From Bacteroidota bacterium (lineage in GTDB: Bacteria; Bacteroidota; Bacteroidia; Sphingobacteriales; Sphingobacteriaceae): a DNA stretch of 64,000 bases. Position numbers and translations under genes: made by a program. Positions within the stretch are counted from its first letter, which is position 1. Every line of letters starts with the position of its first letter. The notes beneath the pieces are model-generated. The model had not been told where the DNA came from, ran no database searches, and saw nothing but the letters and a program-made list of their open reading frames with translations. Positions 1 to 64,000 of the stretch are shown piece after piece. Location of the stretch: NCBI GenBank assembly GCA_040389205.1, contig JAZKAL010000010.1, positions 99,697 through 163,696 of the forward strand. The letters are read 5' to 3'.

Positions 1-273
1 AGCATCCGTACGGATATAGCATTCCAGATGGTGGCTATTTTTGATAAGGATATTGCCAAAAACATGCACCTTAACGCCCGGTACGATATGTTTGTGCCTT
101 ACGGCGAGGAATTAAGTTTTACCCGCCACCGTTTAGACGCTGTTTTAGCCGCTAAGGTAAACCGCTTGATAAATGTATCTATAAACGGCACGGTACTTTA
201 CGATAAAAAATCGACAGCAGGTGTACAGGCTACCGAGGGCTTAGCGCTGGGTGTGTTGTATAAGTTTCCGTGA
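1..273 (+). CDS. 3' end of a probable outer-membrane beta-barrel protein (DUF3078-like); starts before the window
   Basis: Frame is open from base 1 (SIRTDIAFQM...). Alternating beta-strand pattern ending in GVLYKFP, followed by a terminator. Confidence 0.6.
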   Translation, partial: SIRTDIAFQMVAIFDKDIAKNMHLNARYDMFVPYGEELSFTRHRLDAVLAAKVNRLINVSINGTVLYDKKSTAGVQATEGLALGVLYKFP

Positions 274-313
274 TGATTAAAAGGGCATAATATATAACCC
301 AAAGATATTTAAC

Positions 314-346
314 AAAAAGACCCGGTCATTTGACCGGGTCTTTTTT
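314..346. terminator. Bidirectional intrinsic terminator between convergent genes
   Basis: aaaaagacccggtc-attt-gaccgggtcttttt: 14-bp stem with A/T tails on both sides. Confidence 0.85.
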
Positions 347-358
347 ATTATTCAAGTA

Positions 359-1687
359 TTACATTTTCGGCATCCGGCGCATCATGTTGGCCATGGCTGC
401 TGGGTTGCTCATTTGTTTCATTACTTTACGCATATCGTCAAACTGTTTCATCAGGCGATTAACCTCCTGGATGTCGGTACCCGATCCTTTGGCAATGCGG
501 TTGCGGCGGCTCGGGTTGATCAGGTCCGGGTTTTCTTTTTCCTTCGGCGTCATGGAGTTAATAATCGCTTCGATGCCTTTAAATGAATCATCGCTTACTT
601 CAACATCCTTCATCATTTTACCAACGCCCGGTATCATCCCCATCAGATCTTTCATGTTACCCATTTTTTTGATCTGCTGTATCTGGCCGTAAAAATCATT
701 AAAGTCAAATTTGTTCTTACGGATCTTGCGTTGCAGCTCGGCAGCCTCTTTCTCGTCGAACTGCTGTTGCGCGCGCTCAACCAGGGATACCACATCACCC
801 ATGCCCAAAATACGCGAAGCCATACGATCAGGGTGGAAAACGTCGAGCGCTTCCATCTTTTCGCCGGTACCAATAAATTTAATAGGCTTGTTAACAACCG
901 ACTTAATTGACAGCGCGGCACCACCACGGGTATCGCCATCAAGTTTAGTTAAAACAACACCGGTAAAGTCGAGGCGGTCGTTAAACACCTTGGCGGTGTT
1001 AACGGCATCCTGCCCGGTCATGGCATCAACCACAAACAATATCTCATGCGGGTTAACAGCGGCTTTAACCTGCTCTATCTCCACCATCATGGCCTCATCT
1101 ATAGAAAGGCGGCCAGCGGTATCAATAATAACTACATTATTACCGTTCTGCTTAGCCTGGGCAATACCCTCGCGCGCAATGGCAATAGGGTCTTTAGATT
1201 CAAGATTAGCATAAACCGGGATGCCTATCTGCTCGCCTAAAACCTGTAATTGGGTAATAGCGGCGGGGCGGTAAATATCATCGGCAACCAAAAGTGGCTT
1301 TTTGCCTTTTTGTGTTTTTAGGTAGTTGGCAAGCTTACCGGTAAAAGTGGTTTTACCAGCACCGTTTAAACCGGCTATCAAAATGATAGTTGGCGATGCT
1401 TTCAGCTCCAGCTCGGCAGTGGTGCCGCCCATCAGGGCGGTAAGTTCGTCGTTCATCAGCTTGGTTAAAAGCTGGCCCGGTGAAATAGAAGTTAGTACGT
1501 TTTCGCCTAATGCCTTTGTCCTTACATCATCTGTAAAGGTTTTGGCTGTTTTATAGTTAACGTCGGCGTCCAAAAGAGCTTTGCGAATCTCTTTCATGGT
1601 TTCGGCCACGTTTATTTCTGTAATTGATCCCTGGCCCTTCAGGACTTTAAACGCCCTGTCGAGTTTATCCGATAAATTTTCAAACAT
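359..1687 (-). CDS. ffh: Signal recognition particle protein Ffh
   Basis: MFENLSDKL start, GLNGAGKTT P-loop, DTAGR and TKLDGD GTPase motifs, Met-rich M domain. Confidence 0.98.
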   Translation of the reverse strand: MFENLSDKLDRAFKVLKGQGSITEINVAETMKEIRKALLDADVNYKTAKTFTDDVRTKALGENVLTSISPGQLLTKLMNDELTALMGGTTAELELKASPTIILIAGLNGAGKTTFTGKLANYLKTQKGKKPLLVADDIYRPAAITQLQVLGEQIGIPVYANLESKDPIAIAREGIAQAKQNGNNVVIIDTAGRLSIDEAMMVEIEQVKAAVNPHEILFVVDAMTGQDAVNTAKVFNDRLDFTGVVLTKLDGDTRGGAALSIKSVVNKPIKFIGTGEKMEALDVFHPDRMASRILGMGDVVSLVERAQQQFDEKEAAELQRKIRKNKFDFNDFYGQIQQIKKMGNMKDLMGMIPGVGKMMKDVEVSDDSFKGIEAIINSMTPKEKENPDLINPSRRNRIAKGSGTDIQEVNRLMKQFDDMRKVMKQMSNPAAMANMMRRMPKM

Positions 1688-1712
1688 TATAAATCTCTAA
1701 TTTTTGAGGAGA

Positions 1713-1720
1713 CAAAGTTA
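1713..1720 (-). promoter_or_regulatory. Bacteroidota -7 promoter box for ffh
   Basis: TAACTTTG on the minus strand, matching TAnnTTTG, 25 nt upstream of the ffh start. Confidence 0.55.
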
Positions 1721-1934
1721 AGATTTTGAAGCGATTTGGCTAATATATCTGAAAATGAGGGCTGGAATTTATTGTAGCTATTTCCCGGGGAGATGATGGT
1801 TGCGTGTAAATGCTCATTATCTATTTTAAATAATAATGAGATTGGTTAAAATGACAACGTGTATAAAGCCCCGTATAATAAATAGAGGGATAAGGCCTTT
1901 GTAATATCAAACGTAAAATTTGTAATATTACCAC

Positions 1935-3524
1935 ATGCCTAAAATAAGATATCTTTTGTTTGCTGCCGTATTTATGGCAGCCTTTTATGCTAATGCCCAG
2001 GCTCCTGGTGCCAATGTTGATATTAAGCATTACCGTTTCGCAATTATCCTTAACGATGCCGATAATGTGATAAAGGGCCAGGCAACCTTAACAGCTAAAT
2101 TTGTTAAACCGGCAACCATGCTTACGCTCGATCTTTATAAAAAGAACAAGGATGGCAAGGGTATGCTGGTATCGGCCATAACAGAAAACGATCGGCAGGT
2201 TAAATTTACGCAGGATAGCGACAAACTTATATTGAATGTAAAAGCCACCAAAGGCTCTATCTATAAATACACCATTACATATGCAGGCGTCCCTACCGAT
2301 GGGTTGATCATATCCACAAACCAATACAAGCACCGCACCTTTTTTGGCGACAATTGGGCTACGCGTGCACGTTACTGGCTGCCATGTGTAGATAACCCTG
2401 CCGACAAAGCCTCGGTTGAGTTTTTAGTAACCGCCCCTGCAAAATACAAGGTTGTAGCTAACGGGCTAAAAGTGGTTGAAAAACCCTTACCGCTTAACAG
2501 GAAATTTACTCATTGGAGCGAAACCGCCCAACTTCCTACCAAAGTAATGGTTATTGGCGTTGCCGAATTTGTAACAGCTAATCCTGGTAACCCCGGTGGC
2601 ACACCCGTGTATAGTTACGTATTCCCGGAAGATAGGGTGGAGGGGTTAAAGAACTATTCGGTAGCTACTAAAATTTTACCATGGTTTGTAAAGCGTATAG
2701 GCGCTTTCCCGTATAAAAAGCTGGCCAATGTACAGTCTAAAACCATATTTGGGGGGATGGAAAATGCCGGGGCGATTTTTTACTATGAGAAATCGGTAAA
2801 CGACACCAAAGGCATTGAGCCACTTATGGCCCATGAAATAGCTCACCAATGGTTTGGCGATGCCATTAGCGAAAAAAACTGGTGGCATGTTTGGTTAAGC
2901 GAAGGTTTTGCCACCTACATGACCAACCTTTATATGGAAGGAACCTACGGGGTTGATACACTTAAAAGCAGGCTGGCAACCGACCGCGATATGATATTTG
3001 CATTCGAAAAGAAGTATAGGGCGCCAATAGTGGATTCGGCTTACAAAAAGGATATGATAGGAATGCTTAACGCTAACGCTTACCAAAAAGGCGGCTGGGT
3101 GTTGCATATGCTTCGCCGCAAAATTGGCGACGGCGCTTTTTGGAAAGGTATACAGGCTTATTATAAACAATATAACGGGAGTAATGCCAATACGGATGAC
3201 CTTCGGGTTGTGATGGAAAATGCGAGCGGAACAGATCTTAAACAGTTTTTTACACAATGGCTGCGCGAGGCGGGTCACCCTCAACTAAAATTAACATGGA
3301 GTTATGATGCACAAAATAAGGCACTCACCGTGCATATAAACCAGTTACAGGATAAGCCGTATCAATTTATGTTCGAGTTTATGGTTGGTGGTAAGCTATA
3401 TAAAACGGAGGTTAGAGATGCGGTAACTAGTATTACCGTGCCGGCCGCATCGGCAACGACCGTTGTTAAAGCCGACCCTAACACAAATTTATTAGCCACT
3501 TTTGATACAATAAATAAACTTTGA
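1935..3524 (+). CDS. M1 family aminopeptidase, exported
   Basis: Signal peptide, GGMEN exopeptidase motif, HEIAHQW...E zinc motif, downstream YQKG motif. Confidence 0.92.
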   Translation: MPKIRYLLFAAVFMAAFYANAQAPGANVDIKHYRFAIILNDADNVIKGQATLTAKFVKPATMLTLDLYKKNKDGKGMLVSAITENDRQVKFTQDSDKLILNVKATKGSIYKYTITYAGVPTDGLIISTNQYKHRTFFGDNWATRARYWLPCVDNPADKASVEFLVTAPAKYKVVANGLKVVEKPLPLNRKFTHWSETAQLPTKVMVIGVAEFVTANPGNPGGTPVYSYVFPEDRVEGLKNYSVATKILPWFVKRIGAFPYKKLANVQSKTIFGGMENAGAIFYYEKSVNDTKGIEPLMAHEIAHQWFGDAISEKNWWHVWLSEGFATYMTNLYMEGTYGVDTLKSRLATDRDMIFAFEKKYRAPIVDSAYKKDMIGMLNANAYQKGGWVLHMLRRKIGDGAFWKGIQAYYKQYNGSNANTDDLRVVMENASGTDLKQFFTQWLREAGHPQLKLTWSYDAQNKALTVHINQLQDKPYQFMFEFMVGGKLYKTEVRDAVTSITVPAASATTVVKADPNTNLLATFDTINKL

Positions 3525-3746
3525 GGTTCAAATCCTATCAAACTAATTATAAAGGGACTAATTAATGTTCAAACACATTGCAATTTAGTTTCGACATTTG
3601 CAATTATGCGCTATATAATTTTGATTATTAAAAAAAATCAAAACATTATATCTTTTTTAAATGTTTTTCGTATAATTGAACTATGTAACAAACTAATAAT
3701 AATGTTACAGGAATTAACCCGATCTGTTCACTTAAATTTCAACACC

Positions 3747-4124
3747 ATGGCAAAAGCGTATCAGTCCATTTATGTAATGTTTTACAGGTGGAGCTTCAAA
3801 AATTTCGGTCAGGGCTCATTACCCCAATTTAAATCGTTGTTTAACGTTAGCTTTTTGCTGGTTGTGGTGTTAACAAACGCCATGCTGCTTACCAAACTTA
3901 TGGTAAATGCTAATTGGTTAACGATTAATATGTCGACTTACTTGGCTATATTATTTGGTGCGGTAGGCTTCCTGCTTTTAAACCATTTTATATTGTTAAA
4001 TAACCGCATGTTCAAAAAGTTAAATATGCGCCTGGCAACAATCAGCGCCCACAATAAAAACCTTTTTTCGATTGTATTATTGGTGAATGTATTGTTTGCC
4101 TGCAGCCTTTGTTTTATAAGATAA
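3747..4124 (+). CDS. Hypothetical membrane protein (about 3 TM segments); ATG at 3747 preferred to 3606
   Basis: Three hydrophobic stretches, followed by a terminator. The 5' extension of the ORF track entry is AT-rich and looks non-coding. Confidence 0.6.
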   Translation: MAKAYQSIYVMFYRWSFKNFGQGSLPQFKSLFNVSFLLVVVLTNAMLLTKLMVNANWLTINMSTYLAILFGAVGFLLLNHFILLNNRMFKKLNMRLATISAHNKNLFSIVLLVNVLFACSLCFIR

Positions 4125-4170
4125 TATCAAGGAAAAGAATAATAAAGCGTTATCTTCCAGTATTTTATTT

Positions 4171-4200
4171 AAAGCCTTAAGCCTTGCGCTTAGGGCTTTT
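4171..4200. terminator. Intrinsic terminator between convergent genes
   Basis: aaagccttaagc-cttgc-gcttagggcttt followed by a T run. Confidence 0.7.
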
Positions 4201-4644
4201 TTATGCCAAAACCGCGCAATGCTGCTTGGTAATATTCGGTATTACTACGCGCTTTTTACCAATAACTTTAACGGATAAGTTTATATCTTTTAAAAATTTC
4301 TCTTGCCTGCCGGGGGTAAGCGTTATCAACAGTTTGCCTGTTTGTGTGCCGGTGTTAACAACACTGTGCATAATGCCTTGTGGTATAAAAATATTTGCAC
4401 CCTTTTCTGCATCATAGCTTTCACCATTTGCGTAAAGCGTGAATTTACCCTCGGTAACCAGGATAACTTTATCATCATGATTGCAGACTAACGGGGGCGA
4501 GCCTGCGCCAACGCTTACTTCTTTCTCTAAGATGGTAAGGTTGCCGCCGCTGCATTCTGTACTCAGGATAACGTTCATTTGTATTCCCGGTATGTCTACA
4601 TACTCAGCCGGGTTGCGCTGTATAAAGTTTATGGTAGGTGCCAT
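4201..4644 (-). CDS. Cupin domain protein (quercetin dioxygenase-like fold, degenerate metal site)
   Basis: Cupin motif 1 (SPPLVCNHDDKVILVTEG) and motif 2 (GANIFIPQGIMHSVVN), then LLITLTPG. Confidence 0.75.
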   Translation of the reverse strand: MAPTINFIQRNPAEYVDIPGIQMNVILSTECSGGNLTILEKEVSVGAGSPPLVCNHDDKVILVTEGKFTLYANGESYDAEKGANIFIPQGIMHSVVNTGTQTGKLLITLTPGRQEKFLKDINLSVKVIGKKRVVIPNITKQHCAVLA

Positions 4645-4821
4645 TGTATTAAAGTTTGGTAATAATATGACGGAAATTTATAGCTGGGTGTTACAAATAC
4701 GCTAATAAAAAAGTTGCGTGTTTAAACAGGTAATGGACTGGCTATGAGATTGTATAACTGATTTTAATTGGAGCTGTATGAATTATAACTAATAATATGC
4801 AACTTTAATAAACCTTATTAT

Positions 4822-6498
4822 ATGGAATTAATTGATTTATTAGCAAAAGGATATTTTCCCAAGGAACTTCCGCCTCCTTTTAATACGCAATCGCTTGCAA
4901 GTAAATATAATATCATTAAAGCAAGTCTTTTTGGCGCAATTGATAAGACACCAACCAGATGTGTAAACTTTTCTTATGCAAAAATTGGGATGGTACGAAA
5001 ATCAATAAAAATACCAAACCCAATGCATCAGATTGGTCTTTGCGAAGAAATTTCTAATAACTGGTCTCAAATTGAAGCAATTTATAAGTCATCAACAATT
5101 TCTTTTAGCAGACCTAAATTGAAAGGAGATAGAGCTGCAAACTTAAGTCAATTTAGAGATTTCAGTCGTAGAACATTTTTGGCATCGTATCCTTACACAT
5201 TTGAACTTAAAACAGATATTGCAAAATACTTTCCGTCTATATATACACACAGCATTCCTTGGGCGATTCATGGCAAAAGCGTTTCCAAAGCATCAAAGTA
5301 TGATAAAAGTCTATTGGGTAATAAATTGGACGCGTGTATTCAACAAACGATGTATGGACAGACAATAGGTTTACCTATTGGTCCAGATACCTCATTAATT
5401 GTATCTGAATTAATAGGTTGTGCTATAGACGCACAGTTATCTAAGGTTATTCCTGGTATAAAGGGATATAGATACGTAGATGACATGTACTTCTTTTTTA
5501 ATAGTTATGTCGAAGCAGAAAATGGATTTTTAGAGATTCAAAAAGCACTTAAAGAGTTTGAACTTCAAGTAAATGCAGAAAAAACTGTAATTAGAAAAAT
5601 TCCAAGAGGAACAGATAATGAATGGGTTATTAAACTTAGATCTTTTAGATTTCGCAAAACAGAAGGTAAACAATACAATGATATTATAAGTTTTTTTGAT
5701 ATGGCGTTTGGATTGTCTAATCAGTTACCGAATGAATACATCTTATCTTATGCGGTTTCAAGGATAAAAAATGTGCAGCCTATCTCAGATGAAAATTGGC
5801 TGCTACTCGAAACCATGTTACTAAAAACAATGGTTGCTGAACCAGCCACCATTAAAGAAGTCTTCCGAATATTTTATTCCCATCAGTCTAAGATAAGCGT
5901 TAAAAAAATAGAGAAAGTCTTATTTAATTTTTTGGAATATCACTGCCAAAGAGGGTGTGATTTTGAGGTGTCTTGGGGGCTATGGATGGCTAAAACATTT
6001 AATATATGTATTCCAGCTAAAACGAGTCTGGTTCTTTCCAATTTTGCCGACACCATATCTATACTAATTATCTTAGATATGATGAGCGTTGGGTTAATCC
6101 AAAAAGGAGATTTGGATATTGCCAAGTGGGAGGAAAAGCTGGACAAGCAATCTCTTTTGGATGAGAATTGGTTGTTTGCTTACGAAATTGCTGCCAAAAA
6201 ATGGATTGGCAGTTCTTATGATTATATAAATGAGGTGCCTTTTTTTAAAATCTTAAAAAAGAGTAAAATATCTTTTTATAATTCAGAATTACAAATTGAG
6301 CCGATTCAATTAACTAAACTAGCAAAAGCGGAAACTACAATTCCAGAGAGAGCTCAAGGCAATCCACTTTCTGATTACCAAGACTTTAAGGCGATAGAGC
6401 AAGCTGAAATTGTTTACGACATGGGAGAAGATGAAGTTGATATTGACTTTTTTGATGACTACCCACTTGATGATGATTATTATGACGAGTTTTATTAG
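4822..6498 (+). CDS. RNA-directed DNA polymerase family protein, class 1 UG/Abi (AbiK-like) reverse transcriptase with helical C-terminal domain; probable anti-phage defence protein
   Basis: RT motifs KTDIAKYFPSIYTHSIPW (Asp132), GLPIGPDTS, RYVDD (5473-5484) and LQVNAEKT, followed by a helical region with ENWLFAYE and FFKIL. AT-rich with AGA Arg codons, unlike its neighbours. Confidence 0.9.
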   Translation: MELIDLLAKGYFPKELPPPFNTQSLASKYNIIKASLFGAIDKTPTRCVNFSYAKIGMVRKSIKIPNPMHQIGLCEEISNNWSQIEAIYKSSTISFSRPKLKGDRAANLSQFRDFSRRTFLASYPYTFELKTDIAKYFPSIYTHSIPWAIHGKSVSKASKYDKSLLGNKLDACIQQTMYGQTIGLPIGPDTSLIVSELIGCAIDAQLSKVIPGIKGYRYVDDMYFFFNSYVEAENGFLEIQKALKEFELQVNAEKTVIRKIPRGTDNEWVIKLRSFRFRKTEGKQYNDIISFFDMAFGLSNQLPNEYILSYAVSRIKNVQPISDENWLLLETMLLKTMVAEPATIKEVFRIFYSHQSKISVKKIEKVLFNFLEYHCQRGCDFEVSWGLWMAKTFNICIPAKTSLVLSNFADTISILIILDMMSVGLIQKGDLDIAKWEEKLDKQSLLDENWLFAYEIAAKKWIGSSYDYINEVPFFKILKKSKISFYNSELQIEPIQLTKLAKAETTIPERAQGNPLSDYQDFKAIEQAEIVYDMGEDEVDIDFFDDYPLDDDYYDEFY

Positions 6499-6595
6499 TA
6501 AGTACTGTTATTCAATAAATAGCCTGTTGATGCTAAGCTCAGATTTATTTTACGTCAAATAAATTCTATATCTTTCGCTTAACAAAATCTATCGC

Positions 6596-8137
6596 GTGTT
6601 AGTTAAGACCTTTGGAAGTGCGGTTTATGGTATCCAGGCTATTACCATTACAGTTGAAGTGAATATAAGCGGGGGCAAGTTGGCCTATTTTATTGTCGGC
6701 CTGCCTGATAATGCCGTACGCGAGTCGATGCAGCGGGTTGAAACCGCATTACAAACCAATGGCTACCGCATGCCAAGGCAACGCATTGTTGTAAATATGG
6801 CCCCGGCTGACATCCGCAAAGAAGGATCGGCCTACGACCTTACCATCGCTGTTGGTATTCTTACTGCATCAGGGCAAATTCAATCAGAAGAAGTAGACAA
6901 GTACCTCATCATGGGCGAGCTATCGTTAGATGGCGGCCTACAGCCTATAAAAGGCTCGTTACCCATTGCCATACAAGCCCGCAAGGAAGGCTACAAAGGA
7001 TTCATCCTGCCAAAGCAAAACAGCCGTGAAGCCGCTATTGTGGATAATCTGGAGGTTTACGGCGTAGAGAACATTAAACAGGTTGCCGACTTTTTTAATG
7101 GCACGGGAGTGCTTGAGCCCGAAGTAGTAAACACCCGCGATGAATTTTACAATAGCCTTACCAGTTACGATAGCGACTTTAGCGAAGTGCGCGGGCAGGA
7201 GAATATTAAACGTGCTTTAGAAATAGCAGCAGCCGGTGGCCATAATGTAATTTTGATTGGTCCGCCGGGTGCCGGTAAAACCATGCTTGCACGCAGGCTG
7301 CCGTCTATATTGCCTCCATTAAGTTTGCACGAATCGTTAGAAACTACGAAAATTCATTCAGTAGCAGGGAAGCTTTCTGCCGCTGATGCATTGGTAACAA
7401 CAAGGCCTTTCCGGTCGCCGCATCATACCATATCCGATGTTGCTTTAGTTGGTGGCGGCAGTAACCCACAGCCGGGCGAGATCTCTTTGGCACATAACGG
7501 TGTTTTATTTTTAGACGAGCTGCCCGAGTTTAAACGCAGCGCGCTTGAAGTGATGCGCCAACCCCTGGAAGAGCGCAAGGTTACCATATCGCGCGCGAAA
7601 TTTACGGTTGATTATCCAAGTAGCTTTATGCTGGTTGCCAGCATGAACCCCTGCCCTTGCGGCTACTACAACCATCCCGAAAAGGAATGCATTTGCCCGC
7701 CGGGCACGGTTCAGAAATATTTAAGCAAGATCTCGGGACCTTTGTTAGATCGTATAGACCTGCACGTAGAGGTTACACCGGTTAATTTTAGTGAGCTGTC
7801 ATCAGACAGGCTGGCCGAGAAAAGTGAGTTGATCCGCGACCGGGTGATCAAAGCCCGCGAAGTACAGATAGAACGTTTTGGAGCAAGGCCAGATCTGCAT
7901 GCTAACGCCCAGATGAGCCCGCAAATGGTACGCGATCTTTGTAAGATAACAGCAGCCGGGCAAACCCTGTTAAAGAAAGCCATGGAGAAGCTCGGCCTTT
8001 CGGCCCGTGCGTACGACCGCATATTGAAAGTTGCCCGCACCATTGCCGACCTTGCTGGAAGTGAAGAAATCCTATTAGAACACCTTGCCGAGGCCATCCA
8101 CTTCCGCAGCCTCGATCGTGAAGGCTGGGCTGGTTAG
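6596..8137 (+). CDS. comM: YifB/ComM family Mg-chelatase-like AAA+ ATPase
   Basis: GTG start, [30 protein letters not shown] Walker [20 protein letters not shown] motif, LSARAYDR. Frame is intact. Confidence 0.93.
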
Positions 8138-8141
8138 ACAG

Positions 8142-8170
8142 AAAAGCCATCGAGTTATCGATGGCTTTTT
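8142..8170. terminator. Bidirectional intrinsic terminator (comM/efp)
   Basis: aaaagccatcga-gtta-tcgatggctttt. Confidence 0.85.
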
Positions 8171-8197
8171 ATATGTTATTCCCCTAAGGGGTTGCCT

Positions 8198-8761
8198 TTA
8201 GCTTTTCACGCGCTCTACATAAGCGCCGGTTGCTGTATCTACTTTAACCCTGTCGCCAATATTGATGAACAAGGGCACTTTAATTTCGGCACCTGTTTCA
8301 ACAGTAGCGTTTTTAAGTGCGCTTGTTGAAGTATCGCCTTTAACAGCAGGCTCAGTATAGGTTATCTCTAACTCTGCGGAGTTTGGTATAGATGCCATAA
8401 TGGGCTCATCGCTTTCAAAAGCAACAATAACATTCATGCCTTCTTTCAGGAACCTCACAGGGGCGCCAAAAAGAGCTTTAGGTACGTTATGCTGGTCGTA
8501 TGTGTCGTTATCCATTATAACCAGGGCATCGCCATCCTCGTAAAGGTATTGGTAGTTATTCGTTTCTACACGTGCAATTTCAACCTCCTCATCTGTACGG
8601 AAACGATACTCGACCAATTTGCCCGATTTAACATTACGCATACGTGCCTGGTAGAATGCGCGCAGGTTGCCCGGCGTGCGGTGTAAAAACTCCTCTACCT
8701 GTACCAACTCGCCATTAAAGCGAAGCACGTTACCACTCTTTATATCAGATGCTTTTGCCAT
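8198..8761 (-). CDS. efp: Elongation factor P (PGNL loop subtype)
   Basis: Start MAKASDIKSG at 8761; HRTPGNLRAF loop, YTEPAVKGDT, VPLFI and VDT...YVER motifs. Confidence 0.95.
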   Translation of the reverse strand: MAKASDIKSGNVLRFNGELVQVEEFLHRTPGNLRAFYQARMRNVKSGKLVEYRFRTDEEVEIARVETNNYQYLYEDGDALVIMDNDTYDQHNVPKALFGAPVRFLKEGMNVIVAFESDEPIMASIPNSAELEITYTEPAVKGDTSTSALKNATVETGAEIKVPLFINIGDRVKVDTATGAYVERVKS

Positions 8762-8781
8762 AAATTTTATAATTGAGCCTG

Positions 8782-8789
8782 CAAAATTA
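8782..8789 (-). promoter_or_regulatory. -7 promoter box for efp
   Basis: TAATTTTG on the minus strand, 20 nt upstream of the ATG. Confidence 0.6.
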
Positions 8790-8799
8790 GATAATTGAT

Positions 8800-8830
8800 T
8801 TGAGATGTGAAAAATGAGAAGCAAGATTTC
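8800..8830. repeat. Short degenerate 7-mer array
   Basis: tgagatg tgaaaaa tgagaag caagatt: about 4 units with a 7-nt period. Confidence 0.35.
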
Positions 8831-8837
8831 GCAAGTT

Positions 8838-9458
8838 CTAAGCCTTATAATCAGCGATACTTAGTCGGTTATCGCAAAAGTTGTACTCATGTTCCTGGTT
8901 AGAGCAAACGATAGTAAGGCGGTTCTCGCTAAATTTTTCAACCAGGCTAAGATACCAGTCTATACCCTGCGTATCCAGGTTAGATGTAGGCTCGTCCAAC
9001 ATGAGCATGGGGGTATCGGCACAAAAGGCAAGCGCCAGTTTAAGGCGCTGTTTCATGCCAGAGGAGAAGTATTTAATAAGTTTATTGCGGCTGCCATCCA
9101 AATTCAATATATCGGCAACAGCGTTTTTATCCATTCCGGCTTTAAATTTTTTGAATTTAAAGTGGAAGTCTATCATCTCGTTCAGCGAAAAATCTTCAAT
9201 GACTTCCAGGTAAGGAGCGGCTAGACTCAGGTAGTTAAAAACCTCACCCGGCTCAACTTCTTTCCCGGAATCTTGATATTTAAGTACTCCAACAGAAGGA
9301 ACCAGGCTGCCGTTTAACACCTGTAACAGCGTTGATTTACCTGAGCCATTTGCTCCAAGCACCGCGTATTTGCCCGCGTTTTCAAAGGTGTAGTCTATCC
9401 CCCTGAAAATCCATTCACGGTTAAAGCGGCGGCCAATATTTTGGAGGGTGATATCCAT
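8838..9458 (-). CDS. ABC transporter ATP-binding protein (orphan, CcmA-like size)
   Basis: GANGSGKST Walker A, FSSGMKQR signature, LMLDEPT Walker B. Confidence 0.92.
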   Translation of the reverse strand: MDITLQNIGRRFNREWIFRGIDYTFENAGKYAVLGANGSGKSTLLQVLNGSLVPSVGVLKYQDSGKEVEPGEVFNYLSLAAPYLEVIEDFSLNEMIDFHFKFKKFKAGMDKNAVADILNLDGSRNKLIKYFSSGMKQRLKLALAFCADTPMLMLDEPTSNLDTQGIDWYLSLVEKFSENRLTIVCSNQEHEYNFCDNRLSIADYKA

Positions 9459-9526
9459 AATGGTTGAGAGGAGATAGTTAATGGTTCATAGCAGCTACGG
9501 GTTGCTGAACCATCAACCATAAGCTA
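9459..9526. repeat. Degenerate 7-mer array arranged as an inverted repeat
   Basis: aatggtt gagagga gatagtt aatggtt catagca ... gaaccat caaccat aagcta; the arms atggttc and gaaccat are complementary. Confidence 0.6.
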
Positions 9527-9531
9527 AAAGT

Positions 9532-10317
9532 TTAGCTGCTACCAAATCCCTTCATGATACCGCGTTGTGAGTTTTGTACAAAATTGATGATCTCGTCGCG
9601 CTCCACAGTTGGGTTAAATTCGGCCTCGATAATATCCAAAGCCTTGGTAATATTGTATTTTTTCAGGAAGATTATACGGTAGATCTCCTGGATCTCATTA
9701 ATGGTTTCTGCGCTAAATCCTCTGCGGCGTAAGCCTACAGAGTTAATGCCAATATATGATAGCGGCTCGCGGCCGGCTTTTGTGTATGGAGGGACATCCT
9801 TACGAACTAATGAGCCGCCGGAGATCATGGCATGCGCCCCTATCTCAACAAACTGATGCACAGCAGATGTGCCGCCAATAAAAGCATGATCATATACATT
9901 AATATGGCCTGCAAGCTGCACGCCGTTAGCTATGATCACGTTATCACCAATAACACAATCATGTGCCACGTGTACATAAGCCATTAACAAGCAGTTTTGG
10001 CCGATGGTTGTTGTGTTTTTATCAAGCGCGGTACCACGGTTAAGGGTTACGCATTCGCGGATAACGGTGTTATCGCCAATGGTAACTGTACTGGCCTCCC
10101 CTTTGTATTTCAGGTCTTGTGGTGGGGCAGATACAACAGCACCCGGAAAAATGCGGCAATTTTTACCAATGCGGGCACCGTCCATAATAACGGAGTTTGA
10201 ACCCACCCAGGTACCTTCGCCAATTTCCACATCTTTATGTATGGTAACAAAGGGCTCAATAACCACATTGTCGGCAATTTTTGCCTGCGGGTGTATGTAT
10301 GCTAAAGGCTGTATCAT
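9532..10317 (-). CDS. lpxA: Acyl-ACP--UDP-N-acetylglucosamine O-acyltransferase
   Basis: Hexapeptide repeats, PQDLKY, IRECVT, AYVHVAHDC, VHQF, GINSVGLRRRGF. Confidence 0.97.
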   Translation of the reverse strand: MIQPLAYIHPQAKIADNVVIEPFVTIHKDVEIGEGTWVGSNSVIMDGARIGKNCRIFPGAVVSAPPQDLKYKGEASTVTIGDNTVIRECVTLNRGTALDKNTTTIGQNCLLMAYVHVAHDCVIGDNVIIANGVQLAGHINVYDHAFIGGTSAVHQFVEIGAHAMISGGSLVRKDVPPYTKAGREPLSYIGINSVGLRRRGFSAETINEIQEIYRIIFLKKYNITKALDIIEAEFNPTVERDEIINFVQNSQRGIMKGFGSS

Positions 10318-11717
10318 GCTTCTTTATATTTTACTATTTGCGCCATTAGCTCGGCCTCAACTACAATTTTTTCGCCAACCATGCCAATGCCTTTCATTTG
10401 CGCAATGCCACGGCGGATAGGCGCTATCAGGTCGCAACGGAATATTAACGTATCGCCCGGTAAAACCTTATCCTTAAACCTGGCATTTTCAATTTTAAGG
10501 AACAGCGTTAACCAGTTTTCAGGATCGGGTACCGTATTTAATACCAATATGCCGCCAGTTTGTGCCATGGCTTCTATCTGCAACACACCCGGCATAACAG
10601 GTGCGCCAGGGAAGTGGCCAACAAAGAATGGCTCGTTCATGGTTACCGCCTTTAAGCCTACAACATGCGTTTTGGTAAGCTCTAATATCTTATCAACAAG
10701 CAACAATGGTGGGCGGTGCGGCAATATGTTCATGATCTGAACGGTATCGTAAACCGGGGTCATGTTAGGGTCGTACACCTTTACATGCTTGCGGCTGCGC
10801 TCTTTCTTAATAAGTGCTTTAATTTTTTTAGCGAAGGCTACGTTTGCCGCATGGCCGGGCCTTGCGGCCATAATGTGGCCTTTAAGCGGCACTCCAACTA
10901 AGGCAAGGTCGCCGATCATATCCAGCAGTTTGTGGCGTGCAGGCTCGTTCTGGTGACGAAGCTCGATGTTGTTTAATATGCCCTGCGGTGCAACGTTAAT
11001 ATCTTTACGGTTAAATATTTTGGCCAAATGAGAAAGCTCTTCCTCGTCAACCTCTTTATCAACAACCACAATGGCGTTGTTTAAGTCGCCGCCTTTAATA
11101 AGGTCGTGTTTAACCAGCATTTCCAGCTCATGTAAAAAGCAGAAGGTGCGGCTTGACGCGATCTCTTTTTTAAACTCACGAAGGCTGGAAATGGTTGCAT
11201 GCTGGCTACCCAATACCTGCGAGTTATAATCAACCATACAGGTAAAACGGTAATCGTCATCTAAAGGCATAGCTACCATATCAACCTTACGGTCGGCCTC
11301 AGAGTAATGGATATTATAGGGGATGTGGTAATATTCCCTATCTGCAGCCTGTTCTTGAAAACCGGCTTTTTCAATAGCATCAATAAACTGTATCGAACTG
11401 CCATCCATTATTGGCGTTTCGGGGCCGTCCATATCAATTAGTACGTTATCTATCTCCAAGCCAACTAAAGCAGCCAATACATGCTCCACAGTACTAACAC
11501 TGGCACCGTTTTGGGTTAGGGTTGTACCTCTTGAGGTATCGGTAACATTATCTACATCGGCATCAATTACTGGCTGGCCGGGCAAATCAACCCTACGGAA
11601 TTTGTAGCCGTGCTTTTCCGGCGCGGGGTTAAAGGTCATGGTAACGCTTTGCCCTGTGTGTAAGCCCGTGCCCGATACTGATACAGGCTCTTTAATAGTT
11701 CTTTGTTTTACATTCAT
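10314..11717 (-). CDS. lpxC: Bifunctional UDP-3-O-acyl-GlcNAc deacetylase / 3-hydroxyacyl-ACP dehydratase (LpxC-FabZ)
   Basis: QRTI, GLHTG, TVEHVLAA and HKLLD in the LpxC part; LPHRPPLLLVD and GHFPGAPVMPGVLQIEAMAQ in the FabZ part. Confidence 0.97.
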   Translation of the reverse strand: MNVKQRTIKEPVSVSGTGLHTGQSVTMTFNPAPEKHGYKFRRVDLPGQPVIDADVDNVTDTSRGTTLTQNGASVSTVEHVLAALVGLEIDNVLIDMDGPETPIMDGSSIQFIDAIEKAGFQEQAADREYYHIPYNIHYSEADRKVDMVAMPLDDDYRFTCMVDYNSQVLGSQHATISSLREFKKEIASSRTFCFLHELEMLVKHDLIKGGDLNNAIVVVDKEVDEEELSHLAKIFNRKDINVAPQGILNNIELRHQNEPARHKLLDMIGDLALVGVPLKGHIMAARPGHAANVAFAKKIKALIKKERSRKHVKVYDPNMTPVYDTVQIMNILPHRPPLLLVDKILELTKTHVVGLKAVTMNEPFFVGHFPGAPVMPGVLQIEAMAQTGGILVLNTVPDPENWLTLFLKIENARFKDKVLPGDTLIFRCDLIAPIRRGIAQMKGIGMVGEKIVVEAELMAQIVKYKEA

Positions 11718-11749
11718 ATTATGAGATGTTCATTGGCCCAATAGCAAAA

Positions 11750-12796
11750 CTACTGATCGCCTTTATTCTTAAGTTCTTTTATTATCTTTTCAAGTTCGTT
11801 AACTCTTTTTTCCAGTTCGGGCAAGCGGCTCACCACCACGTTCGATCGCATATCGGCGGTATAGCCAATTGCCGGCGAACCCGCCCATCTTTTACCCTCT
11901 TCGGTAATTTTACGGCTTACGCCAGATTGTGCCTGCACTTGCGTGCCCTTTGCAATGGTAATATGCCCAACTACGCCAACCTGGCCCCCAAGCATAACAT
12001 TTTCTCCAAGTTTGGTGCTGCCCGCAATGCCTGCCTGCGCCGCTACTACCGTGTTTTGGCCAATATCAACGTTGTGGGCTATTTGCACAAGGTTATCAAT
12101 TTTAGCGCCTTTGCGCACATAGGTTGAACCCATAGTCGCCCTATCTATAGTGGTATTGGCACCCACTTCAACATTATCTTCAATAACAACGTTACCAATT
12201 TGGGCTACTTTTGTGTATGTACCGTCCGGGTTTGGGGCGAAGCCAAAGCCATCGCTGCCTATTACAGCGCCCGAATGTATCACCACATTATCACCAATTA
12301 TACAATCAAAGTATACCTTTACGCCGGGGAACAAAGTTACGTTATTACCCAATTTTACATTGTCAGCAATGTAACAACCCGGATATATTTTACAGTTATC
12401 GCCCATTGTTACATCCTGGCTTATATAAGTGAATGCACCAATATAAGGTGTCACACCAATTTTTACCGATTTATGTACAAAGTGCGGTTCTTCTACGCCG
12501 GATTTATTTAGCTTAATGGTATTGTATTGTTCCAGGAGCAGTGTAAACGACGAATACGCGTTTTCTACCCTGATAAGGGTTGCCTTTACCGGGGCTGTTA
12601 GTTGCAGGCTGTTGTTTACAATTACCAACGAGGCATTTGTTGTGTACAGGTATTGCTCATATTTAGGATTAGCTAAAAATGATAATGAACCGGCACCGCC
12701 TTCCTCTATTTTAGCCAGATGATTAGCCTCCACAAGCGGATCGCCTTCAACTGTTCCGTTTAGCATAAAGGCTATATCCTTTGCGGTAAATTGCAT
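11750..12796 (-). CDS. lpxD: UDP-3-O-(3-hydroxymyristoyl)glucosamine N-acyltransferase
   Basis: LSFLANPKY, GSDGFGF, QIGNV, IDRAT, DNLVQIAHNV, hexapeptide repeats. Confidence 0.97.
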   Translation of the reverse strand: MQFTAKDIAFMLNGTVEGDPLVEANHLAKIEEGGAGSLSFLANPKYEQYLYTTNASLVIVNNSLQLTAPVKATLIRVENAYSSFTLLLEQYNTIKLNKSGVEEPHFVHKSVKIGVTPYIGAFTYISQDVTMGDNCKIYPGCYIADNVKLGNNVTLFPGVKVYFDCIIGDNVVIHSGAVIGSDGFGFAPNPDGTYTKVAQIGNVVIEDNVEVGANTTIDRATMGSTYVRKGAKIDNLVQIAHNVDIGQNTVVAAQAGIAGSTKLGENVMLGGQVGVVGHITIAKGTQVQAQSGVSRKITEEGKRWAGSPAIGYTADMRSNVVVSRLPELEKRVNELEKIIKELKNKGDQ

Positions 12797-12800
12797 CGTA

Positions 12801-12808
12801 CAAATTTA
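12801..12808 (-). promoter_or_regulatory. -7 promoter box for the lpxD operon (near-leaderless transcript)
   Basis: TAAATTTG on the minus strand, only 4 nt before the ATG. Confidence 0.55.
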
Positions 12809-12881
12809 AATGTTAAAACCATAGCAACAAATTATTAATAATGAGTGCAGTTTTGTTGTAAGATAATCCCAAAAACGCTCC

Positions 12882-12899
12882 TCCCGATAGCTATCGGGA
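12882..12899. repeat. Perfect 18-bp palindrome (CCCGATAGCTATCGGG-type intergenic repeat)
   Basis: tcccgatag|ctatcggga, 6 nt after the HD gene stop codon. Confidence 0.7.
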
Positions 12900-12905
12900 C
12901 GCCAC

Positions 12906-14138
12906 TTAACTATTCACCAACTCCTTAGCATAGCAAAGTATATATTTTTTTACAGTTTTTGATAAAGCCTCCAGGTTAGAGTTGTCGCTGGCCACGGTAA
13001 TGTCTGTCATATTACCGTTCTTCCTCAAAATATGGATATTGCCATCCCCTTTGTTATATGCATTATTGCGAATATCATCAGTAAATACAAAATAAGAGGC
13101 CTCATGTTCGCTGATGCCATATTTTTCTACTGCGTTGGCTTTCAGTTGCGTAACAAAGGTTTCGTCCGGCGCTTCGCTGGTAATATCTACATGATAAAGC
13201 CTGCGGTTAATAAAATTGTGGCAAAGTTTAGATAGCACAAAGTCCGTGCTATCTGCCCATATTTTAACCGCTGCCATTACATCGGTATCATCCAGTAAGG
13301 CAAATGTTTTTAAATGCTCGTCGCTGGCCATAAATTCATCCTTGGTAATTAAATTTTCAAGAAAATAACTTAAGGCAGGTGTTAGCGGAAAATGCGTGCC
13401 CTGCAAGGCCAGTTCGCGGCTGCGGGTAAATATTTTACAAAGCAATTGCTCGGCAGCTATTACAGTTTTATGCAGGTAAACCTGCCAGTACATCAACCTG
13501 CGTGCAATCAGGAATTTTTCTATAGAGTATATGCCCTTCTCCTCTACAGCAATGCTGTCATCCTTTACGGTAAGCATTTTTATGATGCGGTCCGAGCTGA
13601 TAACCCCCTCTGATACGCCTGTAAAATAACTATCCCTGTTCAGGTAATCCATCCGGTCCATATCCAGCTGGCTGGATACTAACTGGTGTAAAAAACGCTT
13701 AGGATAATTGCCCGTAAATATGCTGATGGCTAATGAAAGCTTGCCGCCAAATTCCTCGTTCAGCTTATTCATGAGTAGTATTGAAATATCCTCGTGGTCT
13801 ATCTCATCTACAATGGTATGTTCTAAAGCGTGCGAGAAAGGGCCGTGGCCAATATCGTGCAGTAAAATAGCGATCATTAGCCCTTCTTTTTCTTCGGGCG
13901 AGATCTCTGCGCCTTTATTGCAAAGGGTTTCTATGGCCAGGCTCATTAGGTGCATGGCGCCCAAAGCATGGTGGAAACGGGTGTGTAATGCTCCAGGATA
14001 TACCAAATGGGTCATGCCCAATTGCTTAATATAACGCAGGCGCTGAAAGTATGGGTGGTCTATCAGGTCATACACCAAATCGGTTGGTATACTGATGAAC
14101 CCGTAAACCGGGTCGTTTATGATTTTCTTTTTGTTCAA
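12906..14138 (-). CDS. HD-domain phosphohydrolase (SAMHD1/dNTPase-like fold)
   Basis: DPVYG, FQRLRYIKQLG, HTRFHHALG, LLHDIGHGPFSH, DMDRMDYLNRDSY, VYLHKT. Confidence 0.9.
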   Translation of the reverse strand: MNKKKIINDPVYGFISIPTDLVYDLIDHPYFQRLRYIKQLGMTHLVYPGALHTRFHHALGAMHLMSLAIETLCNKGAEISPEEKEGLMIAILLHDIGHGPFSHALEHTIVDEIDHEDISILLMNKLNEEFGGKLSLAISIFTGNYPKRFLHQLVSSQLDMDRMDYLNRDSYFTGVSEGVISSDRIIKMLTVKDDSIAVEEKGIYSIEKFLIARRLMYWQVYLHKTVIAAEQLLCKIFTRSRELALQGTHFPLTPALSYFLENLITKDEFMASDEHLKTFALLDDTDVMAAVKIWADSTDFVLSKLCHNFINRRLYHVDITSEAPDETFVTQLKANAVEKYGISEHEASYFVFTDDIRNNAYNKGDGNIHILRKNGNMTDITVASDNSNLEALSKTVKKYILCYAKELVNS

Positions 14139-14276
14139 AGTAGCTGTTAAGAATGCAAAAGTGTTGAATTATGACAAAACAAGCACCGTTTAATTGTTAA
14201 TTTATGTTAATCCTTGCATATTTTTACAACAAAACATGCCGCCTTAAGGTTATAGGTGGGTAAAATTAAATATATT

Positions 14277-15830
14277 ATGCAGGATACCACTATATTATGG
14301 GCCGATGACGAAATTGATCTGCTGAAACCACACGTTCTTTTCTTAAGCGAAAAGGGATATAAGATAATAACAGTTACCAATGGTAACGATGCCATTGAAG
14401 AATTTAAGAAGCAATATTTCGACCTGGTTTTTCTGGACGAGAACATGCCCGGCCTTACCGGGTTAGAAACCCTGCAACAAATAAAGAACATTAATAACGA
14501 TGTGCCCATTGTACTCATCACCAAAAACGAGGAAGAGTATTTAATGGAGGATGCCATAGGCTCTAAAATTGATGATTACCTGATTAAACCAGTACACCCA
14601 AAGCAAATACTGCTTACCATTAAAAAGCTTACCGAAAACAAAAAGCTTGTTGGCGCTAAAACCACCATGGCTTACCAGCAGGATTTCCGTAACCTGGGCA
14701 TGACCCTTAACGATAACCTGAGCTACCAGGAATGGGTTGATGTTTACAAAAAACTGATCTATTGGGAACTGGAACTGGAGACGCTGGAAGATGCCGGCAT
14801 GCACGAGATACTTACCCTGCAAAAGGCGGAGGCCAACGTACAGTTTTGCAAATTTGTAGAGCGTAATTATTTAGGGTGGATAAAAGACCCGGAAAACGGG
14901 CCAACATCATCTCCGCAATTATTCAAGAAAAAGGTATTCCCTAAACTGGATGGCAACGGGCCGGTATTTTTTATATTGATCGATAACCTACGTTACGATC
15001 AGTTTAAGATCATTAACCCCATCATTTCAGAATATTTTAGGCTGGAGGAAGAGGATACCTATTACAGCATCCTGCCAACGGCTACCCAATACGCGCGTAA
15101 CGCCATTTTCTCGGGATTGATGCCTTTAGAGATGGAAACCCGTTACCCGCAAAAGTGGCAAAATGATGAAGACGAAGGCGGCAAAAACCTTTTTGAAGCA
15201 GATTTTGTTGCCGACCAGCTGAAGCGTGTTTTACGCCGCGATGTTAAACACTCGTACCACAAGATATTAAACATTGACGAAGGCCGCGCCCTGAATGAAT
15301 CGGTAAATAACCTGATGAATAACGAGTTGAACGTGGTTGTTTACAACTTTGTGGATATGCTTAGCCATGCCCGTACAGATATGCAAATGATACGCGAGCT
15401 GGCAAGCGACGACGCGGCATACCGCTCGTTAACCCTATCGTGGTTTGAGCATTCGCCGTTGTTTGATCTGTTGAAGTTCCTGGCATCTAAACAAGTAAGG
15501 GTGGTAATAACTACCGACCACGGTACCATTCGTGTAAAGAACCCAAGCAAGATCATAGGCGACCGAAATACCAATACAAACCTGCGTTATAAACAAGGCA
15601 AAAACCTAAATTATAACGCTAAAGAGGTATTCCACATTCGTAACCCGCATGATGCTATGCTACCAAAATTGCACGTAAGCAGCAGTTTTGTGTTTGCTAA
15701 GGGCGATAGTTACTTTGTGTACCCTAACAACTACAACCATTTTGTTAATTTCTATAACGAAACCTTCCAGCATGGTGGCATCTCGTTAGAAGAAATGATC
15801 ATCCCGATAGTTACCTACGGGCCAAAATAG
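14277..15830 (+). CDS. porX: PorX-type response regulator with C-terminal PglZ (alkaline phosphatase superfamily) domain
   Basis: N-terminal receiver (WADDE, FLDENMPG, KP); PglZ motifs IDNLRYDQ, LPTATQYARNAIFSG, TTDHG and FQHGGISLEEM. Confidence 0.92.
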   Translation: MQDTTILWADDEIDLLKPHVLFLSEKGYKIITVTNGNDAIEEFKKQYFDLVFLDENMPGLTGLETLQQIKNINNDVPIVLITKNEEEYLMEDAIGSKIDDYLIKPVHPKQILLTIKKLTENKKLVGAKTTMAYQQDFRNLGMTLNDNLSYQEWVDVYKKLIYWELELETLEDAGMHEILTLQKAEANVQFCKFVERNYLGWIKDPENGPTSSPQLFKKKVFPKLDGNGPVFFILIDNLRYDQFKIINPIISEYFRLEEEDTYYSILPTATQYARNAIFSGLMPLEMETRYPQKWQNDEDEGGKNLFEADFVADQLKRVLRRDVKHSYHKILNIDEGRALNESVNNLMNNELNVVVYNFVDMLSHARTDMQMIRELASDDAAYRSLTLSWFEHSPLFDLLKFLASKQVRVVITTDHGTIRVKNPSKIIGDRNTNTNLRYKQGKNLNYNAKEVFHIRNPHDAMLPKLHVSSSFVFAKGDSYFVYPNNYNHFVNFYNETFQHGGISLEEMIIPIVTYGPK

Positions 15831-15854
15831 GAATTGAAATATGCTCCCCCAATT

Positions 15855-15969
15855 TGTCATTTCGAACGAGCAAGCGGTGGGAAGAGCGTTGCGCGAGGAG
15901 AAATCTTGTTAGATTAGCATGGTCGCTATTAATATCTAACAAGATTTCTCACTATCGTTCGAAATGACA
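15855..15969. repeat. REP-like nested palindrome with TGTCAT...ATGACA ends
   Basis: Outer IR tgtcatttcgaacg / cgttcgaaatgaca (14 bp); inner IR gagaaatcttgttagat / atctaacaagatttctc (17 bp). Confidence 0.85.
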
Positions 15970-15975
15970 CTGTTT

Positions 15976-15983
15976 TATATTTG
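15976..15983 (+). promoter_or_regulatory. -7 promoter box for tsaE
   Basis: TATATTTG, 13 nt before the ATG at 15997 and abutting the palindromic repeat. Confidence 0.55.
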
Positions 15984-15996
15984 CATAAATATAACC

Positions 15997-16416
15997 ATGG
16001 ACTTACACATTACTTCTACCGCCGAGCTACCACAAGTTGCATCGGATATATTAGAATATGCCGGCGATACCCGCATATTTCTTTTTTACGGAGATATGGG
16101 CGCGGGTAAAACCACGCTTATTAAAGCGCTTTGCGCGCAGCTGGGTGTTTTAGATGCGGCTACCAGCCCTACGTTTTCTATTGTTAACCAATACCAAGGG
16201 CAGGATGGCTCGGTTTACCACTTTGATTTTTACAGGCTAAAAGACCAGAACGAGGCGCTTGATATGGGTTACGAAGAATACTTTTACTCGGGCAACTACT
16301 GTTTTATAGAATGGCCGGAAAAGATCGCTAGTCTTGTTCCGGATAGCTATACAGGGGTACGCATTCGCGTAATAGATGCTACCACCAGGCAAATTACAGT
16401 TGAAAACATTTCATAA
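15997..16416 (+). CDS. tsaE: tRNA threonylcarbamoyladenosine biosynthesis ATPase TsaE
   Basis: GDMGAGKTT, TSPTFSIV, YHFDFYRL, IEWPE. Confidence 0.96.
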   Translation: MDLHITSTAELPQVASDILEYAGDTRIFLFYGDMGAGKTTLIKALCAQLGVLDAATSPTFSIVNQYQGQDGSVYHFDFYRLKDQNEALDMGYEEYFYSGNYCFIEWPEKIASLVPDSYTGVRIRVIDATTRQITVENIS

Positions 16417-16464
16417 GCAATCCTGTTTTTTTCTTATCTTCATCAGCCGGAAAAATAACGTATC

Positions 16465-17691
16465 ATGAGCACAGGGAAATACAGTGGGTTTTCAGACGTT
16501 GCCAGGCAGGCAATGATGCAGCCCCAGGAGTCGATGCTGGAAGTTAAAAGCAAAAAAGACAAACTATATATTGGCATCCCAAAGGAGATATCCTTCCAGG
16601 AAAACCGTATCCCGCTTACCCCGTTATCGGTAGCGCTGCTCATCAACAACGGGCACGAAGTTATGCTGGAAAGCAACGCCGGCCAGGCCGCAAACTTTAC
16701 AGATAATAATTACAGTGAACAAGGCGCCCAGATAGTTTACGATACCAAGAAAGTTTACGAAGCTGATATCATCATTAAAATTGCTCCGCCTACTAAAGAG
16801 GAAATTGAGATGATGAAGCCCGGGCAGCTGCTGATATCCGCGCTACAGCTTTCTACTTTAAAAGCCGATTGCCTGCATGCGCTGATGAAGAAAAAGGTCA
16901 CCGCGTTATGTTTTGAGCATTTAGAGGATGAAGGCGGTTCGCTGACGGTGGTACGGGCCATGAGCGAAATTGTGGGCGCTACATCAGTACTGATAGCCGC
17001 CGAATACCTGAGCAATATTTTCGAAGGCAAGGGCTTAATGTTGGGCGGTATTACAGGCGTGCCCCCTACAGAAATTGTGATACTTGGTGCCGGTACGGTT
17101 GGCGAATACGCCGCACGCACCGCCATATCATTAGGGGCCCAGGTTAAAGTATTTGATCCTTCTATTTACAAGCTTCGCCGGTTGCAAAACAATATAGGCA
17201 CACGCATATTTACATCTGTAGTACAGCCTATAGTATTAGAAAAGGCCATTACTACCTGCGATGTTGCCATTGGTGCCATCAGGGCCGATGATGGCCGCAG
17301 CCCGCAAATAGTATCTGAAACCACTGTAAGCAAAATGAAACCCAACTCGGTTATTATTGATGTAAGTATAGACCAGGGTGGCTGTTTCGAAACATCAGAG
17401 GTTACTAACCATACACACCCGGTTTTCCGTAAGTACGATGTAATTCATTATTGCGTACCAAACATCGCGTCGCGTGTAGCGCGCACCGCTACTTATGCGC
17501 TAACTAATATATTTGCACCCATCCTGTTAGATATTGGCGAAATGGGCGGACTTAAAAATGTGATATGGCAAAAAGCGGGTATCCGCAAGGCGGTGTATAT
17601 TTACCAGGGGCACCTTACCAGCAAACACATGGGCGAACGTTTTAATATCCCGTGTAAAGACCTGGATTTGTTAGTAGTATCGAATCATTAA
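16465..17691 (+). CDS. ald: Alanine dehydrogenase / PNT-family protein (Bacteroidota type with N-terminal extension)
   Basis: IGIPKE...ENRIPLTP, MSEIVG, ILGAGTVG Rossmann motif, DVSIDQGGCFETS, HYCVPNI. The catalytic His position is Gln. Confidence 0.8.
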   Translation: MSTGKYSGFSDVARQAMMQPQESMLEVKSKKDKLYIGIPKEISFQENRIPLTPLSVALLINNGHEVMLESNAGQAANFTDNNYSEQGAQIVYDTKKVYEADIIIKIAPPTKEEIEMMKPGQLLISALQLSTLKADCLHALMKKKVTALCFEHLEDEGGSLTVVRAMSEIVGATSVLIAAEYLSNIFEGKGLMLGGITGVPPTEIVILGAGTVGEYAARTAISLGAQVKVFDPSIYKLRRLQNNIGTRIFTSVVQPIVLEKAITTCDVAIGAIRADDGRSPQIVSETTVSKMKPNSVIIDVSIDQGGCFETSEVTNHTHPVFRKYDVIHYCVPNIASRVARTATYALTNIFAPILLDIGEMGGLKNVIWQKAGIRKAVYIYQGHLTSKHMGERFNIPCKDLDLLVVSNH

Positions 17692-17707
17692 GAAATTACT
17701 TGCCTTA

Positions 17708-18319
17708 TTAATAATTGGTAAATGGCCTTACCGCTTCCGGGTGGTTTATCTCCGGCTGGTATTTTTCGGGTATTTCGTTTGTGTGATGTTTGTCGCCATA
17801 ATAATCAATGGCTAACTCCCTTTTACCATTATCTTTTATGGTCACTTTAAAAAGCATATCATAATCTTCTTCATCTAACGATGAGGGGAACGGCACTTCG
17901 GCACCAAAGGCTTCTAACAATTTCATTACCGTATTGGAGTGACCAACAATTAAAACATTATTGCCCCTAAAGTTTTTAATAATGGTTTTTGCAAACACAT
18001 TCAGTGCGGTATCCGCATAAACACGTGGTAATAATTTAGCTTTGTAAGCAAGCGGACGAGCGGTTAAACCCGTTCTTTTATATTTGGTGACGTATATGGC
18101 TTTAATGTGCTCGCCCTTTAATTCTTTAACCAATGCTTCGGCACGTTTTATGCCGACTGCACTTAATGCAGGGTCTTCGTCCTGCTTAATATTGGTCACT
18201 TTTTCGGCATGCCTAACAATCCATATAGTGGTTTTTTGGGCTGAGGCACTAAAATTGCTTAGTAACAAACAAATAAACATTAACCTTAAAAATTTAGCAG
18301 GCATCATTACAATTTTCAT
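17708..18319 (-). CDS. Histidine phosphatase (phosphoglycerate mutase family), exported
   Basis: Signal peptide, IVRHAEK, LIVGHSNT. Confidence 0.85.
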   Translation of the reverse strand: MKIVMMPAKFLRLMFICLLLSNFSASAQKTTIWIVRHAEKVTNIKQDEDPALSAVGIKRAEALVKELKGEHIKAIYVTKYKRTGLTARPLAYKAKLLPRVYADTALNVFAKTIIKNFRGNNVLIVGHSNTVMKLLEAFGAEVPFPSSLDEEDYDMLFKVTIKDNGKRELAIDYYGDKHHTNEIPEKYQPEINHPEAVRPFTNY

Positions 18320-18376
18320 AAAATGGTGTTATCTGTTTTAGAACACAAGGTACAAACAAATATATTCGGTTTTAAT

Positions 18377-19408
18377 ATGAAGTTTTTTAGCAAAGAATAT
18401 TTAAAGCAGCTCTGGAAAGTGTTACTGGCTACTTTTAGCGGGTTTGGGTCAGATAACGGCTTAAAGCTTAGCGCATCGTTAGCCTATTACACCATATTTT
18501 CATTAGCGCCACTGTTGTTATTAATACTTTCGCTCGCAGGTATCTTTCTAAAAGATGGCAGCTACCGCCAGGACTTTTACGACCAGATCAAACATTATAT
18601 AGGCGAACAAGGTACTCACCAAATACAGGAGACTATTAAATCGCAGGATATTGCGGGGAAAAGCGGCATTGGTTTAGTTATAAGTATTGCAACCTTGCTT
18701 TTAGGTGCCAGCAGTATATTTCTGGAGATACAAGATTCGCTTAATATCATATGGCGTGTAAAGGCCAAACCTAAACGCGGATGGGTGCAGATGCTGAAGA
18801 ACAGGTTCCTTTCTTTTTCGCTGATTGTTAGTCTTGGTTTCTTATTACTTGCATCCCTATTGGTAAATTTAATAATTAGTGCGGTTAGTGATAAGATAGT
18901 AGCGTTTTTACCCAAATTATTGGGTAAGGATATTGCCAATGTAATTGGCGAAACATTCTTATTTACGGTAAATTTTGGCATTACGCTTCTTGTTATTTCT
19001 GTCCTTTTTGGGGTTATATTTAAAGTATTGCCCGATGTTAAGATCAAATGGAAAGATGTGCGTTCGGGAGCTATATTTACAGCTATATTATTTATTATCG
19101 GTCAGTATATCATCAGCCTTTACATTCAATATACAGCCCAGGGCTCTGTTTATGGTACTGCGGGCTCGCTTATTGTGATTTTGGTATGGATCTATTATAC
19201 AGCAGCCATACTTTATATAGGTGCCGAGTTTACCCAGGTTTACGCTGAAGCACAGGGCAGCCGTATTGAACCTGCCGATTACGCCGTAGTGGTACAACAA
19301 ACCGAAGTAGAAAAAAAATTGCAAACCATGCCCTTGCAAAACCCCGAACTACACGGGGCATTAAAATGCGATGAAGATAAAAACGGGAAAAAGCCCGATG
19401 GGTGTTAA
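18377..19408 (+). CDS. YihY / virulence factor BrkB family membrane protein
   Basis: SASLAYYTIFSLAP, LNIIW, six or more TM segments, YGTAGSLIVILVWIYY, GAEF. Confidence 0.92.
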   Translation: MKFFSKEYLKQLWKVLLATFSGFGSDNGLKLSASLAYYTIFSLAPLLLLILSLAGIFLKDGSYRQDFYDQIKHYIGEQGTHQIQETIKSQDIAGKSGIGLVISIATLLLGASSIFLEIQDSLNIIWRVKAKPKRGWVQMLKNRFLSFSLIVSLGFLLLASLLVNLIISAVSDKIVAFLPKLLGKDIANVIGETFLFTVNFGITLLVISVLFGVIFKVLPDVKIKWKDVRSGAIFTAILFIIGQYIISLYIQYTAQGSVYGTAGSLIVILVWIYYTAAILYIGAEFTQVYAEAQGSRIEPADYAVVVQQTEVEKKLQTMPLQNPELHGALKCDEDKNGKKPDGC

Positions 19409-19483
19409 CGCCATGGTGATTGAAGGTTAAGCTTGTGTTATTTATATAAATAATATGTAGATTTAGCTACCAATCCAAACCAG

Positions 19484-20722
19484 GTGTTAGCCGGTCTATA
19501 CAGATATTCGACGTTTAAACGTGTATGGCTACTTGTCATCATAAATTGCCTTTTCTTATCGGCAAGCGCGCAATCTTTTGACGTTGACAGCAACCGCAAG
19601 TATGTAGATGTCCCCTTTAAGCTTGTTCGCAACATGATGGTTGTTAAGCTTAAAATAAACGGGAAAGGGCCATTCAACTTCGTATTAGATACGGGTGTTG
19701 GGTTGATGATCATTACCGAACCCAAACTGGTTGACTCGATAGGTATTGCCTCTAAGCGCACTATCAAATTGGTAGGCCTTGGCGAGGGCGATGCTTTTGA
19801 AGCCTATGTTACACCCGTACTGGATATCGACATTCCCGGGCTGGTAAGTGAAGATGTTTCTGCAGCGATTTTAAAGGACGATTATTTTAATTTATCCGCT
19901 TACATTGGCCTCCCCATACATGGTTTGTTGGGTTATGAGTTTTTTAATTCGCTGGCGGTAAAAATAAACTTTACCGATACCACCATGAATGTTTGCCGCC
20001 CTCAATACCTCAAGCCATTTAAAAAGAGCCAAAAAATCCCCATCACAATTGAGGATAAAAAGCCTTACATGCAAACTAATGTTAGCTTTCATGATGGCAC
20101 AAGAGCGGTAAACAAATTTGTAATAGACCTTGGCGCCGGGCACCCGCTTTCTATAGAAAATATGCTGCAAAAGCATGGCCTGCCAAAAAAAGCAATCCAG
20201 GCAAACCTGGGTGTGGGGCTTAACGGGCCAATAAGCGGCTATTTAAGCCGCGTTAAGGATATTGAGATTGCCGGATACAAGGTTAAAAATATAATTACAT
20301 CATTTCCTGATAAAGATTACGTGCAGAGAACATCAAGTGTACCCCGCGACGGTAATATAGGTATTGGCATACTTAAAAGATTTAATCTTGCATTTGACTA
20401 TTCTAACGGACTGTTATATGTAAAATCGAACGAGAAATTCGGGACGCCGTTTGAGCATGACATGAGCGGGATAGAATACTTTATGGCAGGCGACAACTAC
20501 ATGCACCTAATTATTGGCCGTGTGGCGCCCGGGTCACCGGCCGATGAAATTGGCTTGATAAAAGATGATGAAATTACATCCATTAACTTTAAGCCCGTAT
20601 CAAAAATGACCCAGGAGGAAATAGACTCCTATTTCAAAACATCAGAACGGAGCCTGCTCTTGGAGATCTATCACGATAAGAAATTCGACCGGGTGATCAT
20701 TAATTTGCGCCGCCGCATATAA
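19484..20722 (+). CDS. Retropepsin-like aspartyl protease with C-terminal PDZ domain
   Basis: FVLDTG and VIDLGAG motifs, GLLGYEFF, GNIGIGILKRF, PDZ segment VAPGSPADEIGL. Start codon uncertain. Confidence 0.85.
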   Translation: MLAGLYRYSTFKRVWLLVIINCLFLSASAQSFDVDSNRKYVDVPFKLVRNMMVVKLKINGKGPFNFVLDTGVGLMIITEPKLVDSIGIASKRTIKLVGLGEGDAFEAYVTPVLDIDIPGLVSEDVSAAILKDDYFNLSAYIGLPIHGLLGYEFFNSLAVKINFTDTTMNVCRPQYLKPFKKSQKIPITIEDKKPYMQTNVSFHDGTRAVNKFVIDLGAGHPLSIENMLQKHGLPKKAIQANLGVGLNGPISGYLSRVKDIEIAGYKVKNIITSFPDKDYVQRTSSVPRDGNIGIGILKRFNLAFDYSNGLLYVKSNEKFGTPFEHDMSGIEYFMAGDNYMHLIIGRVAPGSPADEIGLIKDDEITSINFKPVSKMTQEEIDSYFKTSERSLLLEIYHDKKFDRVIINLRRRI

Positions 20723-20803
20723 TTTGCATGTAACTAACATGTTGCGATAGGTTTCTAAAAAAATTATTCCATATTTTTAACCTTTACTAATTAACTTAAA
20801 CAA

Positions 20804-23413
20804 ATGAATACACCTTTACGGGTAAATACTTACCTGGGCGTTGCATTTTTTGCTATTGCAACTATAGCAAGTTCATGCGCCACCAAAAAAGCGGCAGACC
20901 GTACGGTTACGCTAAAAACCACAACTACCCCGGGCGGCTCTACCGCCACAGCAACAGTTGGTGCTGCTAAAAAAGAGGGCATCAAAAAATTTGCTGACCT
21001 TATTGGGAAAGCAAAAGCAGATACCGGCCTTTTTAACACCTACAAAGTTGATGGCAAATATTACTTTGAGATACCAGACAGCCTGGTAAGCCGCGAAATG
21101 CTGGTTGTTACCCGTTTTGTAAAAACACCTACCGGGCTAAAATCATTTGGCCAGCAATACGGCGGCGAAGAAGTTAATAACCAGGTTTGGAAATGGGAAC
21201 GTCACGATAAACAGGTTTTTATTCGCGTGCCAAGCTATTCGGTAAGAGCCGATAGCACCAGCGACATGTATCAATCGGTAAAGAACTCAAACCTTGATGC
21301 TGTGCTTGCCGCTTTTGATATTAAAGCATATAACAAAGACACAACAGGTGTTTTAATAGATGTGACTGACCTGTATAACGGTGACGTGGCAGCGATCGGC
21401 CTGCCCGATAACATCAAAAAGATGTACAAAATTAGCGCGTTGGATAATACCCGCTCGTACATTGATACCATGAGGAGCTTCCCTATCAACATTGAAACAC
21501 GTACTTTAAAAACTTACCGTGCTGCCGAATCGCCAACTGATAATACAAACGGCGCGGTTACTTTTGAATTGAATACCTCGATGCTATTATTACCTAAAAC
21601 GCCAATGAAAGCACGTATAATGGATGCCCGTGTCGGCTTTTTTGGCCAGGGACAAACAGACTATGGTACCGATGCCCAAAAGGCGGAAGCTACAGCTTAC
21701 ATACACCGTTGGAAGCTTGAGCCTAAGGACGAAGCTGCTTACGCACGTGGCGAACTGGTTGAGCCCCAAAAACAAATTGTATACTACATAGACCCAGCTA
21801 CACCAAAAAAATGGGTACCATACCTTATTGCCGGTGTTAACGACTGGAATAAAGCTTTTGAAGCAGCGGGATTTAAAAATGCAATTGTTGGTAAAGAAGC
21901 ACCTACAAAAAAACAAGACCCTGAGTTTAGTACCGAAGATGCACGTTACAGCGTATTACGCTACTTCGCGTCGGATGTGCAAAATGCTTATGGCCCTCAC
22001 ATTTCAGACCCACGCAGCGGCGAGATCCTGGAGAGCCACGTTGGCTGGTACCATAACGTAATGAGTTTATTGCGTAACTGGTTCTTTATACAAACAGCAG
22101 CGGTTAACCCTAATGTGCGCATGGCTAAATTTACCGACGCGCAAATGGGCGAATTGATCCGCTTTGTATCATCGCACGAAATTGGCCATACTTTAGGCCT
22201 GCCACACAACTTCGGGTCGAGCTACGCTTATCCGGTTGATTCGCTGCGTTCAAAATCATTTACAGACAAGCATGGTACTGCGCCATCAATAATGGATTAT
22301 GCCCGCTTTAACTACATTGCGCAGCCGGGCGATGGCGTAACCCACTTATACCCTCAAATTGGCGAATACGATCTATGGTCGGTTAAGTGGGGATACAGTT
22401 ATTTCCCGGGCAAGAAAACAGCCGTTCAGGAAAAAGAAATGTTGGATGTTTGGACAAAAGAAAAAGCAAGTAACCCACTTTATTACTTTGGCAGACAGGG
22501 AACATCTATTGACCCGCGTTTACAAAACGAAGACCTTGGCGATAACGCCATGAAAGCAAGTACCTATGGTATAGCTAACCTGAAAAGGATCCTTCCTAAC
22601 ATCGAAAAATGGACCTACCAAAAAGGCGAGGATTATGATGACCTGGTAACCTTATACAACGAGGTTATTGGCCAATACAACCGCTACATAGGCCACGTTA
22701 CCATGAATATTGGTGGCATGAATGAAAATTATAAAACGTACGATCAAAAAGGCGCTGTTTATGGTTTCGTAAACAAAAACCTGCAGCATGATGCGGTTGT
22801 ATTTTTAAACCAACAGGTGTTTACTACACCAAAATGGTTAATTAACAATGCCGAGTTAGCCAAGTTTGATAATGGTGTAGTTATCGGTCGTATCAAATCG
22901 GTACAGGTAAACGCGGTTAATAACGTTATTAACCCATCGCGTATGGCGCGTATGTTTGATAATCAATCAAAAAACGGCGCTACCGCTTATACTGTTGCCG
23001 ATATGTTTAACGATCTGCGCGCGGGTATATTTGCCAAAGCTACGCCCGATGAGTTTAAGCGCAACCTGCAACGCGGCTATGTTGACCGTTTAAAAACATT
23101 ATTGAATGATGACGCGAGCCAAAGTTTCCCGGGTGCTACATCAGCACAGTTGGCAAGCCTTGGTTTAACGCCTATCAACATTGCCCTATCAGATATTAGG
23201 CCGATGGTACGTGTAGAACTCGCTAAAATTAGCTCAAGCCTTCCAAAGGGAGGTGATGCTTTAACAGCAGCACACTATGCCGACCTGCGCCTGCGCATTA
23301 AAGAGGCACTAAACCCAACACGCCCTATAGTAAATGTTGGTGGTGGCTCACCCGGCCGCTTAACAGACGAAATTGCACCCGCAGATAATAGCTGCTGGCC
23401 GCAAACAAAATAA
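20804..23413 (+). CDS. Zinc-dependent metalloprotease lipoprotein (DUF5117/DUF5118/DUF4953 architecture)
   Basis: Lipobox ASSC, HEIGHTLGLPHN zincin motif, Met-turn SIMDY, DARVGFF, DPRSGEI. Confidence 0.9.
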   Translation: MNTPLRVNTYLGVAFFAIATIASSCATKKAADRTVTLKTTTTPGGSTATATVGAAKKEGIKKFADLIGKAKADTGLFNTYKVDGKYYFEIPDSLVSREMLVVTRFVKTPTGLKSFGQQYGGEEVNNQVWKWERHDKQVFIRVPSYSVRADSTSDMYQSVKNSNLDAVLAAFDIKAYNKDTTGVLIDVTDLYNGDVAAIGLPDNIKKMYKISALDNTRSYIDTMRSFPINIETRTLKTYRAAESPTDNTNGAVTFELNTSMLLLPKTPMKARIMDARVGFFGQGQTDYGTDAQKAEATAYIHRWKLEPKDEAAYARGELVEPQKQIVYYIDPATPKKWVPYLIAGVNDWNKAFEAAGFKNAIVGKEAPTKKQDPEFSTEDARYSVLRYFASDVQNAYGPHISDPRSGEILESHVGWYHNVMSLLRNWFFIQTAAVNPNVRMAKFTDAQMGELIRFVSSHEIGHTLGLPHNFGSSYAYPVDSLRSKSFTDKHGTAPSIMDYARFNYIAQPGDGVTHLYPQIGEYDLWSVKWGYSYFPGKKTAVQEKEMLDVWTKEKASNPLYYFGRQGTSIDPRLQNEDLGDNAMKASTYGIANLKRILPNIEKWTYQKGEDYDDLVTLYNEVIGQYNRYIGHVTMNIGGMNENYKTYDQKGAVYGFVNKNLQHDAVVFLNQQVFTTPKWLINNAELAKFDNGVVIGRIKSVQVNAVNNVINPSRMARMFDNQSKNGATAYTVADMFNDLRAGIFAKATPDEFKRNLQRGYVDRLKTLLNDDASQSFPGATSAQLASLGLTPINIALSDIRPMVRVELAKISSSLPKGGDALTAAHYADLRLRIKEALNPTRPIVNVGGGSPGRLTDEIAPADNSCWPQTK

Positions 23414-23426
23414 CCAAACATTTAAT

Positions 23427-23467
23427 AACAGAGAAGCCCCCGTTTAACAAACGGGGGCTTCTCTGTT
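23427..23467. terminator. Bidirectional terminator
   Basis: aacagagaagcccccgttt-aac-aaacgggggcttctctgtt: 19-bp stem. Confidence 0.85.
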
Positions 23468-23483
23468 TAAGGCCCTATTAATA

Positions 23484-23756
23484 TTATTTAAGCTGACTAA
23501 TATTTTCAAAAAATGCGGTTTGCAGATCAAGCAGTGTTTTTACACTTACTTTTTCCCCGTAGGTATCAAAACAAAGGAATTTTGCTTTGGTAGGATCGTT
23601 GTCTTTCCACTTTTCAAAAAAGTTGAAGGTTTCAAAAAAGTAATGGTTAGTGGTTATTTTAGTTTTTCCACTCGTTTGGGATGCATTTAATCTGAATCCG
23701 AATGCATCCATCCATTTGTGCACTTTATTGTGCAAAGACCCCTTGAAATTATCCAT
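23484..23756 (-). CDS. Small hypothetical protein (90 aa)
   Basis: ATG-started ORF with protein-like composition, convergent on the terminator. No motif recognised. Confidence 0.7.
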   Translation of the reverse strand: MDNFKGSLHNKVHKWMDAFGFRLNASQTSGKTKITTNHYFFETFNFFEKWKDNDPTKAKFLCFDTYGEKVSVKTLLDLQTAFFENISQLK

Positions 23757-23960
23757 AGGTTAAGTGTTTTTGAGGTTGTACGAAAAATCGTGCCTAAGGT
23801 TGTATTCCAAACGAAATACTTGTCAACAATAGTGGAGTATCATTGTGGATATCAATAACATAATTAGCCGCATTCAAAGTATTTGTTATTCAAAACCCCA
23901 TTAAATTTTGAAACCAAATGTTAATAACTCCGTAGAAGACCCTACACTCACAAAATAAAC

Positions 23961-24815
23961 ATGAAGAAAAACAGACTTTTATTAGTAACTATAGCACTTA
24001 GCCTTTTAACGGCAGGTGCGTGTAAAAAATCAACAACCCCGGGTCCGGCAGGTCCAAAAGGCGAAGCAGGTGCAACGGGCGCTACCGGCGCTACTGGTGC
24101 GCAAGGGCCACAAGGCGCTACCGGCGCAGCCGGCCCTCAAGGCGCTACGGGAGCTACAGGTCCGCAAGGCGCTACGGGAGCAACGGGCCCCGCAGGACCA
24201 CAAGGCCCCGCAGGCCCTGCAGGCGGCCCGGTTGGCCCAACCGGTGCAACAGGCCCGCAAGGACCACAAGGCCCACAGGGTGAAAAAGGCGAAACCGGTG
24301 CAACAGGCCCGGCAGGTGCCACCGGCGCAACCGGCCCAACGGGTGCTACCGGTGCAACCGGCGCGCAAGGCCCAACCGGCCCAACAGGGGCTACCGGCGC
24401 AACAGGGCAAACAGGCGCTGCCGGCCAGGATGGTAAGGACGGGAAAGACGGCACTGCTAATGTGCAAAGTTTCTTATTGCCAAGTAAATCGGTAACATTA
24501 ACCGGTTTAAGCAGGCTAACCGTGCCTGCCATAACACAATCGGTAGTTGACCAGGGTATAGTGCTTGTATATTTTAGGGTAAGCGGATCGGGAACGGGAT
24601 ATTATGCGCTGCCATACAGCGAGGCCGACCGTACCTTAAGCGTATCTAACTATGGTGTTGGTTATGTTGATGTTAAAGCAAACTTTACAGCAACCGGGTT
24701 AGACTTTAGGGTTGTAGTAATAGCAGGGACATCATTAACTACATTATCTATATCACACCCTGGTTTAAATGTAAGGAATTTTAACCAGGTAGCTTCTACC
24801 TTCAGATTGCAATAG
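23961..24815 (+). CDS. Collagen-like lipoprotein
   Basis: Lipobox TAGAC, 46 Gly-X-Y triplets (20 + 26 with one single-Gly interruption), then a beta-rich C-terminal domain starting GTANV. Confidence 0.9.
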
Positions 24816-24867
24816 CCTATACATCAGCTGTATATAAATTTATACGGTATATTTAAAAGTTTGTACC

Positions 24868-24891
24868 AAGCCCTGCACTAGCAGGGCTTTT
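24868..24891 (+). terminator. Intrinsic terminator
   Basis: aagccctgc-acta-gcagggctttt. Confidence 0.75.
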
Positions 24892-25042
24892 ATATTTAGT
24901 TACTGTAACAAATTTATTGCGGCGTATTGTAATATGTAACAATGCTATGATTATTAAATATATAAACTGAATAAAGTGAACATTTGTATGATAAATGTGT
25001 CTATACGATACTTTAACAGCCCGTTACGTGTAAAAAGAGATT

Positions 25043-28000
25043 ATGAAATACCTTTATTTAATATTAGCATTCGTTTGCTTTAATACCTTTAACGCATCAG
25101 CGCAGCAAAGGTCAATAAGCGGAACTATTATCGATTCTACCAAGTTATCCCTCCCTGGTAGTAACATCAAATTAAAAAACGAACTTGGCGACAGTACTGT
25201 AAGTATTGCCGATGTAAATGGCAAGTTCTCCTTCCCTGCTGTAAAAGGTTCTAAAATAACGCTTATTATTAGTTCGATAGGTTATGATGGGCTTATAAAG
25301 CATTACAACCTGCCTGCCGATGGTAAAGCCGTTGTGCTTGACCCCATCATATTAAAATCATCTATAAGGCAACTTGGCCAGGTCAATATTGTGGGTGTTA
25401 ACCCGGTTGTTTTTAAGGAAGACACCGTTCAGTATTCGGTATCGGCCTATAAGGTTCGTGAAAACGCCCCTATTGAGGATGTTTTGAAAAAGATCCCGGG
25501 AATTGATGTCGCCAAAGATGGTACGGTATCAGCCCAGGGAAAGCAAATAACAAAAGTGAGAGTAAACGGTAAAGACTTTTTTGGGGGCGATGTACAAAGC
25601 GCTACCAAGAACCTCCCGGCCGACGTTATAGAAAGTGTACAGGTTGTTGATGACTACGGCGACCAGGCAAACCTTACCGGTGTTAAAACCGGCGAGCCTA
25701 ACAAGATCCTGAACTTTACCATCCGTAAAGACAAAAACTACGGCTATTTTGGCCAGGCTACAGCAGGCGACGGCCGCGATTGGTTACCCAAACAAGATGG
25801 TGTTGATATAAAGAATGATAACCGTTATATAGGCCTCGTAAACTTCTTTAAATTTAAAGGCGACCAGCAGATCTCCGTTTTAGGTAACCTTAACAATACC
25901 AACGTAAACACATTTAGCTATGGCGCGGCAACCGGCGGCGCGGCAGGCGGCGGCGGTTTTGGTGGCGGCGGTGGTGGCCGTGGCAATGCGGCACGTGGCT
26001 CAAGCGGCTCTACAACCAACGCCAACGGTATTACCAATGCGCGCTCTATTGGTTTAAACTTTAGGGACCAATGGGGTAAAACATTATCGGTTTACGGTAG
26101 CTACAGCTTTAGTAATAATACTACATATACTAATTCGACCACGTTGCAAAACAACTTTGGTAACAACCCAAGCCAAAGCACCCAGGTTAGCCAGGAAACA
26201 AGCCAGCCAACCAATCACCGGTTTAATTTTAACCTGGAGTGGAAACCGGATACCCTTAACTATTTAAAGGTTACGCCGTCGTTTTCATACAATGCATCTG
26301 ACGTAACCAGTTTCGACGATCAGAAACTGGTTAGGAGAGATACTACAAGATTGGCCTATACGTCAAACTCCATAAGTAACTCAACCTCGCCAAACTATGG
26401 TTTAACAGGTTTTTTTAACCACCGTTTTAAACATAGCAAGCGTAATTTACTAATAGGTTTTAATGTAAGCACAAACAAAAGCTCGCAGTTTGATAACCCG
26501 GTGAATACTTACACTATTGGCGCGGGCACAACCCCGGCAAACCAGGTTATTTATACCGATAGCCGTACCAACACTTACGGCGCTAACGTATCATACCAGG
26601 AGCCAATTGGAAAAGTATCGTTCCTGGAGCTTAACTACGCGTTTAACCACAACTTTACATCAAGCGATAAAGAAACAGATACCCTTTACACCACCAATCC
26701 CGATCTGTACCGTAACTATTCCTTGTTAAGCAACAACTACAATTACACGTTTACTACCAACAGGTTTGGCCTTAATTATAGGGTAATAGAGAAAAAGTAC
26801 AACCTAACCTTAGGTGTTGGTGCACAACCGGCAAAGCTTGATGGGATAAACCTGAGCAACAATGTGTCTACCAGCGTATCTACCTTTAATGTTATACCGG
26901 CAGCAAGCTTTAATTATAACTTTAGCAGGAGCCAGGCATTGCGTTTTAACTATAATGGCAGCAGCAACCAGCCGGCATTTAACCAGTTGCAGCCGGTTCT
27001 TGATTTTTCGAACGCGTTGTACCCGGTACAAGGTAACCCTAACCTAAACCCCGAGTTTACAAACAACCTGTCTTTACGTTATAATGCGTTCAGCTTTCAA
27101 ACGGGTAATATATTCCTGGTTGGCTTAAACTTTTCACAAACCGATAACAAGATCGTTCAAAACACGGTGAACTATGCGTCGGACTTTAGCGCCGCTGCAT
27201 TGGCAGCCGACCCAAGTCTGGTTAACTTTAGAAACGCCACACTAATTAAATACTTAAATACAAGCGGCTACTACACTGCAGGGGCAAACCTTATTTACTC
27301 TAAGCCATGGAAAGAGCGCCGTTATACTTTAACATTTAACGGTAACGCCAGTTATACCAATAACATCGGCTTTTCGCAGAGCGTAGATGAAAATAACGTA
27401 ACCACGCCAATAGAGAAAAATATAGCGAAGACCCTTAGCTTGAGCCCACGCCTGGGTTTCAGGACAAATATTACCGATATAATTGACGCGGAGTTATATG
27501 GCAAATACACCGTTAGCAAAACAGATAATTCGCTAACTACTTTAGGCAATCAAAACACAAACATCCGCTCGCTGGAGCTGGGCCTAAATGGTAAAAACTA
27601 TGTTTGGAAAGATTGGACCGTAAGTTACGACTATACCAAAACATTAAACTACGGATATGACCAGGCAGTAAATATTAAAAACCCGAATATCTTAAATGCT
27701 TATTTAGAACGCAGGTTTTTAAAAGACCATCGCGGTACCATACGTTTAGCCGCATACGATTTATTTAACGAGAACACAGGCTTTTCTACCGTTACAAATG
27801 GTAGCACGGTTACACAAACAAATGTAAACAGGCTTGGCCGTTACTACTTATTAACCTTTACTTTCCGCCTGCAAAAATTCTCGGGCAAGGCACCATCTGC
27901 TGATCCGGGACGTGGCATGAGAGACGGCGGCGGGCGCCAGGGTGGTATGGGCGGCGGAATGGGTGGCCCTCCCCCTCCTCCGGGTGGCGGCCCGTTCTAA
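25043..28000 (+). CDS. Outer-membrane beta-barrel / TonB-dependent receptor-like protein with N-terminal carboxypeptidase-regulatory-like domain
   Basis: Signal peptide; plug-like EDVLKKIPGIDV, VNGKDFFGGD, NLPADVIESVQV; many amphipathic strands; GRYYLLTFTFRL end of barrel followed by a Gly/Pro tail. Confidence 0.88.
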   Translation: MKYLYLILAFVCFNTFNASAQQRSISGTIIDSTKLSLPGSNIKLKNELGDSTVSIADVNGKFSFPAVKGSKITLIISSIGYDGLIKHYNLPADGKAVVLDPIILKSSIRQLGQVNIVGVNPVVFKEDTVQYSVSAYKVRENAPIEDVLKKIPGIDVAKDGTVSAQGKQITKVRVNGKDFFGGDVQSATKNLPADVIESVQVVDDYGDQANLTGVKTGEPNKILNFTIRKDKNYGYFGQATAGDGRDWLPKQDGVDIKNDNRYIGLVNFFKFKGDQQISVLGNLNNTNVNTFSYGAATGGAAGGGGFGGGGGGRGNAARGSSGSTTNANGITNARSIGLNFRDQWGKTLSVYGSYSFSNNTTYTNSTTLQNNFGNNPSQSTQVSQETSQPTNHRFNFNLEWKPDTLNYLKVTPSFSYNASDVTSFDDQKLVRRDTTRLAYTSNSISNSTSPNYGLTGFFNHRFKHSKRNLLIGFNVSTNKSSQFDNPVNTYTIGAGTTPANQVIYTDSRTNTYGANVSYQEPIGKVSFLELNYAFNHNFTSSDKETDTLYTTNPDLYRNYSLLSNNYNYTFTTNRFGLNYRVIEKKYNLTLGVGAQPAKLDGINLSNNVSTSVSTFNVIPAASFNYNFSRSQALRFNYNGSSNQPAFNQLQPVLDFSNALYPVQGNPNLNPEFTNNLSLRYNAFSFQTGNIFLVGLNFSQTDNKIVQNTVNYASDFSAAALAADPSLVNFRNATLIKYLNTSGYYTAGANLIYSKPWKERRYTLTFNGNASYTNNIGFSQSVDENNVTTPIEKNIAKTLSLSPRLGFRTNITDIIDAELYGKYTVSKTDNSLTTLGNQNTNIRSLELGLNGKNYVWKDWTVSYDYTKTLNYGYDQAVNIKNPNILNAYLERRFLKDHRGTIRLAAYDLFNENTGFSTVTNGSTVTQTNVNRLGRYYLLTFTFRLQKFSGKAPSADPGRGMRDGGGRQGGMGGGMGGPPPPPGGGPF

Positions 28001-28013
28001 ACAGGTATAAAAC

Positions 28014-28048
28014 AAAAAATCCCATCCGGTTTCCGGATGGGATTTTTT
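28014..28048. terminator. Bidirectional terminator
   Basis: aaaaaatcccatccgg-ttt-ccggatgggatttttt. Confidence 0.88.
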
Positions 28049-28062
28049 AATGCTTTTATTTT

Positions 28063-28437
28063 TTAATTTTTTATCAGTACCGAGTTAATAACCCTTTCCA
28101 GTTCTTCCAGGTCAAAGGGTTTTGCAAGGTAAGTTTCTGCCCCGGCATGGTCGGCAAGTAACTGGATGTCGCTATTGGCCGAAAAATATACAACAGGTAT
28201 ATTTTTTAATACTTCGTCTTTTTTAAGGGTTTGCGTAGCTATAATACCACCGGCATCAGGGATCCAGTTGTCCATCAAAATTACATCAGGAGAAATGCCC
28301 GAAACTTTTTGGGTAATATCGTTACAATCGGTAAAGGTATGAACCTCCCAGCCTTGCTCCTCTAAAATGTAACTACAGATAGATAGAATGTCTTCATCAT
28401 CATCAAAAATGATGATCTTTTTTGCTTTGTCGTTCAT
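28063..28437 (-). CDS. Stand-alone response regulator receiver domain
   Basis: IFDDDE, ILMDNWIP (phospho-Asp), FSA, YLAKPF. Confidence 0.92.
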   Translation of the reverse strand: MNDKAKKIIIFDDDEDILSICSYILEEQGWEVHTFTDCNDITQKVSGISPDVILMDNWIPDAGGIIATQTLKKDEVLKNIPVVYFSANSDIQLLADHAGAETYLAKPFDLEELERVINSVLIKN

Positions 28438-28559
28438 GGGTAAGTAGAAGGGTGAAGCTATAAATAAGTTTTAAAAAAAGCAAATTAATTAATTAGTGCT
28501 AAAACAGGGGTTTAGCGCTATTAACGGTTAAATAATATGCCTGCAATAACATGCAATTT

Positions 28560-29327
28560 TTAAAACTCCAATTCAAGCAGCACGGGGCAATGGTCCGAGT
28601 GTTTTGCCTCCGGCAGGATAGCGCAACGCTTAATGTTTTCTTCAAGTTCGTTACTTGCCATGGCATAATCGATACGCCAGCCCAGGTTTTTACCACGTGC
28701 GCCCGAACGGAAGCTCCACCAGGTATAGTTATGGGGCTCTTTATTTACATGCCGGAAGGTATCTATAAACCCCGACTCTATAAAGTTCTCCATCCATTCG
28801 CGCTCTTCGGGCAAGAAGCCTGATGAGTTTGCATTTGATTTAGGGTTGTGGATGTCGATGGGTTTATGGCATATATTATAATCGCCGCATATTACCAGTT
28901 TAGGGTGTTCCACCTTTAACAAGGTAAGGTATTTGCCAAATTCGTCCAGGAAACGGTATTTAAAGATCTGCCTTTCATCGCCGCTTGAGCCGGAGGGGAA
29001 ATAGGCGCTCATTACCGATACCTCGTCAAAATCTACACGGATACAACGCCCTTCGCGGTCAAAGTCGGGGATGCCGCAGCCATATTCCACATGTTTAGGA
29101 GTGATTTTGCTAAAGATAGCCGTACCGCTGTAGCCCTTCTTTTCGGCCGGGAACCAGTAATGTTTATAACCTAATGCATCAACCAGGCCAAGTTCTTTAA
29201 TAACATCTGGCGTAGCCTTAATTTCCTGTAAGCACACTACGTCGGCATTGGTAGCCTGCAACCAGGCAAGCCAATCCTTATTTATTGCCGAGCGGATGCC
29301 GTTAACGTTATAGGTTATGATCTTCAT
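28560..29327 (-). CDS. xth: Exodeoxyribonuclease III (AP endonuclease)
   Basis: TYNVNGIRS, CLQEIKA, KKGYSG, YFPSG, GDYNICH, YTWWSFR, WRIDY, SDHCP. Confidence 0.96.
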   Translation of the reverse strand: MKIITYNVNGIRSAINKDWLAWLQATNADVVCLQEIKATPDVIKELGLVDALGYKHYWFPAEKKGYSGTAIFSKITPKHVEYGCGIPDFDREGRCIRVDFDEVSVMSAYFPSGSSGDERQIFKYRFLDEFGKYLTLLKVEHPKLVICGDYNICHKPIDIHNPKSNANSSGFLPEEREWMENFIESGFIDTFRHVNKEPHNYTWWSFRSGARGKNLGWRIDYAMASNELEENIKRCAILPEAKHSDHCPVLLELEF

Positions 29328-29368
29328 AGTTTATGGGCATCGTGCCTATGTATTTTTCATTTAGAAGT

Positions 29369-29462
29369 GGTGACAATACACTGTCACCATATTAAACTTA
29401 GAACAATTGATAATGAATGAGTTGCAAATTAATGGCTGCATGTGCAAACGTGAACGTGAACA
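29369..29462. repeat. 94-bp dispersed repeat, copy A
   Basis: 67/94 gapless identity to the reverse complement of 47023-47116, including a perfect 22-bp block tgtgcaaacgtgaacgtgaaca. GGTGAC-N8-GTCACC hairpin at the other end. Confidence 0.8.
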
Positions 29463-29472
29463 CAGGACGTCA

Positions 29473-30183
29473 TTATTTTGCCTTGGGCCATAGCAATTCG
29501 TCCATGTGTTTGCATTCCTTTTTACTCAGCAATTCCACCGTCATCGGGATGTTGGTATCCGGCCTGTCGCGTGCATCTTTTTTAACGGCAGCAATCTGGT
29601 CAACCATATCAATGCCGGTAACCACTTCGCCATAAACGGTGTAGTTTTGGTCGAGGTGAGGTACGCCGCCAACGGTGGTATAAATATCGCGCTGCCAGGT
29701 AGGTATCTTGCGGCCTTTAAGGCGTGTCATTTCTAAGGTATCCAATTTACCGTTGGTCCAGCGTTTGCCCTCTACAATGTAAAACTGGCATGCACTTGAT
29801 GCCTTTTTAGGGTTGTCTTCGCGCGCGGCGGCCAGTACGCCACGTTTGTGGAAAAGGCTGTCTTTAAACTCGGCGGGTACGGTATATTTCAAATCGCCAT
29901 TACCCAGCTCAACCCCGGGTTTGTTTTTAGCAGTATCGCGCGAATCAGGGTCTCCGCCCTGGATCATAAAGTTTTGTATGACACGGTGAAAAAGTGTGCC
30001 GTTATAAAAACCTTGTTTGGCAAGTTTTATAAAGTTATCGCGGTGTAGCGGTGTCTCATTATACAATCTTATAATTACACTGCCATAAGTTGTTTTGATG
30101 CGAACGTATTGGTTTTTGGGTGGTTTGGCAAAGGCAATACTTACAGTAAGCAGCAGCAAACAAAGGGTAAAAAATCTCTTCAT
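29473..30183 (-). CDS. Cyclophilin-type peptidyl-prolyl isomerase, exported
   Basis: Signal peptide, TPLHRDNF, FHRVIQNFMIQGGD, HKRGVLAAAR, QFYIV, PHLDQNYTVYGEV. Confidence 0.94.
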   Translation of the reverse strand: MKRFFTLCLLLLTVSIAFAKPPKNQYVRIKTTYGSVIIRLYNETPLHRDNFIKLAKQGFYNGTLFHRVIQNFMIQGGDPDSRDTAKNKPGVELGNGDLKYTVPAEFKDSLFHKRGVLAAAREDNPKKASSACQFYIVEGKRWTNGKLDTLEMTRLKGRKIPTWQRDIYTTVGGVPHLDQNYTVYGEVVTGIDMVDQIAAVKKDARDRPDTNIPMTVELLSKKECKHMDELLWPKAK

Positions 30184-30199
30184 ATCTTGGTTTATTCAA

Positions 30200-30553
30200 T
30201 TAAAATATCCATTCCATTTCCGACTCAAAGTAGTCAATTATCAGCGATTTTATCACCATCTCCTGCTCAAGCAGGGTGTAGTTGGGAACGACCTTTACCA
30301 GTTTCCAGTGTGGCCAGCCATCCTGGTCAAGCCCCTCCAGTTCATAAAACCCCATCTTGCTAAATAGCTTGCAATTGGCTATGTGCATCAGCTCTTCCTT
30401 TTGCCTTTTGCTAAACTTTTTTGGCCCCTGGCCAAGCTCCTGCACACCTATCAAAAACAACACAACTTTTATATCGGGTTTCTCGTTATCAAACTCGGTA
30501 GCAATTTTGTCTTGCAGGGCGGCCCATTTCAAATTGATCTCTGCGGGTTTCAT
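30200..30553 (-). CDS. Conserved hypothetical protein
   Basis: LFLIGVQELG, KEELMHIA and DGWPHW look like a conserved Bacteroidota small protein. Co-oriented with the cyclophilin gene, 16-nt gap. Confidence 0.8.
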   Translation of the reverse strand: MKPAEINLKWAALQDKIATEFDNEKPDIKVVLFLIGVQELGQGPKKFSKRQKEELMHIANCKLFSKMGFYELEGLDQDGWPHWKLVKVVPNYTLLEQEMVIKSLIIDYFESEMEWIF

Positions 30554-30653
30554 ACAGGCAAATATACTGATGTGGCGCGGTTATTGGCATTTATACCCAT
30601 ATACAATTAACAACATTGTTACGTATTTACATTATGATTAGCATTTTATTAAC

Positions 30654-30661
30654 TACTTTTG
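30654..30661 (+). promoter_or_regulatory. -7 promoter box for the uORF-TonB receptor unit
   Basis: TACTTTTG, 28 nt before the TTG start. Confidence 0.55.
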
Positions 30662-30689
30662 CCATGTATTATTAAATACACAGCTTGTT

Positions 30690-31019
30690 TTGAAAAAAGG
30701 CACTTATCATATTTTTTGCGCATGGGCGCTAATGCTCTGTTTTATAACGGGGCAGTATATGGTTTTTGCCCATCAGCACAACATCATCAAAACAATACAC
30801 GCTAAAAATTGCGACGACTGCCATAACAGCTCAAAGCAGGAGTTTAAAGAAAAGTGCCAGCTTTGCGACAGCATGCACCATACATATATGGAGCTGCCCG
30901 GCAATAGTCAGTACGCGTTGTTTACTCCTGCCAATCATACCTACGTTACTTTTGAGTATGATTTTACCAGCATAGCCCTCATCCTATCCCAGGGGCGTGC
31001 TCCTCCTGTAGTTTCATAA
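30690..31019 (+). CDS. DUF2946/CruR-like upstream regulatory ORF (TM segment, CxxC, His, C-terminal RAPP)
   Basis: TTG start, hydrophobic N-terminus, HQH, CDDCH, CQLCDSMHH, GRAPPVVS-stop directly upstream of a TonB receptor. Confidence 0.8.
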   Translation: MKKGTYHIFCAWALMLCFITGQYMVFAHQHNIIKTIHAKNCDDCHNSSKQEFKEKCQLCDSMHHTYMELPGNSQYALFTPANHTYVTFEYDFTSIALILSQGRAPPVVS

Positions 31020-31039
31020 TACTACTATTAACTACTTAA

Positions 31040-31078
31040 CGCCGCATCAGGCGGTATTTCTTGTATTTTTTATTTTAC
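31040..31078 (+). terminator. Possible attenuator/terminator hairpin between uORF and receptor
   Basis: gccgc-atcag-gcggt followed by the T-rich tract atttcttgtattttttatttt. Stem is short. Confidence 0.35.
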
Positions 31079-31085
31079 TATTATT

Positions 31086-33386
31086 ATGAAACGTAAGCTT
31101 ATATATTGCTTTATATTTTTGTTTATTCAGATCTCTGCATTTGCAGATGTTATAGATTTTAAGGGTAAGGTTATTGATGCCAAAACTAAAGAGCCGCTTA
31201 TTGGCGCTACAGTTAACATACCTGATCTACGCCTTTCGGTTGCCACCAATGCCAACGGTGAGTTTTCATTTAGATCCATACCGGCAAAAGGCAGCTTTGT
31301 AGTACAGGTGCAATACCTTAGCTATAAAACCCTAACCCAAACGGTAGAATTTTCTTCAAATACCCCTTTAGTGTTTGCCCTGCAACCCAGTGTTATCGAA
31401 TCGCACGAGGTGGTAATTACCGGTACGCCTATTACATCGGGCAGCCGTAGTAACAGCACATCGGCATCGGTTGTAACTAAAGAGCAATTACAGATATCAT
31501 CCACCAATTTAATTGATGCATTGGCGAGGCAGGTGCCGGGTGTAAGCCAGATAACCACCAGCCAGGCCATATCAAAACCTGTTATACGCGGTCTAAGCTA
31601 CAACCGCGTAGTTACCCTAAATGACGGTGTTAAACAGCAAGGCCAGCAATGGGGCGATGAGCACGGTATTGAGATGGACCAGTTTGCTGCAGGCCGTGTT
31701 GAGGTTTTACGTGGTGCCGCATCGTTACAATACGGATCGGATGCATTGGGTGGTGTTATCAACGTGATAGATCCGCCGACGCCGTCAGAAGGTAACATAG
31801 CGGGAGAAGTACTAACCAACTACTCTACCAATAACGGGTTAAGCAATACATCTGTTATGCTAAGCGGTAACCAGAACGGTTTTGTTTGGAGGGGCCGTGG
31901 TACCTATCAAAATGCTTACTCATTTAACACGCCCGCAGGCCGTTATATTAACAGCGGCTTTAACCAGACTAACGCCAGCGGTATGTTGGGGTTGAATAAA
32001 TTATGGGGTTACTCACATTTAAATTTCTCTTATTTTAAAGACAACATAGGTTTTTACGATTCAGAGCCGGGCGACCCGCTTTACAACGATAACAAAAGCC
32101 GCACTATTGATTACCCGCGCCAGGACATACGCCACTATAAAGTTGCATTGAACAATAACTTTCAGTTTGGTGGCAGTTCGTTAAAATTAGATCTGGGATA
32201 TCAGAAGAACCAGCGCCGCGAGTTGGAGGACAATCCTACACCGAACCTGTTCTTCGATATGAATACTTATTCGCTTGATGCTAAATATTACCTGCCCGAA
32301 AGTAATGGATGGCACCCGGTAATTGGCTTAAGCAGTAGCCTGAGCCATAGCGTTAACCTCGGTGAAGAGTTGCTGATACCTGCTTATGACGAATACAGTA
32401 CAGGTGCATTTGTTTATGCCAAAAAGGTATGGGGCCAAAACACCTTTAGTGCAGGTGCCCGTTTCGATTACATTAAAAATAAAGGTAAAGCCCAGAACGA
32501 TGAAGCGGGTGACCCGATATTTGTTGGATTCGACAATAAGTTTTCTAACGTTAGTGCGGCCCTGGGTTACACCCACATCTTTAACGACGTACTAAGCTTT
32601 AAGGCTAATGCAGGTTCTGCCTTCCGTGCGCCAAACCCTGCCGAACTGGGAAGTAACGGTGTGCACGAAGGCACAAGCCGTTACGAAATTGGCGATGCTA
32701 ACCTTAGTCCCGAAAGAAGTTACCAGGCCGATGCGACGTTAGAGTACGGCTCGGGCTTTGTTACCGGTAGCTTTGGTATCTATGAAAACTACATTCATAA
32801 CTTTATTTACGCGTCAAACACCAATAAAGAACAAACAACTGTTATTGATGAAGGAACAGGGTTGCCAAGGGCGTATGATACCTACCGTTACGGACAGGTA
32901 AACGCTAACCTTTACGGGTTTGAAGGTAACTTAACACTGCATCCGGTATCATTCATTCATTTTGAAAATACATTTAGCTATACCAGAGCGCAGAATACCA
33001 CATTTGACAGGCCTTTGCCTCTGATACCTGCCGGTGTATTACATAACGCCCTGCGTTTTGAGCCTAAAATTAAAGGCATTAAAGACTTTTATTTTTATGC
33101 GGGTATAGATAACTTTTTTAAACAAAGCCGTGTTGACGCTACATTTGAAACACCTACAGATGGTTACACCTTGCTTAACGCTGGTGTAGGCGCAACATTT
33201 AATATTGGTAAACAGCCTTTAAAACTTTATGTATCGGGTACCAACCTTACCAATAAAGCATATTACGATGCCCTTAGCCGCCTAAGGCCGGGCCGCTACA
33301 GCCAGGAAGACCCTACCTACGGGGTTTACAACATGGGCCGTAACATAACCTTTGGGGTATACATACCCTTTGGAACCAATAAATAA
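31086..33386 (+). CDS. TonB-dependent receptor (probable metal uptake)
   Basis: Signal peptide, carboxypeptidase-like N domain, plug KPVIRGL, QQWGDEHG, EVLRGAASLQYGSDALGGVINVI, C-terminal GRNITFGVYIPF. Confidence 0.92.
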   Translation: MKRKLIYCFIFLFIQISAFADVIDFKGKVIDAKTKEPLIGATVNIPDLRLSVATNANGEFSFRSIPAKGSFVVQVQYLSYKTLTQTVEFSSNTPLVFALQPSVIESHEVVITGTPITSGSRSNSTSASVVTKEQLQISSTNLIDALARQVPGVSQITTSQAISKPVIRGLSYNRVVTLNDGVKQQGQQWGDEHGIEMDQFAAGRVEVLRGAASLQYGSDALGGVINVIDPPTPSEGNIAGEVLTNYSTNNGLSNTSVMLSGNQNGFVWRGRGTYQNAYSFNTPAGRYINSGFNQTNASGMLGLNKLWGYSHLNFSYFKDNIGFYDSEPGDPLYNDNKSRTIDYPRQDIRHYKVALNNNFQFGGSSLKLDLGYQKNQRRELEDNPTPNLFFDMNTYSLDAKYYLPESNGWHPVIGLSSSLSHSVNLGEELLIPAYDEYSTGAFVYAKKVWGQNTFSAGARFDYIKNKGKAQNDEAGDPIFVGFDNKFSNVSAALGYTHIFNDVLSFKANAGSAFRAPNPAELGSNGVHEGTSRYEIGDANLSPERSYQADATLEYGSGFVTGSFGIYENYIHNFIYASNTNKEQTTVIDEGTGLPRAYDTYRYGQVNANLYGFEGNLTLHPVSFIHFENTFSYTRAQNTTFDRPLPLIPAGVLHNALRFEPKIKGIKDFYFYAGIDNFFKQSRVDATFETPTDGYTLLNAGVGATFNIGKQPLKLYVSGTNLTNKAYYDALSRLRPGRYSQEDPTYGVYNMGRNITFGVYIPFGTNK

Positions 33387-33418
33387 TAAGTATAGTTAGT
33401 TAGTTTAGTTAGAAAGAG

Positions 33419-33445
33419 AGCCCCGGAGTAGTTAACCGGGGCTTT
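33419..33445. terminator. Terminator between convergent genes
   Basis: agccccgg-agtagttaa-ccggggct. Confidence 0.6.
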
Positions 33446-33450
33446 CGCTT

Positions 33451-34065
33451 TTATTGAGGCCGGTTAATGCCCAAAATTTCGAGGTCTCGCTGTAAACTTT
33501 GTGGTGAGGTAAAGTGGATGGATTTGATACCCAGCTTTTCTGCCGCCAATACGTTGCGGAGGTTATCGTCAATAAACAAAGCTTTTTTGGGCGTAACCTG
33601 ATACCTGTCTAATAGCAGCCTATAAAAAGCGGGGGCTGGCTTACGCATCTTCTCTGTTCCGGATACAACGATGCCATCAAACCAGTTCAGGAAATGGTAG
33701 CGCTCTAAAGCAACCGGAAACGTCTCTGCCGACCAGTTGGTCAGCGCGTAAATTTTATACTTGCCACTATCTTTTAATTGTTTAAATATCTCTACTGTGC
33801 CCTCAATGGCGTCGCCAAGCATTTCATTCCAACGGCCGTAAAACGCACGGATATTTTCCTCGTGCTGCGGGTGTTGCGCAGCCAATAAGTCCGTTCCCTC
33901 CTGTAAGGAACGCCCTGCATCCTGCTCTTCATTCCAGTCGGGTGTGGTGATGGTGGCCAGGAAATGTGTCATTTCCTGCTCGTTGGCAAACAATTTACGG
34001 TATAGGTACTGCGGGTTCCAGTCTATAAGCACCGCGCCCAGGTCAAATATGATGGTATCAATCAT
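33451..34065 (-). CDS. HAD family phosphatase
   Basis: FDLGAV motif I, LTNWS, RKP, FIDD. Confidence 0.92.
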   Translation of the reverse strand: MIDTIIFDLGAVLIDWNPQYLYRKLFANEQEMTHFLATITTPDWNEEQDAGRSLQEGTDLLAAQHPQHEENIRAFYGRWNEMLGDAIEGTVEIFKQLKDSGKYKIYALTNWSAETFPVALERYHFLNWFDGIVVSGTEKMRKPAPAFYRLLLDRYQVTPKKALFIDDNLRNVLAAEKLGIKSIHFTSPQSLQRDLEILGINRPQ

Positions 34066-34478
34066 TTTTTAGCCGCGTTCTGTTTCTCGTGTTTTTGTTT
34101 AAGCTTTTCCTTGTTGTCTTTTTCGATGACCTTGTAATCGCTCACAACCGAATCCTTATTCAGGTAAAGCACTAGGCTTTTTGCATAAACCGTATCTATG
34201 CCGTCCATCTTGCGGATTATCTCGTATTCAAATTCCTTTTGGGTAAAGCCCGTACGCTGCGGGTACTTTAATAAGCCCACCGCTTGTTTAAAAGTTAGTC
34301 CCTTAAGTTTATGAGTAGCCAGCAGGTCATCAAGCATACCCTCACGCCTTGGGAAGGTGAGTCCATCTCCATCATCCCAACCTTTGGTGGTAAATTTTTC
34401 CTTTTTAGCCTCACAGCCAGATATGGCTACGATAAAGGAAATTATAGTAATGATCTTTAAAAAAGTACTTTTAAGCAT
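34062..34478 (-). CDS. Hypothetical lipoprotein (SmpA/OmlA-like pattern)
   Basis: Lipobox ISGC after a hydrophobic stretch; start at 34478; GLTFKQAVGLLKYP segment; overlaps the neighbouring genes. Confidence 0.65.
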   Translation of the reverse strand: MLKSTFLKIITIISFIVAISGCEAKKEKFTTKGWDDGDGLTFPRREGMLDDLLATHKLKGLTFKQAVGLLKYPQRTGFTQKEFEYEIIRKMDGIDTVYAKSLVLYLNKDSVVSDYKVIEKDNKEKLKQKHEKQNAAKK

Positions 34479-34488
34479 GGTAATATTG

Positions 34489-35799
34489 CTAAGCATTATT
34501 TAGCAAATATCCTTTAAATTCTTCAAAGCTTGTACCTAAACTTGTCGCCTGATGCGCTTTTTTCTCGAGGGCTGCAACCTGTTCGGGGATGTCGATCTTA
34601 CCAGCCAGCTCCGGTGTAAATACATCCGGAAATTTGCATGGATGCGCGGTTGATAAAAATACACCCGCAGTGTCGTTTGAGCCGTGCTCCTGCTGATACG
34701 CTTTCAAAGCCTTCCAGGCAATGGCGGTATGCGGGCAGGCGATATAATTGTACTGTTTAGATACAGCCTCTATGGATTCCAGGGTTTCTTCATCGTTATA
34801 AGTGTAACCCACAATAAGTTTATTGAGCGCTTCGGGCTCGTCCTTAAATAAGCCTGCAATGCGGACCCAATTGCTTGGGTTGCCCACATCCATAGCATTT
34901 GACAGGGTTGCTACCGACGGTTTTGGCTGATAAACGCCCGTCTTAAGAAAAGCCGGGACAGTATCATTAGCGTTTGTTGCCGCTATAAACTGCTCAACAG
35001 GCAAGCCCATTTTCCAGGCTAATAAACCCGCGCCAATATTACCAAAGTTGCCGCTTGGCACCGCGAATACTACCTTGCTGATACCCGCTCTAAACAATTG
35101 GGCGTAGGCATTAAAATAGTAAAAGGTTTGCGGTATAAGACGTGCAATATTAATAGAGTTGGCAGATGTTAAACGGAATTTCTCATTCAGCTCTCTATCG
35201 GTAAAGGCCTGTTTAACCAGGGCCTGGCAGTCATCAAAAGTGCCATCAATTTCCAGTGCGCGGATGTTTTGGCCATTGGTGGTTAATTGTAATTCTTGTA
35301 TTTGGCTTACCTTTCCCTTAGGGTAAAGGATGGTTACCCGTGTGTTAGGTACTCCTAAAAAGCCCAGGGCTACAGCACCACCTGTATCTCCGGATGTTGC
35401 CACCAGTACGTCGAGCTGTTTTTCGCCATCTTGTAAAAAGTAGCTCATTATCCGGCTCATGAAACGCGCGCCAAAATCTTTAAACGCCAATGAAGGCCCG
35501 TGGAAAAGCTCCAGCACGTACACGTTCTCTTCCAGCTTTACTACGGGCGCGTAAAAGTTAATGGCATCTTCAATGATAGCTTTCAGATCATCGGCCGGAA
35601 TGTCATCGCCCAAAAGGTTTTGTGCCACATGGAACGCGATCTCCGGCAGCGTGTATTGATCAAGATTATTCAGTAATTTGTCATCAAGCCTTGGTATCTC
35701 TACCGGCATGTATAAGCCCTTATCCTGCGGCATGCTGTTAAAAACCGCTTCTTTAAACCCAACCCTTAAATCTGTATTGTTAGTGCTGTAGAATTTCAT
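34489..35799 (-). CDS. thrC: Threonine synthase
   Basis: DKGLYMP, ELFHGPSLAFKDFG (PLP Lys), ATSGDTG, SANSINIARL, VPSGNFG, STAHPCKF. Confidence 0.97.
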   Translation of the reverse strand: MKFYSTNNTDLRVGFKEAVFNSMPQDKGLYMPVEIPRLDDKLLNNLDQYTLPEIAFHVAQNLLGDDIPADDLKAIIEDAINFYAPVVKLEENVYVLELFHGPSLAFKDFGARFMSRIMSYFLQDGEKQLDVLVATSGDTGGAVALGFLGVPNTRVTILYPKGKVSQIQELQLTTNGQNIRALEIDGTFDDCQALVKQAFTDRELNEKFRLTSANSINIARLIPQTFYYFNAYAQLFRAGISKVVFAVPSGNFGNIGAGLLAWKMGLPVEQFIAATNANDTVPAFLKTGVYQPKPSVATLSNAMDVGNPSNWVRIAGLFKDEPEALNKLIVGYTYNDEETLESIEAVSKQYNYIACPHTAIAWKALKAYQQEHGSNDTAGVFLSTAHPCKFPDVFTPELAGKIDIPEQVAALEKKAHQATSLGTSFEEFKGYLLNNA

Positions 35800-35833
35800 T
35801 TTGTATTTTCTTTTCCATTATACTTCTCCGCGC

Positions 35834-35924
35834 TCATTGCGAGGTACGAAGCAATCTCTTTAAGCAAATCCTTCATGCAAGGTGTACAACTATCCTAAAG
35901 AGATTGCTTCGTACCTCGCAATGA
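35834..35924. repeat. REP-like palindrome with a 29-bp perfect inverted repeat
   Basis: tcattgcgaggtacgaagcaatctcttta / taaagagattgcttcgtacctcgcaatga around a 33-nt loop. Confidence 0.9.
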
Positions 35925-35936
35925 CGGTTTAGTGGT

Positions 35937-36923
35937 TTATCCTAAAACCCTCGGCCCTGCGTCATTTATAGTTGACACATAACCGTTGGAGCCTATTTTG
36001 ATGTTTGTTAAGTGCTTCTGCAGTTTATGGGTGATGCGTTTTGCGGTTTCCTCATCGCGCGTAAACGCAAATACCGATGGCCCTGAGCCGGAAATGCCAA
36101 AGCTTACCGCCCCTAAATCCATAGCTATTTGGCGCATTTCATAAAAATCGGGTATCAGCATACTGCGCACCGGCTCTACCAATACATCTTTCATGCTGCG
36201 GCCAATCAGGTCAATATCCTGCATAAACAGGCCGCTTACCAGGCCTGCAATATTGCCCCACTGGGTTACGGCATCTTTCATCTGGATGTTTTTGCGGATG
36301 ATCTGCCTCGCCTCCCGTGTTGGTACATCCACATCCGGGAATACGATGGCGCACCATAAATTGGCCGGGTGCGGTAAACGTACTACATCTAAAGGCTCGT
36401 AGCTGCGGATCAGCACAAAGCCACCCAATAAGGCAGGTGCAACATTATCTGCATGCCCGTGGCCGCAAGCCATTTCCTCCCCCTTCATGGCGAATGGCAG
36501 CAGCGTTGATGGGTCGGTATCATCACCCAGCAAAGTTTTGATGGCAAATAATCCCGCGACCGTACTGGCCGAACTGGATCCCAGTCCACTTCCTATCGGC
36601 ATTTTTTTGTGAAGTTCAATATCGAGGCCAATGTCCAGCCTGTCTATGCTGCGCAGGTAATGCTCCACGCTTACGCTCACTGTGTTTTTTGCCGGGTTAA
36701 GCGGCAGGCGGCCATCATCGCCGGTAATTTTGCTGATGGTGATACCGGGCTTATCGGTTATGCGCATAATTACCTCATCGCCGGGTTCGTTCACCGCGAA
36801 GCCCAGCACATCAAACCCGCATACCACATTGGCGACAGTGGCCGGTGCGAAGACGTGGATACTATCCAGGGCCTTTTTATTTGCCTTCGCCGGCTGTTTT
36901 AAATCTTGTATATCGTTACTCAT
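35937..36923 (-). CDS. thrB: Homoserine kinase
   Basis: APATVANVVCGFD, PIGSGLGSSSAS GHMP motif, HADNVAP, ISGSGPS. Start taken at MSNDIQ. Confidence 0.96.
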   Translation of the reverse strand: MSNDIQDLKQPAKANKKALDSIHVFAPATVANVVCGFDVLGFAVNEPGDEVIMRITDKPGITISKITGDDGRLPLNPAKNTVSVSVEHYLRSIDRLDIGLDIELHKKMPIGSGLGSSSASTVAGLFAIKTLLGDDTDPSTLLPFAMKGEEMACGHGHADNVAPALLGGFVLIRSYEPLDVVRLPHPANLWCAIVFPDVDVPTREARQIIRKNIQMKDAVTQWGNIAGLVSGLFMQDIDLIGRSMKDVLVEPVRSMLIPDFYEMRQIAMDLGAVSFGISGSGPSVFAFTRDEETAKRITHKLQKHLTNIKIGSNGYVSTINDAGPRVLG

Positions 36924-36951
36924 CTTAATTCTATTAATTAACACACCCCGG

Positions 36952-36967
36952 CCCCTCTCAAGAGGGG
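36952..36967. repeat. Short hairpin remnant of the CCCTCTCC-type palindrome family
   Basis: cccctct-ca-agagggg. Confidence 0.45.
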
Positions 36968-37013
36968 AACCCGGCGCTGCACCTTTTTTACCTTGTCTCT
37001 CGATTCTTATTTC

Positions 37014-39464
37014 TCAATTAGCTCCTACATTTATCAGATCGGCAAATACGCCGGCGGCGGTTACTTCGGCACCTGCGCCGGGGCCTTTTACAACCAGCGG
37101 GCGCTCTTTGTACCGGTCGGTTGTGAACGATATGATGTTATCGCTGCCGCTAAGCATATAGAATGGGTGGTTCTCATCAACACTTTGCAGGGTGATGGAT
37201 GCCTTGCCATTTTCCAGTTTGCCTATGTAACGCAATACTTTTTTATCTTTTTCGGCCTGTTGTTTCAGGCTGGTGAAGAAAGCATCTTCGGCTTTAAGGG
37301 CCGCGTAAAAATCTTCAACAGTTTGTGCTTCTAAACAAGCTTTTGGTAAAACGCTCTCTATCTGCACATCTGCTTCTTCCATTTCGTGGCCGGCATCGCG
37401 TGCAAGGATCAATATCTTGCGCATAAAATCTTTGCCGCTCAGGTCATCACGCGGGTCGGGTTCGGTATAGCCTTTTTCCTGGGCTTCTTTTACCACATCG
37501 TGGAAGTTGGCATCACCCTTAAAGTGATTAAAGATAAAAGAAATGGTTCCCGACAAGATGGCCTCGATCCGCTGGATGCGGTCGCCACTACTCATCAGGT
37601 CTTTTAATGTACGGATGATAGGCAGGCCGGCACCCACGTTGGTCTCATAAAAGAAATCGACCCCATGTTTGCGCGCGGTGTCTCTAAAGGTTTTGTACTG
37701 CGCGTATGACGCCGAGTTGCCGATCTTATTACAGGTTACTACGGATACATTCGCTTTAAAAACATCTTCATAAAACGCTATAGGTGCAGGGCTGGCAGTA
37801 TTATCAATAAACACACAGTTAGGCAGGTTCATTTCTTTCATTTTGGCGATGAAGCCCGCTAAATCGGCCTCATGGGCTGACGACTGCAGATCGTCTTGCC
37901 AGGTATCGAGCGATAGACCGTCGGCATTGAAAACCATTTTACGGGTATTGCTGATGCCTACTATCTTCACTTGGATGCCATTATTTTTTTGAAGGAAATC
38001 TTTATGCGCGTTTAACTGGTTGAACAGGGTTTTACCAATGTTGCCCGTACCAAGGCAGAAAGCATGCAGCGTTTTGGTCAATTCTATAAAGAAGGCGTCA
38101 TGTACCGCGTTTAGCGCCTTAGCCAGATCGTTCGCTGAGATGATCACCGAAATATTGTATTCTGATGAGCCCTGCGCAATAGCTCTTACGTTTACACCAT
38201 TACGGCCCAGCGCGTGGAACAACTTACCGCTCATGCCGGGCGTTTGTTTCATGTTTTCGCCCACTATGGCTAATATCGCCTGGTCTTTTTCTACTACCAA
38301 TGGCTCAAGTTTGTTAGCTAATAGCTCCAGTTCAAATTCCTGCTCTATTAAAAACTTTGCTTTCTCCACCTCGTTTGGCTGCACCGCAAAGGTGATGCTA
38401 TGTTCTGATGAGGATTGGGTGATGAGGATGATGTTGATCTGCTCCCTGGCCAGCAATGAAAATAACCTGCCGCTAAAGCCGGATTTGCCTACCATACCGC
38501 TTCCCTCTAAATTAAGGATGCTGATGTTATTGATAGACGAGATGCCCTTGATAGGCAAAGTAGATGCCTTGCAATCATGGCGGATAACCGTACCTGCAAA
38601 AGCAGGCTCAAAAGTGTTTTTTATAACAATCGGGATCTTCTTTAAAAACGCCGGGATCATGGTTGGCGGGTAGATCACCTTTGCGCCGAAGTAGGAAAGT
38701 TCCATGGCCTCGGTGTAGGTTAGTTCCTCCAGCGGGAAGGCTTTTTGTACCATGCGCGGGTCGGCGGTCATCATCCCGTTCACATCCGTCCAGATCTGGA
38801 TCTCCTCAGCATTTAACGCCGAGCCAAATATTGCCGCGGTGTAGTCGCTGCCGCCACGGCCAAGGGTGGTTATCTGCCCGGCATCGTTACCTGCAATAAA
38901 ACCGGTTACAATAAGCAACTTATCGATGTTCTCGTTGTAGAAAGTTTTAATAAGCAGGTTAGTTAAGTCGCTGTTTACTTTCGCATTCCCAAAAGCATTA
39001 TCTGTTTTTATTAATTCGGATGCATCAACAAAAAGCACATCTTTAAAGTGCTGCGCGGCAATTTTGCTCACCATCAGGGCCGAACATCGTTCGCCAAAGC
39101 TCAGGATCTGGTCGCGGGTTTTAGGCGTAAGCTCGCGTAGGGTAAGTACGCCCTGCAGCAATTCTTCTAATTGGTTAAAATGAATTTTTAAACCGGTATA
39201 GGCAGGGTTTTGGTTTTGCACATCAAGCAGTGCTTTAACGGCATCAAAGTGGCGTTTTTCCAGTTCAGCTAATTGTGCAGTAAACTCTTTACCGTTTGCA
39301 GCGTCCTCGGCCATTGATACCAGCAGGTTTGTTACCCCGCCCATGGCAGATAGTACCACTACCGGGCGGCTGCCTGGCTTATCCTCGGCCTTTAAAATCT
39401 CGAGTAATGTTTTTATACTGCTTACCGAACCTACCGAAGTGCCACCGAATTTTAAGATCTTCAT
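37014..39464 (-). CDS. thrA: Bifunctional aspartate kinase / homoserine dehydrogenase I
   Basis: KFGGTSV, LGRGGSDY, WTDVNG, ELSYFGA, two ACT domains, GTGNIG, YETNVGAGLP, GYTEPDPRDDL, GPGAGAEVTA. Confidence 0.97.
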   Translation of the reverse strand: MKILKFGGTSVGSVSSIKTLLEILKAEDKPGSRPVVVLSAMGGVTNLLVSMAEDAANGKEFTAQLAELEKRHFDAVKALLDVQNQNPAYTGLKIHFNQLEELLQGVLTLRELTPKTRDQILSFGERCSALMVSKIAAQHFKDVLFVDASELIKTDNAFGNAKVNSDLTNLLIKTFYNENIDKLLIVTGFIAGNDAGQITTLGRGGSDYTAAIFGSALNAEEIQIWTDVNGMMTADPRMVQKAFPLEELTYTEAMELSYFGAKVIYPPTMIPAFLKKIPIVIKNTFEPAFAGTVIRHDCKASTLPIKGISSINNISILNLEGSGMVGKSGFSGRLFSLLAREQINIILITQSSSEHSITFAVQPNEVEKAKFLIEQEFELELLANKLEPLVVEKDQAILAIVGENMKQTPGMSGKLFHALGRNGVNVRAIAQGSSEYNISVIISANDLAKALNAVHDAFFIELTKTLHAFCLGTGNIGKTLFNQLNAHKDFLQKNNGIQVKIVGISNTRKMVFNADGLSLDTWQDDLQSSAHEADLAGFIAKMKEMNLPNCVFIDNTASPAPIAFYEDVFKANVSVVTCNKIGNSASYAQYKTFRDTARKHGVDFFYETNVGAGLPIIRTLKDLMSSGDRIQRIEAILSGTISFIFNHFKGDANFHDVVKEAQEKGYTEPDPRDDLSGKDFMRKILILARDAGHEMEEADVQIESVLPKACLEAQTVEDFYAALKAEDAFFTSLKQQAEKDKKVLRYIGKLENGKASITLQSVDENHPFYMLSGSDNIISFTTDRYKERPLVVKGPGAGAEVTAAGVFADLINVGAN

Positions 39465-39499
39465 TTCCTTTTTAGTATCTGATTAAAATATCTCCTTAA

Positions 39500-39576
39500 G
39501 CCTCACCTAAATCCTCTCCAAGGGAGAGGACTTTAAATGCCCTTCACCCTCTCCTTTGGAGAGGGCGGGGTGAGGC
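39500..39576. repeat. CCCTCTCC-type composite palindrome
   Basis: gcctcacc...ggtgaggc termini enclosing two hairpins, tcctctcc-aag-ggagagga and ccctctcc-ttt-ggagaggg. Confidence 0.8.
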
Positions 39577-39582
39577 ATAAAA

Positions 39583-39612
39583 AAAGCCTTCCTCTTTGCG
39601 GAGGAAGGCTTT
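39583..39612 (-). terminator. Attenuator terminator of the thr operon
   Basis: Minus strand aaagccttcctc-cgcaaa-gaggaaggcttt plus a U tract. The 5' arm (cttcctccg) is complementary to the leader end (cggaggaag). Confidence 0.9.
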
Positions 39613-39645
39613 CATTTGGTTTGTTTATGTTTTTACACCATACGA

Positions 39646-39711
39646 TTATCTTCCTCCGAAATTTATCCCGGTGGTAATAATGGTAATAATTGTGGTGTTG
39701 TTAATTGTCAT
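39646..39711 (-). CDS. thrL: thr operon leader peptide MTINNTTIITIITTGINFGGR (not in the ORF track)
   Basis: 21 aa with 6 Thr and 6 Ile, located upstream of an antiterminator/terminator pair and thrA. Confidence 0.9.
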   Translation of the reverse strand: MTINNTTIITIITTGINFGGR

Positions 39712-39811
39712 ATATATTATGTCGGTAAAGTAAGTAGAATTTATTTTAAATACCAAATGTAAACGTGTTTTATTTTTTCAATGCCTTTAATCTTTCCTAA
39801 ATTGCGCACTT

Positions 39812-40729
39812 ATGCAGGGACTGATAACAAAATCGACCGGGAGCTGGTACCAGGTACGGAGTGGCGACGAAACCATCGATTGCCGTATTAAAGGAAAATT
39901 CCGGATAAAGGGGATTACTACCACTAACCCACTAGCGGTTGGCGACGTGGTTGATTTTGACATGGAACCCGAGCAAGGCACCGGTGTTATCACCAATTTG
40001 CATCAGCGTAAAAACTATATTATACGTAAGGCTATTAATCTTTCTAAGCAGGCGCAGATCATTGCAGCCAACCTGGATAGGGCGATTTTAGTAGTAACGC
40101 TGGCGTCGCCACGCACTTCTTTGGGTTTTATCGATCGTTTTTTGGTTACCGCCGAGGCGTATGACATCCCCGCATGTTTGATATTTAATAAGCTGGACCT
40201 TTTTAGCGATGAGGGTTTAGAAATCCTCGCCGATTACCAGGCTATTTACCAAAGCATTGGTTACCCCTGTTATTCTGTTTCAGCGTTAGAAGGGACTAAC
40301 ATTGACGATGTACAGGATTTGCTAAAAGATAAGGTAACACTATTCTCCGGACACTCGGGTGTAGGTAAATCCAGTTTGATCAACCGCCTTTTACCGGATC
40401 TTGACCTCCGTACCCACATAGTATCTGAATGGAGCGACAAAGGGATGCACACCACCACCTTTGCCGAAATGTTTGAACTGCCGCAAGGGGGCTATATTAT
40501 TGATACCCCCGGCATCCGCGAATTGGGTGTGATAGATATTGAAAAGGAAGTGCTGAGCCATTTCTTCCCCGAAATGCGCCAACGCATGAACCAATGCCGC
40601 TTTAACAACTGCCGCCACATTAATGAGCCGGGTTGCGCGGTGTTGGATGCGTTGGAAGAAGGCGAAATAGCACCATCGCGGTATGATAGCTATTTGAGTA
40701 TTTATAATGGGAACGATACTAGAGCGTAA
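39812..40729 (+). CDS. rsgA: Ribosome small subunit-dependent GTPase A
   Basis: AVGDVV, QIIAANLD, NKLD, GHSGVGKSSLIN, GMHTTT, DTPG, zinc knuckle CRFNNCRHINEPGC. Confidence 0.96.
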   Translation: MQGLITKSTGSWYQVRSGDETIDCRIKGKFRIKGITTTNPLAVGDVVDFDMEPEQGTGVITNLHQRKNYIIRKAINLSKQAQIIAANLDRAILVVTLASPRTSLGFIDRFLVTAEAYDIPACLIFNKLDLFSDEGLEILADYQAIYQSIGYPCYSVSALEGTNIDDVQDLLKDKVTLFSGHSGVGKSSLINRLLPDLDLRTHIVSEWSDKGMHTTTFAEMFELPQGGYIIDTPGIRELGVIDIEKEVLSHFFPEMRQRMNQCRFNNCRHINEPGCAVLDALEEGEIAPSRYDSYLSIYNGNDTRA

Positions 40730-40730
40730 A

Positions 40731-40763
40731 TAAAAGTCAAAAGGTTAAAGTCAAAAGTCAAAA
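40731..40763. repeat. Degenerate 7-mer tandem array
   Basis: taaaagt caaaagg ttaaagt caaaagt caaaa, filling the whole rsgA-dtd gap. Confidence 0.7.
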
Positions 40764-41216
40764 ATGCGTGCAGTAATACAACGGGTTTCAGAAGCATCAT
40801 GCAGGGTTGATGGCAAAATCACCGGGCAAATTGGTATTGGTTTTATGGTTTTACTGGGAGTGGAGGATGCTGATACTGACGAAGACCTGCAATGGCTTGC
40901 CCAAAAAATAACCGGCCTGCGCGTGTTTAGCGATGAGAACGGTTTAATGAATAAAGGCCTGGCCGATATTAATGGAGATATATTAATGATATCTCAGTTC
41001 ACCTTATTCGCGCAAACTAAAAAAGGGAACCGCCCGTCTTTCATCCGCGCGGCAAAGCCGGATAAAGCAATACCAATGTATGAGCAAATGATAAAAACGT
41101 TGGAAACCATCACCGGCAAAAAAATAGCCACCGGTATTTTTGGTGCCGATATGAAAGTAAGTTTGGTAAACGATGGGCCGGTTACGATTACGATCGATAC
41201 GAAGAACAGAGAATAG
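40764..41216 (+). CDS. dtd: D-aminoacyl-tRNA deacylase
   Basis: MRAVIQRV, SQFTL, KKGNRPSF, FGADMKVSLVNDGPVT. Confidence 0.97.
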   Translation: MRAVIQRVSEASCRVDGKITGQIGIGFMVLLGVEDADTDEDLQWLAQKITGLRVFSDENGLMNKGLADINGDILMISQFTLFAQTKKGNRPSFIRAAKPDKAIPMYEQMIKTLETITGKKIATGIFGADMKVSLVNDGPVTITIDTKNRE

Positions 41217-41234
41217 TTGCCTCACTTAAACCAT

Positions 41235-41332
41235 TTGTCATGCTGAGCATGGCGAAGCGTCTAATCGCCGCCAAGCAATCGTCGAGAGGCAAAGTTCAAT
41301 AATAGATCCTTCGCTATCGCTCAGGATGACAA
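41235..41332. repeat. REP-like palindrome with TGTCAT...ATGACA ends
   Basis: ttgtcatgctgagc...cgaagcgtct / agatccttcg...gctcaggatgacaa. Confidence 0.8.
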
Positions 41333-41344
41333 GAAAAAAGTATA

Positions 41345-41383
41345 CAAAAAAGACCGGGGCAATGCACTGCCCCGGTCTTTTTG
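41345..41383. terminator. Bidirectional terminator
   Basis: caaaaaagaccggggca-atgcac-tgccccggtctttttg. Confidence 0.88.
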
Positions 41384-41400
41384 TATGTTAAATTTATTAA

Positions 41401-42927
41401 TTATTGAACTTCAAATACATTGCTGAAGCTGCCACCATCAGGGTAGTAACCGGTGATGATCAGGCGGCCGTTTTTAAGGTTGGTGATCACTTTATCCATA
41501 TCGGCAACGCTGTTGATAGGTTGCTTGTTGATTGAAGTAATAACCGAACCTACAGGGATCTCGGTATCATCAAAAATACCACCCGGGCGTACCTGAGTTA
41601 CCAATACACCACTGTTAATACGGAACTTAGATTTTTGCGCGGCATTCAACGGTTGGAAACTTGCACCAAGTTTGTTAAACAACTCAGCTGCCGATTTTGA
41701 CACTGCTGCGGTTTTGTTTGTAGGCGCTTCTGCCTTAAGCGAAATGTTGAATGTTTTTTCGCTGCCGTTACGTAATACGGTGATATTTATCTTATCGCCC
41801 GGCTGTAAACGTGCAACACGCTCTTGCAGGTCAGATGATTCATAAACAGGGTTACCTTCAACCTTGGTAATAATATCGCCTGTTTTAACACCGGCCTGCT
41901 CGGCACCACCACCTGTTACCAGGCTGGTTACATATAAGCCGTTTGTTTTATCGCTGTTAACTTGTTTTGCAGCCTCAGGGTCGCTTAAGTCGGCGAAGCC
42001 GATACCCACATAACCACGTTTTACTGTACCGTATTTTTTAATGTCGTTCAATACCTTTTTAGCCAGGTTAATAGGGATAGCAAAGCCATAGCCTTCGTAA
42101 GAACCGGTGTGCGATGCTATAGCAGCATTAATACCAATTAACTCACCGGCAGTGTTTACCAATGCACCACCGCTGTTACCGGGGTTAATAGCTGCATCCG
42201 TTTGAATGAACGACTCGATACCTTTTCTGAGTGTAGGGGTTTGTTGCCTAACAGGGTATGGGCTTTCTTCGTCATCCTCGCGGCCAATAATATTGATACT
42301 TCTGCCTTTAGCGCTAACAATACCCGCAGTAACGGTTGAGTTAAGTTTAAAAGGGTTACCAACAGCTAACACCCATTCGCCAACGCGTACCGCGTCAGAG
42401 TTGCCTAATTTTACAATAGGCAGGTTATTACCTTCAATTTTAATTAAAGCAAGGTCGGTATTAGGGTCGGTACCTATAACTTTCGCCTCAAACTGGCGGT
42501 GGTCGTTAGTTACGATCTGGATCTTCTCGGCTTTTGCAACCACGTGGTTGTTAGTAACAATGTATCCATCCGGAGAGATGATAACACCTGAGCCTGATGC
42601 CATTTGCGGGCCTTGCGGGCGCATGCGCTGGCCAAACATCTGGCCAAACATTTCTTCAAGCTGATCTTGTCGGCCGTTGCTTCTGTCTGAATATGTTGTA
42701 CGGATATAAACCACAGCCGGGGTCACATCGGCAGCAGCCTGCGTAAAATCTACCGAACCGGCAGATGATACAACCGGCGCATTAGGGCGATTGCTGGCAA
42801 AGTAAACTTTTTGTTTATCCTCCAGGGTCATGCTGTCGGCATACTTGTTTTCTACAAGTTTATATACGCCTAACGCCATGGCACCGCCCACAAAGGCGGT
42901 TAATAATGTTAAACCAATTTTTTTCAT
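41401..42927 (-). CDS. degP: HtrA/DegP (Do) family serine endoprotease with two PDZ domains
   Basis: GSGVII, VTNNHVV, TDLALIK, FIQTDAAINPGNSGGALVN, two PDZ domains. Confidence 0.93.
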   Translation of the reverse strand: MKKIGLTLLTAFVGGAMALGVYKLVENKYADSMTLEDKQKVYFASNRPNAPVVSSAGSVDFTQAAADVTPAVVYIRTTYSDRSNGRQDQLEEMFGQMFGQRMRPQGPQMASGSGVIISPDGYIVTNNHVVAKAEKIQIVTNDHRQFEAKVIGTDPNTDLALIKIEGNNLPIVKLGNSDAVRVGEWVLAVGNPFKLNSTVTAGIVSAKGRSINIIGREDDEESPYPVRQQTPTLRKGIESFIQTDAAINPGNSGGALVNTAGELIGINAAIASHTGSYEGYGFAIPINLAKKVLNDIKKYGTVKRGYVGIGFADLSDPEAAKQVNSDKTNGLYVTSLVTGGGAEQAGVKTGDIITKVEGNPVYESSDLQERVARLQPGDKINITVLRNGSEKTFNISLKAEAPTNKTAAVSKSAAELFNKLGASFQPLNAAQKSKFRINSGVLVTQVRPGGIFDDTEIPVGSVITSINKQPINSVADMDKVITNLKNGRLIITGYYPDGGSFSNVFEVQ

Positions 42928-43111
42928 ATTATCTTCAATTAATCTTATGCTTTTTTGATATGGGTTTCAAATTTAATACCATATAGACGATATTATCAAT
43001 AATAAGGTATGTGTAATATTGTTAAAATTTGTTAAATTAAGAGTAGCAGCCAGCTATATTTGTTACGTATTGCTATACCGAATTATTTAACGAACAATAT
43101 AAGTAACCATT

Positions 43112-43897
43112 GTGCAAATAAAATTTTATAAATACCAGGGGGCCGGTAACGATTTTGTATTAATAGACAATCGCGAAGGTGTTTTAAAAGGCCTTGATAA
43201 ACAATTAGTTGCAAGGCTATGCGATAGGCGCTTCGGCATTGGTGGCGACGGCTTAATGCTACTGGAGAACGAACCTGATTTTGATTTTAGGATGGTCTAT
43301 TACAATGCCGATGGTAACGAAGGAAGTATGTGTGGTAACGGAGGCCGGTGTATAGTGGCTTTTGCCAAACACCTGAGGGTGATAACAGATGCGACAAAAT
43401 TTCTGGCTACAGACGGTGTACATCATGCCAAAATTTCAGATACGGGCAATTGGGTTAGCCTGCAAATGATAGATGTCGCCGATATTAACAGAGACGGCGA
43501 CGCTTATGTACTCAATACAGGATCGCCCCATTACGTAAAATTAACTACCAATTTGGAGGTTAAAGATGTTTATAACGAGGGTTATGCCATCCGTAATAAT
43601 CCTACTTATAAACAAGACGGTATTAATGTAAACTTTGTTGAGAAAACCGGCGACGGATACTTTGTGCGCACCTTTGAACGCGGCGTAGAAAATGAAACTT
43701 ACGCCTGTGGCACAGGTGTTACTGCCGTAGCCCTGGCGATGGCCAAACAAAACCAGCAATCCGGAACAATTACTACCCCCATAAAAGTTTTAGGCGGCAA
43801 CCTTAACATCCGCTTTGATTACGACGGCGAAAAGTTTAGTAATATATTTTTAGAAGGCCCGGCAGAATTAGTTTTTGATGGGGAGATAGAAGTGTAA
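43112..43897 (+). CDS. dapF: Diaminopimelate epimerase
   Basis: KYQGAGNDF, GIGGDG, MCGNGGRC, GSPH, NVNF, RTFERGV, ACGTG. Confidence 0.97.
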   Translation: MQIKFYKYQGAGNDFVLIDNREGVLKGLDKQLVARLCDRRFGIGGDGLMLLENEPDFDFRMVYYNADGNEGSMCGNGGRCIVAFAKHLRVITDATKFLATDGVHHAKISDTGNWVSLQMIDVADINRDGDAYVLNTGSPHYVKLTTNLEVKDVYNEGYAIRNNPTYKQDGINVNFVEKTGDGYFVRTFERGVENETYACGTGVTAVALAMAKQNQQSGTITTPIKVLGGNLNIRFDYDGEKFSNIFLEGPAELVFDGEIEV

Positions 43898-43988
43898 TCC
43901 TATAACCCAGTAGGTGTACTTTAATAACCGATTAGAGCATTTACGTATTACCAATCAATCACTATTTAACCGATTAACTAATCTCTTG

Positions 43989-44027
43989 AAAAAATGAGAC
44001 CCTGAAATTTCAGGGTCTCATTTTTTT
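43989..44027 (+). terminator. Intrinsic terminator
   Basis: aaaaaatgagaccctgaa / ttcagggtctcatttttt. Confidence 0.85.
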
Positions 44028-44086
44028 ACATTACGTTTGAATTTTTTCTCAGCGTAACTTCCATTAATTTTTTACCTATAAAGTTA

Positions 44087-46987
44087 ATGTTACGCGTAGA
44101 CAGCACCAAGCCCTGCCAAATAATTTATGCCATTGCCCGGCACGATTACCTGTCGTACGTTATAGAGCCGCATGTTGTTCAGCTAAACCCTAATGGCGAG
44201 TTTTCTTTTACCCACCAGCGCTTATTCTCAAACACAGCCGAGGAGTTTGCCGACTGCATTGATGATGCCGACCGCAAGCTGATCAAAATTTTAGAGGATA
44301 TAGAGCAGGGGAATGTTATCAAAAAATATTACAAGAAACCTATACGCCCGTTCGAGTTTTTTGCCAAGGTCTTTACCGATCAGCTTTTTGATACCATAAG
44401 GCCTAAAATCGAAAAGAAACTGGTAGAAGCATTGGCCCTGTTAGGCAGCGGTAACAAGCAAATTTACTTGATGAGCAAGGAGGGTTACCCCGCCGGCCGT
44501 AAGGTTCATATTGCAGATGAACCCGCCTCGGTATTGTTTCATTTCCGACGTAGCGAGGAAGAGATCCGCTACTTTCCTACCATTAAGTACCAGGGTATGC
44601 GCATCGAGTTTATGTATAAAGATGCCGAGATCATTTGCAACCACCCAGCCTGGATGCTGCTTGACGATACCCTTTACTATTTTGATAAGGAGATAGAAGG
44701 CAAAAAACTGCAGCCATTCCTTAATAAGCGTTTTATATCTATTCCAAAATCATCAGAGCAATCATACTTCGAGAAGTTTGTTGCCCCGCTGATAGAGAAA
44801 CATAACGTATACGCCGAGGGCTTTACCATCAATACCGAAAAGTATGATGCAACGGCATTCCTAAAACCCATATATGTAGAGGGCGGCACATCGCAGCTGC
44901 AACTGTATTTTAAATATGCAGGCTATATTTTCCCCTACGGGGATGGCAGGACGGTCTCCGTCCGCATGGAGAAAACAGGCGATGACTATCTTTTTCACCG
45001 AATAAAAAGATCGGTAACCTGGGAGAAGGGAAAGCTGGCGCAACTGGAAGCAATGGGTTTAAAAACCGTATCGTCACTGTTTCAGAATTTAGAGGTTGCC
45101 AACCACCACGAAGATGGCGACCGATCGTTCCCCGTGTTTGAGTGGTTAAACCAGCACCACGACGAATTGATTGAAAAAGGGTTTGAACTGGAACAACCCG
45201 ACGGGCAAAAGCGCTATGTTTTTGGTAACACCAAAATAGACCTGGAAATAAGCGAGAATAACGACTGGTTTGATATTAACGCCGTAGTTTACTTTGGCCC
45301 TTACCGCATTCCATTCATCCAGTTAAAAAACCACATACTAAACCATAAAAAAGAATTTGTGCTGCCATCCGGCGAGATAGCCGTGATACCCGAGAGCTGG
45401 TTTTCACAATACGGTAACTTGCTGCACTTTAGCGAGGGCGGCGACGAGCTAAAACTTCGCAGGCACCATATAGGCTTGGTTAACGAACTTGGCGATGGCG
45501 AAATGGCCGAGGTGGCTATGACACGCAAACTGCAAAAGCTTACAGATTTTGAAGAAACCGAAGATGTAGCCATGCCGGTAAACTTTGCAGGTAGCTTACG
45601 CCCCTATCAAAAGGCGGGTTATAACTGGTTCCATTTTTTAAAGGAGTACCATTTTGGCGGATGCCTTGCCGATGACATGGGCCTTGGTAAAACCATACAA
45701 ACCCTGGCCCTGCTGCAAAAACATAAAGAAGATACCGAAGCTGCCGGCAGCAAAGCCACATCGCTGGTTATTATGCCTACCTCGCTGATATATAACTGGC
45801 TTAATGAGGCAAAAAAATTCGCGCCGCAACTGAGGCTGATGGTGCATACCGGGGCTTTCCGTTACAAATCGGCAGAGGTGTTTGCTAATTACGATGTGGT
45901 GATAACTACCTACGGCATCAGCCGGATAGACATTGAAATGTTTAAGGCTTACTTTTTTGATTATGTGATACTGGATGAAAGCCAGAACATCAAAAACCCG
46001 TCGTCAAAATCGTTTCAGTCGGTGCGGCAGTTAAAATCGAGGTTTAAACTTATTTTGAGTGGTACGCCGGTAGAAAATTCGGTTAATGACCTTTGGACGC
46101 AGATGTCGTTTATTAATCCGGGCTTATTAGGCTCGCAGCAGTTTTTCCAGAACGAATTTGTAACTCCAATTGAGAAAAAGAAGGAGGAAGATAAAGCCCG
46201 CAAGCTACAGGCTATAATTAAACCATTTGTGCTGCGCCGTACCAAAGAGCAGGTAGCCACCGAGCTGCCGCCAAAAACCGAAAACCTTTTCTATTGCGAA
46301 ATGAGCGAAGAACAGGCCGAGGTGTACGACAAAGTAAAATCGGAATACCGCAACGAATTGCTGCGCAGTATTGAAGACGGCACCTACGCTAAAACGCAGA
46401 TACAGGTATTGCAGGGCTTAATTAAACTGCGCCAGATAGCCAATCACCCGGCTATGATCGATGGGGAATACGAAGGTGATAGCGGCAAATTTGAGAATGT
46501 GGTACATACCCTAGCCAATGTTTTGGATGGCGGGCATAAAGTGTTGGTGTTTTCGCAGTTTGTAAAGCAGCTTACCATATACCGGAACCATTTTGATAAA
46601 GAAGGCATCCCTTATGTTTATCTGGATGGTGGTACGCAAAACCGGGGCGATGTAGTTAAACAATTTCAGGAAGATAAAAAAACAAGGGTGTTTTTGATCT
46701 CAATTAAAGCGGGGGGTGTAGGGCTTAATTTAACCGAAGCCGATTACGTTTTTATCCTGGACCCATGGTGGAACCCGGCTGTTGAGCAACAGGCCATTGA
46801 CCGTACCCACCGCATTGGCCAAACCAAAAATGTGTTTATTTATAAGTTCATCACCAAAGATACGGTAGAAGAAAAGATACTGGCTTTGCAACAACGAAAG
46901 CTAAGCCTGTCGCGCGCGCTTATCACTACCGAAGACAGCTTTATTAAGTCGCTTACGGCTGATGATATTAAGGAAATATTGGGATAG
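44087..46987 (+). CDS. SNF2-family DEAD/DEAH helicase
   Basis: LRPYQ, LADDMGLGKT, LDESQNIK, LSGTPVEN, FVLRRTK, VLVFSQF, GGVGLNLT, DPWWNPAVEQQAIDRTHRIGQ. Confidence 0.96.
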   Translation: MLRVDSTKPCQIIYAIARHDYLSYVIEPHVVQLNPNGEFSFTHQRLFSNTAEEFADCIDDADRKLIKILEDIEQGNVIKKYYKKPIRPFEFFAKVFTDQLFDTIRPKIEKKLVEALALLGSGNKQIYLMSKEGYPAGRKVHIADEPASVLFHFRRSEEEIRYFPTIKYQGMRIEFMYKDAEIICNHPAWMLLDDTLYYFDKEIEGKKLQPFLNKRFISIPKSSEQSYFEKFVAPLIEKHNVYAEGFTINTEKYDATAFLKPIYVEGGTSQLQLYFKYAGYIFPYGDGRTVSVRMEKTGDDYLFHRIKRSVTWEKGKLAQLEAMGLKTVSSLFQNLEVANHHEDGDRSFPVFEWLNQHHDELIEKGFELEQPDGQKRYVFGNTKIDLEISENNDWFDINAVVYFGPYRIPFIQLKNHILNHKKEFVLPSGEIAVIPESWFSQYGNLLHFSEGGDELKLRRHHIGLVNELGDGEMAEVAMTRKLQKLTDFEETEDVAMPVNFAGSLRPYQKAGYNWFHFLKEYHFGGCLADDMGLGKTIQTLALLQKHKEDTEAAGSKATSLVIMPTSLIYNWLNEAKKFAPQLRLMVHTGAFRYKSAEVFANYDVVITTYGISRIDIEMFKAYFFDYVILDESQNIKNPSSKSFQSVRQLKSRFKLILSGTPVENSVNDLWTQMSFINPGLLGSQQFFQNEFVTPIEKKKEEDKARKLQAIIKPFVLRRTKEQVATELPPKTENLFYCEMSEEQAEVYDKVKSEYRNELLRSIEDGTYAKTQIQVLQGLIKLRQIANHPAMIDGEYEGDSGKFENVVHTLANVLDGGHKVLVFSQFVKQLTIYRNHFDKEGIPYVYLDGGTQNRGDVVKQFQEDKKTRVFLISIKAGGVGLNLTEADYVFILDPWWNPAVEQQAIDRTHRIGQTKNVFIYKFITKDTVEEKILALQQRKLSLSRALITTEDSFIKSLTADDIKEILG

Positions 46988-47022
46988 CCATACATGCAAA
47001 CCGGGCTCCGTACGACAACATA

Positions 47023-47116
47023 TGTTCACGTTCACGTTTGCACAACCAGGGTGTTTTTTGCAAGCGCCTTATAATCAGATGTTCTGATGTTAAATTGGTG
47101 ACAGTATTGCGACACC
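47023..47116. repeat. 94-bp dispersed repeat, copy B (inverted relative to copy A)
   Basis: Gapless match to 29369-29462 (67/94). Confidence 0.8.
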
Positions 47117-47143
47117 ATATCATATTTAAATAATTATATGAGT

Positions 47144-47268
47144 AATTCCCTCCCTCGGGAGGGTTAGGGAGGGGTTTCTACGCTTTGTTACCGCGCTTAT
47201 TTAAACGCGCCGAGAAACCCCTCCCTGCCAATGCCCAAGCCAACGCGCCCCTTCCCGGGGAGGGAATT
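47144..47268. repeat. CCCTCCC-type composite palindrome
   Basis: Termini aattccctccc / gggagggaatt; internal IR agggaggggtttct / agaaacccctccct; terminal sub-hairpins. Confidence 0.8.
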
Positions 47269-47285
47269 GTAAATACGGGCCAACA

Positions 47286-47315
47286 ATAAAGGCTGATGTT
47301 AACATCAGCCTTTAT
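47286..47315. terminator. Perfect 30-bp palindrome / terminator
   Basis: ataaaggctgatgtt|aacatcagcctttat. Confidence 0.7.
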
Positions 47316-47325
47316 CAAAGTTTAA

Positions 47326-48537
47326 TTATTTCTTCGCTATCCTGTAAAGCTTCCCGCTATCGGTTAAGCCATACAAGGCACCATCTTTACCGGTTACCAG
47401 GGCGCGCCAGCGTTCGTTCTTATCCTTTAGTAAACGCTCCTCGCCAACTACTTTATTAGCACGGATAACCAGCCTGGCAATATGCTGCCCGCTTAAGCCG
47501 CCAACAAACAGGTTGTTCTTCCACTCGGCGATGTTGCCGGTATAAAAGGTTATGCCACCCGGAGATATGGTTGGGTCCCAATAGTAAATGGGCTGGGTTA
47601 CGCCTTCTTTTTGCTGTATGCCGTCGCCTACCTTTTCGCCGCTATATTCTATCCCGTAGGTAACCACCGGCCATCCAAAGTTACGGCCGGGTTTTATAAT
47701 GTTGATCTCGTCTCCGCCACGTGGTCCAAATTCAGCTTCCCAAAGCTCACCTGTCGCGGGGTTCCAGGCAAGCCCGTCGGGGTTGCGGATGCCGTATGCA
47801 TAAACCTCGGGCAGGGCGTTGGCTTTACCCGCAAATGGCCCGCCTGCAACGGCCTTACCGGCTTTAGTGATGTGGATGATCTTACCTATGCCCGCACTAA
47901 GATCCTGCGCCTTCATACGGATGTCGTTGCCGCTGCGTTCGCCGGTGCTGATGAACAAGTTGCCGGCCTTATCAAACACGATGCGGCAGCCATATTGTAA
48001 AGTTCCTTTATAAGCGGGTGTGGCACGATAGATCACTTCTACATTCTCTACCTTGCTTTCATCGGCCGAGAGCTTCCCTTTGGCAATAGCCAGTAACGAT
48101 CCACCTTCTGCTTGCTCGGCATAGCCCCAATAGATCATACGGTTTGTGCGGAATGCAGGGTCGATAGTTACATCAAGCAATCCGCCCTGCCCCTTAAACA
48201 CTATTGCAGGCAGGCCTGCAATTTGTTTATCAAATTCGCCGCCGGCTTTTAATATGCGCATGGTGCCACCCTTTTCGGTCACCAAAAAGCGGCCATCGGG
48301 TAATACATGAATGCCCCATGGGTTTTTAAGCGTGCTGTTGATAACCGTTGCTGTGTAAGGGGTTTTTGTTTTTATACCGCCAATACGCGTTTGCCCGCGA
48401 AATGCAGGTTTGTAATTGGTATTAGGGTTTTGAGTTTCTACCGGCGCAAGCGTGGTGTCGCGGGTTTCTGCATAACCTGCCGAGACCATCGCAGATAGGC
48501 CCATCAGCAATAGAGCTTTTTTATAATACATCATCAT
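47326..48537 (-). CDS. PQQ-dependent sugar dehydrogenase (glucose/sorbosone dehydrogenase family), exported
   Basis: Signal peptide, PWGI, GQGGLLDV, YGIRNPDGL, EFGPRGGDEIN, NFGWP, beta-propeller pattern. Confidence 0.9.
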   Translation of the reverse strand: MMMYYKKALLLMGLSAMVSAGYAETRDTTLAPVETQNPNTNYKPAFRGQTRIGGIKTKTPYTATVINSTLKNPWGIHVLPDGRFLVTEKGGTMRILKAGGEFDKQIAGLPAIVFKGQGGLLDVTIDPAFRTNRMIYWGYAEQAEGGSLLAIAKGKLSADESKVENVEVIYRATPAYKGTLQYGCRIVFDKAGNLFISTGERSGNDIRMKAQDLSAGIGKIIHITKAGKAVAGGPFAGKANALPEVYAYGIRNPDGLAWNPATGELWEAEFGPRGGDEINIIKPGRNFGWPVVTYGIEYSGEKVGDGIQQKEGVTQPIYYWDPTISPGGITFYTGNIAEWKNNLFVGGLSGQHIARLVIRANKVVGEERLLKDKNERWRALVTGKDGALYGLTDSGKLYRIAKK

Positions 48538-48790
48538 AATTTTTGTTGTATATAATTACCATTTAGCCTTGTTTTAGTTTGAATGGCATGCTTAAGTAAC
48601 ACATATAATACCTGTTAGGGGTAAAGGCACTGCAATATATAAAATCATTTGATAGATGGGTGCGGCAAACAAAAGTTGCGGCCACTTTGTATTAACACAA
48701 TATTATCACAATTTAAAAGCAAGTACAAAATTAGAGCCCCTTAGCCCCTCCTTATAGTATGCTTTTTGTAACATTGCACAAAGTTTAAGA

Positions 48791-49765
48791 TTGACAGCCG
48801 CAGCCAAAAAAATATTCTCGTACCTCATTAAAGCAACCATACTTGTTTTAGCATTCTTGTTTATATACAACAAGTTTTTGGGCAAGAATGATAGCCTTAA
48901 ACAGTTTGAGGAGCTTGTATCTGTTATTAACCGTAATCAGGTTATCTACACCATTGCCGGTGTTGTATTATTAATGATCATCAACTGGTTTTTAGAAAGT
49001 TTAAAGTGGCAATACCTGGCTAAAAAGCTAAAAAGTATATCTATTTGGGTGGCTATTGAAGCGGTGTTTTGCGGACTAACCTGGGCTATTTTTACCCCTA
49101 ACCGTATTGGTGAATACGGCGGCCGGGTAATGTTCCTCCCTAATCGTAAACGCATACATGGTGTGTTTGCCATGGCCGTTGGTGCCTTCGCTCAAAATGT
49201 AATAACTAACGTAGTTGGGGTAACCGCTTCGCTATGGTTTGTTTACTATTTTTTAGATATCAATATATGGCTTTACGTGGCGCTTTTGGGGCTATCTGCG
49301 GTGTTTTTAGGCCTGTTTTTGGTTTTTTACTTTAACATAAACTGGCTGGTTGGCTTGCTCGACAGGATCAAATTCCTGAAAAAGTATCATCGTTTTTTTG
49401 AGATCATGGGCCGGTACAATTTAAACGAACTTTTGGTTGTAATTAGTTACAGCCTTGCCCGGTTCGTTGTATTCTCGTTCCAGTACTATTTAATAATCCA
49501 TTTGCTGTTGCCCAATATCCCCTTTGTAGAAATGATGCTAACCGTATTTGTATTCTTGTTTATCCAGTCGGCCATGCCTTCGCTTGATCTTTTAGACATT
49601 GGCGTACGCAGTTTTACAGCAATGCACCTGTTTTTATACATAACCAACCAGCAAATAGCTATAATTGCAGCGGTATCGTGTATCTGGTTAATAAACCTTA
49701 TCATCCCTGCCGTTATAGGTTCAGTATTTGTTTTTAAAATGAAATTCTTTGATCGCACTGTATAG
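48791..49765 (+). CDS. Lysylphosphatidylglycerol synthase TM-domain (flippase-like) protein
   Basis: NWFLESLKWQ, FTPNRIGEYGGRV, multiple TM segments, INLIIPA; overlaps the GT2 gene. Confidence 0.82.
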   Translation: MTAAAKKIFSYLIKATILVLAFLFIYNKFLGKNDSLKQFEELVSVINRNQVIYTIAGVVLLMIINWFLESLKWQYLAKKLKSISIWVAIEAVFCGLTWAIFTPNRIGEYGGRVMFLPNRKRIHGVFAMAVGAFAQNVITNVVGVTASLWFVYYFLDINIWLYVALLGLSAVFLGLFLVFYFNINWLVGLLDRIKFLKKYHRFFEIMGRYNLNELLVVISYSLARFVVFSFQYYLIIHLLLPNIPFVEMMLTVFVFLFIQSAMPSLDLLDIGVRSFTAMHLFLYITNQQIAIIAAVSCIWLINLIIPAVIGSVFVFKMKFFDRTV

Positions 49766-50879
49766 TATTATTGCTTTATTACTAACCGGTTTATACCTTT
49801 TAGTTGTCGCTTATCTTATAAAAGGTTGGGCGGCGTTAAAACGCCCGGCAATCAACACCTCCGGTTTTACCACCAAAGTAACCATCCTTATTGCCGCGCG
49901 TAACGAAGCCGAGCGAATTAGCTACACCATCGACGATATTATAGCCCAGGATTACCCTAAACACTTAACCGAAATAATTATTGTAGATGACCACTCTACC
50001 GATAATACCGCAGATATTATACGCAGCTATGCCAACCATGGCATTAAGCTTTTACAATTAAACGAAGATAAACCGCTTAATTCATATAAGAAGAAGGCTA
50101 TTGCCGAGGCCATCGCCCTGTCTAACGGCGAGTTAATGGTTTGTACCGATGCCGATTGCCGCATGGGTACTAAGTGGTTGTCATCTATAGTTGGTTATTA
50201 CGAAACCTATCAGCCGGTTATGATCTCGTCGCCGGTAACATACTTCGAAGAAAAAAGCCTGTTCGAACGCCTGCAAACGCTGGAGTTCTCGTACCTGATA
50301 GGGATTGGCGCGGCATTTATTGGCAATGGCCGCGCATCAACCTGTAACGGTGCCAATTTTGCTTACCGCAAAGATATTTTTTACGAGGTTGGAGGGTTTA
50401 AGGGTATAGATGACCTTGCATCGGGCGATGACGAATTGCTGCTGCAGAAGGTAGCCGAGGTATATCCGCACCAGATAGGTTTTTTTAAAAACCGGGATGC
50501 CGTTGTATTTACCCATGCCAAACACACCTTGCAAGAGTTTTTACAGCAAAGGCGAAGGTGGGCATCAAAATCAACCCGTTATAAAGATAAAAAGGTAGTG
50601 GCGCTGGCAGTTTGTATCTGGCTTTTTAACCTGTCGCTTTTGGTGAACGGATTATTGGGTTTTTATAGCCTGGTATACCTCAGGCTTTTTTTAGTGCAAT
50701 TCCTTTTAAAATACATTATAGAGGTAGCCTTTTTGTTACCAATAACCGCTTTTTTTAAGCGGATAAATTTGGTTAGCCTGCTTATTATACTCGGGCCCAT
50801 TCACATTATATACTTTGTATATGTAGGCCTTATTGGCAATACGCGCAAATATGCATGGAAGGGCCGCATCGTTAAATAG
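49749..50879 (+). CDS. Glycosyltransferase family 2 (processive, membrane-bound type)
   Basis: IAARNE, VDDHSTD, TDADC, GDDELL, QRRRW motif, C-terminal TM segments. Confidence 0.93.
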   Translation: MIALYSIIALLLTGLYLLVVAYLIKGWAALKRPAINTSGFTTKVTILIAARNEAERISYTIDDIIAQDYPKHLTEIIIVDDHSTDNTADIIRSYANHGIKLLQLNEDKPLNSYKKKAIAEAIALSNGELMVCTDADCRMGTKWLSSIVGYYETYQPVMISSPVTYFEEKSLFERLQTLEFSYLIGIGAAFIGNGRASTCNGANFAYRKDIFYEVGGFKGIDDLASGDDELLLQKVAEVYPHQIGFFKNRDAVVFTHAKHTLQEFLQQRRRWASKSTRYKDKKVVALAVCIWLFNLSLLVNGLLGFYSLVYLRLFLVQFLLKYIIEVAFLLPITAFFKRINLVSLLIILGPIHIIYFVYVGLIGNTRKYAWKGRIVK

Positions 50880-50961
50880 CGCCATTCTTTTTCCAATAGA
50901 CTAAAAAAACCTCATTACATCTGTTTAAAAAGGAATATTTCGCTATTTTAGGCTGCCTAAA

Positions 50962-52206
50962 GTGATAATGCAAAATAACAACGATAGTTCTGGCGAAGAT
51001 GAATTGATCAGGCTGCTACTAAAGAGGCAGTCGGAATTGAACTCCCTTTTGGAAGTAACCAGGGCTATAAACAAGAACACCCCAACCCCAACATTAATAC
51101 AGATGCTGGAGGTGATCCTCAAAAACTATCTACAAATAGGAAAATTCCGCTTCCTGGTAGAAAAGGAGGGTGCCTATAGTTGCATATCTAAATATGGCGG
51201 CGATATAGAAACCGCCGTTACGCTTAACCATACGTGGGTGCATTTGAGTAAGATAAAGGCGCCCGCCGAGCTTACCAGCCATAGCAATGTGATATTATGT
51301 AAATACGATTATTTTATACCCATATACCACAAAAATAAAGCGCTTGCCTTTGCCCTGATAGGTGATTTTAATACCTCGGGCGATATGTTAAATAATGACC
51401 TGAACTTTATACAGACGTTAATTAACGTTATTGTGGTGGCGTTAGAGAACAAAAAGCTTTTCCGAGAGCGCCTGCAGGCCGAACGTTTTCAGCGCGAAAT
51501 GGAACTTGCGGTAGAAGTACAGAACATGCTGATCCCGCTTAGGGAGCACAAAGAAGCTAGTGTTGAAGTGGGGGCCCGTTACCTGCCGCACCAGGATATT
51601 GGCGGCGATTACTTCGATTTTTTCCGCATTAACGAAGCCGAGTTTTTTTGGTGTATTGCTGATGTGTCCGGCAAAGGTATTTCGGCGGCATTATTAATGG
51701 CCAACTTCCAGGCAAGCCTGCATGGTTTGGCCGCAATTGAGGAAGACCTTACTACGGTGGTTGAACGGTTAAATAAGATCGTGATCCGTAATACCAAAGG
51801 AGAGCGTTTTATTACGTTGTTTTTAGCCAAGTATAACGAGCGTACCCGTAAGCTTAATTACATTAATGCGGGCCATAACGCAACCATCTTATACTCCGAC
51901 GGAGAAGTTATACCTTTAAAATTGGGCACCACCATGATCGGGGCCTTTGATGAACTGCCTTTTTTGAATGAGGGGGAGATAGACCTTGAACCCGGTAGTT
52001 TGCTGTTTAACTATACCGACGGATTAATGGATTATGAATCGCAAAATTCAAAGGTGTGGGGAGAAGAAAAGCTGCTTGAGTTTGTTATAGCCAACGGCGA
52101 ACTTAACCCCGATGAATTTAATGAAACCCTAATGAAACACATTGGCCAGGTGGTAAAAGGCAAACCAATTGATGATATAACGCTGTTAACGCTAAGGATA
52201 TCGTAA
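50962..52206 (+). CDS. PP2C / SpoIIE (RsbU-like) serine phosphatase with N-terminal GAF-like region
   Basis: IGGDYFD, IADVSGKG, INAGH, YTDG, DDITLL. Confidence 0.92.
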   Translation: MIMQNNNDSSGEDELIRLLLKRQSELNSLLEVTRAINKNTPTPTLIQMLEVILKNYLQIGKFRFLVEKEGAYSCISKYGGDIETAVTLNHTWVHLSKIKAPAELTSHSNVILCKYDYFIPIYHKNKALAFALIGDFNTSGDMLNNDLNFIQTLINVIVVALENKKLFRERLQAERFQREMELAVEVQNMLIPLREHKEASVEVGARYLPHQDIGGDYFDFFRINEAEFFWCIADVSGKGISAALLMANFQASLHGLAAIEEDLTTVVERLNKIVIRNTKGERFITLFLAKYNERTRKLNYINAGHNATILYSDGEVIPLKLGTTMIGAFDELPFLNEGEIDLEPGSLLFNYTDGLMDYESQNSKVWGEEKLLEFVIANGELNPDEFNETLMKHIGQVVKGKPIDDITLLTLRIS

Positions 52207-52243
52207 GAACTGTTAAAAGATTTGGGTTTGAGTGTTCATACAA

Positions 52244-53266
52244 TTACTTGTACTCCACTTCCACATCATCCGTTAACGCGTGGCCGGTGCAGGTTAGGAT
52301 CCAGCCCTTGGCGATGTCGTCTTCTGTGAGCACTTCGTTTTTGGCCATTTCTACCTTACCGCTTTTGCAGAACGCCACACATGCCGAGCATATGCCGCTG
52401 CGGCAGCTGTAGGGTAGCTTTATATTGTTTTGCAGCGCGGCTTGTAGTATGGATTGATTTTCGCCTGCTACCAGGTCGTGTACTTCCCCCTCATAATTTA
52501 TACGGATGTATTTTGGCGGATAATTGGTTTGGCTGCCAGTAACGGGCACGGTTTCCAGCACAAAGTTTTCTTTATGTATCTGCTGCGCTTGGATGCCCAT
52601 GTACATTAGCGTAAGCCTTATCATGCGCATGTATACAAACGGGCCGCACAGGTAAAAATCAGCTTTGACTTTATCGAAGTTTAATTGCTCCTTAACCAAT
52701 TGCTCCACCCTTATGTTGGTGAGGCGGTTAGCCCGGCTGCTTAATAAATGCGTAATGTTAAACCTATCCGGGTAAGTCGAGAGCAGTTCATTTAGTTCGT
52801 TATTAAACAAAATACTTTGCTCGTTTTGGCTGCTGTAAATAAGGTGCAGTTTACTTTTGTCAGGGCGGTTAAGTACATATTTTATCTGCGAAAATATAGG
52901 GGTAATGCCACTCCCCGCCGCAAAAAATACAAGGTCTTTCTCTTCTTCGTATTCTTTAACGGTGAATACCCCGGCAGGTTCTACCACATTCAATACATCG
53001 CCTACATTAACTTTTGTGAGCAGGAAACGCGAGATCTCGCCATTGGAAATACGCTTTACAGTTATGGCTAGCCGCTCATCATCGGGAGATGAACTTAACG
53101 AGTACGACCGCCTGATTTCCTGGTTATGGTGGTTAAATACCAGGGTAATAAACTGCCCCGCTTTGTATGCCGGGTTGTAACCAACAGCCTTCACCAAATA
53201 AAAGGTAGCCGTATCGGGCTGTTCCCATTTTATCCCATCAACACGTAATTGCAGTAAGCGCGCCAT
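52244..53266 (-). CDS. Ferredoxin-NAD(P) reductase-type flavoprotein with C-terminal 2Fe-2S ferredoxin (PaaE-like)
   Basis: RRSYSLSS, AAGSGITP, YLCGP, YSCRSGICSAC...C. Confidence 0.92.
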   Translation of the reverse strand: MARLLQLRVDGIKWEQPDTATFYLVKAVGYNPAYKAGQFITLVFNHHNQEIRRSYSLSSSPDDERLAITVKRISNGEISRFLLTKVNVGDVLNVVEPAGVFTVKEYEEEKDLVFFAAGSGITPIFSQIKYVLNRPDKSKLHLIYSSQNEQSILFNNELNELLSTYPDRFNITHLLSSRANRLTNIRVEQLVKEQLNFDKVKADFYLCGPFVYMRMIRLTLMYMGIQAQQIHKENFVLETVPVTGSQTNYPPKYIRINYEGEVHDLVAGENQSILQAALQNNIKLPYSCRSGICSACVAFCKSGKVEMAKNEVLTEDDIAKGWILTCTGHALTDDVEVEYK

Positions 53267-53275
53267 TGATCAAAA

Positions 53276-54730
53276 TTATTCTTTTTTTGCTGCCATCGCT
53301 TTGCGTAACACGCTATTCTTTTTGCCGTAGGTAAAGTAAATTGCTAAACCAATTGCAAGCCATAGTATCAGTCTTAACCAGGTATCACCGGGTAAAAACG
53401 TCATCATGGCAAAGCAGGTTAAAATACCTAATATGGGCACCAAAGGTACCAGCGGTGTTTTAAACGGCCTGTGTACATTGGGTTGCTGTTTGCGCAATAT
53501 AAGTACCCCGGCGCATACCATCACAAAAGCAAGTAACGTACCAATGCTGGTCATTTCGCCAACAACCCGTATAGGTACAAAGGCCGCGAATATAGATATG
53601 AACGCGCAAAGCAGCATGTTTGATTTCCACGGCGTGCGAAATTTATGATGTACTTCTGAAAATACCTTGGGCAGCAAACCATCTTTTGACATGGAGAAGA
53701 ACACCCGCGACTGGCCTAAAAGGTCAACCAATATCACCGATGTATAACCTATCAATATCGCCAGTACAATCGCTTTGCTTAACCACTGGTAATGCGTTTT
53801 TTCGATAGCGATGGCAACCGGCGCGCCGGAGCCGATAAATTCTTTGTAATTTGCCATACCCGTCATTACATGAGCGAAGATCACAAACAGGATGGTACAT
53901 ACCACCAGCGAACCGATGATACCGATAGGCATATTGCGCTGCGGGTTCTTTGCTTCCTGCGCGGCTGTAGATACCGCATCAAAGCCAATGAATACGAAGA
54001 ATACCAGGCCGGCACCTCTAAGTATCCCCGACCAGCCATAATCGCCCCAAACGCCTGTGTTTTGCGGAATGTAAGGATGATAGTTTGCCGGGTTGATGAA
54101 AGACCAGCCCACCGCTATAAATACCAGCACTACACCAACTTTTAAGCTCACAATAATTGCGTTGATAAGCGCCGAGCCTTTTGTGCCACGGATGATGATA
54201 CTGGTAACCAATACCACAATAAGCGCCGCAGGCAGGTTAATAATACCGCGTACCACATCGCCGTTGGCGGCTTTAGAGGTTTCGAACGGCGACAGGATAA
54301 GCTGCGGGGGTAGATAAAGATCGAACCACGACAAAAACTTGGTAAGGTACTGCGACCAGCTGATGGCCACAGTTGCCGCGCCAACGGCGTACTCAAGCAT
54401 CAGGTCCCAACCGATGATCCAGGCAAAAAGCTCGCCCATGGTGGCGTATGAATAAGTGTAGGCGCTGCCCGCTACAGGTATCATGGCCGAGAACTCGGCA
54501 TAACATAGCGCGGCAAATGTACAGCCCAACGCGGCTATTAAAAACGATATGGTAACCGCAGGCCCCGAGTGCTGGCCCGCGGCGATACCGGTTAACGAGA
54601 ACAGGCCCGCGCCAATAATAATGCCTATCCCGATTAGGATAAGGTTAATTGGGCCAAGCGAGCGTTTAAGTGAATTTTCTCCTACTTCTTCCGATTCTTT
54701 GAGGAGAAGTTCGATGGGTTTTTTGATCAT
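53276..54730 (-). CDS. Amino acid permease (APC/CAT family)
   Basis: GIIIGAG, CYAEFSAMIPVAGSAYTY, FIGFD, EAKNPQRN, QSRVFFSMSKDGLLP, about 12 TM segments. Confidence 0.95.
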   Translation of the reverse strand: MIKKPIELLLKESEEVGENSLKRSLGPINLILIGIGIIIGAGLFSLTGIAAGQHSGPAVTISFLIAALGCTFAALCYAEFSAMIPVAGSAYTYSYATMGELFAWIIGWDLMLEYAVGAATVAISWSQYLTKFLSWFDLYLPPQLILSPFETSKAANGDVVRGIINLPAALIVVLVTSIIIRGTKGSALINAIIVSLKVGVVLVFIAVGWSFINPANYHPYIPQNTGVWGDYGWSGILRGAGLVFFVFIGFDAVSTAAQEAKNPQRNMPIGIIGSLVVCTILFVIFAHVMTGMANYKEFIGSGAPVAIAIEKTHYQWLSKAIVLAILIGYTSVILVDLLGQSRVFFSMSKDGLLPKVFSEVHHKFRTPWKSNMLLCAFISIFAAFVPIRVVGEMTSIGTLLAFVMVCAGVLILRKQQPNVHRPFKTPLVPLVPILGILTCFAMMTFLPGDTWLRLILWLAIGLAIYFTYGKKNSVLRKAMAAKKE

Positions 54731-54824
54731 GCTACAATAAAGTCCACAAAATTAGTAGATAATTGTTTAAAGCCTAATTAATAGTGGGGTGGTTGTAAAA
54801 CTTGAGGCCAATATGACTAAAAAG

Positions 54825-54856
54825 AAAAGGCCCCCGATGCGTCGGGGGCCTTTTTC
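54825..54856 (-). terminator. Intrinsic terminator downstream of the ompA-family gene
   Basis: aaaaggcccccga-tgcg-tcgggggcctttt. Confidence 0.85.
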
Positions 54857-54883
54857 CTGATTAACTATTAACTTGTCTTAGTA

Positions 54884-55564
54884 TTAATTAGTGGCTTGTT
54901 TAGCCTGGTTTTTCATGGCCTCGTTTGCTACAATAACGATCTCTACCCTACGGTTTTGTGCACGACCATCAACGGTGTTGTTATCACCAATTGGTTCGCT
55001 TTCGCCTTTACCGCTTGTGGTTAAACGTGAGTTAGCTACGTTATTTGCCGCGATATAAGATTTTACAGATTCGGCACGGCGTACACTTAAGTTTTGGTTA
55101 TACTCGTCGGTACCGGTAGCATCGGTATGGCCTACAATAAGGATGTTGGTTTGCGGGTTGTTTTGTAATGATGTAGCCAGGTTAGCCAGGTTTGTACGTG
55201 CAGCAGGTTTTAACTCTGATGAGTTGGTATCAAACAATATACCTGAGTCAAATTTCACTAAAATACCTTCGCCTTCGCGGGTTACAGTTGCACCCGGTAC
55301 AGTATTTTTAATTTCGGCAGCTTGCTTATCCATATTACGGCCAATAAATGCACCGGCTGTACCACCAACGGCACCACCAATAATTGCACCTAACGCGGTG
55401 TTACCTGCGGCTTTGCCAATAAAAGCACCAATGGTACCACCGGCACCCGCGCCAATTGCGGCACCTTTTTGTGTTTTAGTAAGCGAATCACAGCCCGAAG
55501 CTAATATGCCTAACGAAGCTAATGCTATACTGTACGTAGCGATCTTTATTTTTAGTGTTTTCAT
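54884..55564 (-). CDS. OmpA-family lipoprotein with glycine zipper (YiaD-like)
   Basis: Lipobox ASGC, GAAIGAG repeats, GHTD, NQNLSVRRA, NRRVEI. Confidence 0.93.
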   Translation of the reverse strand: MKTLKIKIATYSIALASLGILASGCDSLTKTQKGAAIGAGAGGTIGAFIGKAAGNTALGAIIGGAVGGTAGAFIGRNMDKQAAEIKNTVPGATVTREGEGILVKFDSGILFDTNSSELKPAARTNLANLATSLQNNPQTNILIVGHTDATGTDEYNQNLSVRRAESVKSYIAANNVANSRLTTSGKGESEPIGDNNTVDGRAQNRRVEIVIVANEAMKNQAKQATN

Positions 55565-55768
55565 TTTAAAATTATGTGTGTATTTAATAGGTTATTTGCA
55601 AAGCAGATGCCAAAAACCAAAACTGCATATTATTACAGCAATCTCCATATTTTGAAAATAAATCTGTACTATAACAACATATTTTTAAGAGTTGAGAAAA
55701 TAACCCCGCAATTAGTATAATAACAAAATAATACGGTATGCAGTGCTGCCTTTTTTTTAGTACAACGT

Positions 55769-57109
55769 TTAGTTGCCCGGCGAATTACCGGTTACTTTTA
55801 TAGGGAATGTTAAGGTAAATGTACTGCCAACTCCCTGCTCGGAGTTCACGGTTATACCAATGTTATGGAAGGTTGCAATAGATTTTACAATTGGTAGCCC
55901 AAGGCCAAAACTATCCTGCGACAGCGACTGCTTCATCTTTTTAAATCTATTAAATATATATGGCATTTCGGTTTCGGGGATACCTATACCGGTATCTGCT
56001 ATGCTAATGGTATAATTGCCTTTAACCCACTGTGCGGTTATGGTTATTTCGCCATTGGGTTTGTTGTATTTAATAGCATTATTAATAAGGTTGAACAGCA
56101 GGTTGAACAGCAGGAATTTGTTTACGCCTACCAATTCTACATCGTCTATTATGGATATAGCCATGGCAATGTTCTTATCCTGTAAACGGATAGAGATCTC
56201 CTCGTTAACATCTTCAATTAATTCCTTTGCCGTTATCTTATCTTCTTTCAGGAACTGGTCGTTCTCTATCTGCGATATCAGCAATAAGGTTTTGGTGATG
56301 CTTTTTAGCCGGTTCAAAATCTTTTGCATCTCCATCAGGCGCAACTTTAGCTCGTCGGCAATATCATCCTGCTCAAACATGTTCTCTATTTTTGATTGCA
56401 GGATAGAAATAGGTGTCATCAGCTCGTGCGATGCATTCGAGATAAACTCGCGCTCTTTCTGGAAAGCCGTCTCTATGGTTTCCACCATCCGGTGGATGCT
56501 AAGATCGAGCTGTTGAAAATCTGCCGTGCTCGTTTTAACCTCTTTATACACTGTAAACTTAGGGAACTTGTTACCAATTAGCTTTGTACGAATAATGATA
56601 CTTAGCGGGCGAAGAATGTATGTAGAAAAGATCTGATCGGCAAGAATGGTCAACAATATCATTCCCAGCAGTATCTGGAACGCGATGTTTTGCAGCGGGC
56701 CGGTTGTTTCGCCAATACTTTCGGTGCTTTTACCTACCTCCAGCAGGTAGTTTCGTTTACCCACTTTAAACGTGTGGCTAAGTATCCTGTAATCAATGGT
56801 ATCGCGTTCTACAAGGCGCTGCTCATCTTTAATGGTATCTAAAAAGTACGATGGATCAACCTCGTCAAGGCTTATGTATTCCTCCTTTAGAGGCAGGTAA
56901 CTACCATAATTTTCACCATCCTCTATATAAAACTTAATGCCATTCTCTTTTACCCGCTCTAAAAACTTGTCCTTTTGTTTTCTCAGTCGGTTATCGGTAT
57001 AGCTTTTATTAATGTTCTCGATAATGTTGGGCAAGAGCAATATAAACAGGGTTACGATAACCAGTTTAGATATCGCATTAAACAGCGTTAATTTGGTCCT
57101 GAGTTTCAA
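55769..57109 (-). CDS. Sensor histidine kinase
   Basis: Two TM segments, ASHELMTP H-box, NLINNAIKY, DTGIG, GLGL. TTG start. Confidence 0.94.
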   Translation of the reverse strand: MKLRTKLTLFNAISKLVIVTLFILLLPNIIENINKSYTDNRLRKQKDKFLERVKENGIKFYIEDGENYGSYLPLKEEYISLDEVDPSYFLDTIKDEQRLVERDTIDYRILSHTFKVGKRNYLLEVGKSTESIGETTGPLQNIAFQILLGMILLTILADQIFSTYILRPLSIIIRTKLIGNKFPKFTVYKEVKTSTADFQQLDLSIHRMVETIETAFQKEREFISNASHELMTPISILQSKIENMFEQDDIADELKLRLMEMQKILNRLKSITKTLLLISQIENDQFLKEDKITAKELIEDVNEEISIRLQDKNIAMAISIIDDVELVGVNKFLLFNLLFNLINNAIKYNKPNGEITITAQWVKGNYTISIADTGIGIPETEMPYIFNRFKKMKQSLSQDSFGLGLPIVKSIATFHNIGITVNSEQGVGSTFTLTFPIKVTGNSPGN

Positions 57110-57113
57110 ATAG

Positions 57114-57797
57114 CTAAACGTTTGTTTTTATGCGGTAACCAAGGCCACGCACGGTTTCCAACCAGTCGGCAGGGGCAAAGGCGCTTAATTTTTTACGGAT
57201 ATTTTTGATGTGGGCGTCAATAAAGTTAGAGTCGTAATCATCGTTAATAAGGCTTCCCCATATATGCTCGCTCAGTTGGGCGCGGGTAAGCGTACGGTTC
57301 TTATGCAGCAGCATATAAGCTATCAGGTCAAATTCCTTTTTGGTAATAGTGTTTACCGGGTTAACATGATACATAATGGTACGGTCGGTAATGTTCACCA
57401 AAAAACCTTCCAGGTCAATTACATTTTGCACTACGCCAAACTTCCTGCGTATAATAGCCTGCATACGGCTTTGCAGCTCCAGTAACGAGAATGGCTTGGC
57501 CAGGTAATCATCGGCGCCAAGGTCAAGGCCTTTAACACGGTCGTTAACCTCGGCACGTGCAGTAAGGATGATGCAGGCAACTTCGGGATTGGCTTTTTTG
57601 GCTTCCTTTAGCAGGTCCAGTCCGTCGTAATCCGGCAGGCCAAGGTCAAGCAATATAAAGTCGTACAGGTTTACGGCCAGCTTCTCTGACGCGGTTGCGC
57701 CGTTATAGCATATCTCGCAGATGTAGTTATTCTTTACCAGGAAAAGTTCCATCTCGTGGGCAAGCGCCTTTTCGTCTTCTACAATAAGTATATTCAT
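57114..57797 (-). CDS. OmpR-family response regulator
   Basis: VEDE, LDLGLPD, GADDYLAKPF, winged helix ending ETVRGLGY. Confidence 0.95.
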   Translation of the reverse strand: MNILIVEDEKALAHEMELFLVKNNYICEICYNGATASEKLAVNLYDFILLDLGLPDYDGLDLLKEAKKANPEVACIILTARAEVNDRVKGLDLGADDYLAKPFSLLELQSRMQAIIRRKFGVVQNVIDLEGFLVNITDRTIMYHVNPVNTITKKEFDLIAYMLLHKNRTLTRAQLSEHIWGSLINDDYDSNFIDAHIKNIRKKLSAFAPADWLETVRGLGYRIKTNV

Positions 57798-57798
57798 T

Positions 57799-58677
57799 TT
57801 AATAAAAGACGTAATAAAAGGTGAAATTAAAAAATGATTCGCGCCTGTTCTTCAAAGCCCCCTCCACATTTACCGGGATAGAGTATTTGTATGATGCTTC
57901 CAGCGTATAATGCGGCATGTTGTATGCCAGCGGAATTTTAAAGCTATAGTTAAGCATGTTAAACTTAGCATTTGCACGGGCGCGGCGGCCGTTCTCATTT
58001 TGCAGGGCTATGTTATCTATCTCGGGGCGGAACTGGTGATCTAAAGCATAGCGCTGTACAAAGTTTTGTGTACCGAAGATGAGGTTTACCGATGGATTGA
58101 TGGAAAGATAATCCTGATCGTTAAAAATATTAAAGCTGCTCTCGAAATATTTAGAGTTGCTGATGGTAGTAAAAATATCGTATGATTTACCGAAAAGATA
58201 ATCTACCGTAGCGCTGGTTTTTAGATATTTCCAGTCATACGTGTTTTTCCAGTTGATATCGTTCGATGCCGACGATTTGATGATGTTGGCTTCTTTATTA
58301 AATATAAACCGGGTATAGCTTACCGTACCCGTAAACTTTTTAGATAAGCGGTAATAGTAACCACCACCAAGGTCTATTTCATCAACCAGGGGCTTATAAC
58401 CCAAAACCTTTAGTGCCGAGCCGTAAATAAAAAAGCCGGGCTTGGTGTTGAAAATCACATCGGTTGTCATGAACGGGTACTTAATTGGCCCGGTACGGCC
58501 AAAAAACAGCGCGTCGCTGCCATAAGTTATGCCTGCCGATACCGAGTTTTTGCGCACAATAGAGTCTGTATCCGCCACGGCGCGGGTATCCCTATATGCA
58601 ATCAGATCAGGCTTAGGTGTAGCCGCATTTGCTGCATTGCATATTATTATAAATATCAGGGCGCTAAGGTATCTCAT
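57799..58677 (-). CDS. Hypothetical outer-membrane beta-barrel protein
   Basis: Signal peptide, aromatic-rich amphipathic strands, C-terminal FTFYYVFY. Confidence 0.7.
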   Translation of the reverse strand: MRYLSALIFIIICNAANAATPKPDLIAYRDTRAVADTDSIVRKNSVSAGITYGSDALFFGRTGPIKYPFMTTDVIFNTKPGFFIYGSALKVLGYKPLVDEIDLGGGYYYRLSKKFTGTVSYTRFIFNKEANIIKSSASNDINWKNTYDWKYLKTSATVDYLFGKSYDIFTTISNSKYFESSFNIFNDQDYLSINPSVNLIFGTQNFVQRYALDHQFRPEIDNIALQNENGRRARANAKFNMLNYSFKIPLAYNMPHYTLEASYKYSIPVNVEGALKNRRESFFNFTFYYVFY

Positions 58678-59018
58678 TAGTCGTTTCTCCTTGGTATTTC
58701 TGGTGGGCGTTCCAACCCTTCGGGCCTGCGCTGCCGTTTAGGTTTAACTTTTGCCGGGTCAACTGTTTCTATTTTTTCGGGTTTTGGCATTTTTTTAGCC
58801 TTGGCAACCTCTTTAATTTTCTTTTTGTCTTCTTCAGATTGGCGTTGCTTGCCTTTTGTTACAGTTGTATCACGTTGTTGTAACGCAAAATTGGCATTAA
58901 TTGATACAATACTAAAAGCGGGTGATGAATTGCCGCTATAAGCGGAATTATTTTTAGCGTATGACAAGCGTGGCGCGAATATCATTAAAAGTACAATATA
59001 CAAAAACCACTTCGTCAT
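58677..59018 (-). CDS. Small exported basic hypothetical protein
   Basis: Start MTKWFL, signal peptide, Lys/Arg/Glu-rich tail (KPKRQRRPEG); TAATG overlap with the next gene. Confidence 0.65.
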   Translation of the reverse strand: MTKWFLYIVLLMIFAPRLSYAKNNSAYSGNSSPAFSIVSINANFALQQRDTTVTKGKQRQSEEDKKKIKEVAKAKKMPKPEKIETVDPAKVKPKRQRRPEGLERPPEIPRRND

Positions 59019-59185
59019 TTTAGGAGAAAGAAACGCTGAAAGTTTGCAAAGATATGCCGGCTGCATATACCTGCAATTCAATTAAAAATAAATTTGTGTA
59101 AAGTGCGCAAAATATTGGGGGCTTTATCCCTGTTAGATGGCGCGGTAACATTATAATAGGTTATGGCTTAAATATAAGCAAAAGC

Positions 59186-60133
59186 TTACATCATTAAACT
59201 AATATCTTTTGAAGTATAAACGCGGGCCTGGTCATCAACTATAATACAGGCTATTTGGTTTAGCTTATTTATTAAGTATAAGCCGCTGTTTATACCCATG
59301 GCAATAACAGGGTTTGCCATAGCATTTGCCATTTCGGCAGTAGGGGTAATAATGCTCACACGCTTAATTTTGCTAACAGGGAAACCGTTTTCGGGGTTTA
59401 TATCAGTCGATATTTTATTAAGGCTACTGTATTTATCGGTATTGTAAGATGTAGCTACCGCCATATCGCTAATGTTTACATGAGCATAAGGCTGGTTAGC
59501 CAACGATGGATCGGCAGTTGCGATGGTCCATGGTGTATTGTCGGGCTGGAAACCCCAGGTAAGCAAATCGCCGCCGGCATTAATAACACCACTGCTAACA
59601 CCTTCCATTTGTAATATGTATTTAGCCCTGTCGGTAGCATATCCGCGGCTAACGGCGCCAAAACCAATACGCATACCTTTGTTTTTTAGGAACACAGTTT
59701 GGGTCGGTTGGTCTAAAATAACGTTTGTATAGTTGGTTAAATTCGCTTTCTTTTTTAGTGTTTTAACGGCAACAACTTCGTTACCTATGTTATTGTCAAG
59801 GCTAATGGTGCTTGCTGCAGCATAAGTGATATCAAACGTACCGTAAGTAAGTGCCGAGATCTGCAAGGCCCTGTCAATTAAACGAAAAACCTCTGCATCA
59901 ACACGTACCGGTTTAATACCGGCATTGCGGTTTATCTGATTTAGTATGCTGTCTTCGGGGAATGCGCTAAGTAATTTTTCTATCCGGCTTATTTCGGCAA
60001 AAGCACTGTCTATACGGTTAAGTGCCCAAACGGCATCGGTAGCCACCAGGCTTATTTCGAACCGGTTGCCCATTAAGCGCGCTTCGCGGGTGATAATGGT
60101 TGATGCGCCTGTTAAATTTTTTACTGCCAGCAT
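59186..60133 (-). CDS. ApbE/Ftp (FAD:protein FMN transferase) family protein, apparently catalytically degenerate
   Basis: LMGNRFE, FDIT, MRIGFG, GGD and VATS motifs present, but the HIIDP His and the DAxAT Asp/Thr are replaced. Confidence 0.85.
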   Translation of the reverse strand: MLAVKNLTGASTIITREARLMGNRFEISLVATDAVWALNRIDSAFAEISRIEKLLSAFPEDSILNQINRNAGIKPVRVDAEVFRLIDRALQISALTYGTFDITYAAASTISLDNNIGNEVVAVKTLKKKANLTNYTNVILDQPTQTVFLKNKGMRIGFGAVSRGYATDRAKYILQMEGVSSGVINAGGDLLTWGFQPDNTPWTIATADPSLANQPYAHVNISDMAVATSYNTDKYSSLNKISTDINPENGFPVSKIKRVSIITPTAEMANAMANPVIAMGINSGLYLINKLNQIACIIVDDQARVYTSKDISLMM

Positions 60134-60269
60134 AGGTAATTAGCGTTAAGTACAGTTACGTGTGTTGTACATATCCATTACGGTGAGTAATGAGCAAATG
60201 CAACTCCACAAACGCTAAATTAGCCGGCCATTATGAAATTGACATGAAAACCCGTTTATTACAAATAAA

Positions 60270-60292
60270 AAAAGCACCATAAAGGTGCTTTT
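60270..60292. terminator. Terminator downstream of prfA
   Basis: aaaagcacc-ataaa-ggtgctttt. Confidence 0.7.
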
Positions 60293-60313
60293 AATTTTAT
60301 AATTACAATACTG

Positions 60314-61387
60314 TTATGCTGCAGTGCCTTCTTTTAAACGCTCGGCATTCTCTGCAAACTGCAGGGCTTCCATTATCTCCTGCAAGTCGCCATTCATAAC
60401 GCCTGTAAGGTTGTAAATGGTTAAGCCAATGCGGTGTTCGGTTAAACGGCCTTGCGGGTAGTTGTAGGTACGCACTTTCGCGCTCCTGTCACCTGTAGCA
60501 ACCATAGTTTTACGCTTTTTAGATGTTTCTTCGAGGTGTTTTTGTAACTCCATTTCGTAAACACGAGAGCGTAATACGCCTAAAGCCTTGTCATAATTCT
60601 TCAACTGCGATTTCTGATCCTGGCACTGGGCAACAATACCTGTAGGGATGTGCGTTAAACGCACTGCCGAATACGTAGTATTCACCGACTGACCACCCGG
60701 GCCAGATGCACAGAAGAGATCCTTACGGATATCACTCACCTGCAGGTCAATATCAAACTCATCAACCTCGGGCAGTACCACTACCGATGCGGCAGATGTA
60801 TGCACACGGCCCTGGGTTTCGGTATCGGGCACGCGCTGTACACGGTGCACACCGCTTTCGTATTTAAAATTACCGTAAGCATCCTCGGCGTTTACATTGA
60901 AAACGATCTCTTTGTAACCACCTGCGGTACCTTCAGTATAATCTACCAGTTCGGTTTTCCATCCGCGTCGCTCACAATAGCGCATATACATACGGTAAAG
61001 GTCACCTGCAAAAAGCGCGGCCTCATCACCACCTGTACCACCACGGATTTCTATTATAGCATTTTTAGAATCTTCAGGGTCTTTTGGTATCAGCATCAAA
61101 CGGATGCCTTCTTCCATCTCATCCTGCTTAACCAAAAGCTCATCCAGTTCCATTTTAGCCATCTCGCGAAATTCTTCGTCTTTTTCGGTTGCTAAAATTT
61201 CTTTGTTGCTTTCAATGTTGCTCATAACATTTTTGTAAATGTTGTATTGGTCAACAATCTTGGCAAGGTCTTTATATTCTTTATTCAGCTGGGCAAAACG
61301 CTTCATATCAGCCATGGCTTCAGGGCTGCTTAATTCGCCTTCTACAGTTTTCCAGCGTTGGTATATTAACTCTAATTTCTCTAACAT
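60314..61387 (-). CDS. prfA: Peptide chain release factor 1
   Basis: GTGGDEA, YESGVHRVQRVPDT (PxT), GPGGQSVN, RTYNYPQ. Confidence 0.98.
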   Translation of the reverse strand: MLEKLELIYQRWKTVEGELSSPEAMADMKRFAQLNKEYKDLAKIVDQYNIYKNVMSNIESNKEILATEKDEEFREMAKMELDELLVKQDEMEEGIRLMLIPKDPEDSKNAIIEIRGGTGGDEAALFAGDLYRMYMRYCERRGWKTELVDYTEGTAGGYKEIVFNVNAEDAYGNFKYESGVHRVQRVPDTETQGRVHTSAASVVVLPEVDEFDIDLQVSDIRKDLFCASGPGGQSVNTTYSAVRLTHIPTGIVAQCQDQKSQLKNYDKALGVLRSRVYEMELQKHLEETSKKRKTMVATGDRSAKVRTYNYPQGRLTEHRIGLTIYNLTGVMNGDLQEIMEALQFAENAERLKEGTAA

Positions 61388-61533
61388 CTTCTTTTTTGAA
61401 AATCAATTGCAGCACATTGTGGGTTGCTGCAGCCCCGCTTTCCATTAAAGCTTTTTGCCTGCTAACGAGCCGGCACACAAAAGCTTTTTATTACAATCGG
61501 GTTTAGGCTGGTTATTGCACTGCAAAAAACATG

Positions 61534-61541
61534 CAAAAATA
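61534..61541 (-). promoter_or_regulatory. -7 promoter box for prfA, implying a leader of about 140 nt
   Basis: TATTTTTG on the minus strand, 146 nt upstream of the ATG. Confidence 0.5.
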
Positions 61542-61595
61542 CGCATTTATCGGCACATTATAAATTCAGCGGATTGTAAAGAGATGAAGCCCTGA

Positions 61596-61678
61596 AATAT
61601 CGAATGCTGAATGTCGAATATCGAGTGTTGAAGTCTTAGTTACTTCATCATTCAAAATTCAGCATTCGGTGTTCATTA
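61596..61678. repeat. Inverted pair of degenerate 7-mer arrays
   Basis: Left: aatatcg aatgctg aatgtcg aatatcg agtgttg. Right: catcatt caaaatt cagcatt cggtgtt cattatt. CAGCATT is the reverse complement of AATGCTG. Confidence 0.8.
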
Positions 61679-62434
61679 TTATCCACCTTTTTCAAACCAC
61701 TTCAGCTCCAAATCCGCCCCGTCAAACACCGCGTAGGTATTGTAGTTTACCCATTCGCCAAGGTTAACGTAGCGGCTATTATCGGGCAGCGATATATCTA
61801 ATGGCAGGTGCCGGTGACCAAAAACAAAATAATTAAAATGCCGGTTTTTTAACACTTCGAGCGAGTACGCCTCCAGCCATTCCTGCTGGTGCTGTACTTT
61901 TTCTACATCTTTGGCTCCTGCAATGCGGCTTTGTTTCGACCATGCGTTGGCTATACCCACACCTAAATTGGGGTGCAGCCTTGCAAACAGCCATTGGCAT
62001 ACCCTACTGCGGAAGATTTTTTTCAAAAATTTGTATTGCCTGTCGCCGGGGCCAAGGCCATCGCCGTGGTGCAGGTAAAATGTTTTGCCACCACGCTCTA
62101 TGATCAACTCGTTAGTGATAATAGTTGCGCCAAGCTCCTGTACAAAGTAATCAAACATCCACATATCGTGGTTGCCTTTAAACAGGTAAAGCTTTACGCC
62201 TGCATCTGTTAGCTGGGCAAGCTTGCCTAAAAAACGCACATAGCCTTTTGGCACTACCGTTTTGTACTCAAACCAAAAATCAAATACATCGCCCATTAAA
62301 AATAATTCGGCAACATCATCTTTGATCATGTCCAGCCAGCGGATAATACGGTCTTCCCGCTCGCGAGATGAAGCATACCCAGCAGCACCTAAATGGAAAT
62401 CGGAAGCAAAGTATAAGTTTTTACCTATCGGCAT
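61679..62434 (-). CDS. lpxH: UDP-2,3-diacylglucosamine diphosphatase
   Basis: ASDFHLG, MGDVFDFW, GNHD, HHGDG, GHRH, NLGEW metallophosphoesterase motifs. Confidence 0.9.
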   Translation of the reverse strand: MPIGKNLYFASDFHLGAAGYASSREREDRIIRWLDMIKDDVAELFLMGDVFDFWFEYKTVVPKGYVRFLGKLAQLTDAGVKLYLFKGNHDMWMFDYFVQELGATIITNELIIERGGKTFYLHHGDGLGPGDRQYKFLKKIFRSRVCQWLFARLHPNLGVGIANAWSKQSRIAGAKDVEKVQHQQEWLEAYSLEVLKNRHFNYFVFGHRHLPLDISLPDNSRYVNLGEWVNYNTYAVFDGADLELKWFEKGG

Positions 62435-62531
62435 ATTGCTTCAAAAGTACAGGAATAATTGACAGATGGCAAATGAGTGTTTAAGCGAGAATGGTTCGAC
62501 AGCCTCACCATGACTTGGTTGATGTCACTAA

Positions 62532-63089
62532 TTAAAGGCTCACGTTTTGCGGAGGCATATATTCCAGGCGCCTGGCAAAGTAAATATCCCAGCTGCGTTG
62601 CTGCTGGCGGTTAGTCATGTGTTCGGTATCCTCGTCGTAATCGCGGTTTAGCTGTCTGTACTTGGCGTCGATGCGGTTAAATATGGCCATGGCCTCCGCA
62701 TTGTAATTATACGTAAAGCGCGTGCGCTCAATTGCCCTTAACACCTCCTGCTGTTCTAAATAGGCAATGGTGTAGTGGCCTTGCTCGTGCTTTAGTATTT
62801 CGGCAAGTTGCTCGTTGCTGGTTATCCTGGAGTGGTCTATCCACGATTTGTAGTTATTCATATACAAGCGCACATTGGCATGCAGTATATAGGTGTTATT
62901 GTTACGGCTGGCCTGGTATTTAAAATCGATAGTGCAATTGGTGTACGCTATAACACCCCTGCCGTTTGGCCGGGGCACCCCCTGGAAATCGTTTGTTGTT
63001 ATCAGCCTGTGCGGCTGTGCCGAAGCAGGGTTTAACGCGAAACACAGCAAAGCCATAGCGCAAACAGCGCGTAAATATTTAAATATCAT
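62532..63089 (-). CDS. DUF922-like exported protein with HExxH motif
   Basis: Signal peptide, DFQG, ILKHEQGHYTIA, YDEDTEH, QQRSW. Confidence 0.75.
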   Translation of the reverse strand: MIFKYLRAVCAMALLCFALNPASAQPHRLITTNDFQGVPRPNGRGVIAYTNCTIDFKYQASRNNNTYILHANVRLYMNNYKSWIDHSRITSNEQLAEILKHEQGHYTIAYLEQQEVLRAIERTRFTYNYNAEAMAIFNRIDAKYRQLNRDYDEDTEHMTNRQQQRSWDIYFARRLEYMPPQNVSL

Positions 63090-63113
63090 TTATGCCAATG
63101 GTAAAGTAAAACT

Positions 63114-64000
63114 TTACTTTTTGACTTTGTCTGACTGTAAAAGGTTTAAGGCCATCATTTCTTTCATGGTTTGCTGCATACCATCGGTAGAGCCATCCAG
63201 GAAGATAACGTTGCCGTTAGAGTTTTCGGCGAAATGTTTAATAGATTCTGTCCACATGGTGAACAGGATGACAGAGGTATCCATATTAGCTTCCTGCATC
63301 TCTTTGGCGGCAACCGTCATACCCTTGGCTACTTCCTCGCGGAACAAAGCTATACCTTGCCCGCGCAGTTGCGCTGCCTGGCGCTCGGCCTCGGCAGAAA
63401 TTTTTATGGCGTTACCTTCGGCTTCGGCAGCTTTGGTTTTGGTAATTAGTAATGCCTGGCCTTCGTTCTCGGCAGCAGCTTTAAGGTTGTTAGATGCCAC
63501 CACCTGGCTCATCGATTTCATGATGATGTCATCAAACGTAATATCATTCAATTGAAGATCCTGAAGATGGTAACCCCAGCCTTCCAATATGGTATCTAAT
63601 TGTTCTTTTACGTGTTCTACAATATCACGGCGTAGTATCAACACCTCGCTTTGGCGTTTGGTTGCTACAAACGCGCGGATAGAACCTTCTACCGTACGGA
63701 TCAAAGCCTGCATCAGGTTGCGCTCGTCAACAAATTTAAAGGCCACGTTTTTAATCGCTTCTTCCGACTGGTCTAAAACAGAATATAGCAACATGGCTTT
63801 AAAATACACATTGGCCTGGTCAAACGTTACTGCCTGAAATTCAAGTTCCACAGAACGGTTTTGGATCGAGATCTTCGAATAGATATTTTCGATAAGCGGG
63901 ATCTTGAAATTTAATCCCGGTGTAAGAATGCGGCGGTATTTGCCAAATACGGTAACCACCGCAATGGTGCCCTGCTTCACCGTTACAAATGATGAAAGTG
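63114..64000 (-). CDS. SPFH (band 7) domain protein; 5' end lies beyond the window
   Basis: VFGKY, PGLNFKIP, EGSIR, LQLNDI, AEAEG, AEAER. The frame stays open to base 64000 (LSSFVTVKQG). Confidence 0.92.
   Translation of the reverse strand, partial: LSSFVTVKQGTIAVVTVFGKYRRILTPGLNFKIPLIENIYSKISIQNRSVELEFQAVTFDQANVYFKAMLLYSVLDQSEEAIKNVAFKFVDERNLMQALIRTVEGSIRAFVATKRQSEVLILRRDIVEHVKEQLDTILEGWGYHLQDLQLNDITFDDIIMKSMSQVVASNNLKAAAENEGQALLITKTKAAEAEGNAIKISAEAERQAAQLRGQGIALFREEVAKGMTVAAKEMQEANMDTSVILFTMWTESIKHFAENSNGNVIFLDGSTDGMQQTMKEMMALNLLQSDKVKK

What the first reader, a model, noticed from the sequence alone, without database searches (positions are those of the whole stretch)
4822..6498. Stand-alone AbiK-like (class 1 UG/Abi) reverse transcriptase: candidate anti-phage DNA-synthesis system
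Seen: 558-aa ORF with the RT catalytic triad (Asp132 in KTDIAKYF; Asp220/221 in YVDD), the IYTHSIPW and GLPIGP motifs, an N-terminal GYFPKELPPPF motif, and a ~250-aa helical C-terminal region (EVSWGLW, ENWLFAYE, FFKIL). Established: IYTHSIPW plus a helical-repeat C domain marks class 1 UG/Abi RTs such as lactococcal AbiK and AbiP2, which form oligomers and make protein-primed, template-independent ssDNA, and related DRT systems. Inference: this is a single-gene defence RT from a Bacteroidota lineage that may not be characterised. There is no partner ORF, maturase domain, nitrilase or effector next to it. I cannot assign the UG subgroup by eye.
Basis: partly seen in the sequence, partly recalled or inferred. 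Interest (0 to 1): 0.85.

Follow-up and report, generated by a model that had tools for sequence, protein, structure and literature searches.

The report
DRT6-type antiphage reverse transcriptase gene
This gene encodes a single-protein antiphage reverse transcriptase of the DRT6 (UG12) family, whose structure is solved and whose biochemistry is partly known, so it is a new Bacteroidota member of a known defence system and not a new kind of system.

Summary
Its class-level call (stand-alone class 1 UG/Abi RT, AbiK-like) is correct, and the subgroup can be assigned: UG12 = DRT6.

- **Subgroup evidence.** The Drt6/UG12 HMM matches over the full length (E 4.5e-169). The AlphaFold model superposes on the hexameric DRT6 cryo-EM structure 9wy8 (TM 0.83/0.93, rmsd 1.9 A). 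DRT4, AbiK and Abi-P2 fit less well, and retron, group II intron and DGR RTs fit far worse.
- **Known biology.** DRT6 protects E. coli against T5 by abortive infection. It makes template-independent DNA covalently attached to the protein, and T5 ORF55 triggers it.
- **Locus.** The gene is a 1.8-kb low-GC single-gene insertion upstream of comM, absent from same-genus relatives. It has no partner gene and no Rfam-detectable ncRNA.
- **Modest additions.** The residues matching DRT4's RNase His/Asp pair (H143, D170) are invariant in 121/121 family members. DRT4's priming Tyr is not conserved. The disordered C-terminal tail ends in an aromatic residue across most of the family, and in one clade it ends in the host SSB tip DDLPF.

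Verdict: new member of a known kind. Interest is low to moderate.

The parts
4822..6498 (+). DRT6/UG12-family reverse transcriptase gene (558 aa plus stop)
   Evidence: ORF. PADLOC Drt6 PDLC03748 E 4.5e-169 over residues 2-510. PDB 9wy8 E 4e-80 over residues 3-555. Fold TM 0.83/0.93 to 9wy8.
4822..5646 (+). N-terminal extension plus RT fingers/palm (residues 1-275). Includes the GYFPKELPPPF motif (4849-4881), motif A D132 (5215-5217), IYTHSIPW with H143 (5248-5250), D170 (5329-5331), GLPIGP, and YVDD 218-221 (5473-5484).
   Evidence: Motif positions. D132, H143, D170 and D220 are invariant in 121/121 family rows, and D221 in 120/121. RVT_1 covers residues 129-258.
5662..6291 (+). C-terminal alpha-helical repeat (alphaRep) domain, residues ~281-490. 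This domain defines class 1 UG/Abi RTs.
   Evidence: The AlphaFold2 model shows a run of helices from 281 to 480 at pLDDT above 90. It superposes on the DRT6, DRT4 and AbiK structures over ~500 columns. Invariant residues: E382, W385, W388, W450, Y454, F485, Y486.
6322..6495 (+). Disordered, strongly acidic, Tyr/Phe-rich C-terminal tail (residues 501-558), ending ...DDYPLDDDYYDEFY
   Evidence: pLDDT below 50 for residues 501-558. 19 D/E in 57 residues. 9wy8 also has an acidic tail that aligns here. A terminal aromatic residue is found in 74/120 family members against 28/337 background ORFs.
4740..6552 (.). Strain-specific ~1.8-kb low-GC cassette that carries only the RT, with ~80 nt upstream and ~55 nt downstream
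   Evidence: blastn and pairwise alignment against the closest same-genus genome G008. Homology runs through the cupin and its upstream region to about 4740 and resumes at about 6553. RT GC is 0.335 against 0.435 for the window. No flanking direct or inverted repeats.
4201..4644 (-). Cupin_2 gene, a variable neighbour and not part of the system
   Evidence: Pfam Cupin_2 E 2.9e-09. Present next to comM without the RT in G008 (55% identity) and absent in G015.
3606..4124 (+). Small low-GC membrane-like ORF (orf172), a conserved core gene and not a partner
   Evidence: 84-92% identical copies sit at the same position in G015 and G008, which lack the RT. No family hits.
6596..8137 (+). comM/yifB-like Mg-chelatase-family ATPase, the conserved downstream flank of the insertion site
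   Evidence: Pfam Mg_chelatase, ChlI and Mg_chelatase_C. 83-96% identical in same-genus genomes. Its 43-nt upstream region is conserved right up to the insertion boundary.

Best explanation
The ORF encodes a functional DRT6 (UG12) defence-associated reverse transcriptase, a one-gene abortive-infection system that arrived by horizontal transfer as a 1.8-kb cassette upstream of comM.

Proposed mechanism, by homology to the studied Sphingopyxis DRT6 and to DRT4:
1. The protein assembles into a hexamer (dimer of trimers).
2. Without any RNA template or partner, each protomer uses D132/D220/D221 to polymerise dNTPs onto a hydroxyl side chain of the protein itself, making short covalently attached random ssDNA.
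3. In uninfected cells, host 3'-5' exonucleases keep this ssDNA short.
4. On infection, a phage SSB-like DNA-binding protein binds and protects or displaces the ssDNA. The disordered acidic C-terminal tail probably takes part in sensing that protein.
5. The cell is then arrested, either by ssDNA accumulation or, as I favour at about 55%, by switching on an intrinsic RNase site formed by H143 and D170 at the trimer-trimer interface, as shown for DRT4.

What is shown here: family membership, fold, intact catalytic residues, stand-alone architecture, and the accessory, horizontally acquired status of the gene. Steps 1-4 are inferred from published DRT6 work. The RNase part of step 5 and the tail's role are extrapolated from DRT4.
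For: **HMMs.** PADLOC Drt6 (UG12) matches at 4.5e-169 over the full length, and the paired 'Drt4' models PDLC02177 and PDLC02179 at 4.7e-170 and 4.5e-158. As a control, the validated DRT6 sequence hits the same three models best, whereas the validated DRT4 hits PDLC02180, PDLC03752 and PDLC02178.

**Sequence against the PDB.** 9wy8 matches at 4e-80 over residues 3-555, DRT4 at 5e-29 and AbiK at 3e-16.

**Fold.** The model has pLDDT 88.9. 9wy8, 'hexameric DRT6', gives TM 0.83/0.93 and rmsd 1.9 A. DRT4 gives ~0.75, AbiK 0.64 and Abi-P2 0.58. Group II intron, retron and DGR RTs give 0.31-0.37.

**Tree.** The validated DRT6 nests inside the sampled family. The window RT lies in a Bacteroidota-dominated subclade with SH-aLRT 97. 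DRT4 is a long outgroup branch.

**Residues.** D132, D220, H143 and D170 are invariant in 121/121 family rows.

**Stand-alone architecture.** No neighbour family recurs in more than 10/81 loci, and the commonest one is a tyrosine integrase. There is no Rfam hit.

**Accessory, transferred gene.** The gene is absent from 22 of 24 same-genus genomes. The empty site is visible in G008 and G015. GC is 0.335 against 0.435.

**Defence context.** The closest homolog (64% identity) lies between Shedu (SduA_C) and TIR genes.

**Literature.** UG12/DRT6 protects against T5 and ZL-19, and the RT active site is required (PMC9226505). It acts by abortive infection, is an oligomer, makes template-independent DNA covalently attached to the protein, is triggered by T5 ORF55 and is toxic in an sbcB knockout (PMC12783706). 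DRT4 has an HD RNase site (H160/D192) and a C-terminal domain required for activation by phage SSB (bioRxiv 10.64898/2026.10.21.760695 and 10.64898/2026.10.27.754916).
Against:
- It is only 33% identical to the one studied DRT6, so the trigger, product and phage range may differ.
- RNase activity has been shown only for DRT4. H143 lies in the IYTHSIPW motif, which may be conserved for polymerase or structural reasons.
- The priming residue is unknown here. DRT4's Y125 aligns to a variable column, L108 in the window protein.
- Oligomeric state could not be modelled with the tools available.
- The window locus is flanked by housekeeping genes, not a defence island.
- No recognisable promoter or terminator was found.
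Confidence: 0.85

Rival explanations
1. It is a DRT4 (UG15) system, not DRT6. PADLOC's best-scoring model is named Drt4, so an automatic pipeline would call it DRT4.
For: PDLC02177 'Drt4' is nominally the top hit at 4.7e-170. NCBIfam's best hit is Drt4 NF041749. The architecture and fold are the same as DRT4, with TM ~0.75.
Against: The NCBIfam Drt4 score of 249.9 bits is far below the equivalog cut-off of 450. The Mestre UG15 model PDLC03752 reaches only 3.4e-84, against 4.5e-169 for UG12. The control shows that PDLC02177 and PDLC02179 are effectively UG12-clade models, because the validated DRT6 hits them and the validated DRT4 prefers PDLC02180, PDLC03752 and PDLC02178. PDB sequence and fold hits rank DRT6 well above DRT4. 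In the tree, DRT4 is a long outgroup. DRT4's priming Tyr125 is not conserved.
Confidence: 0.03
2. It is a DRT6-family gene that no longer works in defence: a silent, recently acquired passenger, or a gene co-opted for another role such as interplay with the adjacent comM.
For: The cassette is isolated among housekeeping genes, with no integrase and no other defence gene nearby. No promoter or terminator consensus was detected. There is no expression evidence. It lies directly upstream of, and co-oriented with, comM.
Against: The frame is full length and uninterrupted, and all 40-odd family-invariant residues are intact, including the catalytic Asp triad. The model is confident and superposes on 9wy8 at 1.9 A. 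Family members occur in many unrelated contexts, so no link to comM is conserved. The comM promoter-proximal 43 nt are retained.
Confidence: 0.08
3. It is the RT of a retron, group II intron or diversity-generating retroelement, or a class 2 DRT that needs a neighbouring ncRNA template.
For: Weak RT-domain matches to group II intron (TIGR04416, 38.7 bits) and retron St85 (37.9 bits) models. There are ~180 nt of non-coding DNA upstream of the ORF.
Against: Those scores are far below their cut-offs of 300 and 235 bits. Fold TM to group II, retron and DGR RTs is only 0.31-0.37, against 0.83 for DRT6. There is no Rfam match to any intron, retron or other RNA family in 3400-6800 at E<=1. There is no maturase or endonuclease domain, and no template/variable repeat pair. 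Roughly the first 95 nt of the upstream region are shared with relatives that lack the RT.
Confidence: 0.01

Closest known systems
DRT6 (UG12) from Sphingopyxis sp., PHR10625.1; cryo-EM structure 9wy8 (Wang et al. 2025 BBRC; Mestre et al. 2022, PMC9226505; Wang et al. 2026, PMC12783706)
   Same: Same family by HMM, PDB sequence search, fold (TM 0.83/0.93, rmsd 1.9 A) and tree. Same single-gene architecture of RT plus alphaRep plus an acidic disordered tail. Same YVDD catalytic motif: published mutant D223A/D224A, window D220/D221. The H and D of IYTH..W and ..LD.. are conserved.
   Different: Only 33% identical. It belongs to a different subclade (Bacteroidota-dominated against Pseudomonadota). 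Tail chemistry differs: the window protein ends in the Tyr/Phe-rich ...DDDYYDEFY, whereas the aligned part of 9wy8 ends in a poly-Asp run. The host is a Bacteroidota bacterium, whose phages and exonucleases differ from the E. coli test system. This ortholog has not been tested.
DRT4 (UG15) from E. coli (PDB 9vdo, 9l9s, 21ou; PMC12783706; bioRxiv 10.64898/2026.10.21.760695 and 10.64898/2026.10.27.754916)
   Same: Same domain organisation and fold (TM ~0.75). Single-gene system. Template-independent, protein-primed ssDNA synthesis. The phage SSB-type trigger is shared with DRT6. The RNase His/Asp pair H160/D192 aligns with window H143/D170, which are invariant in the DRT6 family. The flexible C-terminal segment is required for function.
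   Different: About 23-27% identity. The NCBIfam Drt4 equivalog cut-off is not met. The priming Tyr125 is not conserved, since the column is variable and holds L108 here. RNase activity and purine preference have been shown only for DRT4.
AbiK (Lactococcus lactis; PDB 7r06/7r07) and Abi-P2 (7r08)
   Same: Class 1 UG/Abi RTs with an RT plus alphaRep architecture. [quoted passage not shown] Oligomeric: AbiK is a hexamer and Abi-P2 a trimer. Abortive-infection phenotype.
   Different: Much more distant: PADLOC AbiK 8e-49, fold TM 0.64 and 0.58, 18-20% identity. AbiK primes on an N-terminal Tyr44 and is plasmid-borne in lactococci. Abi-P2 is encoded on P2-like prophages.

Membership tests
DRT6 / UG12 (class 1 UG/Abi RT) | Full-length match to the UG12 profile, better than to the profiles of other UG/Abi groups | tested here: met
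   PDLC03748 Drt6 matches at 4.5e-169, covering residues 2-510 of 558 and profile positions 3-497 of 511. UG15 PDLC03752 reaches 3.4e-84, UG30 1.3e-71 and AbiK 8e-49. The control with validated DRT6 and DRT4 sequences shows that the equally high 'Drt4' PDLC02177 and PDLC02179 models are UG12-clade models.
DRT6 / UG12 (class 1 UG/Abi RT) | Closest solved structure and closest sequence in the PDB is DRT6 | tested here: met
   9wy8 matches at E 4e-80 by sequence. Foldseek rank 1, TM 0.83/0.93, rmsd 1.9 A.
DRT6 / UG12 (class 1 UG/Abi RT) | Phylogenetic placement with the validated DRT6 and apart from DRT4 | tested here: met
   ML tree of 122 sequences. The validated DRT6 nests within the ingroup, the window RT lies in a starred subclade, and DRT4 sits on a 3.1-substitution branch. 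Only one outgroup was used, and no other UG groups were included.
DRT6 / UG12 (class 1 UG/Abi RT) | Intact RT catalytic residues (motif A Asp and YxDD) | tested here: met
   D132 and YVDD 218-221 are present. These residues are invariant across the family.
DRT6 / UG12 (class 1 UG/Abi RT) | C-terminal alpha-helical repeat (alphaRep) domain fused to the RT | tested here: met
   The model shows helices from 281 to 480 at pLDDT above 90. The structural alignment to 9wy8 spans 502 columns.
DRT6 / UG12 (class 1 UG/Abi RT) | Stand-alone system with no ncRNA and no partner gene | tested here: met
   Only the RT is strain-specific. No partner recurs across 81 loci. No Rfam match. An undescribed ncRNA cannot be formally excluded.
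DRT6 / UG12 (class 1 UG/Abi RT) | Homo-hexameric (dimer-of-trimers) assembly | not testable with these tools
   Only single-chain prediction was available. The feature is inferred from 9wy8 (6 chains).
DRT6 / UG12 (class 1 UG/Abi RT) | Template-independent, protein-primed DNA synthesis with a covalent protein-DNA product | not testable with these tools
   Shown for Sphingopyxis DRT6 (PMC12783706). The priming residue of this protein was not identified.
DRT6 / UG12 (class 1 UG/Abi RT) | RT-dependent anti-phage (abortive infection) phenotype | not testable with these tools
   Shown for Sphingopyxis DRT6 against T5 and ZL-19 (PMC9226505, PMC12783706). Indirect support here comes from the patchy distribution and from the closest homolog lying in a Shedu/TIR island.
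DRT4 / UG15 | NCBIfam NF041749 Drt4 equivalog score at or above the curated cut-off | tested here: not met
   249.9 bits against a cut-off of 450.
DRT4 / UG15 | Priming tyrosine equivalent to Tyr125 | tested here: not met
   DRT4 Y125 aligns to window L108. The column is variable (K/I/P/A) across the DRT6 family.
DRT4 / UG15 | RNase HD pair (H160/D192) | tested here: met
   These residues align to H143 and D170, invariant in 121/121 family rows. This is residue conservation only; activity was not tested.
AbiK | Best match to AbiK profiles or structure | tested here: not met
   AbiK models reach 8e-49 and 4e-46, against ~1e-170 for the UG12 models. Fold TM is 0.64 with rmsd ~6.9 A.
Retron / group II intron / DGR RTs | Family-specific RT profile above cut-off and an associated structured RNA (msr/msd, intron RNA, TR/VR) | tested here: not met
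   TIGR04416 scores 38.7 against 300 bits, and retron St85 37.9 against 235 bits. No Rfam hit. No repeat pair. Fold TM is 0.31-0.37.

The most novel reading that the evidence does not exclude
DRT6-family enzymes, this one included, may carry two functional elements not yet described for DRT6.

1. An intrinsic RNase effector site formed by the invariant His (H143, inside IYTHSIPW) and Asp (D170), as in DRT4.
2. A disordered C-terminal tail whose aromatic tip mimics an SSB C-terminal tail. One Sphingobacteriaceae-rich clade ends in exactly the host SSB tip DDLPF, and the window protein ends in the acidic ...DDDYYDEFY. Such a tail could recruit SSB-interacting host exonucleases that keep the self-made ssDNA trimmed, or it could act as bait for the OB fold of phage SSBs.

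The priming residue must also differ from DRT4's Tyr125.
Probability: 0.3. Interest if true: 0.55.

Novelty: new member of a known kind. Interest (0 to 1): 0.25.

Why it matters
As an annotation, this turns a 'hypothetical RNA-directed DNA polymerase' in a Bacteroidota genome into a confidently typed DRT6 defence gene, and it shows a clean single-gene insertion with its empty sites. It also flags a practical pitfall: two PADLOC models named 'Drt4' behave as UG12/DRT6 models, so pipelines may mislabel this clade.

For the field, the family-wide comparison gives three cheap, testable predictions about DRT6, whose effector step the literature still describes as unresolved:
- the DRT4 RNase His/Asp pair is invariant in DRT6;
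- the priming residue is not the DRT4 tyrosine;
- the hypervariable tail keeps an aromatic C-terminal tip, which in one clade is identical to the host SSB tip.

None of this changes the category. It is a known kind of system.

Tried and rejected
- **Papers not held.** The DRT6 structure paper (BBRC 2025, doi 10.1016/j.bbrc.2025.152955) is not in the library. The Science 2026 DRT4 RNase paper was not found either. The DRT6 priming residue and any published comment on its tail could therefore not be checked.
- **Mobility signatures.** I looked for target-site duplications or terminal inverted repeats around the cassette and found only short chance-level repeats.
- **Regulatory signals.** Sigma-70-type promoter and terminator scans were at shuffle level. 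The Bacteroidota -33/-7 consensus has no match near the RT.
- **ncRNA.** An Rfam scan of 3400-6800 at E<=1 found nothing.
- **orf172 as a partner.** Considered because it is also low-GC, and rejected because it is conserved at the same site in relatives that lack the RT.
- **The cupin as a partner.** Rejected because it occurs without the RT in G008 and is absent in G015.
- **A C-terminal Tyr as the priming hydroxyl.** Unlikely as a family rule, because 21 of 120 members end in Phe and 3 in Trp.
- **Phage carriage.** Only distant Abi-P2-type RT domains turn up on P2-like and Listeria phages.
- **Failed call.** One call failed on strand orientation and was repeated correctly.
Full report
**1. 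Observation**

The ORF is real. The ORF listing gives 4822..6498 on the + strand, 558 aa, starting at ATG. A script confirmed every motif at the stated residue numbers: D132 in KTDIAKYF, IYTHSIPW 140-147, GLPIGP 183-188, YVDD 218-221, and the N-terminal GYFPKELPPPF 10-20. It also confirmed the C-terminal EVSWGLW, ENWLFAYE and FFKIL motifs. Pfam RVT_1 matches above its gathering score. The gene has a GC fraction of 0.335, against 0.435 for the window.

**2. What it is**

PADLOC gives near-full-length matches at about E 1e-170 to Drt6 (PDLC03748, the UG12 model) and to two models named Drt4 (PDLC02177, PDLC02179). The UG15/DRT4 model PDLC03752 reaches only 3.4e-84, and the AbiK models about 1e-48. 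NCBIfam's Drt4 equivalog scores 249.9 bits, well under its 450-bit cut-off.

To resolve the Drt4/Drt6 naming clash, I scored the two experimentally studied proteins against the same library, using their sequences as printed. The validated DRT6 hits PDLC02179, PDLC03748 and PDLC02177 best. The validated DRT4 hits PDLC02180, PDLC03752 and PDLC02178 best. The window protein follows the DRT6 pattern.

The PDB sequence search agrees. 9wy8 matches at 4e-80 over residues 3-555, including the acidic tail. DRT4/UG15 entries match at about 5e-29, and AbiK at about 3e-16.

An AlphaFold2 model built on a 45-sequence alignment is confident: mean pLDDT 88.9 and pTM 0.86, with only residues 501-558 disordered. 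Foldseek against the PDB ranks the hits as follows:

| Structure | TM (query-normalised) |
|---|---|
| 9wy8, 'Cryo-EM structure of the hexameric DRT6' | 0.83 (0.93 target-normalised), rmsd 1.9 A |
| DRT4/UG15 | ~0.75 |
| AbiK | 0.64 |
| Abi-P2 | 0.58 |
| AbiA | ~0.4 |
| Group II intron, retron and DGR RTs | 0.31-0.37 |

A maximum-likelihood tree of 122 sequences, rooted on DRT4, places the validated DRT6 inside the sampled family, in a Pseudomonadota clade. The window protein lies in a well-supported Bacteroidota-dominated subclade. So the protein is a UG12/DRT6-family class 1 UG/Abi RT.

**3. Context**

The gene order is ffh(-), M1 peptidase(+), orf172(+), cupin(-), RT(+), comM/yifB(+), efp(-), then lpx genes.

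The RT is single-copy in its 4.6-Mb genome. Of the 24 other same-genus genomes, 22 have no homolog. Two have DRT6-family RTs that are only 34% identical and sit at other loci, which indicates independent acquisitions.

Synteny comparison shows M1pep-orf172-comM in G015 and M1pep-orf172-cupin-comM in G008, both without the RT. At nucleotide level, homology to G008 stops at about 4740 and resumes at about 6553, which is 43 nt before comM. The strain-specific segment is therefore a ~1.8-kb cassette holding only the RT. It has no flanking repeats, integrase or transposase, no Rfam RNA, and no promoter or terminator signal above shuffle level.

orf172 is also low-GC, but it is a conserved core gene. 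The cupin is a separately variable gene.

**4. The family**

More than 1,800 proteins match at E<=1e-10, and at least 524 species-representative genomes encode a relative. These span Bacteroidota, Cyanobacteriota, Bacillota, Acidobacteriota, Pseudomonadota, Chloroflexota and several methanogenic or other archaea.

Clustering about 500 neighbouring ORFs from 81 loci found no partner family. The most frequent neighbour, in 10 of 81 loci, is a tyrosine integrase in varying position and orientation. The closest homolog (64% identity) lies between a Shedu-type SduA_C gene and a TIR gene, next to an integrase remnant, which is a typical defence island. No close relative is on a sequenced phage, and a few are on Bacillus megaplasmids.

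**5. Mechanism**

Published work covers the following.
- UG12/DRT6 protects E. coli moderately against T5 and ZL-19, and the RT active site is required (PMC9226505).
- Sphingopyxis DRT6 acts by abortive infection, is oligomeric, and makes template-independent DNA covalently attached to the protein. It is activated by the T5 DNA-binding protein ORF55 and is toxic without exonuclease SbcB (PMC12783706).
- DRT6 forms hexamers (9wy8; bioRxiv 10.64898/2026.04.29.721553). Reviews still describe its product and effector step as unresolved (PMC13213688, PMC13314766).
- For DRT4, recent work adds a dGTP- and SSB-activated RNase site (H160/D192) and a flexible C-terminal domain that binds phage SSB and is required for activation (bioRxiv 10.64898/2026.10.21.760695 and 10.64898/2026.10.27.754916).

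In my 122-row alignment, the RT aspartates D132 and D220 are invariant in 121/121 family rows, and D221 in 120/121. The residues matching the DRT4 RNase pair, H143 and D170, are also invariant in 121/121. The column matching DRT4's priming Tyr125 is variable and holds L108 in the window protein.

I therefore propose the DRT6 mechanism set out under Best explanation. The RNase step is an inference of about 55% probability, and the priming residue is undetermined.

**6. The tail**

The last ~58 residues are disordered and strongly acidic, with 19 D/E in 57 residues.

Across 120 non-identical family members the tail sequence is hypervariable. Even so, the very last residue is aromatic in 74 of them (Tyr 50, Phe 21, Trp 3), against 28 of 337 neighbouring ORFs. 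After de-replication, 55 of 88 distinct tail-sequence clusters keep the feature. Most exceptions have an aromatic residue within the last four positions.

Seven members, mostly Sphingobacteriaceae, end in ...DDLPF. All four host SSB paralogs that I read also end in DDLPF. This suggests that the tail mimics an SSB C-terminal tail. The idea fits DRT4's dependence on its C-terminal domain and DRT6's sensitivity to loss of SbcB, but it is a hypothesis only. A first-stage note (e1-5240099) had independently flagged the tail of this protein.

**7. Verdict**

It is a new, divergent (33% identity) Bacteroidota member of a known, structurally solved defence family.

Interest is low to moderate. The family-wide predictions (RNase pair, different priming residue, aromatic or SSB-like tail tip) are the only parts that go beyond annotation.

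Noticed in passing
G003:C1:2245802-2246290 and 2361227-2362279; G011:C51:7147-8241 and C34:41742-42236: In two same-genus genomes the comM/yifB gene is split into an N-terminal and a C-terminal piece. In G003 the pieces lie ~115 kb apart on one contig, as if a large island had inserted into comM. Together with the RT and cupin variability just upstream, this makes the comM region a hotspot for insertions in this genus.
   Followed up: no
window 4201-4644 (-): The cupin gene next to the RT is itself variable. It is only 55% identical in the closest relative G008 and absent in G015, where orf172 and comM are 176 nt apart.
   Followed up: partly
window 3606-4124 (+): A low-GC (0.32) ORF encoding a small membrane-like protein has no Pfam, NCBIfam or PADLOC hit, yet it is conserved at 63-92% identity at this position in several same-genus genomes. 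Its true start is probably internal, because relatives align from about residue 35-45 onward.
   Followed up: partly
PADLOC-DB models PDLC02177 and PDLC02179: Two PADLOC models named 'Drt4' score highest on the experimentally validated DRT6 and on UG12-family proteins, not on validated DRT4. Automated annotation may therefore label DRT6-clade genes as DRT4.
   Followed up: yes
G000:C2:23193-23501, C8:126915-127199, C23:16997-17248, C9:297858-298145, C9:377722-378024: The genome encodes five SSB-family (PF00436) genes. All four that I read end in the canonical ...DDLPF tip. Several are probably carried on mobile elements.
   Followed up: no
L002 (G004:C20:230715-232202) and L003 (G020:C2:328247-329767): Two other species of the genus carry DRT6-family RTs that are only 34% identical to the window protein and lie at unrelated loci. 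This implies repeated independent acquisition of DRT6 in the genus.
   Followed up: partly
L111 5151-6425 (-), 9861-12778 (-), 12908-13309 (-): The closest homolog of the RT (P0002, 64% identity) lies in a defence island with a Shedu-type SduA_C protein, a TIR_2 protein paired with an unannotated 506-aa protein, and an integrase arm-binding fragment.
   Followed up: no
L034, L039, L043, L044, L054, L071: DRT6-family RTs at 36-40% identity occur in methanogenic and other archaea: Methanolinea, Methanotrichaceae, Methanobacterium, Methanoregulaceae, Methanomicrobiales and Bathyarchaeia. They are interleaved with bacterial sequences in the tree, which indicates inter-domain transfer of this defence gene.
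   Followed up: no

Follow-up and report, generated by a model that had tools for sequence, protein, structure and literature searches.

A disordered, acidic C-terminal tail with terminal tyrosines on a DRT6-type polymerase: a possible DNA-mimicking priming arm

The tail and its proposed role

The window analysed here, a 64,000-nt stretch of a Mucilaginibacter genome, carries on its plus strand (positions 4822..6498, stop codon included) a gene for a 558-aa RT-like polymerase, identified from the ORF list, PADLOC, Foldseek and GC content. The protein ends in a disordered tail, acidic and rich in Tyr and Phe, the pattern of which is conserved among its relatives, and it has lost the tyrosine that primes DNA synthesis in DRT4. 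Our preferred reading, held tentatively, is that the tail acts as a DNA-mimicking priming arm, as do the C-terminal tyrosines of DRT9. The arm could plausibly be the flexible C-terminal part of a protein-primed, template-independent polymerase of the DRT6 type, anchored at the end of the alpha-helical repeat domain.

The polymerase is of the DRT6 type

The PADLOC Drt6 model PDLC03748 matches the protein with an E-value of 4.5e-169 (561.6 bits) and aligns residues 2-510 with profile positions 3-497 of 511; the Mestre-type Drt4/UG15 model gives it just 281.8 bits. PADLOC names are by themselves ambiguous because an older 'Drt4' model scores level with the Drt6 model (564.9 bits). The Foldseek search with the AF2 model ranked first 9wy8_A, 'hexameric DRT6' (TM 0.94, rmsd 1.8 A, 33% identity over the superposition). 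When a FastTree phylogeny was built from 93 core domains, DRT4 branched away with 100% support and the RT fell on the side of the validated DRT6. Its subclade (95% support) is the sister of the one containing the validated DRT6, and does not lie within it. DRT4 itself was considered as an identity and ruled out: the NCBIfam Drt4 model NF041749 gives 249.9 bits for a cut-off of 450, Tyr125 is lost and the CTD motif AExYCxYxxNPF is missing. On sequence and predicted structure, we class the protein as a DRT6/UG12-type class 1 Abi/UG polymerase encoded by one gene.

The nearest characterized system is the DRT6 of Sphingopyxis sp. (UG12; PDB 9wy8; Mestre et al. 2022; Wang et al. 2025/2026), likewise a class 1 Abi/UG RT encoded by one gene and equipped with an alphaRep domain; it carries out template-free synthesis of protein-linked DNA (PMC12783706). 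Both enzymes have Phe at the position of DRT4 Tyr125, and in both the long, acidic and aromatic tail lacks a resolved or modelled structure (9wy8 comprises only 495 modelled residues). They differ in that the RT described here belongs to the sister subclade and is about 36% identical. The Sphingopyxis tail contains a tyrosine motif followed by a poly-Asp/Glu run and terminates in ...GDIFE, whereas ours is shorter, with three terminal tyrosines, the last residue being a Tyr. A literature search (with Wang et al. 2025, BBRC 791:152955, outside its scope) retrieved no relevant text on an acidic DRT6 C-terminus, and a text search for '9WY8' gave nothing relevant.

Architecture of the protein and composition of the tail

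All features given below are on the plus strand. The RT palm/fingers core spans residues 129-258 (5206..5595; Pfam RVT_1 PF00078, E 2.2e-8, 34.5 bits for a cut-off of 29.6) and contains the catalytic YVDD at residues 218-221 (5473..5484), of which both aspartates, D220 and D221, are unchanged across 115 homologues. Upstream of it, Phe111 (5152..5154) is aligned by phmmer with the priming Tyr125 of the DRT4 structures. The alphaRep (alpha-helical repeat) domain, residues about 281-486 (5662..6279), is made of helices predicted by AF2 with a pLDDT above 90, superposes on DRT6, DRT4 and AbiK, and closes with Phe485-Tyr486, both of them invariant (115/115). It is followed by a post-fold segment, residues 487-507 (NSELQIEPIQLTKLAKAETTI; 6280..6342), the putative anchor of the tail, which includes a short helix (500-506) and a pattern, Q-I-x-P-I, kept in the close subclade; the AF2 pLDDT drops from 86 to 51 along it. 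Beyond lies the C-terminal arm, residues 508-558 (6343..6495), where the pLDDT is below 50; the disordered linker that the sequence-only reading had placed ahead of the acidic stretch is therefore borne out.

Alignment of the tails of 28 close relatives makes Tyr519 (in LSDYQDF; 6376..6378) the counterpart of their mid-tail E-T-E-Y-E, and Tyr532 (in EIVYDMGEDE; 6415..6417) that of the subclade's (D/E)-I-x-Y-(D/E)-F. The acidic Tyr/Phe-rich stretch proper, residues 533-558 (6418..6495), finishes with the motif PLDDDYYDEFY (6463..6495), which bears Tyr553, Tyr554 and Tyr558 and for which the subclade consensus is D-L-D-(I/F)-D-Y-(L/F)-x-Y. These last 26 aa (DMGEDEVDIDFFDDYPLDDDYYDEFY) are encoded by 78 nt which, with the stop codon, make up 6418-6498. 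Recomputing their composition gave the values first reported for them (13 D/E, 0 K/R/H, 4 Tyr and 3 Phe). From the composition of the RT core, the probability of at least 13 D/E in 26 residues is 5e-7. Throughout the 4.6-Mb genome, i.e. in 1,015,605 segments of 26 aa from 2,247 ORFs of at least 250 aa, the combination of at least 13 D/E, at least 7 aromatic and 0 basic residues was found in two overlapping segments, both in this RT. Expansion of a microsatellite or tandem repeat, or a simple AT bias, was ruled out as the origin of the tail: no tandem repeat was seen in it, and its GC content is that of the coding sequence (0.33 versus 0.34). Lys, Asn and Ile, the codons of which are AT-rich too, are rare or missing in it (Lys 0, Asn 0, Ile 1).

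The AF2 model (monomer, 88-sequence alignment) has a mean pLDDT of 90.6 overall and a pTM of 0.88. This monomer model docks no part of the tail onto the core; the pLDDT of the tail is 35-42 and is not raised at the tip, which, as far as a monomer model can tell, goes against a priming role. For the validated DRT6, AF2 docks only the stretch 495-533, equivalent to our 487-507 segment (pLDDT 86-93), and leaves the DEEYFD motif flexible (pLDDT <50). The disordered arm of our RT matches a C-terminal region of E. coli DRT4, residues 507/508-540, that is invisible in cryo-EM maps (PMC12783706; bioRxiv 10.64898/2026.10.21.760695).

Conservation of the tail and of its terminal tyrosine

Alignment of the homologues revealed that the tail is neither absent nor random: motifs are kept in the close subclade and in all relatives of the validated DRT6. 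In the close relatives the tail is acidic/aromatic and its end follows the pattern D-x-D-Y-(L/F)-x-Y. Among the relatives of the validated DRT6, the tail is acidic in 114/114 and the tyrosine of the DEEYFD motif (Tyr536) is invariant (114/114), as are E535 and D538; the invariant tyrosine favours priming. More generally, 103 of 115 relatives (90%) and 74 of 142 diverse representatives (52%) have a Tyr among their three final residues, against 9.6% of the long ORFs of the host genome (binomial p about 1e-37 to 2e-37). The very last residue is Tyr in 69 relatives and Phe in 10, an imbalance which suggests that the hydroxyl matters. Given that the relatives keep their tip tyrosines, the tail probably serves either to initiate DNA synthesis or to hold DNA-binding proteins of phages.

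The tails of the relatives range from 19 to 113 aa in length and from +7 to -36 in net charge, and many consist of a Gly-rich tether and a Tyr (e.g. ...GGGGGGSY). On the tree, the charge class of the tail switches at least 14 times and the class of the tip at least 27 times. Two features are unfavourable to priming. Tails devoid of any Tyr occur in about 18% of the diverse representatives (judged by eye) and in the closer relatives P0062 and P0073, and in the validated DRT6 subclade the final residue is mostly Phe, Trp or Leu rather than Tyr. Homology of our tail motif to the DRT6 DEEYFD motif was also considered and rejected, since phmmer sets DRT6 Tyr536 opposite Glu538 of the RT; the D-(L/M)-D-x-(D/E)-Y-(L/F) pattern seen in both tails is, to judge by the alignment, a likeness by analogy only.

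Loss of the DRT4 priming tyrosine

In the column of DRT4 Tyr125, Tyr is invariant among the DRT4 relatives (118/118); Phe is found in 113/114 DRT6 relatives and in 100/115 relatives of our RT, 11/115 of which have Tyr. The equivalence of Tyr125 and Phe111 comes from an alignment at ~23% identity and is uncertain by a few residues, a weakness for the priming reading; none of the columns neighbouring that of Phe111 is Tyr-rich among the relatives. No conserved core Tyr specific to the clade was found: Y11, Y141, Y454 and Y486 are common to DRT4, where they are non-priming, a point in favour of the tail. As to compensation, the palm loop is no richer in Tyr in those members whose tip lacks one. 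With this and the existence of Tyr-less tails, the family as a whole cannot depend on a tail Tyr for priming. Within the family, there is no anticorrelation between a Tyr at column 111 and a Tyr at the tip. As far as sequence comparisons can tell, the compensation and anticorrelation tests add nothing in favour of a relocated priming site.

A tail that may prime, sense, or both

We infer the following course of events, from entry of the arm into the channel to nucleotidylation of one of its tyrosines and beyond. The polyanionic, base-free arm would imitate ssDNA and enter the basic product channel of its own protomer or of an adjacent one in the presumed hexamer. Tyr553/554 or Tyr558 would then be positioned at the YVDD, and the first nucleotide would be joined to the hydroxyl of that Tyr; the ssDNA product would, as a consequence, be covalently held by the arm. 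As the DNA grows, it would drive the arm from the channel. The arm would in this way replace, in this clade, the function of DRT4 Tyr125, the counterpart of which in our RT is Phe111. A comparable device reportedly exists in the phi29 terminal protein (Kamtekar et al. 2006), the priming domain of which is acidic and mimics DNA in the product cleft, with the hydroxyl of Ser232 as primer. Unlike our arm, the terminal protein is a separate folded protein that works with a family B template-dependent polymerase, and the two are unrelated in sequence.

The closest precedent is DRT9, where priming occurs on tyrosines 2 and 4 residues from the C-terminus (...SLNYDYE) and where a C-terminal tag causes loss of defence (PMC12483538). 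Like the terminal tyrosines of our RT, Tyr496 and Tyr498 of SenDRT9 (UG28), a hexameric Abi/UG-type RT, lie in acidic surroundings close to the C-terminus and belong to a flexible tail; similar ends are ...DDDYYDEFY in our RT and ...DIDYLNYW or ...SEYDY in its subclade. However, DRT9 is a class 2, ncRNA-templated poly-dA polymerase without alphaRep domain, and AF3 brings its tail to the active site, whereas ours is undocked in AF2. Class 1 priming sites vary from enzyme to enzyme and belong to parts that are flexible or mobile (bioRxiv 10.64898/2026.02.16.706125). In AF3 models of DRT4, the phage SSB binds near the DNA channel, which the C-terminal region adjoins, and models of low confidence run the acidic tail of the phage SSB inside that channel; DRT4 deprived of its CTD synthesizes DNA normally (bioRxiv 10.64898/2026.10.21.760695). 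This last result counts against priming, and it implies that the positionally equivalent region has another, sensing, role in DRT4. The suggestion, made on first inspection, that the tail might supply the priming tyrosine gains support: the change of Tyr125 to Phe, the enrichment of tip tyrosines and the DRT9 precedent are for it, and the Tyr-less tails of some relatives are against it.

A sensing role is the main alternative. In the DRT6 clade, the arm would correspond to the DRT4 CTD and, as a mimic of ssDNA or of an SSB tail, would grip a phage SSB by its OB-fold or DNA-binding groove; we take this seriously while doubting it somewhat. It is just as conceivable, and as doubtful, that docking of the phage SSB and binding of the ssDNA product together license an abortive-infection effector. 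The CTD of E. coli DRT4 (508-540) is flexible, occupies the same position and binds the phage SSB gp44 directly; defence and RNase activation depend on it, whereas synthesis does not (bioRxiv 10.64898/2026.10.21.760695). The DRT4/UG15 CTD begins, as our arm does, at the same point past the alphaRep domain, and is close to both the DNA channel and the site predicted for the phage SSB. Its SSB-contact stretch, as seen in P0121 (94% identical to E. coli DRT4; contact-matching segment NNPFLEDEDEIVSFNDYMA), is acidic, aromatic and without basic residue, like our tail. Moreover, one phage DNA-binding protein activates both DRT6 and DRT4 (PMC12783706). Relatives of our RT bear exact SSB tips, and the frequent switches of tail charge (at least 14) and tip class (at least 27) fit a specificity determinant engaged in an arms race. 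In E. coli SSB, T7 gp2.5 and T4 gp32, the acidic tail binds the protein's own DNA-binding groove. On the other hand, our tail has no sequence homology to the DRT4 CTD and lacks its AExYCxYxxNPF motif, and DRT4 retains the palm Tyr125; sensing gives no account of the missing priming residue. The tails of many close relatives are Gly-rich or basic, which makes DNA mimicry impossible, and still bear the tip Tyr; no phage of the host is known. The priming arm and the phage-SSB sensor are compatible and both may hold. A single polyanionic arm could even do two jobs, as a channel-threading DNA mimic with a priming Tyr and as a self-primed bait whose fast evolution tunes which phages are sensed, but this combination we regard as improbable.

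The likeness to SSB tails noted at the outset gains independent backing from the family, the host and DRT4, although the tip of this protein is not a canonical SSB tip. Our tail, like those of E. coli SSB (...DFDDDIPF) and T7 gp2.5 (terminal Phe), is disordered and acidic with an aromatic end and a free carboxylate. It ends in DEFY without the D-D-(I/L)-P-F tip, has far more aromatics, and belongs to a polymerase and not to an OB-fold protein. Some members of the RT family do carry the literal tip (DDDDLPF, DTDIPF, DDDDKLPF, DDLPF or EDLPF, in P0073, P0108, P0251, P0296, P0374 and L007), the main SSB of the host ends in DDLPF, and the DRT4 CTD binds a phage SSB. The arm might copy the host SSB tip and draw SSB-interacting nucleases such as exonuclease I (SbcB), which we think distinctly unlikely; hardly more credible is the sequel, in which these nucleases would trim constitutive ssDNA in uninfected cells until SSB-like proteins of the phage, with tips of their own, compete for them during infection. 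Loss of sbcB makes DRT4 and DRT6 toxic, and ExoI digests their product (PMC12783706); the SSB C-tip binds SbcB, and the phage trigger Bas52_0087 has FDDDIPF (bioRxiv 10.64898/2026.04.29.721553). These data, and the SSB-type tips of family members and of the host SSB, agree with recruitment, whereas the absence of a Pro-Phe tip from our RT and most of its subclade, and the minority status of canonical SSB tips in the family, do not. A passive or purely auto-inhibitory tail, serving as solubility or entropic bristle or as channel plug with no priming or partner role, has similarly little to recommend it. The disorder of the arm in AF2, the wide variation in composition across the family and the low-confidence AF3 models with acidic tails in the DRT4 channel (bioRxiv 10.64898/2026.10.21.760695) are compatible with it; it is at odds with the conserved D-x-D-Y-L-x-Y end, with the invariance of E535, Y536 and D538 in DRT6 relatives, far above background, and with the enrichment of tip tyrosines (p about 1e-37 to 2e-37). 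The roles proposed on first inspection (auto-inhibition, SSB decoy or sensor, priming tyrosine) are supported in part, and for this RT all three are putative.

DRT6 is a validated anti-phage system, and the analysis narrows the question of its priming and sensing to a single short stretch that is open to mutation. Throughout the DRT6 clade the priming Tyr of DRT4 is gone, and nearly all members have Tyr-bearing or SSB-tip-like ends on a flexible tail. Should the arm prime, it would add a further location to the fingers, palm, linker and alphaRep priming sites of class 1 Abi/UG enzymes, and link class 1 to DRT9. Should it bind SSBs or their partners, it would extend the two-factor SSB sensing of DRT4 and be a case of defence enzymes copying the universal SSB tip.

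Gene neighbourhood and acquisition

The RT gene lies between a cupin gene on the opposite strand and a gene for a YifB/ComM-type Mg-chelatase-like ATPase; it has no partner gene among its neighbours and stands alone. A scan for promoters (sigma-70-type) and terminators gave hits at chance level only, the sigma-70 consensus being ill-suited to Bacteroidota. Of 151 genomes of the host's family, 4 contain the gene; the 7 other genomes of its genus that were compared lack it. Its GC content is 0.32-0.34, versus 0.45-0.50 in the flanks. We conclude that this Mucilaginibacter genome acquired the gene horizontally.

Identity and setting of the RT-like polymerase

Pfam recognized only RVT_1 in the 558-residue RT-like polymerase encoded at 4822-6498 (+), the C-terminal end of which is DMGEDEVDIDFFDDYPLDDDYYDEFY. 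The PADLOC Drt6 (UG12) model matched it with an E-value of 4.5e-169; an older, broad PADLOC 'Drt4' model scored equally, and the UG15-type Drt4 model gave just 282 bits. The NCBIfam Drt4 equivalog was rejected (250 bits, below the cut-off of 450). The top match in the PDB sequence search was 9wy8 (E 4e-80), with the DRT4/UG15 structures (E 5e-29), AbiK and Abi-P2 far behind; Foldseek returned the same entry, 'Cryo-EM structure of the hexameric DRT6', on which the AF2 model superposes with a TM of 0.94 and 1.8 Å. In the core-domain tree, DRT4 is split from the remainder with 100% support and the subclade of the window protein (95% support) is sister to the one containing the validated DRT6. Since the profile, PDB, Foldseek and tree evidence agree, we place the protein in the DRT6/UG12 clade as a new member.

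The RT gene has a GC content of 32-34%, versus 45-50% in its flanks. Of 151 genomes of the taxonomic family, 4 carry it; the 7 other genomes of the genus all lack it. It lies next to a cupin gene on the opposite strand and a YifB/ComM-type ATPase gene. This low GC, patchy occurrence and neighbourhood suggest a single-gene defence enzyme that was horizontally acquired. A 172-residue ORF (3606-4124, +; GC 0.31-0.35) with hydrophobic stretches, located directly upstream of the cupin gene and the RT, had no match in Pfam, NCBIfam or PADLOC; it may be part of the same acquired low-GC patch.

An acidic C-terminal tail, conserved yet quick to evolve

The sequence-only reading had described the last 26 residues (533-558; 6418-6498 with the stop codon) as an acidic, aromatic tail behind a probably disordered linker. 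Its counts proved exact: 13 Asp/Glu, no Lys, Arg or His, 4 Tyr and 3 Phe. Given the composition of the remaining protein, the chance of at least 13 acidic residues among 26 is P = 5e-7. A search through all 4.6 Mb of the genome (about one million 26-residue windows in 2,247 ORFs of 250 residues or more) found windows with at least 13 Asp/Glu, at least 7 aromatic residues and no basic one only in the RT ORF. The tail-coding DNA contains no tandem repeat and has the GC content of the whole gene. The disorder was likewise borne out by AF2 (88-sequence alignment), with pLDDT above 90 for residues 1-507 (pTM 0.88) and below 50 for 508-558. These counts and checks together confirm the tail observation.

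In 115 full-length relatives (36-65% identity), an invariant Phe485-Tyr486 closes the fold, and the tails beyond it vary from 19 to 113 residues and from +7 to -36 in net charge. Within the close subclade (52% identity or more), the tails remain acidic and aromatic and conserve the short motifs E-T-E-Y-E, (D/E)-I-x-Y-(D/E)-F and, at the end, D-L-D-(I/F)-D-Y-(L/F)-x-Y, the last of which is fitted by PLDDDYYDEFY of the window protein; the tail is thus neither absent nor random in close homologues. Tails of farther relatives are Gly-rich or basic (e.g. ...TIVSGGGGGGSY, ...KKIVVVEY), and despite this 103 of the 115 relatives carry a Tyr at one of their last three positions. For 142 representatives of 50%-identity clusters, the corresponding number is 74, with Tyr as the last residue in 48; the background in long ORFs of the window genome is 9.6% and 3.7% (p 2e-37 and 1e-32, respectively). 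The tree requires at least 14 changes of tail charge class and at least 27 of tip class. The tail is real and non-random, a previously undescribed element of the DRT6 clade, conserved yet quick to evolve.

P0388, the validated DRT6, has the same sequence as the RT portion of 9wy8. An acidic tail (net -11 to -50) with an invariant Tyr in a DEEYFD motif is present throughout its 114 relatives. In the AF2 model of P0388 this motif and the acidic extension are disordered, and residues 495-533 are docked on the core (pLDDT 86-93) as two short strands and a helix. The docked stretch is aromatic and acidic, with F501 and F529 invariant and F517, D518, I523 and F527 nearly so; as the 9wy8 chain models only 495 residues, it may be just partly visible in the map.

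Possible functions of the tail

DRT4 primes on Tyr125, and its Y125F mutant is dead (PMC12783706). All 118 DRT4 relatives gathered have this Tyr, and only 6 of them have a Tyr within the last three residues. By an alignment at 23% identity, the equivalent column is Phe in 100 of the 115 relatives of the window protein and in 113 of the 114 DRT6 relatives, and no Tyr-rich column is found near it in the DRT6-like clade. The sole strongly conserved core tyrosines (Y11, Y141, Y454 and Y486) are common to DRT4, where they do not prime. As the DNA made by DRT6 is nonetheless protein-linked (PMC12783706), its primer must lie elsewhere. Priming sites of class 1 enzymes vary (AbiK fingers, DRT4 palm, AbiA linker, UG10 alphaRep helix) and sit on flexible or mobile elements (bioRxiv 10.64898/2026.02.16.706125); DRT9 primes on two tyrosines at its extreme C-terminus (...SLNYDYE) and loses defence on C-terminal tagging (PMC12483538). 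Taken together, these points make the Tyr-tipped tail the best candidate primer in the clade, and we tentatively read it as a priming arm, a reading we hold to be credible but short of probable. With its acidic run, the tail would be suited to entering a basic DNA channel; in low-confidence AF3 models of DRT4, an acidic phage-SSB tail lies inside the channel, with the C-terminal region of the enzyme close to that channel (bioRxiv 10.64898/2026.10.21.760695). Against priming count the lack of AF2 docking of the window protein's tail and of the DEEYFD motif of P0388, the tails without Tyr in about a fifth of the 142 representatives (by eye) and in the closer relatives P0062 and P0073, the failure to find a compensating palm-loop Tyr in members without a tip Tyr, and the last residue of DRT6 proper, usually Phe, Trp or Leu.

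The main rival, that the arm is a sensor for phage SSB, is a serious if rather doubtful possibility. The flexible CTD of E. coli DRT4 binds the phage SSB gp44 and is needed for defence and RNase activation but dispensable for DNA synthesis (bioRxiv 10.64898/2026.10.21.760695); its SSB-contact stretch, read in the 94%-identical P0121, is acidic and aromatic. DRT6 and DRT4 also have the phage trigger ORF55 in common (PMC12783706), and a specificity determinant would fit both the SSB-tip endings of relatives and the quick turnover of tail composition. That mimicry of such tips recruits host exonuclease I or another host partner is unlikely: ExoI, a known SSB-tip partner, restrains the products of DRT4, DRT6 and DRT10 (PMC12783706; bioRxiv 10.64898/2026.04.29.721553), but the window protein ends in DEFY, without Pro-Phe, so that recruitment suits some relatives better. 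A passive tail or plug is equally improbable. Priming, SSB sensing and recruitment are compatible with one another. A priming arm would liken the tail to that of DRT9; a sensing arm would make it of the DRT4 type.

Genuine SSB tips occur in several family members (NDDDDLPF, EADTDIPF, DDDDKLPF, EIYEIPF, DDLPF twice, EDLPF). The EDLPF ending is that of a DRT6-like protein from another genus of the same taxonomic family (L007, G082:C17:25706-27220; 36% identity), whose tail finishes with ...MSEDEDLPF and so resembles the DDLPF tip of the SSB in the window genome. That genome carries five SSB-family (PF00436) genes (G000 loci L001-L004 and C9:377722-378024), of which the main host SSB (L001, 1396-1818, -; 140 residues, adjoining a mutY-like gene) ends in ...NNDADDLPF. 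The DRT4/UG15 relatives (P0121-P0240) have a terminal Phe in 28 of 118 cases, often as ...E-(P/L)-x-F (AEEPEF, DDLPVF, EKLPF), so SSB-tip-like ends extend in that clade beyond the studied E. coli CTD. Finally, five DRT6-like proteins with tails devoid of Tyr (P0324, P0347, P0357, P0365 and P0379) have the common ending ...(G/A)-(L/A)-(A/G/L)-P-(L/A)-F-S-(L/F/A/P), which may be a separate class of C-terminal tip; its Phe-Ser could offer a Ser hydroxyl.

Follow-up and report, generated by a model that had tools for sequence, protein, structure and literature searches.

What kind of element is the short intergenic repeat that occurs twice, on opposite strands, in the 64,000-nt stretch of Bacteroidota DNA analysed here (the window, C10:99697-163696 of the 4.6-Mb, 28-contig assembly of the genome studied, G000)? 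An earlier note on this DNA had described copy A (29369-29462, minus strand) and copy B (47023-47116, plus strand) as a gapless dispersed repeat with conserved blocks, and we obtained the same alignment at 67/94 identity, with the 22-mer TGTTCACGTTCACGTTTGCACA perfect in both copies (0 matches expected from 100 shuffles) and the blocks TTGCAA and TGTTCT present in each. The 22-mer begins 10 nt after the cyclophilin open reading frame (ORF end 29473) and 35 nt after the SNF2 ORF (end 46987), as had been stated, and it has no further match in the window with up to 3 mismatches allowed. The terminal GGTGAC-N8-GTCACC hairpin stands only in part, being perfect in copy A but reading GGTGAC-N8-GACACC in copy B and being unpairable in half of the genome's copies. 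Copy A fills its spacer closely: its leader begins with the final two bases of the cyclophilin stop codon, and its tail ends at the ATG of the exonuclease III-like gene (Table 1).

Table 1. Modules of the two copies and their neighbouring genes, in window coordinates.
Feature	Position	Strand	Remarks
Copy A, 5' leader AATGACGTCCTG	29463..29474	-	Family motif GAC[G/A]NC upstream of the core; left junction from the empty-site comparison with G015/G071
Copy A, 22-mer core TGTTCACGTTCACGTTTGCACA	29441..29462	-	First 14 nt invariant in all species, last 8 nt lineage-specific
Copy A, variable spacer with blocks CAG, TTTGCAA, T.ATAATCA-N4-TT, TTTAA	29391..29440	-	AT-rich; some family copies with an IHF-consensus-like word
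Copy A, 3' block T-GG-TGACA-N7-G-T-CACCA	29368..29390	-	Palindromic in copy A
Copy A, tail (A/T-rich word and small hairpin, 29332-29350), arrived with the insertion	29328..29367	-	Whole 145-nt spacer absent in G015, G071
Copy B, 5' leader CGACAACATA	47013..47022	+	Flank further upstream (CCATAC...CCGTA) also in element-free G013
Copy B, 22-mer core	47023..47044	+	
Copy B, variable spacer	47045..47094	+	Conserved blocks and distances as in copy A
Copy B, 3' block TTGGTGACA-N7-GACACCA	47095..47117	+	Imperfect palindrome
Exonuclease III-like gene (Exo_endo_phos)	28560..29327	-	Directly downstream of copy A
Cyclophilin-type gene	29473..30183	-	Directly upstream of copy A
SNF2-family helicase gene	44087..46987	+	Upstream of copy B; convergent with a 403-aa gene, 47326-48537 (minus)

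The repeat is not limited to these two copies. G000 contains 29 copies with at most one mismatch in the 22-mer and about 5 that are diverged or partial (one full-length copy whose second half has diverged and four partial ones were added by a profile search of the genome), all of them intergenic, with 0/30 inside ORFs. The fixed geometry reported for the two window copies extends to the whole set, as the distance from the start of the core to the end of CACCA is 95 nt in 21/29 copies and 94-96 nt in 29/29. In the 29-copy alignment, a leader made of an A-run, GAC[G/A]NC and 3-4 nt, or of AGGCAGAAAA, lies just upstream of the core; the 22-mer is followed, in this order, by CAG, a T-run with GCAA, T.ATAATCA-N4-TT, TTTAAA and T(GG/AC)TGACA-N7-G.CACCA. 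Two tandem GTTCAC hexamers sit inside the invariant first 14 nt, TGTTCACGTTCACG, and TG.C and G.CACCA of the 3' block are invariant in 29/29 copies. The dyad of the 3' block is not conserved: about half of the 29 copies read TACTGACA...GCCACCA, which does not pair, and a compensatory change was seen in one copy only. A strict match to the IHF-like word WATCAANNNNTTR occurs at one position in 8/29 copies, against 0.17 expected, and a relaxed one in 14/29, with the reservation that this consensus is proteobacterial and may not apply to Bacteroidota. The conserved part of the element measures about 110 nt, and the unit as inserted about 150 nt.

In the same genome, other 5' modules are linked to the 3' block as well, at C15:63100-63700 and C2:223929. 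The former region carries two tandem units about 145 nt apart, consisting of AATTC-type short arrays bracketed by GTCTGAAC/GTTCAGAC, and both units end in CTACTGACA-N7-GTCACCA, the 3' block of the element studied here. Two closely similar copies were also seen at the end of C6 (189408) and the start of C18 (91), less than 200 nt from the contig ends. The assembly is probably interrupted at these points by a longer repeat of which they are part, and the family would in this way account for assembly breaks near some copies.

We compared the location of the copies with that of the neighbouring genes. The earlier note had proposed that the repeat is placed behind stop codons in the same orientation, a rule that does not carry over to the family: it holds for 16/28 copies, which begin no more than about 35 nt after a same-strand upstream stop codon, and this amounts to no orientation bias. 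In G000, 17 of the spacers are co-directional, 8 convergent and 3 divergent, and the 60 classifiable loci of other Mucilaginibacter genomes divide into 24, 30 and 6, respectively, while the length-weighted spacer baseline is 57% co-directional, 16% convergent and 26% divergent. Pooled, convergent spacers are enriched (38/88, 43%, versus 16%; p=3e-9) and divergent ones depleted (9/88 versus 26%; p=2e-4). Within co-directional spacers, the element lies sense and antisense equally often, and only 13/30 copies have a same-strand gene downstream. The convergent excess together with the divergent depletion is a pattern of the REP/BIME type and argues against a promoter role. Between copy B and its convergent gene (window 47150-47270), we also observed a GC-rich palindromic cluster (TCCCTCCCTCGGGAGGGTTAGGGAGGGG ... 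CCCTTCCCGGGGAGGGAA). The same CCCTC/GAGGG type of repeat occupies the orthologous position in G057 and G008, other spacers of G043 and G047 contain it too, and it forms a second, separate repeat family.

Two readings would have the element act through transcription. According to one of them, it belongs to a small-RNA or 3'-UTR RNA family in which the 22-mer is an RNA seed or a protein-binding RNA site. The copies are intergenic regardless of the orientation of their neighbours, many of them closely follow a same-strand stop, the element lies at one locus between a stop codon and a terminator hairpin conserved in four species, and strong hairpins occur in relatives (the compact variant of G043 folds with z -3.4 to -4.0). 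The structured RNA motif suggested by the earlier note nonetheless finds no support in G000. An Rfam scan of window 28-49 kb left copies A and B unmatched even at E<=10, and a scan of the relatives' loci left the element unmatched as well. RNAalifold on 29 copies gave -1.9 kcal/mol, with six invariant pairs within the 22-mer, of which 0/6 covary, and the fold z score against dinucleotide shuffles averaged -0.05 on the forward strand and -0.43 on the reverse, being about 0 in G047 too. The 3' hairpin is broken in half of the copies without compensation, half of the co-directional copies are antisense to both neighbours, and the Bacteroidota -7 box TAnnTTTG showed no positional pile-up on either strand from -200 to +350 around 105 elements. 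We consider an RNA family quite improbable for these reasons. A small protein was also rejected, with an open reading frame in no more than 9/29 copies for any frame.

The other transcriptional reading, a promoter or operator shared by a regulon, seems to us less probable again. Here the GTTCAC repeats would serve as an operator or activator site, the AT-rich segment as a bend and the 3' block as part of an alternative-sigma promoter, an arrangement of repeat site, bend and distal block that recalls enhancer-dependent promoters. Copy B TGGTGACAGTATTGC fits GG-N10-GC, weak A/T-rich and TATA-like words 20-28 nt past CACCA are kept between orthologs, and a gene starts 42 nt downstream of copy A. 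Yet half of the copies have TAC in place of the GG required by sigma-54, and such a promoter was rejected by eye for the lack of GG in these copies. Sites found by scans for sigma-70-type promoters and terminators around copies A and B were no commoner than in shuffled controls, and a canonical -7 box is missing as described above. To these must be added the depletion of divergent spacers, the enrichment of convergent ones and the few same-strand downstream genes. A regulon theme was likewise rejected, as ten downstream same-strand genes had no common function in a Pfam search (2OG oxygenase, AAA_25, lactonase, PMT_2, Exo_endo_phos, SnoaL, metallophosphatase, GFO/IDH and PNPOx-like, the tenth having no Pfam family).

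The family is confined to a part of one genus. The exact 22-mer was not found in 40 relatives, and a sequence model detected the family in 22/61 Mucilaginibacter genomes, of which G047, G015 and G008 each have about 40 copies and G014, G057, G074 and G075 have 10-18; the element was found in none of 36 other genera of the same family. The 13-mer GTTCACGTTCACG has 17-40 copies in about 10/151 genomes of the genus (among them G000, G008, G015, G043, G047, G057, G228, G238 and G281), 4-10 in about 8 more and 0-1 elsewhere, the reversed 13-mer used as a control giving 0-1 per genome. In a scan of bacteria and archaea with one genome per species, multiple matches per genome were seen only in Mucilaginibacter among the matches listed (M. 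sp. UYP27, M. aquariorum, M. phyllosphaerae and MAGs), with one match each for M. conchicola, M. rigui and M. aurantiaciroseus, again among the matches listed. The genomes nearest to G000 by cyclophilin identity (88-92%) are the element-rich G015, G047, G008 and G057, and the family is missing from the next nearest, G013, G071 and G006. We found no literature that describes GTTCACGTTCAC in a relevant context or intergenic repeats of this sort in Mucilaginibacter or Sphingobacteriia. This interspersed mosaic intergenic repeat of Mucilaginibacter is a previously undescribed, genus-restricted extragenic family.

Only (A/G)TGTTCACGTTCACG is invariant across species. The bases that come after the 14-mer are uniform inside one genome and different between species. 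In G015 and G008, TGTTCACGTTCACG is followed by GCCGTGAAC, which creates the hairpin GTTCACGGCCGTGAAC (GTTCAC/GTGAAC), often with more GTGAAC units behind it, and there is no such hairpin in G000. A compact form in G043 and G238 consists of cAGGT-GTTCACGTTCACG-GGTGGT or GGAGGC-(GTGAACNNNN) x 2-7-CTGACA-N6-TGTCAG and has no AT-rich spacer. As the module arrangement differs between lineages, the family can be described as a mosaic. It also provides a natural experiment, since the same loci can be compared as hairpin, compact tandem-array and fold-less perfect-22-mer (G000) versions, which separates sequence recognition from structure. On the complete chromosome of G043, 25/26 copies lie within 0.16-2.75 Mb and none in the 1.17 Mb from 2.75 to 3.92 Mb, a distribution that may reflect a chromosome-domain bias or chance.

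For at least 14/30 of the G000 loci, other species carry an element in the orthologous position, in a sample of 20 G047, 10 G015 and 10 G008 loci plus single loci from G057 and G014. Identity over core positions 1-14 is 1.00 within G000, within G015 and between G000 and either G047 or G015. Over positions 15-22 it is 0.99 within G000 and 0.88 within G015, 0.92 between G000 and G047, and 0.23 between G000 and G015. The 30 nt past CACCA are clearly orthologous: positions 95-110 are 0.74 identical in orthologs versus 0.39 in non-orthologs for G047 (0.61 versus 0.41 for G015), and positions 111-125 are 0.66 versus 0.39 (0.58 versus 0.37). Inside the element, the variable positions are near the paralog background in ortholog comparisons. 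Orthologous flanks combined with drifted variable positions indicate that the copies are old residents of their spacers in which the blocks have been held.

On these resident copies, the segment beside the invariant word has changed alike in all copies of one lineage. The uniform tract of G000 runs on to ACCAG in 19/29 copies, and several G047 orthologs differ there. Such homogeneity requires that gene conversion starts from the identical core or that a binding protein has co-evolved with the repeat, and we favour neither over the other. What homogenises dispersed 100-nt repeats at vertically inherited loci is a question that this family raises.

The two window copies differ in age. The cyclophilin/exonuclease III-like gene pair is syntenic at 30/30 relatives' loci examined, and copy A is missing from the four nearest relatives; three of these, G047, G057 and G008, have repeats of unrelated kinds in that position. 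The two genes (cyp and xth) overlap by ATGA in G015 and G071, with the same C-terminus LWPKVK, whereas the 145-nt cyp-xth spacer of G000 consists of the element and its 40-nt tail and nothing else. Copy A was therefore gained in the G000 lineage. Comparison of the occupied site with the empty site of G015/G071 shows at most an ambiguous 'AT' target duplication. Copy B is present in G000, G047 and G015 and absent in G057 and G008; it is older than the gain of copy A. The flank upstream of its leader persists in the element-free G013, which places the 5' boundary about 10 nt before the core. At one further site, G015 has an element that G000 lacks, the two sequences differing by about 156 nt, and the junctions at this site are too diverged to be read. 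The cyp-xth spacer is in itself an insertion hot spot. Over 30 Mucilaginibacter genomes (loci L209-L238), it varies from a 4-nt overlap to about 500 nt and is filled by at least four unrelated types of sequence: the element studied here, CCCCTTnAGGGGG palindromes, ATCCGAAAT/TTCGGAT heptamer arrays and GTCATTTCGAACGAG-type long hairpins.

A search for a partner protein or a mobile parent gave negative results. In G000, no transposase or IS has the same ends, every 13-mer lies inside an element, and the additional 3' blocks are in coding DNA or in other repeats. Terminal inverted repeats are lacking too, as the 5' end reads GAC[G/A]NC plus TGTTCACG and the 3' end TGACA-N7-G.CACCA plus a variable tail. 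The sequence is neither a two-copy repeat nor a match to a known IS end or Rfam family, the outcomes that the earlier note had considered fatal to its proposal. A link to RAYT proteins was rejected, because the Y1_Tnp-like loci of G000 (C7:41416 and C2:63955) are far from any copy, and Y1_Tnp occurs in 134/151 genomes of the genus irrespective of the presence of the element. The region C7:41300-41850 holds a RAYT-like Y1 gene preceded by three copies of its own REP (AGCGATGGGT-N-ACCCATCGCT), which constitutes a separate REP-RAYT system, and the second Y1 gene, at C2:63955, appears to be frameshifted. A protein of the S23p four-helix-bundle type (23S_rRNA_IVP, PF05635) is no better as a partner: 0/7 such loci of G000 adjoin a copy, and PF05635 also occurs in element-free genomes.

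Two arrangements that could have been composite transposons were rejected. Between the members of the closest back-to-back pair, in G043, lie ordinary genes such as that for glycyl-tRNA synthetase and no transposase, and a close pair in G047 is explained by a tandem gene triplication that carried the element along. This G047 locus (L239, G047:C4:250500-255500) contains three tandem paralogous lipoprotein-like genes (256, 229 and 223 aa), and in front of each lie a small hairpin and the element, either as a regular or as a diverged copy.

Compared with known systems, the element behaves most like BIME/RIP and BOX sequences, and it lacks what defines a REP-RAYT pair, a MITE or an Rfam family. 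With the BIME/RIP elements (REP-IHF-REP) of E. coli and relatives it shares a short, non-coding and strictly extragenic sequence in tens to hundreds of copies, a bias to gene 3' ends and convergent spacers, the retention of some loci between species, and a repeat that is uniform within a genome and different between related species. It is also a mosaic of few modules with an AT-rich centre and, in some copies, a word like the proteobacterial IHF consensus. Unlike REP, the G000 element is non-palindromic and has no folding excess (stable hairpins being a feature only of the compact variant of other species, as in G043), its conserved unit is a tandem hexamer word instead of a GTAG-headed hairpin, and there are about 30 copies, not hundreds. 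It also departs from REP/REPIN-RAYT systems in that no RAYT is adjacent, the RAYT-like gene of the genome having the unrelated REP AGCGATGGGT...ACCCATCGCT. The BOX elements of Streptococcus pneumoniae (boxA-boxB(n)-boxC) are similarly modular intergenic repeats with fixed end modules, without coding capacity or a known transposase, and with a variable number of internal short units, to which the 2 to 7 repetitions of GTGAACNNNN in the compact variant of G043 and G238 correspond. BOX comes from another phylum and is unrelated in sequence, however; it is predicted to form stable RNA or DNA structures, unlike the G000 element, and the window variant has a fixed 95-nt geometry in place of a tandem internal unit.

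Correia elements, MITEs of Neisseria of about 100-155 bp with an IHF site, resemble the element in size, in the central IHF-like word, in intergenic spread, in presence or absence at orthologous sites and in insertion directly beside start and stop codons. They differ from it in that it has no terminal inverted repeats, only the ambiguous AT duplication, no parent IS with matching ends, and mostly old, positionally conserved copies. The heptamer hairpin arrays (STRR-like) of Mucilaginibacter spacers share the genus and the type of spacer; the compact variant is, like them, a short-unit array with a complementary array, and the TGACA...CACCA block stands beside an AATTC-type array as well (C15:63100-63700). 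In contrast to them, the element has a fixed left arm of 2 x 6 nt that is invariant across species, its arrays are asymmetric (6-nt versus 10-nt period), the complementary array is gone in G000, and copies do not adjoin S23p four-helix-bundle genes.

Taking these data together, we think that the repeat is, on balance, probably a non-coding, non-autonomous, Mucilaginibacter-restricted interspersed mosaic element, putatively recognised by a protein and rarely mobile. Two suggestions of the earlier note agree with this: a protein-binding site with fixed phasing, given that what is conserved are sequence blocks at fixed distances and not pairings, and a non-autonomous mobile element, given that presence and absence differ at orthologous sites. 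Its modules are a short leader, the 14-mer TGTTCACGTTCACG with a lineage-specific segment, an AT-rich spacer, and TGACA-N7-G.CACCA at a fixed distance. In G000, it probably acts as double-stranded DNA rather than as a folded RNA, with the 14-mer as the putative recognition site of a sequence-specific protein and the AT-rich centre and 3' block as accessory sites, possibly for a bending protein of the HU/IHF kind. Copies would be gained rarely and would survive mainly away from promoters, at gene 3' ends and especially between convergent genes, and selection for binding, short-tract gene conversion or both could keep the core identical within a genome. Counted against this reading are the lack of terminal inverted repeats, of an IS with the same ends and of an adjacent Y1/RAYT gene. 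So are the perfect 14-mer and blocks at orthologous loci whose neutral positions are saturated, which point to a function at the level of the host rather than to mere parasitism.

The last point is shared by a different reading, in which the copies are no mobile element but a set of about 30 host sites, architectural or regulatory, for a nucleoid-associated or topology-managing protein; gyrase or IHF on BIMEs and the matS, SlmA and Noc sites are models for it. We regard this as possible although rather unlikely. On this reading, the sites would insulate convergent units or relieve supercoiling between them, would be maintained by purifying selection and would be gained by ordinary recombination. 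The invariance of the 14-mer, TGAC and CACCA at orthologous loci where variable positions have drifted to background is what such a set would show, as are the convergent-spacer excess, a geometry fixed within 1 nt and the absence of transposon hallmarks. But the distribution is patchy and clade-limited in the genus, with differing module layouts; the whole 145-nt unit was gained in a spacer that is hot for insertions of unrelated repeats; the 3' module is reused in other repeat families, and no cognate protein was identified. A role in replication polarity, of the KOPS or Ter type, was rejected, with 12/25 copies following the GC skew, and this also weighs against a host-site set. The copies might alternatively be att-like recombination sites, with GTTCAC arms, an AT-rich bend and a TGACA-N6-8-TGTCA dyad as the core of a tyrosine recombinase, similar to half of an attP. 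The succession of arm, bend and core sites, the homogeneity of the core within a genome and the dyad, whose spacer is 6-8 nt long in the compact variant and in some of the copies, speak for this reading, which we nevertheless find very improbable: the dyad is not conserved in half of the copies, no recombinase gene is consistently adjacent, and some 30 active sites pointing both ways would be expected to scramble the chromosome, while synteny is conserved at the loci examined.

A more specific version of the favoured reading, a rarely mobile element recognised by a protein, would make the 14-mer the recognition and perhaps nicking site of an enzyme or protein that is neither RAYT nor IS-encoded and that both seeds rare new copies and drives short-tract gene conversion beside its site. 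We consider it unlikely. An activity of this kind would account for the joint switch of about 30 dispersed, vertically inherited loci from GTTCACG-GCCGTGAAC to GTTCACG-TTTGCACA in one lineage, with the remainder of each copy drifting independently. If true, it would represent a new repeat-and-protein partnership in Bacteroidota and a case of site-anchored concerted evolution.

Interspersed extragenic repeats have been studied extensively in Proteobacteria and Firmicutes but very little in Bacteroidota. Should the elements prove to be bound by a nucleoid or topology protein between convergent genes, they would be a Bacteroidota counterpart of the BIME-gyrase/IHF sites. For annotation, the 14-mer marks about 30 spacers per genome, which should not be called sRNAs or promoters without evidence.

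Elsewhere in the window (24051-24427), we observed 9-nt-phased GGN-NNN-NNN repeats, with 19 overlapping 50-nt copies, that would encode a collagen-like Gly-X-Y segment.

Follow-up and report, generated by a model that had tools for sequence, protein, structure and literature searches.

The window analysed here is a 64,000-nucleotide stretch of contig JAZKAL010000010.1 (GCA_040389205.1), from a Mucilaginibacter genome (Sphingobacteriaceae, Bacteroidota). Within it, a short upstream open reading frame (uORF) stands as the first gene ahead of a gene for a TonB-dependent receptor, and the features of the two genes and of the RNA that joins them are collected in Table 1. A previous sequence-only reading of this DNA had described a 109-residue ORF with an export segment, an HQH motif, two CxxC motifs and a RAPP motif three codons before the stop, and all of these details are correct. 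The same reading placed the receptor gene 66 nt past the uORF stop codon and noted its WGDEHG motif, which is borne out by the ORF at 31086-33386 and by the position of the motif at residues 189 to 194 (nt 31650-31667).

Table 1. Features of the uORF-receptor locus, in window positions.
Feature	Position	Strand	Remarks
Bacteroidota-type -7 promoter box TACTTTTG (TAnnTTTG)	30654..30661	+	For the uORF-receptor transcript; box conserved upstream of the uORF
Small palindrome or hairpin in the 5' leader, TGTATT-N4-AATACA	30665..30680	+	Read directly from the sequence
Leader ORF (uORF)	30690-31019	+	109 aa, TTG start; divergent DUF2946/CruR-like predicted arrest peptide
Putative N-terminal membrane or export segment, aa 8-27	30711..30770	+	Conserved hydrophobic stretch
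HQH, aa 28-30	30771..30779	+	H28 and H30 invariant or nearly so
CQLCDSMHH, aa 56-64	30855..30881	+	CxxC invariant, flanked by Asp, Met and His; presumed ligand-sensing site
F-x-S-I-A-L-I-L-S-x-G segment	30963..30995	+	Conserved
RAPP arrest motif (predicted), aa 103-106	30996..31007	+	43 residues past the CxxC, 3 before the stop
Outer helix, 5' arm GTTTCATAATA	31011..31021	+	Spans V108, S109, the stop codon and 2 nt
Inner GC hairpin CGCC-GCATCA-GGCG, 4-5 bp	31040..31055	+	Followed by TATTTCTTGTATTTTTTATTTT
Outer helix, 3' arm TATTATGAAAC	31082..31092	+	Holds the receptor start codon, ATG 31086-31088
TonB-dependent receptor, 766 aa, ZnuD/haem-receptor clade	31086..33386	+	CarbopepD_reg, Plug and barrel

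The uORF protein opens with a Lys-rich start that leads into the hydrophobic stretch. The two cysteines of the second CxxC, C56 and C59, are invariant among 60 diverse members of the family. In the tail segment before RAPP, the homologue alignment has F92, S94 and L99 as invariant and L97, S100 and G102 as nearly invariant, and this segment would sit in the ribosomal exit tunnel at a stall. RAPP itself is followed by V-V-S and a TAA stop codon at 31017-31019. The stretch between the CxxC and the tail is fixed in length and poorly conserved in sequence. The AlphaFold2 model of the protein is of low confidence (pLDDT 55), with the helix of residues 3 to 39 as its only confidently modelled part, and the protein is predicted to be disordered outside this N-terminal helix.

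Because 45 close homologues and 92 clusters at 50% identity retain both the CxxC and the RxPP as well as the distance between the two motifs, the architecture is judged to exceed chance. Among 130 family proteins the spacing is 43 residues in 111, 44 in 18 and 42 in one. The arrest motif reads RAPP in 72 of these proteins, RGPP in 30 and RSPP in 21, all of which are reported to be arrest-competent or partly so (PMC12992588), and it lies 2 to 8 residues from the C-terminus in nearly all of them. RAPP is known to arrest ribosomes of E. coli. In one subclade, LSPP takes the place of RxPP, which calls into question a strict need for Arg in the predicted arrest motif. The first CxxC (CDDCH, residues 41 to 45) is confined to the closest relatives, so the doubled CxxC emphasized in the sequence-only reading is not a feature of the family. 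A role for CDDCH as a haem c motif was also rejected, as the motif is not conserved.

The start codon of the uORF is mostly not ATG. At its fixed position, 70 loci carry TTG (42), GTG (22) or ATG (6), and 64 therefore have a non-ATG start. An invariant Met24 was considered as the true start and rejected because codons 2 to 23 show coding periodicity (448/260/761 substitutions by codon position, against 1417/1285/1459, without periodicity, in an upstream control) and because the N-terminal segment is kept in distant members.

The uORF resembles CruR (Bp2923, DUF2946/PF11162) of Bordetella pertussis, where the cruR gene precedes bfrG/crtA (Roy et al. 2022, PMC9426467). Arrest of CruR on RAPP has been shown in vitro, with the P and A sites occupied by the two Pro codons (PMC12992588), and the output of CruR is a mapped Rho-dependent terminator (PMC9426467). 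The Shine-Dalgarno occlusion that had earlier been ascribed to the Bordetella system was thus a misstatement. The CruR-like architecture proposed for the present locus does hold, with its putative export signal, invariant CxxC, fixed spacer, RAPP near the end and position as first gene before a TonB-dependent receptor. The Pfam scan suggested as a check gave a divided answer, since 20 of 60 relatives match PF11162 at E <= 0.1 (best 7.1e-8), while the window protein scores 16.1 bits (E 0.02), below the 23.7-bit cut-off. No other family is matched by more than 2 of the 60. Alignment of profiles with hhalign against 12 annotated DUF2946 proteins gives a probability of 76% (E 2e-5) and places the CQLCDSMHH stretch on the CxxC of the true DUF2946 proteins. 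The CxxC-to-RxPP spacing in those 12 proteins is 44 to 47, and that to RAPP in CruR is 45 (PMC9426467); the spacing in the uORF family is as rigid as that of CruR, for which constancy to within 1-2 residues is a defining trait, and two residues shorter. A PF11162 search of the source genome returned two weak unrelated matches, missed the present locus and is uninformative. In addition, Pfam gave no match for a divergent upstream gene of 117 aa or for a His-rich protein of 157 aa from a sampled distant family. Judged by the profile comparisons and the spacing, the uORF probably represents a divergent Bacteroidota branch of DUF2946/CruR.

The association with the receptor is also conserved. The receptor gene comes next after the uORF in 47 loci of Mucilaginibacter/Sphingobacteriales, and also in distant families of the Bacteroidota. 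The sensor design appears to be present in about 7% of sampled Bacteroidota genomes. Promoters in the Bacteroidota are marked by the consensus TAnnTTTG. Of 70 unique loci, 66 carry this box in the 80 nt that precede the uORF, mostly 26 to 30 nt before its start, and just 7 carry one between the 3' half of the uORF and the receptor start. The best explanation for this distribution would be co-transcription of the uORF and the receptor gene from a single promoter.

In the minimum-free-energy fold, the end of the uORF pairs with the receptor start region through 11 bp. A duplex of -8 to -15.5 kcal/mol (z about -2 to -6.6) is found in about 33 of 50 loci with spacers of 47 to 83 nt, and in 28 of the 50, including the window, the start region pairs better with the stop region than with any of 130 control windows. 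Neither loci with spacers over 110 nt nor distant families have the helix, and it is therefore not the universal output of the uORF family. Its energy is unexceptional, as -11.7 kcal/mol or lower is reached by 4.5% of the crudely called same-strand gene pairs of the genome (26 of 577). Rfam returned nothing credible at the locus (TarB, E 0.73).

Support for the helix comes from its pattern of change. RNAalifold found no consensus structure in a plain MAFFT alignment of the 50 intergenic regions, after which the structure was specified by hand and a covariance model was built. In the resulting alignment, 79.9% of cells are paired, against 35-54% with the partner slid; a covariation score of 0.169 compares with 0.051 or less; and 9 of 15 pairs show changes on both sides. 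The core pairs (CAT/ATG and TAA/TTA) are also fixed by coding, so only the flanking pairs can speak for covariation, and the loci are related by descent. Compensatory changes are seen across the Sphingobacteriaceae. These include the variant CATAACA/TGTTATG, a TAG stop codon that accompanies CTATG, and arms that have moved into the coding tail in another frame.

The helix is also placed where a stalled ribosome would meet it. Counted from the first base of the Pro codon in the P site, its 5' arm begins at a distance of 7 to 10 nt. In constrained folding, a stalled ribosome raises the probability of an unpaired AUG from 0.05 to 0.27. In these computations the helix hides the downstream start and overlaps the predicted footprint of the stalled ribosome, as expected of initiation unmasked by a stall. 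Because a conserved, covarying helix lies within this footprint, start-codon unmasking, rather than Rho- or terminator-based attenuation, is the likely output. Since the last codons of the uORF pair with the receptor start codon, stalling in the uORF probably turns receptor translation on. Occlusion of the start site had been ruled out in the sequence-only reading, yet a conserved helix that buries the receptor AUG amounts to such occlusion.

The reading we favor, with somewhat better than even confidence, is that the uORF is a regulatory leader of the CruR/DUF2946 type. It would be translated at a low level from its TTG start, with the N-terminus acting as an export signal, and the ribosome would arrest at R103-A-P-P106, with the P site occupied by Pro105 and the A site by Pro106. 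By then the CxxC/His cluster, which lies 43 residues earlier, would be just outside the exit tunnel. The arrested ribosome would cover the mRNA to about 31017, and the 11-bp helix (31011-31021/31082-31092) would therefore melt, freeing the receptor AUG for translation. Binding of the cognate ligand to the nascent CxxC/His site would relieve the arrest and permit termination three codons on. The helix would re-form and receptor synthesis would fall, which is negative feedback for an uptake receptor. The architecture, the signals of family membership, the synteny and the covarying helix with its position are observed; from them we infer the arrest, its relief by a ligand and the direction of regulation.

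A different output from the same sensor may be considered, in which the stalled ribosome blocks termination, either by Rho or at the inner hairpin, and its release ends transcription before the receptor gene. Such an arrangement has a precedent in CruR, which acts through Rho. Moreover, C exceeds G across 30900-31080 (GC skew -0.18 to -0.35), a stretch that resembles the rut region of cruR, and a Rho-dependent component is possible. The inner hairpin is present in 49 of the 50 short-spacer loci, with differing sequences, and in the window it is followed by a T-rich stretch. A terminator at this site had in fact been put forward as the output. However, the stems are 4 to 8 bp in the orthologous loci (mean 5.8 bp), and the 10 nt past them hold about five T (mean 5.1), with eight or more at no locus. 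The hairpin at 31040-31055 was accordingly rejected as a conserved intrinsic terminator, given its short stems and unconserved U-run; terminator-like sites in the region number 4, against 3.8 expected from shuffled sequence. The hairpin also starts 38 nt past the P site, beyond the footprint of the stalled ribosome, and termination offers no explanation for the conserved and covarying pairing between the stop region and the AUG. A transcriptional output is thus considered unlikely.

The pairing itself could be explained by plain translational coupling, with any ribosome at the uORF stop codon opening the helix, RAPP merely prolonging its stay, and metal control exerted elsewhere, for example at the promoter. 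The stop codon does lie within the 5' arm, a terminating ribosome gives an in silico probability of 0.40 that the AUG is unpaired, and a weak TTG or GTG start would fix a low coupling ratio. Coupling of this kind does not explain why the CxxC and HxH are invariant, or why a rigid spacing of 43 residues to RxPP persists in very divergent sequences; in CruR it is the CxxC-RAPP spacing that makes copper control work. We regard it as quite improbable. Even less probable, and indeed very unlikely, is that the ORF encodes a functional metal-binding peptide for export, for example a chaperone in the periplasm or a partner of the receptor, that is non-regulatory and in which RAPP serves the protein. 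The signal-like N-terminus and the conserved Cys/His/Met cluster would suit such a peptide, and cleavage at VFA|HQH might leave H-x-H at the mature N-terminus, resembling a Cu/Ni-binding ATCUN site. Against it stand the disorder predicted beyond the N-terminal helix, the constant length and loose sequence of the segment leading to the tail, and the near-terminal RxPP of almost all 130 proteins, a motif class strongly avoided in proteomes except in arrest peptides (PMC12992588).

The closest solved structure to the receptor is ZnuD of Neisseria meningitidis (4RDR, E 2e-21; PMC4557270). Receptor residues H193 and H527 (nt 32664-32666) align with ZnuD H100 and H499, which are ligands of a buried zinc site (PMC4557270). 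Likewise, E192 aligns with the residue preceding H100, and E340 falls outside the aligned residues. In contrast to ZnuD, the receptor carries an N-terminal CarboxypepD_reg domain, and its similarity to the NCBIfam ZnuD model NF038289 is sub-threshold (122 bits, cut-off 950). The region aligned with ZnuD also resembles the FRAP/NPNL boxes of haem receptors. The model for the copper receptor OprC (TIGR01778) scores 32 bits against a cut-off of 472, and OprC is absent among the PDB matches of the receptor. Sequence comparison thus assigns the receptor to the ZnuD/haem clade, outside the copper clade.

By homology to CruR, we infer copper as the ligand of the uORF; zinc or haem iron is possible given the type of receptor. 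A ligand other than copper had been suggested before, and membership of the receptor in the ZnuD/haem clade makes the suggestion reasonable, whereas the doubled CxxC also invoked for it is no family trait. Because of the ZnuD/haem-type receptor and the Cys2-His ligand set, the Bacteroidota branch could be a nascent-peptide sensor of zinc or haem iron that acts purely by translational unmasking of the AUG, with a selected weak TTG or GTG start. This reading is tentative and rather doubtful.

To our knowledge, CruR, a proteobacterial protein with Rho-dependent output, is the sole metal-sensing arrest peptide of its type characterised so far. The present locus appears to extend the CruR-like sensor design to the Bacteroidota and, in the Sphingobacteriaceae, to wire it to start-codon occlusion. 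Like CruR, the uORF is a small first operon gene before a TonB-dependent receptor, and its protein is predicted to be disordered, as reported for CruR. Unlike CruR, it has a 43-residue rather than a 45-residue spacer, a non-AUG start, an additional conserved HxH and D-x-M-H-H, a score below the Pfam threshold, and a host among the Bacteroidota, without Shine-Dalgarno-led initiation. The intergenic region is 66 nt rather than 162 nt, and in place of the mapped Rho-dependent terminator of CruR there is a helix in which the receptor AUG is buried. The receptors differ as well, that of CruR belonging to the CrtA/OprC copper clade, and a PepSY_TM gene is absent here.

In SecM-secA and MifM-yidC2, a ribosome arrested near the end of the leader disrupts a helix that sequesters the initiation region of the next gene. 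Unmasking of a downstream initiation site by a stall is likewise proposed here, except that the AUG itself rather than the Shine-Dalgarno sequence is paired, and that the proposed release signal is ligand binding rather than pulling by Sec or YidC. ApdA and ApdP share the R-A-P-P arrest motif near the C-terminus, but they lie upstream of protein-localisation genes and have no CxxC (PMC10951233). For a phylum in which the rules of initiation are poorly known, the locus offers a simple model of translational control that can be tested directly. It also allows a peptide ruler of 43 as opposed to 45 residues to be compared between ribosomes of different phyla, and it suggests that arrest peptides responsive to zinc or haem may exist.

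RAPP/RGPP uORFs ahead of TonB-dependent receptors have been catalogued in bulk (EMBO J 2025, PMC12992588). Orthologues of the present uORF (e.g., WP_117383248.1 and WP_143020927.1) are already in this list, undescribed, as a 'hypothetical protein' followed by a 'TonB-dependent receptor'; its Bacteroidota entries carry no family assignment, spacing rule, start-codon observation or RNA structure. Lastly, at the site of the 5' leader palindrome, orthologues carry other palindromes, such as TACCGTTAAACGGTA and CATGT..ACATG.

The element ahead of the TonB-dependent receptor appears, on comparative sequence evidence, to combine a CruR-type sensor with a SecM-type output, in a phylum without Shine-Dalgarno-led initiation. 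A first reading of the locus as a CruR-like leader is partly supported. The 109-aa ORF with its hydrophobic N-terminus, HQH, CDDCH, CQLCDSMHH and RAPP motifs, the GC hairpin and the receptor 66 nt later are all present as described from sequence alone. RAPP/RGPP uORFs ahead of TonB-dependent receptors are known throughout Gram-negative bacteria from an EMBO J 2025 survey (PMC12992588), whose supplementary list includes orthologues of this leader as 'hypothetical protein', so its existence is already recorded in bulk. In the literature searched, no account was found of its place in a CruR-like branch with a ruler of 43 residues (the count from the second Cys of CxxC to the Arg of the RxPP arrest motif), of its conserved non-AUG start, or of the covarying helix that buries the receptor AUG.

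Features of the leader-receptor locus (all on the + strand)
Feature	Position	Basis
TAnnTTTG, Bacteroidota -7 promoter box, 5' of leader	30654-30661	consensus match
Leader ORF, 109 aa, TTG start	30690-31019	read from sequence
Hydrophobic N-terminal segment of leader	within 30690-31019	read from sequence
HQH	leader aa 28-30	read from sequence
CDDCH	leader aa 41-45	read from sequence
CQLCDSMHH	leader aa 56-64	read from sequence
R-A-P-P, then Val-Val-Ser and TAA	leader aa 103-106, nt 30996-31007	read from sequence
Helix 5' arm GTTTCATAATA (Val108, Ser109, stop and 2 nt)	31011-31021	minimum-free-energy fold
Short GC hairpin, then T-rich stretch	31040-31055	read from sequence
Helix 3' arm TATTATGAAAC, containing receptor ATG at 31086	31082-31092	minimum-free-energy fold
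TonB-dependent receptor, 766 aa, CarbopepD_reg, Plug and barrel	starts 66 nt after leader stop	domain scan
WGDEHG	receptor aa 189-194	read from sequence

A homologue search returned 45 close homologues, all from Mucilaginibacter or Sphingobacteriales, in which M24, V25, H28, H30, E54, C56, C59, D60, M62, F92, S94, L99, R103, P105 and P106 are invariant. Among 1.84 billion representatives, a profile search recovered 92 clusters, every one of small proteins built alike: Lys-rich at the start, then a hydrophobic segment that ends in Q...H-x-H, a single CxxC, and R-[A/G/S]-P-P at 2-8 residues from the C-terminal end. The second Cys and the Arg are separated by 43 residues in 111 of 130 family proteins, 44 in 18 and 42 in one, while the sequence between them, unlike its length, is barely conserved. 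This fixed spacing is the most telling feature of the family. The doubled CxxC is not a shared feature of the family, its first copy (CDDCH) being restricted to the nearest relatives. One subclade has G-L-S-P-P in place of G-R-x-P-P and has lost the Arg (loci L021, L022, L025 and L029-L034; proteins P0059, P0077, P0078, P0081, P0109 and P0128); strong stop/start pairing is kept in three of its loci, and in this subclade the Pro-Pro pair might be all that arrest requires. The profile search also matched the leader C-terminal segment seven times in P0100, an 826-aa repeat protein (…LLVLKKGDSPPSD…), probably a spurious match to a translated DNA repeat array.

The defining features of DUF2946 include a CxxC, 45 intervening residues kept within 1-2, and an export signal; its members stand first in operons with TonB-dependent transporters and occur mostly in Proteobacteria (Roy et al., PMC9426467). 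In the PF11162 scan that had been proposed, the window leader scored 16.1 bits against a cut-off of 23.7, whereas 20 of 60 diverse relatives matched (best E 7.1e-8), with no second Pfam family recurring among the 60. Profile-profile comparison with 12 annotated DUF2946 proteins from a published supplement gave 76% probability over the CxxC region, and in those 12 the CxxC-to-RxPP spacing is 44-47. We read the leader family as a divergent Bacteroidota branch of DUF2946/CruR with its own ruler of 43. AlphaFold2 modelled only the N-terminal helix confidently, as would be expected of a leader peptide and not of a folded protein; Roy et al. (PMC9426467) noted the same for CruR.

Among 70 unique loci, the leader start lies at one fixed position, 27 codons ahead of HxH, and is TTG in 42, GTG in 22 and ATG in only 6. 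Substitutions in codons 2-23 of orthologous loci show a clear third-position bias (448/260/761 by codon position) that is missing from the upstream control sequence of the same loci (1417/1285/1459). It follows that translation covers the N-terminal segment and that a non-AUG start has been conserved, which suggests selection for weak initiation. The TAnnTTTG consensus marks Bacteroidota promoters; it lies ahead of the leader in 66 of the 70 loci and between the leader 3' half and the receptor in only 7, which argues for co-transcription. In L005, L042 and L044 the box stops just 7 nt short of the GTG start, and these leader mRNAs may be leaderless or nearly so. A small palindrome at 30665-30680, between promoter box and TTG, may act as an operator or fold as an RNA hairpin; in orthologues the matching place is taken by other palindromes (e.g., TACCGTTAAACGGTA).

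Of 401 Bacteroidota genomes sampled with the broad profile, 29 have a member; they come from at least 11 families in more than one class and from 19 of the 179 genera. With the narrow profile, 48 of 301 Sphingobacteriaceae genomes have one; the window's own genome has one copy. A CarbopepD_reg-Plug receptor lies 3' of the leader in every Mucilaginibacter/Sphingobacteriales locus with readable downstream DNA. In a Pfam scan of six distant loci, the downstream gene was such a receptor in five and a porin-like barrel in one. Locus L097 has a 157-aa exported His/Asp/Glu-rich protein without a Pfam match between leader and receptor (953-1426, -), perhaps a periplasmic partner that binds metal; in the related L095, L099, L100, L102, L104 and L108, too, the leader has no receptor ORF directly downstream.

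That the ligand might not be copper, as the sequence-only reading allowed, is a reasonable idea in view of the receptor, which scores 32 bits against a cut-off of 472 for TIGR01778 and is not of the copper type (OprC or CrtA). Below threshold, the models that it matches best are those of haem/haemoglobin receptors and ZnuD, and ZnuD is its closest solved structure (E 2e-21). A phmmer alignment places H193, within WGDEHG, and H527 opposite ZnuD H100 and H499, ligands of the buried zinc site (PMC4557270). The plug motif QQWG-x-EH is seen again in the receptors that follow distant family members. The homologous His pair binds haem in ShuA/HemR-type receptors, whose FRAP/NPNL boxes the stretch around H527 resembles. 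The conserved leader ligand set (HxH, CxxC, Asp, Met, His-His) would suit Cu, Zn and other soft metals. Copper would be the default by homology, with zinc or haem iron a serious alternative.

In the minimum-free-energy fold of 30960-31130 (z = -2.8), the two helix arms pair around the small GC hairpin. When the 70 unique loci were examined, stop-region/start-region duplexes were found in about 33 of the 50 with 47-83 nt spacers, their energies running from -8 to -15.5 kcal/mol and their z, relative to composition-matched shuffles, from about -2 to -6.6; the same energy test found none where spacers exceed 110 nt. Against 130 control windows of the same locus, the stop region is the start region's single best partner in 28 of the 50, including the window (rank 1). 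Paired variants include CATAACA with TGTTATG, a TAG stop with CTATG, and Ala-ending tails, GCATAATAATAAT with ATTATTATTATG. Three loci have the TTTCAT complement within a longer coding tail, in another reading frame, which points to selection on RNA rather than peptide. In a MAFFT alignment with the structure set by hand, 77% of cells pair, compared to 33-53% with slid partners. The covariance-model alignment (58 hits) gave 79.9% against 35-54%, both-sided changes in 9 of 15 pairs (reached in 7 of 500 shuffles) and a covariation score of 0.169 against at most 0.051 for comparison, figures that are supportive rather than conclusive because the model itself shaped this alignment and the loci share descent. 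RNAalifold found no consensus structure on the raw alignment. In a crude genome-wide control, 4.5% of neighbouring same-strand gene pairs form a duplex at least as stable as that of the window, so that the case for the helix rests on conservation and position, not energy. The helix is missing in long-spacer relatives and distant families and would be a lineage-specific output module rather than a trait of the whole family.

Counted from the first base of the P-site Pro codon, the beginning of the 5' arm is 7 to 10 nt away. In CruR arrest the two Pro codons sit in the P and A sites (PMC12992588), so that a stalled ribosome would occupy most of the arm. In constrained folding, a stalled ribosome raises the probability of an unpaired AUG from 0.05 to 0.27, and a terminating ribosome raises it to 0.40. 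The sequence-only reading had instead placed the output in a terminator. Of 50 short-spacer loci, 49 have a hairpin, of varying sequence, so that the structure as such is conserved; however, its stems average 5.8 bp, the next 10 nt average 5.1 T and never reach 8, and the region shows no excess of terminator-like sites. We therefore do not take it for a conserved intrinsic terminator. The hairpin may nucleate the nested fold or serve as a pause site. A C-over-G skew runs across 30900-31080 and leaves room for a Rho component, as in Bordetella.

Several neighbouring features were also observed. A 117-aa gene without a Pfam match (30200-30553, -) is divergent from the leader, a position shared in both relatives examined (L003 and L004). 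The same two have an EF-P gene some 2.4-2.8 kb 5' of the leader (L003 3050-3613; L004 2640-3203), and none was seen at the corresponding place in the window; its location, curious beside a Pro-Pro stalling leader, is probably core-gene synteny. The window also encodes a 985-aa outer-membrane barrel protein (25043-28000, +) that has a run of Gly in its interior and ends in a tail made up of Gly/Met and five Pro in a row (…GGMGGGMGGPPPPPGGGPF). Finally, long-spacer relatives without the helix (120-160 nt, tails such as xANYSV; L004, L013, L049-L052, L055, L059, L062 and L068) share a conserved hairpin, AAAAGC-N5-GCTTTT, directly 3' of the stop codon.
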